Origin: a virus
Taxonomy: Duplodnaviria > Caudoviricetes
IMG/VR virus record: IMGVR_UViG_3300035164_000003
Location: 1 to 29,739 of that record
Reading direction: 5' to 3' (one strand)
Length of the DNA stretch: 29,739 nt
Shown here: in pieces, positions 1-29,739 of the stretch
Position numbering within the stretch: the first letter of the stretch is position 1
Layout of the letters: each line of letters begins with the position of its first letter
The notes under the pieces: generated by a model
The model's database searches: none
The model's input: the letters and a program-made list of their open reading frames with translations, nothing else
Told to the model about the DNA's origin: nothing
Program-made: the position numbers and the translations under genes

Positions 1-2
1 CA

Positions 3-3000
3 TATGGATATGGTCCTGAAGGAGTTCATATTGTTAGAGAAAACAATAGACGATTTACTATGCGTGATATCGGTCTTATTGAAAGAAGAGTTGATAACTT
101 AGAATATTATACTTCACTATCTCTTCTCGAACTTGAGACTGCATCTCTACCTATCAAAGATAGTGATGGTTTTGATAAATTTAAGAACGGATTCCTTGTA
201 GATAATTTTACAAGTTTTGACTCAGCTGAATCAACACACGAAGACTTTGCTTGTGCTCTAGACTTTGCTGATGGTACTATGCGTGCGTCCCATTATACAA
301 CGAACGTACCTCTAGAATATAATGGATCTGCATCTAGTAATGTTACTCTTCATTCAACAGGAACTTTAACACTTCCATATGTTGAAAGTACATTTATTGT
401 TCAACCATATGCTTCTAGAGTTGAGAATGTAAACCCATTCAACGTGTTTGCTTATATTGGTAGATTAGATCTATATCCATCTTCTGACGATTGGGTTGAT
501 ACACGTAGAGTACCAGATAGAGTTGTTAATATTGAAGGTGACTTTACTGCTAGTATCCAACGTCTTGGTGGTGATGTAAACACTGGATTTATTCCAACAC
601 AATGGAACTCTTGGAGAACAAACTGGTCTTCTGCTTCTAGTAGATCTGATACACAGACTATGAGAAGAGGTCAGTGGCCATATATTAGAAGAATTACTAC
701 AACAACTACAAACACTGTAAGTAACCAGTCACGTTCTGGTATCAGAAGTAGAGTTACACCTAGAATTGATCGTCAGAATATGGGTGATCGTACTTTGGAA
801 AAAACAGTAATACCTTTTATTAGATCAAGAAACATTGCGTTTAAGATCCAGCGTCTAAAACCAAATACAAGATTCTATGCTTTTATTGATAATGTAGATG
901 TAAATTACTATACAACTCCAAGATTAATTGAAGTTATCAAAAATCCAGTTGATGATAGTCGTACAAATAACACACCATTTGTTACTGATGAAACTGTTGT
1001 TGGTCAAACATCTGGATGTAGATTAAAAATTGTAAGTCCTGAATCAGGATTTGATGATGGTAAATCACCTTATGATGGATCTGATCTTCCAACATCCTAT
1101 GCTTCTACAACAGGTTTCTTGAACATTGATACTAAAACAATGTCAGAAACAGTTGCTGGTGCATATTATGGTAATCCTATTGAAACTGAGATTCTTGTAG
1201 GACAAACATCTGGTGCTCGTGCTGTTGTTAAGACAAAACGTTTAGTTGCAAATACTAACGGTGATATGGAAGGTATTATGTGGATACCCAACCCACGTGT
1301 ATCAACCAACCCAAGATTTGCTACAGGTACACGTGTTGTAAGACTTACTACATCAGACACTGACTCTAGAGTACCTGGTCAAGTTGACTCTGCTGCATCT
1401 GCTAACTATGTTGCGTCAGGTGTTATTGAAACTAAACAGACAACAATCTTTGCTGTTAGAAATGCTGATATTGTAAGAGATACAGTTACACAAGATAGAA
1501 CTGTTAATAACACTACAAGTAACGTAACTAGAGACACAGGTTGGTATGACCCTCTTGCACAATCATTCTTGGTTGAATCTAAAGGTGGTGCATTCTTAAC
1601 AAGTTGTGAGTTATATTTCAATACAAGAGATGAGAGAATTCCTGTATCAGTACAGGTTAGAGAGATGGCAAATGGTTATCCAACCACTAAAGTTCTTGCT
1701 TTCTCTGACGTTACACTTTTACCTTCACAGATCAATCTATCTGAGAATGGTACAGTTGCCACAAGATTTACATTTGATTCACCTGTATACGTTACAGAAA
1801 ATAGAGAATACTGTTTAGTTGTTCTTTCTGACTCTAACGAATTCAAACTCTGGATATCAAGAATGGGTGAGGATGATGTTACTAATGACAGAACTATATC
1901 TGAACAACCTTATGCTGGTGTTCTATTCAAATCACAGAACGCATCTACTTGGACTGCTGACCAGTATGAAGATTTAAAATTCACATTATATAAAGCACAA
2001 TTTACTGCTAACTCAACAGGTACTGCTGTATTCAATAATGCTGAACTTGCTATAGGTAACAGTGGTATTTCTCAACTAAGAGCAAATCCAATCAGAACTC
2101 TAAAACCAGAGATTAAGATTATTCTTTCTGATCACCAAGCAAACTTTACTATTGGTGCTGAGATTACACAGACTGATACATCCCCTGTACCATCTGCTAT
2201 CATCAGACAAGTTGTACAAGGTGTACAAGGGTCATCTAATGCTTACATCATCGTAGATGACGTTGCAGGAACCTTTAGAGAAGGTGTTGCATCTGGTGCT
2301 AGTTACATCTATAGACTTGTATCTTCTAGATCACTTGCTGATATTACACTGACTGGTGTTACAGGTACATTTGATTCAAACAATACAATAACAAACGGTT
2401 CAGGAGCATCAGGTATGGTGACTGCATTTAATTCAGGAACTGGTGTTGTTTCAATTAAATCTGTTACAGGTACGTTTGGTGTGGGTGATGCTATAACACA
2501 AACAACAAGTGGTGCTACAACTGGATCAGGAACTATAGCTGCTGGTGGTATCAATGCAACTGGAGATGATATCAATGATTATCCTGCTGCTCCTATCTCA
2601 TACTTCAACCAAGCTACTGAGATCGAAGTGATGCACGCTAACCATTGTATGCACGATACTGCTAATAATGTAAAACTAGAAGGTGTAATTTCAGAAGTTG
2701 CTCCTACAATCATTGACTCTGCATATCATACAAATGGTATTACAGCTGCGGATGCGGTTTCAGGAACCTTCCAGTTACACGTTCAAGATGCTTCAGCGTT
2801 CCATACAACGATCAATGGTGCTGCTGTTGCAACATCCAACGTGGGATACATTATTATTCGTGATCCTGAAATCAGTCAGAAACATTTTGAAATTATTGAG
2901 TACAGTAATATATCATCTGACGGTAAGATTATTACATTACCTTCTGGTTCTCGTGGTAAAGGTGGAACTGCTGCTTTAGCACATAGTAATACAAGTATTA

Positions 3001-3902
3001 TTGAGTGTTATAACTTAGATGGTATTCCTCTAACAGAAATCAACAAGTTACACACTGCTATTGGTTCACCAACTCTTGACTCGTATAAGGTTGCAGTCAC
3101 ATCTGTATCTACAAACGGAGTTCAGAATGGTGGTGAAGATGTTACTGCTACACAGAACGTTCAGTTTGAACAGTTCTATCCACAACTTGAAATGAATAAC
3201 TTCCCTGAAACGGATATTATTCCTAGATTGAACGCAGTCTCTGCTACATCCATACTTAATGGTGCAAACGTGAGTGAAGCATCATTCATTAATGATGGTG
3301 TGTACTTAGACTGTATTGCAAACGAAGATAACTATATGACATTCCCTAAATTGGTATGTTCTAAAGTTAACGAAGATGCAAAACTAAGTGGTTCTAAGTC
3401 ATTGACTATGAACTTACTATTGAGTTCAACTAACGCTAACTTGTCACCTGTGGTTGATACAGATCGTTGTTCATTAATTACAACTTCTAATAGAATCAAC
3501 CAGATTGAGCCTGCTAATTCTAACGCAGAGCAAAGAAGTGGTGATAAGAATGATGCTGTTTACATCAGTAAGACTATGAACTTACTGAATCCAGCAAATA
3601 CCTTAAAGGTTCAGTTTGAGGGATGGAGACATCCTGATACAGAAATCCACGTTATGTATCGTATACAACCTGTTGGTGCGTCTATTACTTTCGATGAAAT
3701 AGGGTATATATATTTTAACGGAAACGGATTGGAAGATAAGACAGTTCAAAAGACTGAAGCATATCTTCTCAGGGATTTAGAATACACCTATACAGGTGCT
3801 GAATTCACTGCTGCTCAAATTAAAATTATTATGACATCTCGAAACCAAGCATACGTACCCGAAATTAAAAACCTTCGTGTATTAGCTTTAAGTGACCTCT
3901 AA
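3..3902 (+). CDS. Large virion structural protein (DUF4815/VrlC-like), 5'-truncated by the window edge
   Basis: The frame is open from nt 3 into the ATG at 60 (YGYGPEGVHIVRENNRRFTMRDIG...), so the start lies upstream. Motifs RFTMRDIGxIExRVxNLEYYTSLSLLE, KNGFLVDNF, DPLAQSF and LFKSQNASTWT are typical of this cyanomyovirus protein. Confidence 0.8.
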   Translation, partial: YGYGPEGVHIVRENNRRFTMRDIGLIERRVDNLEYYTSLSLLELETASLPIKDSDGFDKFKNGFLVDNFTSFDSAESTHEDFACALDFADGTMRASHYTTNVPLEYNGSASSNVTLHSTGTLTLPYVESTFIVQPYASRVENVNPFNVFAYIGRLDLYPSSDDWVDTRRVPDRVVNIEGDFTASIQRLGGDVNTGFIPTQWNSWRTNWSSASSRSDTQTMRRGQWPYIRRITTTTTNTVSNQSRSGIRSRVTPRIDRQNMGDRTLEKTVIPFIRSRNIAFKIQRLKPNTRFYAFIDNVDVNYYTTPRLIEVIKNPVDDSRTNNTPFVTDETVVGQTSGCRLKIVSPESGFDDGKSPYDGSDLPTSYASTTGFLNIDTKTMSETVAGAYYGNPIETEILVGQTSGARAVVKTKRLVANTNGDMEGIMWIPNPRVSTNPRFATGTRVVRLTTSDTDSRVPGQVDSAASANYVASGVIETKQTTIFAVRNADIVRDTVTQDRTVNNTTSNVTRDTGWYDPLAQSFLVESKGGAFLTSCELYFNTRDERIPVSVQVREMANGYPTTKVLAFSDVTLLPSQINLSENGTVATRFTFDSPVYVTENREYCLVVLSDSNEFKLWISRMGEDDVTNDRTISEQPYAGVLFKSQNASTWTADQYEDLKFTLYKAQFTANSTGTAVFNNAELAIGNSGISQLRANPIRTLKPEIKIILSDHQANFTIGAEITQTDTSPVPSAIIRQVVQGVQGSSNAYIIVDDVAGTFREGVASGASYIYRLVSSRSLADITLTGVTGTFDSNNTITNGSGASGMVTAFNSGTGVVSIKSVTGTFGVGDAITQTTSGATTGSGTIAAGGINATGDDINDYPAAPISYFNQATEIEVMHANHCMHDTANNVKLEGVISEVAPTIIDSAYHTNGITAADAVSGTFQLHVQDASAFHTTINGAAVATSNVGYIIIRDPEISQKHFEIIEYSNISSDGKIITLPSGSRGKGGTAALAHSNTSIIECYNLDGIPLTEINKLHTAIGSPTLDSYKVAVTSVSTNGVQNGGEDVTATQNVQFEQFYPQLEMNNFPETDIIPRLNAVSATSILNGANVSEASFINDGVYLDCIANEDNYMTFPKLVCSKVNEDAKLSGSKSLTMNLLLSSTNANLSPVVDTDRCSLITTSNRINQIEPANSNAEQRSGDKNDAVYISKTMNLLNPANTLKVQFEGWRHPDTEIHVMYRIQPVGASITFDEIGYIYFNGNGLEDKTVQKTEAYLLRDLEYTYTGAEFTAAQIKIIMTSRNQAYVPEIKNLRVLALSDL

Positions 3903-4122
3903 GAAACCTGACTTTCAACACGTAAAAGGTAAACCTGATTTAGTACGAGACACCAAGTCTGGTGCCATACTAAATACAAAAGCAACCCCTCCAGGATCTG
4001 CTGCTAAAAGACGACAAGAGAAAGATCTCAAAATCGAAACTATGCAAAAAGATATGGATGTGCTAAAATCAGAATTATCTGAGTTGAAAAACTTAATTAA
4101 ACAATCTTTATTAAACAAATGA
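3892..4122 (+). CDS. Small hypothetical protein with C-terminal coiled coil
   Basis: GTG start overlaps the upstream gene end. VKGxPDLVRDxxSGAILN is followed by a heptad-rich helix. Confidence 0.7.
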   Translation: MTSKKPDFQHVKGKPDLVRDTKSGAILNTKATPPGSAAKRRQEKDLKIETMQKDMDVLKSELSELKNLIKQSLLNK

Positions 4123-4331
4123 CTGCTGACGCACCTGAAACTGTAGATCAGGAAAAACTACTTTCTGATTTCAAAACTAGATTAAAGGCATATGTCGATG
4201 AGAACCAACAGATGGCTCAAAAGATTCGACAGAATGAACAACAAGCACTAAAACTCCAAGGTGCTATAGAAACACTGGAGTACATCCTCTCAGATGGTGA
4301 ACCTACTGTTGACAATGTAGAGACACAATAA
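4119..4331 (+). CDS. Small hypothetical coiled-coil protein
   Basis: ATGA overlap with the previous stop; helical LKLQGAIETLEY segment; followed by a terminator. Confidence 0.7.
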   Translation: MTADAPETVDQEKLLSDFKTRLKAYVDENQQMAQKIRQNEQQALKLQGAIETLEYILSDGEPTVDNVETQ

Positions 4332-4338
4332 TTTAGAG

Positions 4339-4360
4339 AGAGACCGAGAGGTCTCTTTTT
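4339..4360 (+). terminator. Rho-independent terminator
   Basis: AGAGACC-GAGA-GGTCTCT (7-bp stem, GNRA loop) followed by a T run, right after the stop at 4331. Confidence 0.85.
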
Positions 4361-4366
4361 AACGGT

Positions 4367-4374
4367 TATAAATA
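4367..4374 (+). promoter_or_regulatory. T4-type late promoter (gp55 sigma)
   Basis: Exact TATAAATA between the terminator and the fibre gene. Confidence 0.85.
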
Positions 4375-4415
4375 TCTTGGAGGCATATTGTCCGAAATGT
4401 AGGATACCATAACCA

Positions 4416-7400
4416 ATGGCAAATAGAATTCAATTAAGACGTGATGGTGCTCAACAGTGGGCAAACATCAACCCTATCTTGGCACAGGGTGAACTTGGTA
4501 TTGAAATTGATACATCACGTATTAAAATCGGGGATGGAGTAACTCCGTGGAATAGTTTAAGATATGAGAGACCACTAGAAACAGAATCAAACGCTGCTAA
4601 TACACTTGTAAAAAGGGACGCTGATGGTAACTTCCAAGCTGGTGCTATAACTGCAACAGTTATTGGTAACGCTGCAACTGCCACACGTCTTGCTAACGCT
4701 AGACAAATTCAACTTGCTGGTCAGGTTACTGGATCAGGTTCTTTTGATGGATCATCAAACCTTACATTAACAACTGACTTATCATTAATAACAACACTTC
4801 CACATTATAATCCTGCTGATCCTGATGCTAGTGATCTATACACTCGTGTTAGGGTTAACTCACAAGGTAGGGTTATTGGTGCTGAACTTGCATCTACACT
4901 TGCAAACTATGGTATTACTGATGCTCAACCATTAGATGATGACCTAACATCATTAGCAGGACTATCTACAGTTGGTTTACTTGCTAGAGTATCTCAAGGA
5001 AATATAGCCACTAGACAGTTAACTGGTGGTGCTGGAAGAATTATATTTACAGTACCTGATGGTAGTTCACAGAACCCATTTATTGACCTTGCTGATACAG
5101 CAGTTGTTGTTGGTAATTATAACGTTGAATCATTAACATCTGTTAATGCTGCTGGTAGTAACTCAGAACCATATGGTACACAAACTGTTAACACAACTAA
5201 GTTTAGTGTTGATAGATATGGTCGTATTACATTAGCAGAGAATGTACCTATTGCTACAGCAGTAGAAGGATCTAAGTATTCTGGTTATGACGCAGGAGTA
5301 ACATATAATCGTTATGACATAATTGCAAATGCTTCTAAGGTATATCAAGCAATTCAAACTATATCTGCTGGTGGTGGAGCACCTACTCACAGTTCTGGTG
5401 ATGCAAACGGTTGGAGATTTTGTGCTGCTGAAGGTACTGAACAGAAAGGTCTTGCATCATTTGCACAAGAAGACTTTGATGTAGATTCAAATGGTCACGT
5501 AACCATTGCTGCAATGGGTGTTGATAATAACCAGTTGCAGAATAATAAAATTACATTCACTGATGGAAATACAGTTCAAGATTTTGAATTAGATAATGAA
5601 CTAACAACTTCCACTGGACACACAGGATTTGATTATCTTAATTATTTAAAAGTAAATGACACTTCTGGAAATCTTTTGTTTGGTGCTAATAACACCGACA
5701 ATAGTAATGCTGGTGGAGTAGATATCAATGTCGATACAAATATAAGTGGTGCTTCTATAAAACTTGACAGACCAGGTAACACTCCTCTGCAAACTATTGA
5801 AAGAACTGCTGGTTCACTTAAAATTCATCACAATGTCTCTTCAGCAACTGATAGAACTCTTGATATTGTTTCAAACAATAGCGGTGCTGGTACTGCTAGT
5901 ATTAATATTACGGCTGACGAAGATATAACAATATCATCGACAAATGTTTCAAATCGTGTTAATGTAGAGGGATTCCAATTCCAAGACGATACTCTCAGCA
6001 GCACTGCTGGTACTATGATCTTGGATCCAGGTGACGACGATGCTGCAACTGGTAAAGTTCAGATTCGTGGTGACTTACAAGTAGATGGTACAACCACTAC
6101 TGTTAATTCCACTGTGATGACTGTCGATGATCCAATCATCGTTCTAGGTGGTGACACTGCTCCTGTTGCAGATGACAACAAGGATCGTGGTGTAGAGTTT
6201 TCTTATTATGACACACAAGCAAGAGTAGGTTTTTATGGATGGGACGAAAGTTACGCAGACTCTAATATCTGGAATGGCACTGGTGGCTTTAGGTTCCTCT
6301 ACAATGCCACTAACACCAATGAAGTATTTACTGGTACAGACGCTGCTATCATCGCTGGTAATCTCAGATTAACAACAAACACAGGTTCTACATCAACTAC
6401 AACTGGTACATTAGTTGTAACTGGTGGTCTTGGACTTTCTGAGAATGCACATATTGGTGGTACTGTTACTGTTGCAGGACAAACAGAAATTAATGATACT
6501 GTTATCATCAAGTCTGATAACGAAGACTTCAAGATACAAACTGCTGCGGGTGTAGATAAGTTTACAGTTGATACTGATACAGGTAATACAGTAATTGAAG
6601 GTACATTAGATGTTCAGTTAGAAACTGAAATAACAGATAACTTAATAATAAAAGCAGACAATAAAAAGTTTGATATTCAAACTGCTGCTGGTGTCAGTGT
6701 ATTTGATGTAGATTCTGACAATGGTAACGTACACACAGATGGTACTCTTGATGTAGACAGTGGTGTTACATTCAACAGTACCCTTGATGTAGATAATGCT
6801 ACAACTCTAAACAACATATTAGATGTTGATGGTGTTTCTACATTCCATAATGATATTATTCTTGATACAACTGGTAAGACCTTTAAATTAAATAATGGAT
6901 CTGCTGATAAGTTTGTAGTACAAAGTACATCTGGTAATACAGATATAGAAGGATCATTAAATGTTGGATCTCTAATTCACTTTGAAAGTACTGATACTCC
7001 AACAATAAGCACAGATGGAAGTAACAATTATATAATTACAGGTAGTGACTATGGTGCTCTAAGACTTGATGGTGGTGGTTATATTGAAGGTAATACACTA
7101 TTCAATAGTGATATTTACATCAATGGACAGATAAACCAGAAAGACCAAGGTTCATCTAACGAGACATTCAACACACAGAACTTCTTAAGAGTTCGTTATA
7201 AGTTTAGAACAGGTGTAACAGCCGCATATACTCCTAACTATGCACAAGATAACTCATCTAACTTTAGATCCTTTGGCGGTGGTGGTATTGCTACTGATCT
7301 TCACATCGGGGATAACCTATACGTTGGTAAGAAAGCAAGTACTGATAACGTTGAGTTTAGTGTCAGTCCTGCTGGTAACGTCGTTGCTGGTAGAAGTGGT

Positions 7401-10400
7401 TTGGGTTCAGCAACTGCTGGAACAGTTACAGTCCACGGAGATGCAGTATTCAACCGTGAATTCAGCATTACAGGAGCTCAAACAACTATTGGAGATGCGT
7501 CAGGAGATGCCCTCTCGGTCAACGCTACAAGCACATTTAATGCACCTGTCACCCTTTCTGGTTCTAATGATCTAGAAGTTGGTGGTAACGCTACCATTGA
7601 AGGAAACTTAACTGTAAATGGTACTACAACTACAATCAATACAGTTACCACTCAGTTAGATGATCCTATTCTAACTCTTGGTGGAGATACAGCACCTAGC
7701 ACAGATGATAATAAAGATCGTGGTATTGAGTTTAGATATTATGATGGTTCAGCAAAATTAGGTTTCTTTGGTTGGGATGATTCACAAGCAAGATTTGCTC
7801 TATATCATAACGCAACTAATACATCCGAAGTATTTGGTGGTACAAGATCTGGTATTGATGCTGGTTCTATCAAGTTATTCGATACAACCAATGCAACATC
7901 ACCTTCTACAGGAACATTAATTGTTGGTGGTGGTGCTGGAATTGGATTGGATCTTAGAGTTGGTGATGATTTATTCGTTGTTGACGATGCAGATATTGGT
8001 GGTAACTTAAATGTCACAGGTACATTTGATGTTGGTGATGATCTAGCAGTTGCAAATAATAAGTTTAACGTTGACTCAGTAACTGGTAATACAACTGTTG
8101 CTGGAACATTTGGTCTTACAGGTATTGCAACACTTAACTCGACTGTTAATATTGTTGGATCAGGATCTAATTTAACTGTTGCTGGTACAGGATCTATCTC
8201 AGGTAACTTTGATATTAACTCTACTAAGTTTACAGTTGCTGCTGCCACAGGTAACACAGTAATTGATGGAACCTTAGACGTAGATGAAGCAACAAATGTC
8301 ACATCAACACTTGGTGTAACAGGAATAACAACAATAACAAATGCTACTGCACAGTCTTTAAGTTCTGGTTCTCACTCTGCTGGTGGTGCATTTAGATTAA
8401 CAGGTGGTGCAGGGATAGGTGGAAACGTTTCTATCGGTGGAAGTGCAAGAATATATACAGACTTAACTGTTGATGATGACTTACTTGTTAAGGATGTTAC
8501 TGAAGTTCAAGGATTATTTAAAGCAACAAACACTGCTGACTCTGGATCTGCTACAGATGTAAATGCTTCAGTTCGTACTGCTGGTGGTTTAGCAGTTGCT
8601 AAGAAGACATTTATTGGAGATGACTTAAATGTAGGTGCAGGAAACTTCACTGTTGATGGTCCTACAGGTAATACTTTAATTGCTGGAACATTAGGTGTAA
8701 CACAAAACACAAACTTATCTACATTTACTGCCTCTGGTATTGCCACACTTCAATCTACATTGAATCTAGGTGGTTCACTAAACATCAATAGTAGTAAATT
8801 TACTGTTGCATCTGTATCTGGTAATACTAATATTGCTGGAACTTTAGATGTTACAAACGCAGTTGACTTAGATTCTACTCTTAACGTAGATGGTAATGCT
8901 GACTTTAACTCTGGTATAGATGTCACATCTGGTAATGCTACATTTGCTGGTCTTGTACAAGCAGATAACGTAACTGATTCTACTGGATACTCTGATGCTT
9001 CTGCATCTATATCTACAGATGGTGGTTTATCAGTTAAGAAGAAAGCATACGTTGGTGGTGACTTCTCAGTTGGTGGTGCTGCTGGTATTAAAGCATCTAT
9101 CCTTGCTGCATCTGGTAACACAGATATCAAAGGAACACTTAACGTTGATGATTCTGTAACCTTCGGTGGAACTCTTGGAGTTACAGGTCAGATTACAGGT
9201 GATGTAACTGGTGATCTAACAGGTAATGCTGATACCTCAACACAGGTTGCTGTTACTGAGACTAACAACAACGCACTGTTCTATCCTGCATTTATGGGTG
9301 GAAACACTGGTAATCAGTCAGTTCACGTTGACTCTGCTAACCTTAGATATAACCCATTCTCTAACACTCTTACAGTAACCAACTTCCTATCTACCACGAA
9401 CTTTGAAGTTCAAGGTAATATGAACGTTACTGGAACTATTACGTTCCAAGAGTCACAGGTTGGAGACATTAGTAACCACGATACCGATGCTCTTAGTGAA
9501 GGTACTACAAATCTATACTTTACAGACGAAAGAGTTGATGACAGAGTAAACAATCTATTTACTGCTGGAACTGGTATTACTAAAGTATATGATGACGCTG
9601 CTAATAGTTACACATTATCAGTTACACAATCAGACATCAATACTGACAACGTAACTGAAGGTTCTACAAACCTCTTTACAACTGCTGCAAGAACAAGAAC
9701 ACACTTTGTATATGGTACAGGTATTCAGTTAAACACAGATACTATCTCTGTAACACAGGGTGATATCAATACTGATAATGTAACTGAAGGTTCTACAAAT
9801 CTATTCACAACAAATACAAGAACAAGATCTCACTTCACTTATGGTAACGGTATTGCATTATCTGCTGGTGGTGAATTATCTGTAACTGAATCTGAGATCA
9901 GTACTGACAACGTAACAGAAGGATCTACAAATCTATTCACAACTGCTGCTAGAACTCGTGGACATATCTCAGTAAGTGGAGATCTATCATACAATGCTTC
10001 TACTGGTGTAATATCATATACAATTCCAAATACTATTGCATCTCTATCTAACCACGATACAGATGATGTAGCAGAAGGATCATCTAACCTTTACTACACA
10101 GATGCTAGAGCAGACGCTAGAATTGCTGCTGCATCTACAAGTGATCTATCAGAAGGTTCAAATCTTTACTACACAGATGCTAGAGCAGATGCTCGTGTTG
10201 TTGCTGGTATCACTGGAAAACTTGATGCTTCTGCTATCAGCACATTCGGTTTAACATTAGTTGATGACGCAACAGCATCTGCTGCAAGAACAACTCTTGG
10301 ACTTGGATCTGCTGCTACTACTGCTTCATCAGCATATGCAACAGCAGCACAGGGTACACTTGCTGACTCTGCTACACAACCAGGTGACTTAGCAACTGTA

Positions 10401-10709
10401 GCAACCAGTGGAGCATACAATGACCTAACTGGTAAACCTACATTATTCTCTGGAGCATACAATGACCTAACTGGTAAACCTACATTATTCTCTGGTGATT
10501 ATGATGACCTATCTAACAAACCTACGTTAGGTACTGCTGCTGCAACTGCCTCTACCGCATATGCTACTGCTGCACAAGGTACAAAGGCAGACGCTAATGA
10601 TACTGACATAGATGACATCTATACTCAGTTAGTTGCGATTGGTAATAACAATGCGATTACAACAGTCGCACAACTTAAGACTGCACTACTAGCACTAGCA
10701 AGGAGTTAA
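4416..10709 (+). CDS. Long fibre protein (2097 aa) with an Mtd_N-like N-terminal attachment domain; collar/tail fibre at the T4 wac position
   Basis: N-terminus IQLRRD...W...NPILAQGELGIEIDTxRIKIGDGxTPWNSL. The body is G/T/D/N-rich beta-repeat sequence with several repeat families. It lies directly upstream of g13. Confidence 0.8.
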   Translation: MANRIQLRRDGAQQWANINPILAQGELGIEIDTSRIKIGDGVTPWNSLRYERPLETESNAANTLVKRDADGNFQAGAITATVIGNAATATRLANARQIQLAGQVTGSGSFDGSSNLTLTTDLSLITTLPHYNPADPDASDLYTRVRVNSQGRVIGAELASTLANYGITDAQPLDDDLTSLAGLSTVGLLARVSQGNIATRQLTGGAGRIIFTVPDGSSQNPFIDLADTAVVVGNYNVESLTSVNAAGSNSEPYGTQTVNTTKFSVDRYGRITLAENVPIATAVEGSKYSGYDAGVTYNRYDIIANASKVYQAIQTISAGGGAPTHSSGDANGWRFCAAEGTEQKGLASFAQEDFDVDSNGHVTIAAMGVDNNQLQNNKITFTDGNTVQDFELDNELTTSTGHTGFDYLNYLKVNDTSGNLLFGANNTDNSNAGGVDINVDTNISGASIKLDRPGNTPLQTIERTAGSLKIHHNVSSATDRTLDIVSNNSGAGTASINITADEDITISSTNVSNRVNVEGFQFQDDTLSSTAGTMILDPGDDDAATGKVQIRGDLQVDGTTTTVNSTVMTVDDPIIVLGGDTAPVADDNKDRGVEFSYYDTQARVGFYGWDESYADSNIWNGTGGFRFLYNATNTNEVFTGTDAAIIAGNLRLTTNTGSTSTTTGTLVVTGGLGLSENAHIGGTVTVAGQTEINDTVIIKSDNEDFKIQTAAGVDKFTVDTDTGNTVIEGTLDVQLETEITDNLIIKADNKKFDIQTAAGVSVFDVDSDNGNVHTDGTLDVDSGVTFNSTLDVDNATTLNNILDVDGVSTFHNDIILDTTGKTFKLNNGSADKFVVQSTSGNTDIEGSLNVGSLIHFESTDTPTISTDGSNNYIITGSDYGALRLDGGGYIEGNTLFNSDIYINGQINQKDQGSSNETFNTQNFLRVRYKFRTGVTAAYTPNYAQDNSSNFRSFGGGGIATDLHIGDNLYVGKKASTDNVEFSVSPAGNVVAGRSGLGSATAGTVTVHGDAVFNREFSITGAQTTIGDASGDALSVNATSTFNAPVTLSGSNDLEVGGNATIEGNLTVNGTTTTINTVTTQLDDPILTLGGDTAPSTDDNKDRGIEFRYYDGSAKLGFFGWDDSQARFALYHNATNTSEVFGGTRSGIDAGSIKLFDTTNATSPSTGTLIVGGGAGIGLDLRVGDDLFVVDDADIGGNLNVTGTFDVGDDLAVANNKFNVDSVTGNTTVAGTFGLTGIATLNSTVNIVGSGSNLTVAGTGSISGNFDINSTKFTVAAATGNTVIDGTLDVDEATNVTSTLGVTGITTITNATAQSLSSGSHSAGGAFRLTGGAGIGGNVSIGGSARIYTDLTVDDDLLVKDVTEVQGLFKATNTADSGSATDVNASVRTAGGLAVAKKTFIGDDLNVGAGNFTVDGPTGNTLIAGTLGVTQNTNLSTFTASGIATLQSTLNLGGSLNINSSKFTVASVSGNTNIAGTLDVTNAVDLDSTLNVDGNADFNSGIDVTSGNATFAGLVQADNVTDSTGYSDASASISTDGGLSVKKKAYVGGDFSVGGAAGIKASILAASGNTDIKGTLNVDDSVTFGGTLGVTGQITGDVTGDLTGNADTSTQVAVTETNNNALFYPAFMGGNTGNQSVHVDSANLRYNPFSNTLTVTNFLSTTNFEVQGNMNVTGTITFQESQVGDISNHDTDALSEGTTNLYFTDERVDDRVNNLFTAGTGITKVYDDAANSYTLSVTQSDINTDNVTEGSTNLFTTAARTRTHFVYGTGIQLNTDTISVTQGDINTDNVTEGSTNLFTTNTRTRSHFTYGNGIALSAGGELSVTESEISTDNVTEGSTNLFTTAARTRGHISVSGDLSYNASTGVISYTIPNTIASLSNHDTDDVAEGSSNLYYTDARADARIAAASTSDLSEGSNLYYTDARADARVVAGITGKLDASAISTFGLTLVDDATASAARTTLGLGSAATTASSAYATAAQGTLADSATQPGDLATVATSGAYNDLTGKPTLFSGAYNDLTGKPTLFSGDYDDLSNKPTLGTAAATASTAYATAAQGTKADANDTDIDDIYTQLVAIGNNNAITTVAQLKTALLALARS
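9478..10197 (+). repeat. Six copies of the peptide repeat TDxxxEGSxNL(Y/F)xTxxR in the fibre
   Basis: DTDALSEGTTNLYFTDER, NTDNVTEGSTNLFTTAAR, NTDNVTEGSTNLFTTNTR, STDNVTEGSTNLFTTAAR, DTDDVAEGSSNLYYTDAR, STSDLSEGS-NLYYTDAR. Confidence 0.9.
10409..10527 (+). repeat. 42-bp tandem repeat (2 perfect copies + 1 degenerate) encoding SGAYNDLTGKPTLF
   Basis: tggagcatacaatgacctaactggtaaacctacattattctc is identical at 10409-10450 and 10451-10492; the third copy encodes SGDYDDLSNKPTL. Confidence 0.95.
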
Positions 10710-10713
10710 CTAA

Positions 10714-11532
10714 ATGGCTGCCCCTAATTCAAAAGCAACATTAAAAGAATATGCCTTGCGTAGGTTGGGTAAACCTGTGTTAGAAGTTAACGTAGCAGAT
10801 GATCAAATTGATGATGCTCTAGATTATACTATTGAAAAGTTTCAAGAATACCATTACGGTGGTTCTGAAAGAATGTATATGAAGCATCAATTCACTGCTG
10901 AAGATATCACAAGATTCCAAGCAGATGAATCTGAAACTGGTAGTGATACTTTACAAGCAGGAAACACAGGAACTGTATTTAAAACACAGTCAAACTATTT
11001 GATAATGCCAGATCATATTAGATCAGTGAATGGTATCTTTACTTTCCAAGATAAAGGTACTGCTAATATGTTTGATATTAGATACCAGTTACGTCTGAAT
11101 GATTTGTTTGATTTTACATCAACACAGTTTCATCATTACTATATGATTCAGACACACCTTTCAACAATTAACTTCTTACTAGAAGGAATGAAACCAACTA
11201 GGTTCAATGCTTCTGATGGTAAGTTGTTTATTGATATGGATACTTTGACTGATGTGAGAGAAGGTGAGTATGTTGTTATGGAATGTATCAGTGCGATAGA
11301 CCCTGCAAACTATACCAAGATATACAATGTGATGTGGGTTAAAGATTATGCTACAGCTATGATTAAAAAATACTGGGGTCAAAATTTGACCAAGTTCCAA
11401 AATGTTCAGTTACCTGGTGGAGTTACTCTTAATGGTGAGAAAATTTATGGTGATGCAGTAGAGGAACTAGAGAAACTAGATGAGCAGTTAAGAACTACAT
11501 ATGAAACACCACCTATGGATATGATAGGATAA
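10714..11532 (+). CDS. g13: Neck protein gp13
   Basis: LKEYALRRLGKPVLEVNV..DQIDD, WVKDYATA..K..WGQNLTKF..VQLPGGVTLNG; T4 synteny. Confidence 0.93.
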   Translation: MAAPNSKATLKEYALRRLGKPVLEVNVADDQIDDALDYTIEKFQEYHYGGSERMYMKHQFTAEDITRFQADESETGSDTLQAGNTGTVFKTQSNYLIMPDHIRSVNGIFTFQDKGTANMFDIRYQLRLNDLFDFTSTQFHHYYMIQTHLSTINFLLEGMKPTRFNASDGKLFIDMDTLTDVREGEYVVMECISAIDPANYTKIYNVMWVKDYATAMIKKYWGQNLTKFQNVQLPGGVTLNGEKIYGDAVEELEKLDEQLRTTYETPPMDMIG

Positions 11533-12398
11533 TGCCTACTAATTCTTACTTCACACACGGAACCAGTGGTGAACAAAACTTAGTTGAAGAACTGGTCATA
11601 GAACAGATCAAAATGTTTGGTCAGGATGTTTACTATATTCCTAGAGTTATAGTAGATGAAGATCCTGCATTTGGTGAGGACTCATTATCTAAGTTTGATG
11701 ATGCTTATTTAATAGAAGCATATCTTGAGAACGTAGAAGGATTTGGTGGAGATGGAGATTTATTTTCTAAGTTTGGTGTAAGGATATCTGATAAAGTTAC
11801 ATTTATAATATCAAGAACAAGGTTCACATCTCTTGTTGATGATAACACTACATTAATACAAGAAGGTAGACCAAATGAAGGAGATTTGATTTACTTCCCT
11901 CTAGCACAAAAATTATTTCAAATACAATTTGTTCAGTACGAACAACCATTCTTCCAGTTAGGTAAGATCCATACTTGGGGTCTAGAATGTGAACTCTACG
12001 AGTACAGTGACGAAGACTTCGATACAGGTGTGGATGCTATCGATCAAGTAGAGAGAAACTTTGCTACAACAATTACTCTCAACTTTGCTACAGGTGGTAC
12101 AGGAACTTACACAGTTGGAGAAACAATCGCTGGTGGTACATCTAACGTAACTGCTGAAGTTAAGTCTTGGGATGCTACTACAAGACAACTACAAATTTAC
12201 AATAGATCAGGTATCTTTACAATCCCAGAAACCGTTACTGGACAGACATCTGGGGCAGCACATACCACAGCGAGTTATAATACCCTAAATAATACTAACT
12301 CAGAGTTTGATGAAAACTCATTCTTTGAGACACAAGGTGACAGTATATTGGACTTCTCACAAGGAAATCCATTTGGAGAGATTGGAGGCTCTAGTTAA
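11532..12398 (+). CDS. g14: Neck protein gp14
   Basis: EQIKMFGQDVYYIPR, FGED..SKF, SKFGV.I.D, RPNEGDLIYFP, PFFQLGK; TAATG coupling to g13. Confidence 0.93.
   Translation: MPTNSYFTHGTSGEQNLVEELVIEQIKMFGQDVYYIPRVIVDEDPAFGEDSLSKFDDAYLIEAYLENVEGFGGDGDLFSKFGVRISDKVTFIISRTRFTSLVDDNTTLIQEGRPNEGDLIYFPLAQKLFQIQFVQYEQPFFQLGKIHTWGLECELYEYSDEDFDTGVDAIDQVERNFATTITLNFATGGTGTYTVGETIAGGTSNVTAEVKSWDATTRQLQIYNRSGIFTIPETVTGQTSGAAHTTASYNTLNNTNSEFDENSFFETQGDSILDFSQGNPFGEIGGSS
12284..12291 (+). promoter_or_regulatory. Probable late promoter for g15, inside g14
   Basis: CCTAAATA variant ~105 nt upstream of the g15 ATG. Confidence 0.45.
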
Positions 12399-13198
12399 TG
12401 TTAGGAACATATACATATAACGAAATATTTCGTAAGACGGTTATTGGTTTCGGTACTTTGTTTAACAATATCGAAATTAGACGTGTGAGTGGATCTAAGA
12501 CAGAGGTTATGAAAGTACCTTTGGCATATGGTCCTAAAGATAAATTCCTAGCACGTTTAGCACAAGCTGGAACTACTGCTGACAGATCAACTCAAATCAG
12601 TTTACCCAGAATATCTTTTGAGATATCTGGATTTTCATATGATTCTACTAGAAAGGTATCACCAACTCAGGTGATAAGACACGTTGATAACAATGATGGT
12701 GGTAAGACTAAAAAGTCTTTTATGCCAGTTCCATATAATGTGGATTTTGAACTTGCTATTCTTTCTAAGAATCAAGATGATGGATTACAAATCTTAGAAC
12801 AAATTCTTCCAGTATTTCAACCAATGTTTAATATAACTATTAACTTGGTCGATGCTATTGGTGAGAAAAAAGATTTCCCAATAACACTTAACTCTGTTAA
12901 TTATGATGATGACTATGAGGGAGATTTTACAACACGTAGAACTTTAATCTACACGTTGTCATTTACTGCTAAGACTTATCTCTACGGTCCTGTCTCTGAC
13001 GTTACCGATAAAATTATCAAGACTGCTATTGTTGATACTGCTATGGCGGTAGATACAACAGCACCTAGAGAGGTTCGTTATCAAGTTCAACCCGATCCAT
13101 TCACTGCTGATGCAGATGATAACTTCGGTTTCAACGAAATATATTCTGAATTTACTGATGGAAAATCAAGAAACCCAACCACAGGACAAGACGAATAA
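12398..13198 (+). CDS. g15: Tail sheath stabilizer/terminator gp15
   Basis: FGTLFNNIEI.R, KVPLAYGPK.KFLARL, LPRISFE, QILEQILP.FQP; synteny. Confidence 0.93.
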   Translation: MLGTYTYNEIFRKTVIGFGTLFNNIEIRRVSGSKTEVMKVPLAYGPKDKFLARLAQAGTTADRSTQISLPRISFEISGFSYDSTRKVSPTQVIRHVDNNDGGKTKKSFMPVPYNVDFELAILSKNQDDGLQILEQILPVFQPMFNITINLVDAIGEKKDFPITLNSVNYDDDYEGDFTTRRTLIYTLSFTAKTYLYGPVSDVTDKIIKTAIVDTAMAVDTTAPREVRYQVQPDPFTADADDNFGFNEIYSEFTDGKSRNPTTGQDE

Positions 13199-13625
13199 GA
13201 TCTATGGTGGCATCGAAGATGCACTAGAGGTTGAGACTTCTCTTGTTAGTGACATTTCTAAGGACAAGAGTTCCGATTTAGCACAACCTGTTGAGTCTAC
13301 TCCTATCCAAAAACAGATCTTGAAAGATTATGAGTATTCTCGTGGTCAGTTTTATTCTTTGATTGAAAAAGGACAAGAGGCAGTAGATGGAATATTAGAT
13401 GTTGCACAACAATCAGATTCACCACGTGCATATGAAGTAGCTGGTAATCTAATTAAGAATGTCGGTGATACTGCTGACAAACTTATGGATCTTCAAAAGA
13501 AATTAGAAGAAGTTCAAGGTGGTGGTAGTGCTAAAAACTTACCAGGTAACGTAACAAACAATACTATGTTTGTTGGTTCTACTGCTGAACTCGCTAAATT
13601 TTTGAAGAAACAAAAGGATAAATAA
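13158..13625 (+). CDS. g16: Terminase small subunit gp16
   Basis: DYEYSR..., A..SDSPRAYEVAG.LIK, NVTNN.MFVGSTAEL. Start placed at ATG 13158 (MENQ) instead of 13110 to reduce overlap with g15. Confidence 0.9.
   Translation: MENQETQPQDKTNKIYGGIEDALEVETSLVSDISKDKSSDLAQPVESTPIQKQILKDYEYSRGQFYSLIEKGQEAVDGILDVAQQSDSPRAYEVAGNLIKNVGDTADKLMDLQKKLEEVQGGGSAKNLPGNVTNNTMFVGSTAELAKFLKKQKDK
13617..13624 (+). promoter_or_regulatory. Late promoter driving the first accessory operon
   Basis: GATAAATA overlapping the g16 stop, 24 nt upstream of the ATG at 13649; AGGA motifs follow. Confidence 0.65.
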
Positions 13626-13648
13626 CTTAGTAAAGGAATAGGAACACA

Positions 13649-14188
13649 ATGTCAGTTTTAAATGTATTAGATACAACGACAGTGAGTGGTTCAGGAACTG
13701 CATACATAGTGGTCAAATCTGGTGTCGTACGTGCGTACGCTGCATCAGCATCCACAATAAAATTTGACGAAGGTCCTGCGATTACTCTTGCTGCTGGAGA
13801 AGCGGTTTTACTGTCAGTAGGTAAAGCAAAGAACGCTAAGATCGCTGCTGCGACAGACGCTGCTACAATGGTAATCACTGCTGAAGGATTCTCAGGTGGT
13901 GGTAGACATACTTTTAGTGTTGGAGATTATATAGAAACAGTTGATGGTGGTGACACAGATGGATTTACATCTGACTTTGAATCAGCAGCATCAGGTGGTA
14001 AGAAGGTAACAGCAATCACTGCTTCTACTATTACAACAGATTATGATTCATCTGCTGCAAGTGGAGACTATGCTCTCAGTGCTGCTGATGCAACTGCTGG
14101 AAACATTCCATTAGTAAAACGTGCAGTTAAATGTGTTGCTGGTAGTAACGCAGTTATATTAGAACAAGTTCAAATTGTAGGTGGCTAA
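13649..14188 (+). CDS. Hypothetical protein, probably virion structural (beta-rich, A/G/S/T-rich)
   Basis: 179-aa ORF with RBS and late promoter; composition resembles the structural genes of the window. Confidence 0.7.
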   Translation: MSVLNVLDTTTVSGSGTAYIVVKSGVVRAYAASASTIKFDEGPAITLAAGEAVLLSVGKAKNAKIAAATDAATMVITAEGFSGGGRHTFSVGDYIETVDGGDTDGFTSDFESAASGGKKVTAITASTITTDYDSSAASGDYALSAADATAGNIPLVKRAVKCVAGSNAVILEQVQIVGG

Positions 14189-14679
14189 TGTCAACTCTAT
14201 CTTTTAAACAATTCATTGCTGAAGGTGGTTTATCTCGTGCTGTTAGAAACTCTATGCAGCGTAATACTGCACAGTTAACAGCAAACAGAGGTAACGTATC
14301 TAGTGCTGAAAACAAAGCAAAGAATAAAGAACTAGGTAAAAAAGTTCGTAGTTTAGGATATGGTTACAAAAAGGTAGAAGGAAAATATGCAGAGAAAGAC
14401 GAGAAGACAGGGGAAACAAAGACTGTAAGAGAACCATCTATTGTAGTTAATGCACCCAAGAAAAAGTTCAGAACTTTTAAGAAACAGATGAAGCGTCTTG
14501 GTAAGGAATACAATCAGGATTCCATAATTACCAAAAAAGGTAAAAAAGATGCTATACTAAATCCAACTGCTCGTAGAGCAGGAACTAAGGGTATGAAGTT
14601 AGGTCAAGTAAAACCTAATCGTCCCAACCCTTATGGGGAAACAAAAGTTAAAAACAAATCTTACTCATATGGAAACTGA
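14188..14679 (+). CDS. Putative SAM lyase (T3 SAMase-like) with an N-terminal capsid-targeting-like sequence; probable internal virion protein
   Basis: N-terminus MSTLSFKQFIAE resembles the T4 CTS MKTYQEFIAE. Ordered motifs LTANRG..N...N..L....G.Y.E...EPSIVV...L...YNQDSII follow the SAM lyase pattern. Very Lys-rich. Confidence 0.6.
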   Translation: MSTLSFKQFIAEGGLSRAVRNSMQRNTAQLTANRGNVSSAENKAKNKELGKKVRSLGYGYKKVEGKYAEKDEKTGETKTVREPSIVVNAPKKKFRTFKKQMKRLGKEYNQDSIITKKGKKDAILNPTARRAGTKGMKLGQVKPNRPNPYGETKVKNKSYSYGN

Positions 14680-14893
14680 TCATAGTTGGAGGCAAGAGTA
14701 TCTTGCTTCTAAACCAAGGTTGTCAGCATTTCAAAAAGAACTATTGACAAATGGTCCTAAAGGACTGTCCCAAGCTTGGATCCTAGGTGCTATGCACAAT
14801 GAATGGAAGGTTCAAAAGTATGGAAAAGAACCTGAGCCTAAATCCCTTCAGTCATCATTTAAAGACTTTAATCGCAAGTACAATGGAACTTAA
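14669..14893 (+). CDS. Hypothetical cyanophage protein (74 aa)
   Basis: Start at ATG 14669 (METDHSWRQEYL...GPKGLSQAWILGAM); 11-nt overlap with the upstream gene. Confidence 0.7.
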   Translation: METDHSWRQEYLASKPRLSAFQKELLTNGPKGLSQAWILGAMHNEWKVQKYGKEPEPKSLQSSFKDFNRKYNGT

Positions 14894-15002
14894 GTGTAAA
14901 TACTGTGGAATCACACCTCCAAAAAATCATTGGAATTGTCAGAGGTGGTTAGATAAACACGAAAAAAACTGTCCACAAAAACCAGGTCATAATGGTAATT
15001 AA
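14883..15002 (+). CDS. 39-aa putative C2HC zinc-finger microprotein
   Basis: MELKCKYCGITPPKNHWNCQRWLDKHEKNCPQKPGHNGN: CxxC...Hx3C; 11-nt overlaps with both neighbours. Confidence 0.65.
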   Translation: MELKCKYCGITPPKNHWNCQRWLDKHEKNCPQKPGHNGN

Positions 15003-15138
15003 AAAATATTTCGACAAGTTTGTCGAGTGGGATAAGAAACTTATTGGAAAGTTTCAAAAGAAATTTGAGTTATCCGACTATAAAATGCTTTGCATATCAT
15101 TTGCTAAAGGATTTATTATTGGTGCTATTCTTCTGTAG
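14992..15138 (+). CDS. 48-aa small protein with hydrophobic C-terminus (not in ORF track)
   Basis: ATG 14992 to TAG 15138: MVIKKYFDKFVEWDKKLIGKFQKKFELSDYKMLCISFAKGFIIGAILL; fills the gap exactly. Confidence 0.75.
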   Translation: MVIKKYFDKFVEWDKKLIGKFQKKFELSDYKMLCISFAKGFIIGAILL

Positions 15139-15141
15139 TCA

Positions 15142-15441
15142 ATGACAGATGATCGTATCAAGTCACTTTGCTATACAAAAGACGAAGTTGACAAAATGAT
15201 CAGCGACGCAGTTGCTGAAGCTCGTGCTATAGATGAAGCGTCTATGGCAAAGCACAATAGAGATGCGACTGTAATTAGTATGATTCTAGGTTTTACAGCA
15301 TTAGCATTATTTGTAGACGGTTTACTAAGGATGATGGGAATTATTCCACCGTTTATGGGAATTGATATTAATATTATAGATCAAATAGTTGACAAAGTTA
15401 AGGTAGAGATGCTACCCTTAAAGAATATATTAAATCGGTAA
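15142..15441 (+). CDS. Hypothetical membrane protein (99 aa)
   Basis: Helical N-terminus, then hydrophobic VISMILGFTALALFVDGLL..GIIPPFMGI. Confidence 0.75.
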   Translation: MTDDRIKSLCYTKDEVDKMISDAVAEARAIDEASMAKHNRDATVISMILGFTALALFVDGLLRMMGIIPPFMGIDINIIDQIVDKVKVEMLPLKNILNR

Positions 15442-15722
15442 TGAACAAACGTGATAAAGTTAGAGCACAAGTAAAGTCTAGATTTTACTATATGTTCTGG
15501 GGAACTGCTACTGTATCTGTTGTAGCAGGGCAAATTTATCTTGGTACTTCTTATCGTGCTATGGGAAAATCAATGGATAGATGGTTTAACGAAACTGTTG
15601 ATCTTATACAAAGACCACTTAGATACGATACTGGTCCTAATTATGAAGGACCTGAAGGGTTCTATGCACCAGTACCTAAACCAGAAGATTATATGACAGA
15701 CAAAGCATATCCTATCTCATAA
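15441..15722 (+). CDS. Hypothetical single-pass membrane protein (93 aa)
   Basis: Basic N-terminus, FYYMFWGTATVSVVAGQIYLG hydrophobic segment, Pro-rich tail; TAATG coupling. Confidence 0.7.
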   Translation: MNKRDKVRAQVKSRFYYMFWGTATVSVVAGQIYLGTSYRAMGKSMDRWFNETVDLIQRPLRYDTGPNYEGPEGFYAPVPKPEDYMTDKAYPIS

Positions 15723-15750
15723 AAAAAGACCCTTCGGGGTCTTTCTTTTT
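15721..15750. terminator. Bidirectional rho-independent terminator
   Basis: AAAGACCC-TTCG-GGGTCTTT with a C(UUCG)G loop, an A run on the left and a T-rich run on the right, between convergent stops at 15722 and 15755. Confidence 0.9.
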
Positions 15751-15754
15751 GCTT

Positions 15755-15904
15755 TTACATAAGCACATCCTTGCAAATTCTTTTACACGTCTGTTGGTTA
15801 TCATTACATTCAATCAGACATTCGTAATACTCGTGTAACTTATAGTCGTGTGGATCTTCATAAGATCCTGCTAATTGATTGTATGATACCAAGTTATGCT
15901 GCAT
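15755..15904 (-). CDS. 49-aa Cys-rich peptide (Cx3C-x6-Cx3C)
   Basis: MQHNLVSYNQLAG...EYYECLIECNDNQQTCKRICKDVLM; perfect SD AAGGAGGT 8 nt upstream, own minus-strand late promoter and a terminator. Confidence 0.85.
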   Translation of the reverse strand: MQHNLVSYNQLAGSYEDPHDYKLHEYYECLIECNDNQQTCKRICKDVLM

Positions 15905-16005
15905 ACAAATCAACCTCCTTTTTGTTTGGTTTACACATAACAAATGCGTTTTCAGTGCATCTTGTTAACCCAAATTCTACCACTATTTATGTGTGTGTAA
16001 ACCAA
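15905..16005 (-). promoter_or_regulatory. Structured 5' leader / inverted-repeat element of the minus-strand peptide gene
   Basis: Hairpin at 15938-15967 (10 bp with one bulge), helix 15925-15929/15970-15974, and a perfect 12-bp inverted repeat 15926-15937/15994-16005. Confidence 0.55.
15984..15991 (-). promoter_or_regulatory. Late promoter (minus strand)
   Basis: tatttatg on + = CATAAATA on -, 80 nt upstream of the ATG at 15904. Confidence 0.7.
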
Positions 16006-16036
16006 CAACTACACAGTCAGTAACAGGGTATTTACA

Positions 16037-16044
16037 CCTAAATA
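16037..16044 (+). promoter_or_regulatory. Late promoter variant (divergent from the 15984-15991 site)
   Basis: CCTAAATA 23 nt upstream of the ATG at 16068. Confidence 0.55.
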
Positions 16045-16067
16045 ATACTGACACCCGAAAGATCGTA

Positions 16068-16241
16068 ATGTCACACTACACAGTCGGATGGGACGACTCT
16101 AAACATATCCATCACGAGATTTGCGAATACGCAGAAGATTCTTGGCAAGCAGTAAAACAAGCACGAGAGGATGTACCTTATCTAAGGGAACATCCTTTTT
16201 CTATGAATGAAGTTCTGAACGAGGATCACTTGCTTGAATAG
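16068..16241 (+). CDS. 57-aa His/acid-rich hypothetical protein
   Basis: MSHYTVGWDDSKHIHHEICEYAEDS..A...A.EDVPYL.EHP; the ATG at 16068 follows the late promoter. Confidence 0.75.
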   Translation: MSHYTVGWDDSKHIHHEICEYAEDSWQAVKQAREDVPYLREHPFSMNEVLNEDHLLE

Positions 16242-16359
16242 ATTTAAAGAGATATTACCACCAAAACCAAAACCTACTTTCTTTGAGCAGATCAAAAGGT
16301 ATGTCAGGATTTTAATACGCAAAAAAAGACGTATCCAAAGATTAAATAGATATTACTAA
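16234..16359 (+). CDS. 41-aa very basic microprotein (not in ORF track)
   Basis: TTG start 9 nt after GAGG; MNRFKEILPPKPKPTFFEQIKRYVRILIRKKRRIQRLNRYY; fills the gap between neighbours. Confidence 0.5.
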   Translation: MNRFKEILPPKPKPTFFEQIKRYVRILIRKKRRIQRLNRYY

Positions 16360-16375
16360 TATTACCTATTAGTAA

Positions 16376-16669
16376 ATGTTATCTACCGCATACCGTTTAA
16401 GACTAGAAGCAATTTGTAAAGATATTGCTGCTGGTTCAGAAGTCACTATGACTGATATGATTTGGGCTCAAAAACTTGGAAAAGCAAATACAAGTGCAAG
16501 GGGTATGTTGAGTCAAGCGAGAAGATTAGCAACTGACCCAGATGGATCGTGTTTAAAATTTTTAGATATAGGAGATCCACGTAAATCTAAAAGAGGATTC
16601 CAAGGTGCAGATGACGTAGCAGATTGGTTTAAGAATGACAAATCTGACGATTGGAGACAACGTGACTGA
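16376..16669 (+). CDS. Hypothetical cyanophage protein (97 aa)
   Basis: MLSTAYRLRLEAICK.I...DMIWAQKL.KANTSA..ML..ARR...DDWRQRD; ATTAAATA at 16341-16348 upstream. Confidence 0.75.
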   Translation: MLSTAYRLRLEAICKDIAAGSEVTMTDMIWAQKLGKANTSARGMLSQARRLATDPDGSCLKFLDIGDPRKSKRGFQGADDVADWFKNDKSDDWRQRD

Positions 16670-16913
16670 ATATGAAAAGAGAGCACTCGATCCTTGTTGG
16701 CAACACAAACAAAAATGTGTCGCAATGTTCACCCTCGATTCACACAACACTAGCTACCTATATCGAAGAGAAGATAACACATATTACTGGCAGCATTGTA
16801 GAAAGGAAGCGGAAGACGACCTCCTCATAGATGCCGATAATATACAATTAGATTTGTTTGGAGACCCAATCTTATCAAAATCTTTTATAATGAAAGAGAT
16901 CTTTTCAGTATAA
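16662..16913 (+). CDS. Hypothetical protein (83 aa)
   Basis: GTG at 16662 with GGAG at 16653-16656 is the likelier start; contains QLDLFG. Confidence 0.65.
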   Translation: MTEYEKRALDPCWQHKQKCVAMFTLDSHNTSYLYRREDNTYYWQHCRKEAEDDLLIDADNIQLDLFGDPILSKSFIMKEIFSV

Positions 16914-16916
16914 ATA
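16909..16916 (+). promoter_or_regulatory. Late promoter of ptox
   Basis: Exact TATAAATA ending 5 nt before the ptox ATG. Confidence 0.75.
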
Positions 16917-16921
16917 CCTAT

Positions 16922-17422
16922 ATGAAACAATTCAATACTTTCGTCTTAGATACTACAATCTATATCTTAGACTTTCTTTACAGAGGTAGAGACTTTCAAA
17001 GGTTTTGGGTTCTAGAAGTTATTGCTAGAGCACCATACTTTTCATTTATCAGTGTGTTACATTTTCGTGAATCTCTTGGTCTACGAGGTGAAGAACACAT
17101 ATATCTAATGAAGGAACACTTTTATCAAGCACTCAATGAAACAGAACACTTGGAAGAGATGGAACTTAGAGAGGGGAATAAATATTGGATCGATAGATTC
17201 TTCGCTAAACACTTGGTTCTTCTTTACTATTGGATTATGGTTGCTTATTATTTCATTAGTCCCTTAGATGCGTACGACATCAATATGAAAATTGAGAAAC
17301 ACGCATATGAAACTTACACGAAATACCTTGCATATCATCCAGAAGATACAAAGATTGCTGAGATAGCAGAGGATGAATTAAAACACGCTAAAGAATTACA
17401 TCACGCAATGTCTCTGATCTAA
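16922..17422 (+). CDS. ptox: Plastoquinol terminal oxidase (PTOX, alternative-oxidase di-iron family); auxiliary metabolic gene
   Basis: RFWVLEVIARAPYFSF.SVLH, NETEHL (ExxH), IEKHAYETY and EDELKH (ExxH): all di-iron ligand motifs present. Confidence 0.95.
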   Translation: MKQFNTFVLDTTIYILDFLYRGRDFQRFWVLEVIARAPYFSFISVLHFRESLGLRGEEHIYLMKEHFYQALNETEHLEEMELREGNKYWIDRFFAKHLVLLYYWIMVAYYFISPLDAYDINMKIEKHAYETYTKYLAYHPEDTKIAEIAEDELKHAKELHHAMSLI

Positions 17423-17526
17423 TGGTCGTTTGGAGTATCGTTTGGATGATAGGGATACTTCTCGTTTGTGTCTCAGTTGTGATATACTATATACTGAGAT
17501 ACGATCATTTCTTTCCAAATGAATAA
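17422..17526 (+). CDS. 34-aa single-transmembrane peptide (not in ORF track)
   Basis: TAATG-coupled to ptox; MVVWSIVWMIGILLVCVSVVIYYILRYDHFFPNE. Confidence 0.7.
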   Translation: MVVWSIVWMIGILLVCVSVVIYYILRYDHFFPNE

Positions 17527-17767
17527 GTTAGTAGCGATAATACCTTTGTTATTTTTAACAGCGTGTGGAGAAGCACCTGTTACTGCTAGTGTTGTTGATG
17601 CTGAGTTCTATGATCAACTTGTAGAACAGTATCACGAAGCACGAACTAAAAGAGATTACAGGGATGCTGAAGATGTTATAAATAGTGCATTAATGGAGTT
17701 TTACTATGGGGGCAATGGTACCACCGAGTCGGAAGAGTTGTTACAACTTCCGAGTCGTATCGATTGA
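17519..17767 (+). CDS. Putative lipoprotein (82 aa)
   Basis: MNK + hydrophobic LVAIIPLLF + lipobox LTA|C. Confidence 0.65.
   Translation: MNKLVAIIPLLFLTACGEAPVTASVVDAEFYDQLVEQYHEARTKRDYRDAEDVINSALMEFYYGGNGTTESEELLQLPSRID
17677..17684 (+). promoter_or_regulatory. Late promoter for the nuclease-g17 unit
   Basis: Exact TATAAATA, then GGAG (17695-17698) and ATG 17706. Confidence 0.75.
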
Positions 17768-18197
17768 TAAGGTCGTTGATGGCGATACTATCGATGTAAC
17801 AATAGATTTAGGATTTGATTTATATAAGAAAGAACGTGTTAGAATAGCGGGTATCGATACTCCTGAGAAAAGGACAAGAGACTTAGAAGAAAAGGCATTG
17901 GGAATAGATGCTACTAACTGGATGAAAGGTACACTGGAGGACACTATCAATGGAGACAATGAACTCATTATACGAACTGAACTTAAAGGTGGGGTTGGTA
18001 AGTATGGTAGGCTGCTTGGTTGGTTATACGTTGGCGATGATGATGTATCACTCAACGAACAAATGATTGCCGAAGGGTATGCGTGGGCTTACGATGGTGG
18101 ATCAAAGAATAAGAACTTCAAAGAACTAATAGAGATACGTAAGTCATTTGGTACCTATTTTGATGAAGCACCAGGTACACCATCATCGGTTGAGTAA
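17706..18197 (+). CDS. Staphylococcal nuclease-like (SNase/thermonuclease) protein
   Basis: VVDGDTI, RVRIAGIDTPE, KYGRLLG, LNEQMIAEGYA motifs. Confidence 0.88.
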   Translation: MGAMVPPSRKSCYNFRVVSIDKVVDGDTIDVTIDLGFDLYKKERVRIAGIDTPEKRTRDLEEKALGIDATNWMKGTLEDTINGDNELIIRTELKGGVGKYGRLLGWLYVGDDDVSLNEQMIAEGYAWAYDGGSKNKNFKELIEIRKSFGTYFDEAPGTPSSVE

Positions 18198-19846
18198 TGG
18201 CAGAGAATCAGATATATCTTGGTAATCCGAATCTAAAAAAAGCAAACGTACCAACTCACTTTACACCTAAACAGGTAGAGGAGTTTGTTAAGTGTAGTAA
18301 AGATCCAATCTATTTTATACGTAAGTATATCAAGATTGTGTCTCTGGATGAAGGTATCATCCCATTTAATATGTACGATTTCCAAGAGGAGATGGTAGAT
18401 AGGTTTCATCATAATAGATTCAACATAGCAAAATTACCTCGACAGTCTGGTAAATCTACTGTTGTTACATCATATCTTTTATGGTATGTAATATTCAATG
18501 ATAATGTCAATGTCGCAATCCTCGCAAACAAAGCTCCGACTGCTAGAGAAATGTTGGGACGCTTACAGTTATCTTATGAGAACCTTCCTAAATGGATGCA
18601 GCAGGGTATTATTGGTTGGAACAAGGGGTCAGTCGAACTGGAGAACGGATCTCGTCTCCTTGCTTCATCTACTTCTGCTTCTGCTGTTCGTGGGATGTCC
18701 TTTAATATTATCTTCCTTGATGAGTTTGCGTTCGTTCCGAACAATATTGCTGAACAGTTCTTTGCTTCTGTTTATCCTACTATCTCATCTGGTAAAAATA
18801 CCAAAGTTATTATCATATCTACCCCTCACGGGATGAATATGTATTATAAGATATGGCACGATGCTGAAAGAAAGAAGAATGAATATATAACAACTGACGT
18901 ACATTGGTCACAAGTTCCTGGTAGGGATGCTGATTGGAAAGAGCAAACTATTGCTAACACATCAGAAGCACAGTTCAGAGTTGAGTTTGAATGTGAGTTC
19001 CTAGGATCTGTTGACACTTTAATATCTGCAAGCAAATTGAGGTTAATGGTTTATGAAGATCCCATCACTACTCAGAATGGACTTGATGTATATGAAGATC
19101 CTCAGAAAGAACATCAATATACTATTACTGTTGATGTTGCTAGAGGGATTGACGGTGATTATTCTGCTTTCACGGTTTTTGATACATCCACAGTTCCATA
19201 TAAATTAGTTGCCAAATATAGAAACAATCAAATTAAACCCCTATTGTTTCCTGATATTATTCATAGGGTTGCTAAGTCATATAACCACGCATACGTATTG
19301 ATAGAAGTAAATGATGTTGGTGCACAGGTAGCAGATATACTTCAGTATGATCTTGAATATGATAACCTCCTAATGGCAGCAATGAGAGGTAGAGCAGGGC
19401 AAGTTGTAGGACAGGGTTTCTCTGGAAGTAAAGTTCAACTTGGTGTCAAGATGAGTTCAGCAGTTAAGAAACTAGGTTGTTCTAACCTTAAAGGATTATT
19501 AGAAGATGATAAAATATTAATACAAGACTACGATATTATATCTGAACTAACTACGTTTATACAAAAAGGTCAATCTTGGCAAGCGGAAGAAGGATGCCAC
19601 GATGACCTTGCTATGTGTTTAGTTTTATTCTCTTGGTTGTGTGTACAAGAATACTTTAAAGAGTGTCACGACAATGACATTCGTTTAAAAATGTATGAAG
19701 AACAACGAGAAGCAATAGAGGCAGATATGGCTCCGTTTGGTTTTATTCAGGATGGTATGGATGATAACTCATTTGTAGATGACGACGGTGAAAGATGGTT
19801 CACAGACGAATACGGAGACCGTGCTTATATGTGGGAGTATCGTTGA
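18197..19846 (+). CDS. g17: Terminase large subunit gp17
   Basis: YLGNPNLKKAN, Walker A PRQSGKST, Walker B IIFLDEFAF, STPHG coupling motif, nuclease DVARG...HDDL. Confidence 0.97.
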   Translation: MAENQIYLGNPNLKKANVPTHFTPKQVEEFVKCSKDPIYFIRKYIKIVSLDEGIIPFNMYDFQEEMVDRFHHNRFNIAKLPRQSGKSTVVTSYLLWYVIFNDNVNVAILANKAPTAREMLGRLQLSYENLPKWMQQGIIGWNKGSVELENGSRLLASSTSASAVRGMSFNIIFLDEFAFVPNNIAEQFFASVYPTISSGKNTKVIIISTPHGMNMYYKIWHDAERKKNEYITTDVHWSQVPGRDADWKEQTIANTSEAQFRVEFECEFLGSVDTLISASKLRLMVYEDPITTQNGLDVYEDPQKEHQYTITVDVARGIDGDYSAFTVFDTSTVPYKLVAKYRNNQIKPLLFPDIIHRVAKSYNHAYVLIEVNDVGAQVADILQYDLEYDNLLMAAMRGRAGQVVGQGFSGSKVQLGVKMSSAVKKLGCSNLKGLLEDDKILIQDYDIISELTTFIQKGQSWQAEEGCHDDLAMCLVLFSWLCVQEYFKECHDNDIRLKMYEEQREAIEADMAPFGFIQDGMDDNSFVDDDGERWFTDEYGDRAYMWEYR

Positions 19847-19858
19847 AAGAAGGGGAAT

Positions 19859-19866
19859 CATAAATA
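19859..19866 (+). promoter_or_regulatory. Late promoter for g18
   Basis: Intergenic CATAAATA, then AGGAG RBS. Confidence 0.75.
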
Positions 19867-19908
19867 ATTTCTAGAGAATATTTGAATTTTTTTTCAGGAG
19901 AATAAGCA

Positions 19909-22692
19909 ATGGCATCTACCCAACTTTCACCAGGGGTCGTTGTACTTGAGAAGGATCTAACAACGGTTGCATCTGCAACCATTGATAATGTAGCAAGTGT
20001 TGTTGGTTCTTTTGAAAAAGGTCCCGTAAACAAGATTGTTGATATTACTTCTGAAAAGGAGCTTTTATCAGTCTTCGGTAGACCTAACGATTACAACTAC
20101 GAATACTGGTATACAGCAGCACAGTTCTTACTGTACGGTGGTACATTGAAAGTGGTACGTGGTAATTCAACTGCATTGAAGAATGCTATTGATACAGCAC
20201 AGTTTACACTAACAACTTTCAGTGGATCTGATACAACACTAACAGTAACCGCATCAACCGACATAGCAGCACAGGATTTTATCTTGATAGACGCTGAAAT
20301 TATGAAGGTTACTGCTGTAGTCGGTAACGACCTTACTGTAGACAGAGGACAGTTATCAACTGCTGCTACAAGTCACGGAGCTGGTTCACAAGTAACATTA
20401 ATTGAAGACGCAGGAACATCCACTACTATGAATCAAGGTGGAACCCTTGCTGCTGGTGGTACTTCATTAACAGTTACAGACGCAGGGACACTTGGTGTTG
20501 GTACAAACGATTACATCAAGATCGCTGACGAAATATTACGAGTAAGTAATGTTGTTGGTAACGTATTGACAGTTAGCAGAGGAGAGTTGAGTACAACTGG
20601 TTCTGCACAAACTGATTCACAGACAGTTACTAAATTAGTCGTTACTGCTGGTAAGACAACAATTAACGAAGCAACATCAACTGGTGTTACTGTTCCAATC
20701 ATTAGAAACGTTGAACAGTATGAAGCATCTGTTGAGTCTGCATCTAACAACTGGAAGTGGGGTGCAAGAACACCTGGTCTTTACGGTAACTCAATAAGAG
20801 TCGTAATGACTGACGCTGGTCCTGACCAGATCCTTTCATTGGCACAACCAACATCTGCTGAGTGGGAATTTAGTACTACCACAGATATTTCTTACAGTGC
20901 TGCAAACGCTGCTGCTAAGATTTTTAGTTATACAATAGTTGCTCAACTAGACTCTGCATCTATAGCAGGGGACTTTTCTAAAGATGAAGTCTGGAGAGCA
21001 GAAACTGATGCTGGTGTAGCAATCGCTGTACAAGGAACCGTTAAAGCATACGATCCTATTACAAGAAAGATTGAACTTGACATCAACTACTCCTTATCTT
21101 CTGACGTACTAGAAGTTGGAGATAAAATTTGTGTTTGGACAACTGCTAGTGGTGGAACTAAGACAGGAGATCAAGCAAAGATTGAATCAGTTGAAAGACA
21201 ACTATCAGTTGTAACTGGTGCGAACAATGTTGCATTCGCTGCAAACTACACACTTGCAGATGACAATGCTACTGGATCACCTGTAACTCCTAACGTTAGT
21301 GTTGCTTCAGTTCGTTCTGCATACGATGATCTATACTTCGGTGGTGGTCAGAAATGGTCAAACATCGCAGCAAGACCTACAACTTCTCCGTGGGTTGCAG
21401 ATCGTGGTGGTGACAACGACCAAATGCACATACTTGTATTAGATGGAGATGGAAAATTAACTGGATCACCTGGTTCAGTTCTAGAGAAGTTCCTCTTCGT
21501 ATCTAAAGCATCAGATGCTAAAGGTGTACAGGGAGAAACAATATACTATAGAGATGTAATAAAATCTAGATCTCAATACGTTTACTGGGGAGCACACGAA
21601 ACAGGATCCATTATGGATGTTGATGGTAGTGCTACTGGTGACATTGGTGGATCAGGTATTAGCAAATCATTTGATTTACTAAAACAGGCTGCTCCTATTA
21701 AAACTAATGAGACATCATTAGGTCGTGAAATTATTGGAACTACTAATAGTTCTACTGTTAAGTACTCACTACAAGGTGGTACTGACGGATATACACTCTC
21801 ACGTTCAGAGATACTTGCAGGATTTGATCTTGTTGCTGACAAAGAAACTATTGATGTTGACTACATCCTAATGGGTCCTTCAATGGCAGATGCAAGTGAC
21901 ACTGTTGCTAAAGCACAGAAGATCATTGATATCGCTGCAACTCGTAAAGATTGTATCGCATTTGTATCACCTCCAAGAGGAGATGTCATCGGTATATCTG
22001 ATACAGGAGTGATAGTTAACAAGACTATTGATTTCTACAATCAGTTATCTTCAACTTCATATGCTGTATTTGATAACAACTACAAGTACATCTACGATAA
22101 ATACAACGACAAGTATCGCTACATTCCTTGTAACGCTGATACTGCTGGTTTGACATTAAGTACAACACTTAATTCAGAAGCGTGGTTCTCTCCTGCTGGA
22201 TTCAACAGAGGACAACTACGTAACGCAATCAAACTTGCATACTCACCACTTAAGGATCATAGAGATAGATTGTATGCTGCACGTGTCAACCCAGTAGTAG
22301 CATTTCCTGGTCAAGGAATTGTACTATTCGGTGACAAAACTGCACTCGCATATCAATCTGCATTCGACAGAATTAACGTTCGTCGCTTGTTCTTAGTATT
22401 AGAAGATGCAATCTCTGATGCAGCAAAGACACAACTCTTTGAATTAAATGACGAGTTCACTCGTGCTTCATTCAAGAACATTGTCGAACCATTCCTACGT
22501 AGTGTTCAATCACGAAGAGGAATTATTGACTTCCTAGTTGTTTGTGATACATCAAACAACCCATCCGAAGCGATTGATCGTGGCGAATTCTTTGCCGAGA
22601 TCTTCGTTAAACCAACAAGGTCGATAAACTACATTACACTAACCTTCACCGCAACTAGAACAGGTTCTAGTTTCTCTGAAGTAACTAATTGA
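19909..22692 (+). CDS. g18: Tail sheath protein gp18 (927 aa, with inserted domains)
   Basis: LSPGV...E.DLT, WFSPAGFNRG, LFGDKT, AFDRINVRRLF, FVKPTRSINYITL.F.ATRTG. Confidence 0.97.
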   Translation: MASTQLSPGVVVLEKDLTTVASATIDNVASVVGSFEKGPVNKIVDITSEKELLSVFGRPNDYNYEYWYTAAQFLLYGGTLKVVRGNSTALKNAIDTAQFTLTTFSGSDTTLTVTASTDIAAQDFILIDAEIMKVTAVVGNDLTVDRGQLSTAATSHGAGSQVTLIEDAGTSTTMNQGGTLAAGGTSLTVTDAGTLGVGTNDYIKIADEILRVSNVVGNVLTVSRGELSTTGSAQTDSQTVTKLVVTAGKTTINEATSTGVTVPIIRNVEQYEASVESASNNWKWGARTPGLYGNSIRVVMTDAGPDQILSLAQPTSAEWEFSTTTDISYSAANAAAKIFSYTIVAQLDSASIAGDFSKDEVWRAETDAGVAIAVQGTVKAYDPITRKIELDINYSLSSDVLEVGDKICVWTTASGGTKTGDQAKIESVERQLSVVTGANNVAFAANYTLADDNATGSPVTPNVSVASVRSAYDDLYFGGGQKWSNIAARPTTSPWVADRGGDNDQMHILVLDGDGKLTGSPGSVLEKFLFVSKASDAKGVQGETIYYRDVIKSRSQYVYWGAHETGSIMDVDGSATGDIGGSGISKSFDLLKQAAPIKTNETSLGREIIGTTNSSTVKYSLQGGTDGYTLSRSEILAGFDLVADKETIDVDYILMGPSMADASDTVAKAQKIIDIAATRKDCIAFVSPPRGDVIGISDTGVIVNKTIDFYNQLSSTSYAVFDNNYKYIYDKYNDKYRYIPCNADTAGLTLSTTLNSEAWFSPAGFNRGQLRNAIKLAYSPLKDHRDRLYAARVNPVVAFPGQGIVLFGDKTALAYQSAFDRINVRRLFLVLEDAISDAAKTQLFELNDEFTRASFKNIVEPFLRSVQSRRGIIDFLVVCDTSNNPSEAIDRGEFFAEIFVKPTRSINYITLTFTATRTGSSFSEVTN

Positions 22693-22727
22693 TCTCAAGA
22701 GAAAATCCTTTAAGGAGTAACTAACAA

Positions 22728-23399
22728 ATGGCAGAAGCACAACCAGGACAGGTAGAACAGAGTTCAGTAAGAGCTCCGATATTTACCTTCCGTGATCAAG
22801 TAAGAGACTTTGCACGTCCCAATCTGTTTCAAGTAGAGATCTATGCACCTCCTGTTCTACAGGATAGTGTAGGTCCTCAATCAGGAGCAGTGGCGGGTAG
22901 TGTTGCAGAGGTTGCTGAAAACACATCTGGTGGATCACAACTTAACGCATCGGAAGCATCAGCATTCGGTACATTCCTTGTAAAAGCAGCAAACATTCCT
23001 TCATCTGTTGTTGGAGTTGTTGAAGTACCTTACAGAGGAAGACAACTAAAACTTGCTGGAGACAGACAGTTTGAACCTTGGACAATCACTGTTCTTAACG
23101 ATCAGTCATTCAAGTTCAGATCATTCTTTGAATCTTGGTCAACAAACATCCAAGCATTACAGCAGAACTTCCAGAACGCTAACACAATGGCTGAATACCA
23201 AGCAATGGCTAAGGTCAGACAGATGGATAGAAAGGGTAAGATTATTCGTACATACAAGTTCGAGGGTATCTGGCCATCTAACATCAGTTCCATTGGTTTA
23301 GATTGGGGAACAACTGACACTCCAGAAGAGTACACAGTTGAGTTCCAAGTACAGTACTGGACTTACGACAACGATGTTAACACTGGAAACGCTGGATAA
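22728..23399 (+). CDS. g19: Tail tube protein gp19
   Basis: ARPNLFQV, KAANIP, VPYRGRQLKLAGDR.FEPWTITV.ND, GIWPSNIS.I.L.W, FQVQYW. Confidence 0.95.
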   Translation: MAEAQPGQVEQSSVRAPIFTFRDQVRDFARPNLFQVEIYAPPVLQDSVGPQSGAVAGSVAEVAENTSGGSQLNASEASAFGTFLVKAANIPSSVVGVVEVPYRGRQLKLAGDRQFEPWTITVLNDQSFKFRSFFESWSTNIQALQQNFQNANTMAEYQAMAKVRQMDRKGKIIRTYKFEGIWPSNISSIGLDWGTTDTPEEYTVEFQVQYWTYDNDVNTGNAG

Positions 23400-23415
23400 G
23401 CGGTTTTAAAACTCG

Positions 23416-23423
23416 TATAAATA
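23416..23423 (+). promoter_or_regulatory. Late promoter for g20
   Basis: Exact intergenic TATAAATA. Confidence 0.85.
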
Positions 23424-23448
23424 ATAAGATAAACAATAGAAAGTAAGA

Positions 23449-25077
23449 ATGTCCCAACTCTTTGGTTATTCTCTTGAACGTGCGAAGAAGGATCGAAATA
23501 AAGGTCCTTCTTTTGTGCGTCCAGAGTCAGATGACGCAGCGACACCAGTTGCGGGTGGTGGTTATTTTGGAACCGCCATCGATCTTGATGGAACATTTAA
23601 GGACGAAAATGATTTAATTCGTCGTTATAGATCTATGTCTATCCACCCTGAGTGTGATAGAGCAATCGATGATGTTGTTAACGAAGCGATTGCAGGAGAA
23701 ATAGATGATGTACCAGTTGAAGTAGAACTGTCTAATTTAAAAGTCGGTGCTAATGTAAAGAAACAAATCCGTGAGGAGTTTCAAAACGTACTACGACTTC
23801 TAAAATTTGACACACGTGCGTACGATATTTTTAGAAGATGGTACATTGATGGTAAAATTTATTATCATAAGATGATCGACCCTGCTAATCCTAGGGATGG
23901 CATCACAGAATTAAGATACATCGATCCACGTAAGATACGCAAAGTCGTGGAGATGGAGAGAAAGAAAGATAGAACACAAATAGATCCACGCACAATGGAA
24001 GCTCAGATAGCTCCAAGAACTGCTGAATATTATGTGTACAATCCAAAAGGTATGCGTGCTGGTATGGAAACCAGTGGTATAAAGATTGCACCTGACGCTA
24101 TCGCTTTCAGTCACAGTGGTTTGAAGGATATGAATAAGAATGTGATTATGTCACATCTTCATAAAGCAATCAAAGCACTTAACCAGTTAAGAATGATCGA
24201 AGATAGTTTGGTTATCTATAGACTATCAAGAGCACCAGAAAGAAGAATATTTTATATCGATGTAGGTAATTTACCAAAACAGAAAGCGGAACAATACCTC
24301 CGAGAGGTAATGAGTCGCTATCGAAACAAGTTAGTTTACAACGCAGACACAGGAGAAATCAGAGATGACAGAAAATTTATGTCGATGCTCGAAGACTTCT
24401 GGCTCCCACGTAGAGAAGGAGGACGAGGTACTGAAATCACTACGTTGCCAGGTGGACAAAATCTTGGAGAACTTGAGGATGTCAAATACTTCCAAAAGAA
24501 ACTATATCGTGCCTTAAATGTACCAGAGTCTCGTCTTGAATCAGAATCACAGTTCAACTTAGGTCGTGCTGCTGAGATTACAAGAGATGAGATTAAGTTT
24601 CAGAAGTTTGTCACTAGACTCCGTAAGAAGTTTAGTGAGTTGCTTGACGACTTACTCAAGACACAACTTGTTCTGAAAGGTGTCATTTCCATTGAAGAAT
24701 GGGAAGATATGTCAGAGCATATTCAATATGATTATATCGCTGATAATTATTTCAGTGAATTGAAAGAGAAAGAGATGCTCACAGAACGTCTCAATCTTAT
24801 GACTCAAATGGATCCGTTTGCTGGTAGGTACTTCTCTTTGGAGTACATACGTCGTCAGATCTTGCGTCAAACAGATGCAGAAATGAATGACATTGATAAG
24901 CAAATGGAGGAAGAGATTGCGAGTGGTAAACTCCCAGATCCTGCAACCATTGACCCTGCTACAGGAATGCCAATAGAGGATCCTATGGCAATGGAAGGTG
25001 AAGGAATGGAAGAAGAAGCTCAAGAAATCTCAGTTGATAACGTCGAACCCGCAGACTATAAACGTGGGGAATTCTAA
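23449..25077 (+). CDS. g20: Portal protein gp20
   Basis: FRRWYIDG, NQLRMIEDSLVIYRLSRAPERRIFYIDVGNLPK, EDFWLPRREGGRGTEITTLPGGQNLG. Confidence 0.98.
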   Translation: MSQLFGYSLERAKKDRNKGPSFVRPESDDAATPVAGGGYFGTAIDLDGTFKDENDLIRRYRSMSIHPECDRAIDDVVNEAIAGEIDDVPVEVELSNLKVGANVKKQIREEFQNVLRLLKFDTRAYDIFRRWYIDGKIYYHKMIDPANPRDGITELRYIDPRKIRKVVEMERKKDRTQIDPRTMEAQIAPRTAEYYVYNPKGMRAGMETSGIKIAPDAIAFSHSGLKDMNKNVIMSHLHKAIKALNQLRMIEDSLVIYRLSRAPERRIFYIDVGNLPKQKAEQYLREVMSRYRNKLVYNADTGEIRDDRKFMSMLEDFWLPRREGGRGTEITTLPGGQNLGELEDVKYFQKKLYRALNVPESRLESESQFNLGRAAEITRDEIKFQKFVTRLRKKFSELLDDLLKTQLVLKGVISIEEWEDMSEHIQYDYIADNYFSELKEKEMLTERLNLMTQMDPFAGRYFSLEYIRRQILRQTDAEMNDIDKQMEEEIASGKLPDPATIDPATGMPIEDPMAMEGEGMEEEAQEISVDNVEPADYKRGEF

Positions 25078-25080
25078 ATA
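25073..25080 (+). promoter_or_regulatory. Late promoter variant
   Basis: TCTAAATA over the g20 stop, GAGG RBS downstream; a second site CATAAATA at 25126-25133. Confidence 0.55.
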
Positions 25081-25099
25081 ATTACATTAGAGGTACATT

Positions 25100-25294
25100 A
25101 TGCCTAGCGTAGCCGCTACAGAAATCATAAATAAATTGTTCTCTGGAAACAAAGATCTAGGGAATGAGGTCAATGATGCAATGATGGCACTCTCTGCTGA
25201 TAAACTTGACGCAGAGAAAAAGACAATCGCTAAAGATTGGTTAAAAGATCCCACACAGGAAACACCAGATGAAACTGATAACGGAGCAGATTGA
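25100..25294 (+). CDS. Small protein at the T4 g67/g68 (prohead core) position
   Basis: 64-aa helical, acidic-tailed ORF with GAGG RBS between g20 and g21; function inferred from synteny only. Confidence 0.65.
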   Translation: MPSVAATEIINKLFSGNKDLGNEVNDAMMALSADKLDAEKKTIAKDWLKDPTQETPDETDNGAD

Positions 25295-25919
25295 TGACAT
25301 TGAGATCCTCAGTGAGGAGAAAAATGGCAAAAAACATCTGTACATAGAAGGAACTTTTCTGCAAGGAAACATAAAGAACCGCAATGGTCGTATGTATCCA
25401 ATGGAAACACTTGCACGTGAAGTCGATAAATATTCCAACACTTACATCAAGTCTGGAAGAGCAATGGGAGAACTCGGACACCCCGATGGACCTATTGTTA
25501 ATTTAGATAGAGTTTCACATTTAATTACTTCTCTTGTTCAAGAAGGAAGTAACTTTAAAGGTAAAGCAAAAATCCTAGATACCCCAATGGGACAGATTGC
25601 TAAGTCACTTTTAGATGAAGGTGTACGTTTAGGTGTGTCATCACGAGGGGTAGGCTCACTAAAATTGAACCGTGAAGGTGTAAATGTTGTGGCAGATGAC
25701 TTTATGCTCGCTACTGCTGCTGATATAGTGGCAGATCCCAGTGCACCAGAGGCTTTCGTAAATGGAATTATGGAAGGAAAAGAGTGGGTTTGGACAAATT
25801 CAGCGTTAAAAGAATCAGATCTCCGCAAGGTTGAGAGGGATTTAGACAACGCTAGTTCAAAAAGAGAGCTTGTTGAAAGGCAAGTTACCGCATTTGAAAC
25901 CTTTTTAAAAGGTTTATAA
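25269..25919 (+). CDS. g21: Prohead protease gp21
   Basis: LYIEG.FLQ..IKNRNGR.YP, GELGHP, LGVSSRGVGS, DIVADPSAP.AFV.GIME. Confidence 0.96.
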   Translation: MKLITEQIDDIEILSEEKNGKKHLYIEGTFLQGNIKNRNGRMYPMETLAREVDKYSNTYIKSGRAMGELGHPDGPIVNLDRVSHLITSLVQEGSNFKGKAKILDTPMGQIAKSLLDEGVRLGVSSRGVGSLKLNREGVNVVADDFMLATAADIVADPSAPEAFVNGIMEGKEWVWTNSALKESDLRKVERDLDNASSKRELVERQVTAFETFLKGL

Positions 25920-25921
25920 CT

Positions 25922-25929
25922 TATAAATA
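25922..25929 (+). promoter_or_regulatory. Late promoter for g22-g23
   Basis: Exact intergenic TATAAATA; AAGGAG RBS downstream. Confidence 0.85.
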
Positions 25930-25973
25930 TTTTTTAGTTAAACCAAAGACTGCTATTTAAGGAGACAACAACA

Positions 25974-26957
25974 ATGTCAGATGAGAAAGTAACAGCATCT
26001 ACAGAACAAGTAACTGAAGCCAAGTTTGATGGTGCTGTTGCTGATGGTTCAACATTAGGTGCAGTAGAAGTTCTAGGAGGACCAACTCCAATGAACTCAA
26101 AACCCGATGATGATTCAAATAAATTGAAGACTCCATCACAAACTACAGCAACACCACCAAAGACAAAACCATCTGCTGCTTCAGGCAAGATTGAGTCAGT
26201 GGAAGCTGAGAATGCTGAAGGTGAGAACCTAATTGAAATTGACGTTACAGCAGACGTGGACGCACTAACTAACGGTGAAGACCTTAGTGAAGAGTTCAAA
26301 GAAAAAGCTGCAACTATTTTCGAGGCAGCAGTCGTCTCTAGGTTAAACGAGGAACTTGACCGTATCCATAAGGAATACTCAGAGGGAGTCGTTGACGAAG
26401 TAGAGAAGGTCAAAACAGAATTGGCAGAACAGGTAGACGAGTATCTTACCTATGCCGTACAGTCTTGGATCGACGATAACAAACTTGCAGTAGAAAGTGG
26501 TCTCAAATCAGAGATTGCTGAGTCTGTTGTCGATGGTCTTAAAAAAGTTTTCGTCGAGAACCACATTGAGGTTCCCGAAGAAAAAGCAGATATCATCTCC
26601 GAGATGGCATCTGAGCTTGATACAATGGAAACAAAACTCAACGATCAACTTGAAAGAAACGTTGCTCTTACTAAAGAAGTAGCGGGATTTGTTAAAGATG
26701 GGATTGTGAAGGAGATCTCCGAAGGACTTGCTAGTACTGAAAAAGAAAAACTAGCATCACTTGCCGAAGGAGTTGAGTTTGAAGATGAAGAGTCATTCCG
26801 CAAGAAGGTTGAGTCTTTGAAGGAGTCTTACTTCTCAAAGAAACCAGCACCAGCTAACGCTGAGACTATTGCTGAAGACGTTCAACCAGTTGTGGACACA
26901 GAGATGACGGACTCTATGTCACGTTACGTAGACGCACTCCGTCGCTGGACAAAGTGA
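25974..26957 (+). CDS. g22: Prohead core scaffold protein gp22
   Basis: LSEEFKEKAATIFEAAV, VDEYL.Y....W...N..A, acidic coiled coil, MSRYV.AL at the C-terminus; synteny. Confidence 0.93.
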   Translation: MSDEKVTASTEQVTEAKFDGAVADGSTLGAVEVLGGPTPMNSKPDDDSNKLKTPSQTTATPPKTKPSAASGKIESVEAENAEGENLIEIDVTADVDALTNGEDLSEEFKEKAATIFEAAVVSRLNEELDRIHKEYSEGVVDEVEKVKTELAEQVDEYLTYAVQSWIDDNKLAVESGLKSEIAESVVDGLKKVFVENHIEVPEEKADIISEMASELDTMETKLNDQLERNVALTKEVAGFVKDGIVKEISEGLASTEKEKLASLAEGVEFEDEESFRKKVESLKESYFSKKPAPANAETIAEDVQPVVDTEMTDSMSRYVDALRRWTK

Positions 26958-26991
26958 TCCAATCCTTTAACACAAATCTTAGTAAAAGCTA

Positions 26992-28362
26992 ATGTTTAAC
27001 TCAGAACAGTTACAGGAGAAGTGGAACCCAATTCTTAAGTGTGATGGTATCGAAGATATCAAAGATAACTACAAGAAGGCAGTTACAGCCGTTCTCCTTG
27101 AAAACCAAGAGAAATTCCTTAACGAAGAGAGAGGAGTTTTAACAGAGGCAGCACCAACAGTAAGCACAGCATCTACATCAGGTGGAGTTGCTGGTTTCAG
27201 TGCTAACTCTACAGCAACAGGTCCTTCTGCTGGTTTCGACCCAGTATTGATCTCGTTGATCAGACGTTCAATGCCAAAGCTTATTGCATATGACATTGCT
27301 GGCGTTCAACCTATGACAGGTCCTACAGGACTTATCTTTGCTATGAGATCCAGATACGGTACAAACCGTACTGCTGGTACAGAAGCATTCTTCAACGAAG
27401 CAGATTCACAGTTCTCTGGAACTGACGCAGCACAAACAAGTGGATTCGGTTCACAAGGTAGTGCACAAGCAGGAAGTAACCCAGGTATTCTTAACGACTC
27501 TGGTACCTATACAAATGGTACAGCGATGAGAACAGACGAGGCAGAGACACTCGGAACTGGATCTAACGCTTTCGCTGAAATGAACTTCAGTATTGAGAAA
27601 GTTACTGTGACTGCGAAGTCCAGAGCACTCAAAGCTGAGTACAGTTTAGAACTAGCACAAGACTTGAAAGCCGTTCACGGTCTTGACGCTGAGTCAGAAC
27701 TAGCAAACATCCTCTCAACAGAGGTTCTTGCAGAAATCAACCGTGAGGTTGTTCGTACTGTTTACAAGGTTGCAAGACCTGGTGCTCAGAACAATACTGC
27801 ATCTGCTGGTATCTTCGACTTAGACGTTGACTCAAACGGTAGATGGTCTGTTGAGAAGTTCAAAGGTCTGTTATTCCAGATCGAAAGAGATATGAACGCC
27901 ATCGGGCACGAGACACGTCGTGGTAAGGGGAACATTCTAATATGTTCTGCTGACGTTGCGTCTGCTCTATCAATGGCTGGTGTACTTGACTACACTCCTG
28001 CTCTTGCTGGAAACTCAAACTTACTTCCTGATGACAATAGTTCTACACTTGCTGGAACATTAAACGGAAGAATCAAAGTTTATGTTGACCCATATTCTGC
28101 AAACGTAAGTGACAGACACTTCTACGTTGCTGGATACAAAGGTAGTTCTGCATATGATGCAGGATTATTCTACTGCCCATACGTTCCTCTACAAATGGTT
28201 AGAGCCGTTGGTCAGGACACCTTCCAACCAAAAATTGGATTTAAGACAAGATACGGTCTTGTTTCAAACCCATTTGCTGAAGGTACTGATCAAGGTGGTG
28301 GAGACCTTGACCCTAACAAGAACAGATACTACAGAAGAGTTCTTGTTGACAACTTAATGTAA
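26992..28362 (+). CDS. g23: Major capsid protein gp23
   Basis: LLENQE, DPVLISLIRRSMP.LIAYDI.GVQPMTGPTGLIFAMR, AKSRALKAEYS.ELAQDLKA.HGLDAE, FQPKIGFKTRYG. Confidence 0.98.
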   Translation: MFNSEQLQEKWNPILKCDGIEDIKDNYKKAVTAVLLENQEKFLNEERGVLTEAAPTVSTASTSGGVAGFSANSTATGPSAGFDPVLISLIRRSMPKLIAYDIAGVQPMTGPTGLIFAMRSRYGTNRTAGTEAFFNEADSQFSGTDAAQTSGFGSQGSAQAGSNPGILNDSGTYTNGTAMRTDEAETLGTGSNAFAEMNFSIEKVTVTAKSRALKAEYSLELAQDLKAVHGLDAESELANILSTEVLAEINREVVRTVYKVARPGAQNNTASAGIFDLDVDSNGRWSVEKFKGLLFQIERDMNAIGHETRRGKGNILICSADVASALSMAGVLDYTPALAGNSNLLPDDNSSTLAGTLNGRIKVYVDPYSANVSDRHFYVAGYKGSSAYDAGLFYCPYVPLQMVRAVGQDTFQPKIGFKTRYGLVSNPFAEGTDQGGGDLDPNKNRYYRRVLVDNLM

Positions 28363-28383
28363 GCAATCGCTTATATACTTTAC

Positions 28384-28409
28384 AAAGACCCCTTCGGGGG
28401 TCTTTTTTT
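28384..28409 (+). terminator. Rho-independent terminator after g23
   Basis: AAAGACCCC-TTCG-GGGGTCTTT plus T run; C(UUCG)G loop. Confidence 0.92.
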
Positions 28410-28411
28410 AT

Positions 28412-28419
28412 GTTAAATA
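28412..28419 (+). promoter_or_regulatory. Late promoter variant
   Basis: GTTAAATA immediately after the terminator, 6 nt before ATG 28426. Confidence 0.5.
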
Positions 28420-28425
28420 ATTAGA

Positions 28426-28602
28426 ATGCACAATTCTATGAACGGACGATTGAACAAAGTTCAAATGCTTGCTAAAGTAATGAGGATGAAAGATGGTCTA
28501 CATCAACATCAGTGGTATCCTCATTGGAACGATAACGAACGTGCTGCTGCACAAATGATTTTGAATAACGTTCTAGATGTTTTAGATGAATATTGGGAGT
28601 AG
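28426..28602 (+). CDS. 58-aa hypothetical helical protein (not in ORF track; alternative start 28438)
   Basis: MHNSMNGRLNKVQMLAKVMRMKDGLHQHQWYPHWNDNERAAAQMILNNVLDVLDEYWE; fills the g23-g3 gap. Confidence 0.75.
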   Translation: MHNSMNGRLNKVQMLAKVMRMKDGLHQHQWYPHWNDNERAAAQMILNNVLDVLDEYWE

Positions 28603-28610
28603 GCTAAATA
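28603..28610 (+). promoter_or_regulatory. Late promoter variant for g3
   Basis: Intergenic GCTAAATA, then GGAG. Confidence 0.55.
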
Positions 28611-28637
28611 ATAATACGGAGAGCACTAATATAGTCA

Positions 28638-29198
28638 ATGTCTTTCGCTTCACAAATTAGCAATAGGAATTTCCTTTCACCAGGTGGTTTCCGTTTTTCT
28701 CTTGGTAAATTTCCAAAGGTGTCTTACTTGGCACAACAGGCAAATATACCACAGATCAATATGGGTCTTGTTCAACAGGACACTCCATTCCGTCCTGCAT
28801 TTGTTGACGGTAACTTGGAGTATGGATCTTTTACTTTACAATTTCTTGTAGATGAAGATCTTGAAAACTATCTAATCATTCATAACTGGATGAGAGGACT
28901 TGGTGTCCCTGATAGTTTTAAGGACAGACAGGACTTTGAAACAGGTTTAGAAGCTAACTTTCCAGCAAAAGAGATTGGTGATTTGTTATTTGCAGATGGA
29001 ACTCTTACTGTACTGAATAGTAATTTTCAACCTAACTTCAACGTAGTCTTTAAAGATCTGAAACCAACATCCCTCAGTACACTTGAGTTTGACGCAACTC
29101 TTGATGCTCAAGAATTCTTCCAAGCGGTTGTAACATTTGATTATCTTAGTTACGAAATTCAAGGATTAACAGGTACGAGGAAAACCACTCTGAATTAA
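28638..29198 (+). CDS. g3: Tail completion / tube terminator protein gp3
   Basis: NRNFLSP.GF.F, ANIP.I, FLVDEDLENY..IHNW, DGTL.VLNSN; g23-g3-uvsY-uvsW synteny of cyanomyoviruses. Confidence 0.88.
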   Translation: MSFASQISNRNFLSPGGFRFSLGKFPKVSYLAQQANIPQINMGLVQQDTPFRPAFVDGNLEYGSFTLQFLVDEDLENYLIIHNWMRGLGVPDSFKDRQDFETGLEANFPAKEIGDLLFADGTLTVLNSNFQPNFNVVFKDLKPTSLSTLEFDATLDAQEFFQAVVTFDYLSYEIQGLTGTRKTTLN

Positions 29199-29201
29199 AC
29201 T

Positions 29202-29624
29202 ATGGCACTCCTTGAAGATCTTCAGGAGCAGTGGTCAAAAGATTGTATATTTGATGAGTTAGATCTAGGATCTGAATCATTAAAGGTACCGTCACTGCAC
29301 CAGAAGTATCACGTATATTACAACAAATACAAATTAGTAATAGAGGATGAGAAATGTAAACTCAAAACTCTATGGAAATCTAAGTGGATGTATTACAATG
29401 GCAAAGGTCCTGACATCAATGGGGAATACTTTGACCACAAGATTTTAAAAGGTGATATCAATACCTTCCTTGAATCAGATAAAGATATACAGCGACAACA
29501 ACTCAAGATAACATACTTTGAAACTTGCATAAATTATATTGAGGCAATACTCAAAATGATTAATAGCAGAGGTTTCCAAGTGAAAAACGCTATTGATGCC
29601 AAGCGTTTTGAGTTCCCTGTATAA
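29202..29624 (+). CDS. uvsY: Recombination mediator UvsY
   Basis: W.KD..D...L..ESLK.P.LH.KY, KW.YY.GK, I..RGFQVKNAID..RF. Confidence 0.9.
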   Translation: MALLEDLQEQWSKDCIFDELDLGSESLKVPSLHQKYHVYYNKYKLVIEDEKCKLKTLWKSKWMYYNGKGPDINGEYFDHKILKGDINTFLESDKDIQRQQLKITYFETCINYIEAILKMINSRGFQVKNAIDAKRFEFPV

Positions 29625-29739
29625 TGGTTTCTATTGAAAAGAAAAATGAGATCTACCTTCGGGTAGGTGCAGAGATGCACATCCATCACGAGTTGAGTGA
29701 ATACTTTTGTTTTGAAGTTCCCGAAGCAAAGTATCTACA
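29624..29739 (+). CDS. uvsW: Helicase UvsW, N-terminus (3'-truncated)
   Basis: TAATG-coupled ORF MVSIEKKNEIYLRVGAEMHIHHELSEYFCFEVPEAKYL matches the UvsW N-terminal pattern (KKNE.YL...EL..YF.FEVP.AK); synteny. Confidence 0.85.
   Translation, partial: MVSIEKKNEIYLRVGAEMHIHHELSEYFCFEVPEAKYL

Follow-up and report, generated by a model that had tools for sequence, protein, structure and literature searches.

The SAM lyase of phage T3 (gp0.3; PDB 7OCK, 8BB1) is an early enzyme that reaches about 10,000 copies per cell. According to the available part of bioRxiv 10.1101/2023.02.27.530186, it defeats type I restriction and BREX, and it binds and inhibits the host MetK through its N-terminal tail and the beta4-beta5 loop. 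For the lyase Svi3-3 (PDB 6ZM9), a trimer of a shorter fold whose native start is not known, the accessible sections of PMC7877911 report that neither tail is needed and that N-terminal trimming only about doubled turnover; SAM lyases are described there as toxic upon expression. SAM-AMP lyases (AcrIIIB4 candidate) have the same fold and catalytic Glu, and one phage member of the fold family cleaves SAM-AMP, not SAM (PMC12255297, available excerpt).

The internal proteins of phage T4 represent the second point of comparison. Ip1-3 are injected inhibitors of GmrSD (PMC12373910, in the part available), and a T4 head holds approximately 1,000 internal proteins in all (excerpts of PMC3012670 and PMC5694885). 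In the T4 capsid-targeting sequence (CTS), positions 4 and 7 serve targeting and positions 8 and 10 serve processing, with gp21 cutting after L/I-X-E (PMC9026906, available text). The closest precedent for a combination of the two systems is ORF6 of cyanophage S-CREM2, annotated as 'SAM hydrolase (virion protein)', which is one of 52 proteins identified in purified virions, its identification resting on 19 unique peptides that cover 26.3% of the sequence (PMC10665884, Table 3). The same work, in its available text, proposed in 2023 that entry of ORF6 into the host may shield phage DNA from restriction.

The window analyzed here, a stretch of 29,739 nucleotides, spans a linear virus record (29.7 kb, approximately 17% complete), and its gene content is that of the head-tail module of a T4-like myovirus. 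The module runs from neck genes through the small terminase (13110-13625), an inserted stretch that carries a plastoquinol oxidase, the large terminase, sheath, tube, portal, prohead protease and scaffold to the major capsid protein. An ORF of the SAM lyase family, at 14188..14679 on the plus strand, is encoded alongside both a gp21-like prohead protease (Peptidase_S77; 25269..25919, plus strand), which is the predicted enzyme for processing of its leader, and a gp22-type core/scaffold protein (T4_CASP profile match, 25974-26957). The virus is likely a marine T4-like phage of a cyanobacterial host. The gene directly upstream of the lyase ORF is 76% and 70% identical to its counterparts in P-TIM40 and P-RSM6, two phages that were isolated with Prochlorococcus NATL2A as host, and P-TIM40 shares the order gp15, gp16, upstream-gene counterpart, lyase-bearing gene, ptoX, endonuclease and gp17; because of this identity and this shared gene order, Prochlorococcus is the likely host.

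The lyase ORF encodes a basic protein of 163 aa with an N-terminal leader; the protein begins MSTLSFKQFIAE and continues with GG, and a longer N-terminal stretch reads MSTLSFKQFIAEGG. Its Lys-rich body and its translational coupling, both pointed out in the preliminary description, were confirmed: the protein contains 29 K and 11 R (pI 10.4), its K+R content of 25% is the top value among the 31 listed ORFs of the window, and the stop codon of the ORF at 13649-14188 overlaps the lyase ATG at 14188 in a TAATG. Membership in the SAM lyase family, also proposed earlier, was upheld by a Pfam S-AdoMet_lyase (PF23780) match at 14275..14619 on the plus strand, above the cut-off of 28 (51.2 bits, E 2.5e-15). 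A search of solved structures with the single sequence gave nothing relevant (3 matches, E 0.6 or worse). A family profile of 57 members, selected as short and with an N-terminal leader, reached the T3 SAMase 7OCK with E 7e-5 and Svi3-3 6ZM9 with E 0.04. The predicted model (pLDDT 90.4) has the ferredoxin-like SAMase fold, and among 48,161 chains only 7ock_L, the T3 SAMase, matched it at a Z of at least 8. This match scored Z 14.5, with 135 residues (model 20-163) superposed at an rmsd of 2.9 A and 13% of the structurally aligned positions identical; Svi3-3 came second with Z 7.5.

The active-site residues of Svi3-3, as given in the accessible part of PMC7877911, map one to one in the profile alignment. 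Gly56 and Tyr58 correspond to G65-x-Y67 (14380..14388, plus strand), the essential Glu69 and Ser71 to E82-x-S84 (14431..14439, plus strand), and Gln104-Glu105-Ser106 to Q110-D111-S112 (14515..14523, plus strand), the single substitution being D111, an Asp as in T3, for the Svi3-3 Glu. Conservation was assessed in 164 homologues (19 plus 145 from the best 150 of 656, excluding the protein's own cluster and two near-identical fragments), and the SAM-binding residues appeared as the most conserved positions of the family: G in 159/163, an aromatic residue in 157/163, E in 161/164, S in 149/164, Q in 161/161 and D or E in 157/161. The ORF product is thus predicted, from profile and model, to be a T3-type SAM lyase that shares with gp0.3 the fold, the G-x-Y, catalytic E and Q-D motifs and, presumably, a SAM-draining role in counter-defense, and that would differ from the SAM-AMP lyases in its substrate. 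In contrast to gp0.3, it starts with a leader of the capsid-targeting type, has one more helix at the N-terminus, is much more strongly basic and sits in a probably late structural unit. The alignment with the T3 enzyme begins at T3 residue 7, so that the MetK-binding tail (residues 1-6) has no aligned counterpart in the model, and a predicted complex between the mature form and two Prochlorococcus MetK chains scored 0.00, which counts neither for nor against MetK binding.

For the N-terminus, a T4-type targeting leader followed by a protease site had been proposed, and this proposal was supported by the match to the CTS residues, by the ranking of the T4 ip genes and by retention of the site in homologues. 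Codons 14188-14226 specify M-S-T-L-S-F-K-Q-F-I-A-E-G. In the capsid-targeting-like leader M1-E12 (14188..14223, plus strand), F6 and F9 take the roles of CTS positions 4 and 7, and I10 and E12 those of positions 8 and 10, all shifted two residues away from the N-terminus relative to T4. The predicted cut falls between 14223 and 14224, after I10-A11-E12 (E12 being encoded by 14221-14223), and would expose a predicted new N-terminal helix, G13-Q24 (14224..14259, plus strand), with the near-invariant R17 and with no T3 SAMase alignment before residue 20. A 9-column tag matrix was trained on 60 homologue N-termini, with T4 outside the training set: among 520 candidate starts on both strands of the window the lyase start ranked first with 20.1, and the runner-up scored 8.2. 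When applied to 22 T4 genes, the matrix placed ipII (21.9), ipIII (21.9) and ipI (17.5) first and the next gene at 5.0; the T4 targeting sequence quoted earlier, MKTYQEFIAE, is right for the N-termini of ipII and ipIII. The leader also holds none of the 6 non-synonymous codon changes (against 43 synonymous ones) found in 7 near-identical copies of the gene.

The lyase ORF shares with T4 IPI, IPII and IPIII an aromatic-x-x-F-I-x-E leader with an I-x-E cut site, a small basic product and a gp21-like protease in the genome. It differs in having two more residues before the motif and in its cargo, which is predicted to be a cofactor-attacking enzyme, whereas the T4 proteins are binding inhibitors of GmrSD nucleases. 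The gp23 cleavage site described earlier as L-T-E followed by A was found at residues 50-53 (L-T-E at residues 50-52; 27139..27147, plus strand), but as one of three candidate propeptide cut sites, the rivals being L-L-E at 35 and L-N-E at 43. The plastoquinol oxidase gene (16922-17422) is served by a separate, perfect late box at 16909, and its N-terminus scores 8.2 with the tag matrix, yet no I/L-x-E site follows.

Homologues of the lyase, mostly less than 50% identical to one another, retain the putative cleavage site widely. A hydrophobic-x-E lies 5-8 residues before R17 in 145 of 155 homologues (a random-anchor control gave a mean of 9.9 and a maximum of 18), and the R17 column is R in 151 of 156. 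In the raw sequences, an E stands exactly five residues before R17 in 122/155, with L (72) or I (42) two residues earlier in 114 of these 122; in 36 of the 122, more than 25 residues precede the domain, and leader length across homologues ranges from about 5 to more than 600 residues. A tag scoring at least 8, either N-terminal or no more than 30 residues away from the domain, was counted in 83/155, a figure that is partly circular because the matrix was trained on the lyase family itself. Homologues lacking the leader, which had been named earlier as evidence against the proposal, thus do exist, with 72/155 lacking a scoring tag and 10/155 lacking the site. In a tree of 153 domains, five of nine site-less rows cluster with one other sequence (support 0.85), and the lineage that has lost the E retains the following helix; the E is therefore dispensable for the fold, which suggests, at the level of sequence comparison, that it serves processing and not folding. 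Within the domain, I/L-x-E is rarer than expected (observed/expected 0.33, compared with 1.53 upstream), but this depletion was given little weight because other residue pairs were equally low and the rows are related.

The taxonomic distribution of these proteins is mostly among cyanophages. A tblastn search recovered 28 phage records, and a search from a more distant member recovered 47, adding phages of Campylobacter, Alishewanella, Paraglaciecola and Microcystis as well as Lak phages. Two of these distant homologues were translated, and both have the cleavage site; they are unannotated members with leader and site in Campylobacter phage CP220 (CPT_0131; L029 2423-3052), which encodes 11 radical SAM proteins, and in Paraglaciecola phage GD1 (gp48; L030 2001-2579). 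Two long homologues, S-SZBM1_194 (707 aa) and PTIM40_113 (769 aa), have the tag-like motif within the chain, immediately in front of a C-terminal lyase domain; both are encoded in the same slot (L006 1384-3507 and L027 1695-4004) and are rich in Lys, with several joints of protease type ahead of the lyase. Six homologues of 350-550 aa (P0028, P0046, P0068, P0092, P0121, P0145) contain two matched lyase stretches in tandem, and in them too a hydrophobic-x-E precedes the aligned lyase stretch. The site-less homologues P0057, P0113, P0116, P0136, P0152, P0080, P0088 and P0123 form two or three clusters, and one site-less homologue is annotated from an Actinomycetia genome bin; scans recovered no loci for the site-less homologues, and no viral context was found for them.

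The lyase is likely made late, as judged from its promoter context and neighbors. A late-promoter-like box, GATAAATA, occupies 13617..13624 on the plus strand, where it overlaps the last part of the small terminase gene; the upstream gene follows about 30 nt and the lyase ORF 570 nt downstream. The box, at which the preliminary description placed a late promoter, departs from the T4 consensus TATAAATA at one position and heads the upstream gene. Matches with a single mismatch are no more frequent in the window than chance predicts (52 observed for 54.8 expected), but 7 of the 11 ATAAATA sites on the plus strand, this one among them, stand 10-70 nt in front of an ORF start, such zones making up 6.4% of the window (p = 1e-6), and because of this concentration the box is probably real. 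No sigma-70-like site matching at least 10 of 12 positions was found on the plus strand upstream of the lyase (4 sites against 6.4 expected). The coupled upstream gene (13649..14188, plus strand), of the DUF7243 / T4-GC403 family, matches P-RSM4 104835-105368, labelled T4-GC403, and virions of S-SM1 gave 60 peptide counts for that phage's member of the family (PMC3037559, supplementary table 8). The family is carried by 258 cyanophage records and is an abundant virion protein in S-SM1. A weak terminator-like hairpin inside the upstream gene (14132..14152, plus strand), 36 nt before the lyase start, could reduce lyase output relative to this virion protein.

Among seven cultured homologues, those of S-CREM2 and P-TIM68 have ATAAATA 28 and 10 nt upstream, respectively, though they lie among replication or metabolic genes outside the structural module. 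In S-SZBM1 and P-TIM40 the box precedes the upstream gene, in GD1 it occurs only at 1,951 nt, and in P-SSM2 (PSSM2_114) and CP220 no late box was seen in the examined flank. The late expression proposed earlier is thus indirectly favored by the box, the virion-protein neighbor and the homologues' own boxes in two other gene contexts, but it is not backed by a box in every homologue. As T4 ipI, ipII and ipIII themselves have no TATAAATA within 120 nt upstream, a point of difference from the present unit, late timing was not required for a protein to count as tagged cargo. The available text of PMC7238727 gives no gene-level expression class for the lyase family, and that of PMC9697503 does not mention ip genes. 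Contigs from RNA libraries (4 runs in 3 studies) cover parts of the lyase gene and in 3 runs bridge the 14188 junction, and contigs of this kind are uninformative about timing and strand and do not demonstrate a single transcript.

Evidence on virion presence comes from homologues and is divided. S-CREM2 ORF6 is 38% identical to the lyase ORF over 160 aa and likewise has a tag-like start and a site before the domain (L-E-E followed by SS); it differs in its length of 414 aa, its long C-terminal part and its location among replication and repair genes. Its detection in virions agrees with the earlier proposal of packaging, with two reservations: the peptides, which the supplement does not list, may stem from the 240-residue part that follows the lyase domain, and CsCl-purified phage can carry contaminants. 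Against packaging, S-SZBM1_194 is missing from the 30-protein virion table of its phage (PMC9146016, Table 1), an absence that is weak but real because the table is shallow (the tail tube is represented by one peptide). The three phages of the PMC3037559 virion table (S-SM1, S-PM2 and Syn9) have no member of T4-GC110 (5 members), and the CP220 homologue is not named in the available part of PMC2853527, whose virion work was gel-band based.

The association of the tag with virion proteins was also tested genome-wide. A strict pattern matched 3 of 219 S-CREM2 genes (ORF6, kinase ORF14 and cytidylyltransferase ORF154), all three in the virion list (p = 0.013), and a matrix score of at least 10, one of three thresholds tried, selected 5, of which 4 are in the 52-protein list (p = 0.012), ORF6 itself being a member of the training family. 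In S-SZBM1, 3 of 218 genes score high and one of the three was detected among 30 virion proteins (p = 0.36). When the two phages were pooled, 5/8 tagged and 77/429 other genes had products in virions (p = 0.007, CMH 0.009, with the threshold picked from three).

Taken together, these comparisons make it fairly probable that the ORF encodes a virion-delivered SAM lyase, whose timing, packaging, cleavage, activity, ejection and target we infer. The lyase would be made late, and its T4-type leader would draw it into the prohead or bind it to the scaffold core, where the phage's own gp21-like protease would cut after E12 and leave a mature enzyme of 151 residues. This basic 16.9-kDa protein would be kept among the DNA in the head and ejected with it; in the new host it would break SAM down to MTA and homoserine lactone, draining the SAM pool before any phage gene is expressed and slowing SAM-dependent defenses such as type I restriction or BREX. 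Such a dose is plausible in a small host, since 20-300 copies would clear a picocyanobacterial SAM pool in 1-190 s (assuming 0.1-0.3 fL, 50-200 uM SAM and the Svi3-3 rate of 9.5 per second, with resynthesis ignored). In S-CREM2 a Dam methylase is encoded two genes from ORF6, and carriers in general encode SAM-using enzymes, with which an active lyase made late would compete; hence a lyase made at that stage must be kept apart from them, be present in small amounts or be held inactive.

Several other readings of the same locus were weighed. The lyase could be packaged, cut and delivered as above and yet serve to reshape host SAM and methionine metabolism, or attack a SAM-derived molecule such as SAM-AMP. 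The SAM-AMP lyases with the same fold and Glu lend this some substance (PMC12255297, in part), as does the finding that the methionine genes of E. coli are de-repressed when SAM is lost (bioRxiv 10.1101/2023.02.27.530186, available part). It is nevertheless unlikely, as the closest solved structure over 135 residues is the T3 enzyme with its tested role against type I restriction and BREX (same available part), the tagged internal proteins of T4 are anti-restriction factors (PMC12373910, excerpt), and delivery in the virion suits a need in the first minutes. A weak or vestigial leader on a mainly cytoplasmic late lyase, present in little amount in the head and acting for instance to limit host methylation of progeny DNA, would account for the S-SZBM1 virions and for the homologues without a scoring tag, and would fit the disparity between the roughly 10,000 SAMase molecules per cell that T3 needs and the roughly 1,000 internal proteins of a T4 head (values from partly accessible sources). 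We regard this as quite unlikely in view of a site kept in 145 of 155 mostly dissimilar homologues, the virion protein of S-CREM2 and a dose estimate by which a few hundred copies or fewer would suffice for the assumed pool.

With respect to the state of the enzyme in the producing cell, the preliminary description suggested that the leader may keep it inactive until the protease removes it. Given the toxicity of SAM lyases and the SAM-using enzymes of the carriers, some control seems needed, and in the model residues 6-24 form one helix, so that the cut would free a helix start with the near-invariant Arg. This suggestion gained no support here: Svi3-3 is active without either tail and gains only about twofold from trimming (PMC7877911, available sections), the catalytic core aligns to the T3 SAMase from residue 20 onward, leaders of such different lengths precede the domain, and sequestration in the prohead would give control without inhibition, which leaves auto-inhibition rather improbable. 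That the protein is a basic core filler that condenses head DNA, its lyase fold being a relic, is very improbable; the pI, the K+R content and the many homologues that are long Lys-rich chains with several protease-type joints would suit such a role, but a filler would not need the SAM-binding residues that the family conserves above all others. Delivery of an active SAM lyase in the virion remains the preferred reading.

The pre-emptive, virion-delivered SAMase envisaged in the preliminary description is thus tenable, but it is not new. SAM lyases and the capsid tag are each known, and virion presence and the idea of an anti-restriction role have been published for one homologue, which limits the value of the present proposal; its new part, on sequence grounds, is the putative signal for loading and maturation and the extent to which the lyase family shares it. 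The text of PMC10665884 contains 0 mentions of targeting, cleavage or internal proteins. No publication linking a SAM lyase to a capsid-targeting sequence was found in a search of mostly open-access literature, and the available parts of PMC13326640, PMC12801897, PMC9697503 and PMC2853527 hold nothing bearing on a tagged SAM lyase. The SAM lyases known so far come into play after early gene expression, and the T4 internal proteins known so far inhibit single nucleases by binding; if the proposal is true, one injected enzyme could disable several SAM-dependent defenses at DNA entry. A broader conjecture, which we hold to be improbable as a whole, is that T4-like phages far beyond E. coli generally load enzymes through a capsid tag and head protease, that the whole lyase subfamily, whose members range from cyanophages to phages of Campylobacter and Lak phages, occurs solely as virion cargo matured by the protease, and that the cut at E12 frees a helix and switches the enzyme on before phage genes are read.

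The tag may also offer a simple rule for predicting virion cargo from sequence and a mechanism for the unexplained non-structural proteins of cyanophage virions, as the S-CREM2 kinase, cytidylyltransferase and SAM hydrolase all start with it. Most of the 'non-structural' virion proteins of S-CREM2 begin with a tag-like leader (kinase ORF14, cytidylyltransferase ORF154, ORF13, 15 and 136), and ORF12 has the tag motif about 20 residues in; PMC10665884 is silent on these leaders. Tag-like starts were likewise observed in several neighbors of lyase-bearing genes, namely SSZBM1_191, 192, PTIM40_114 and PSSM2_115.
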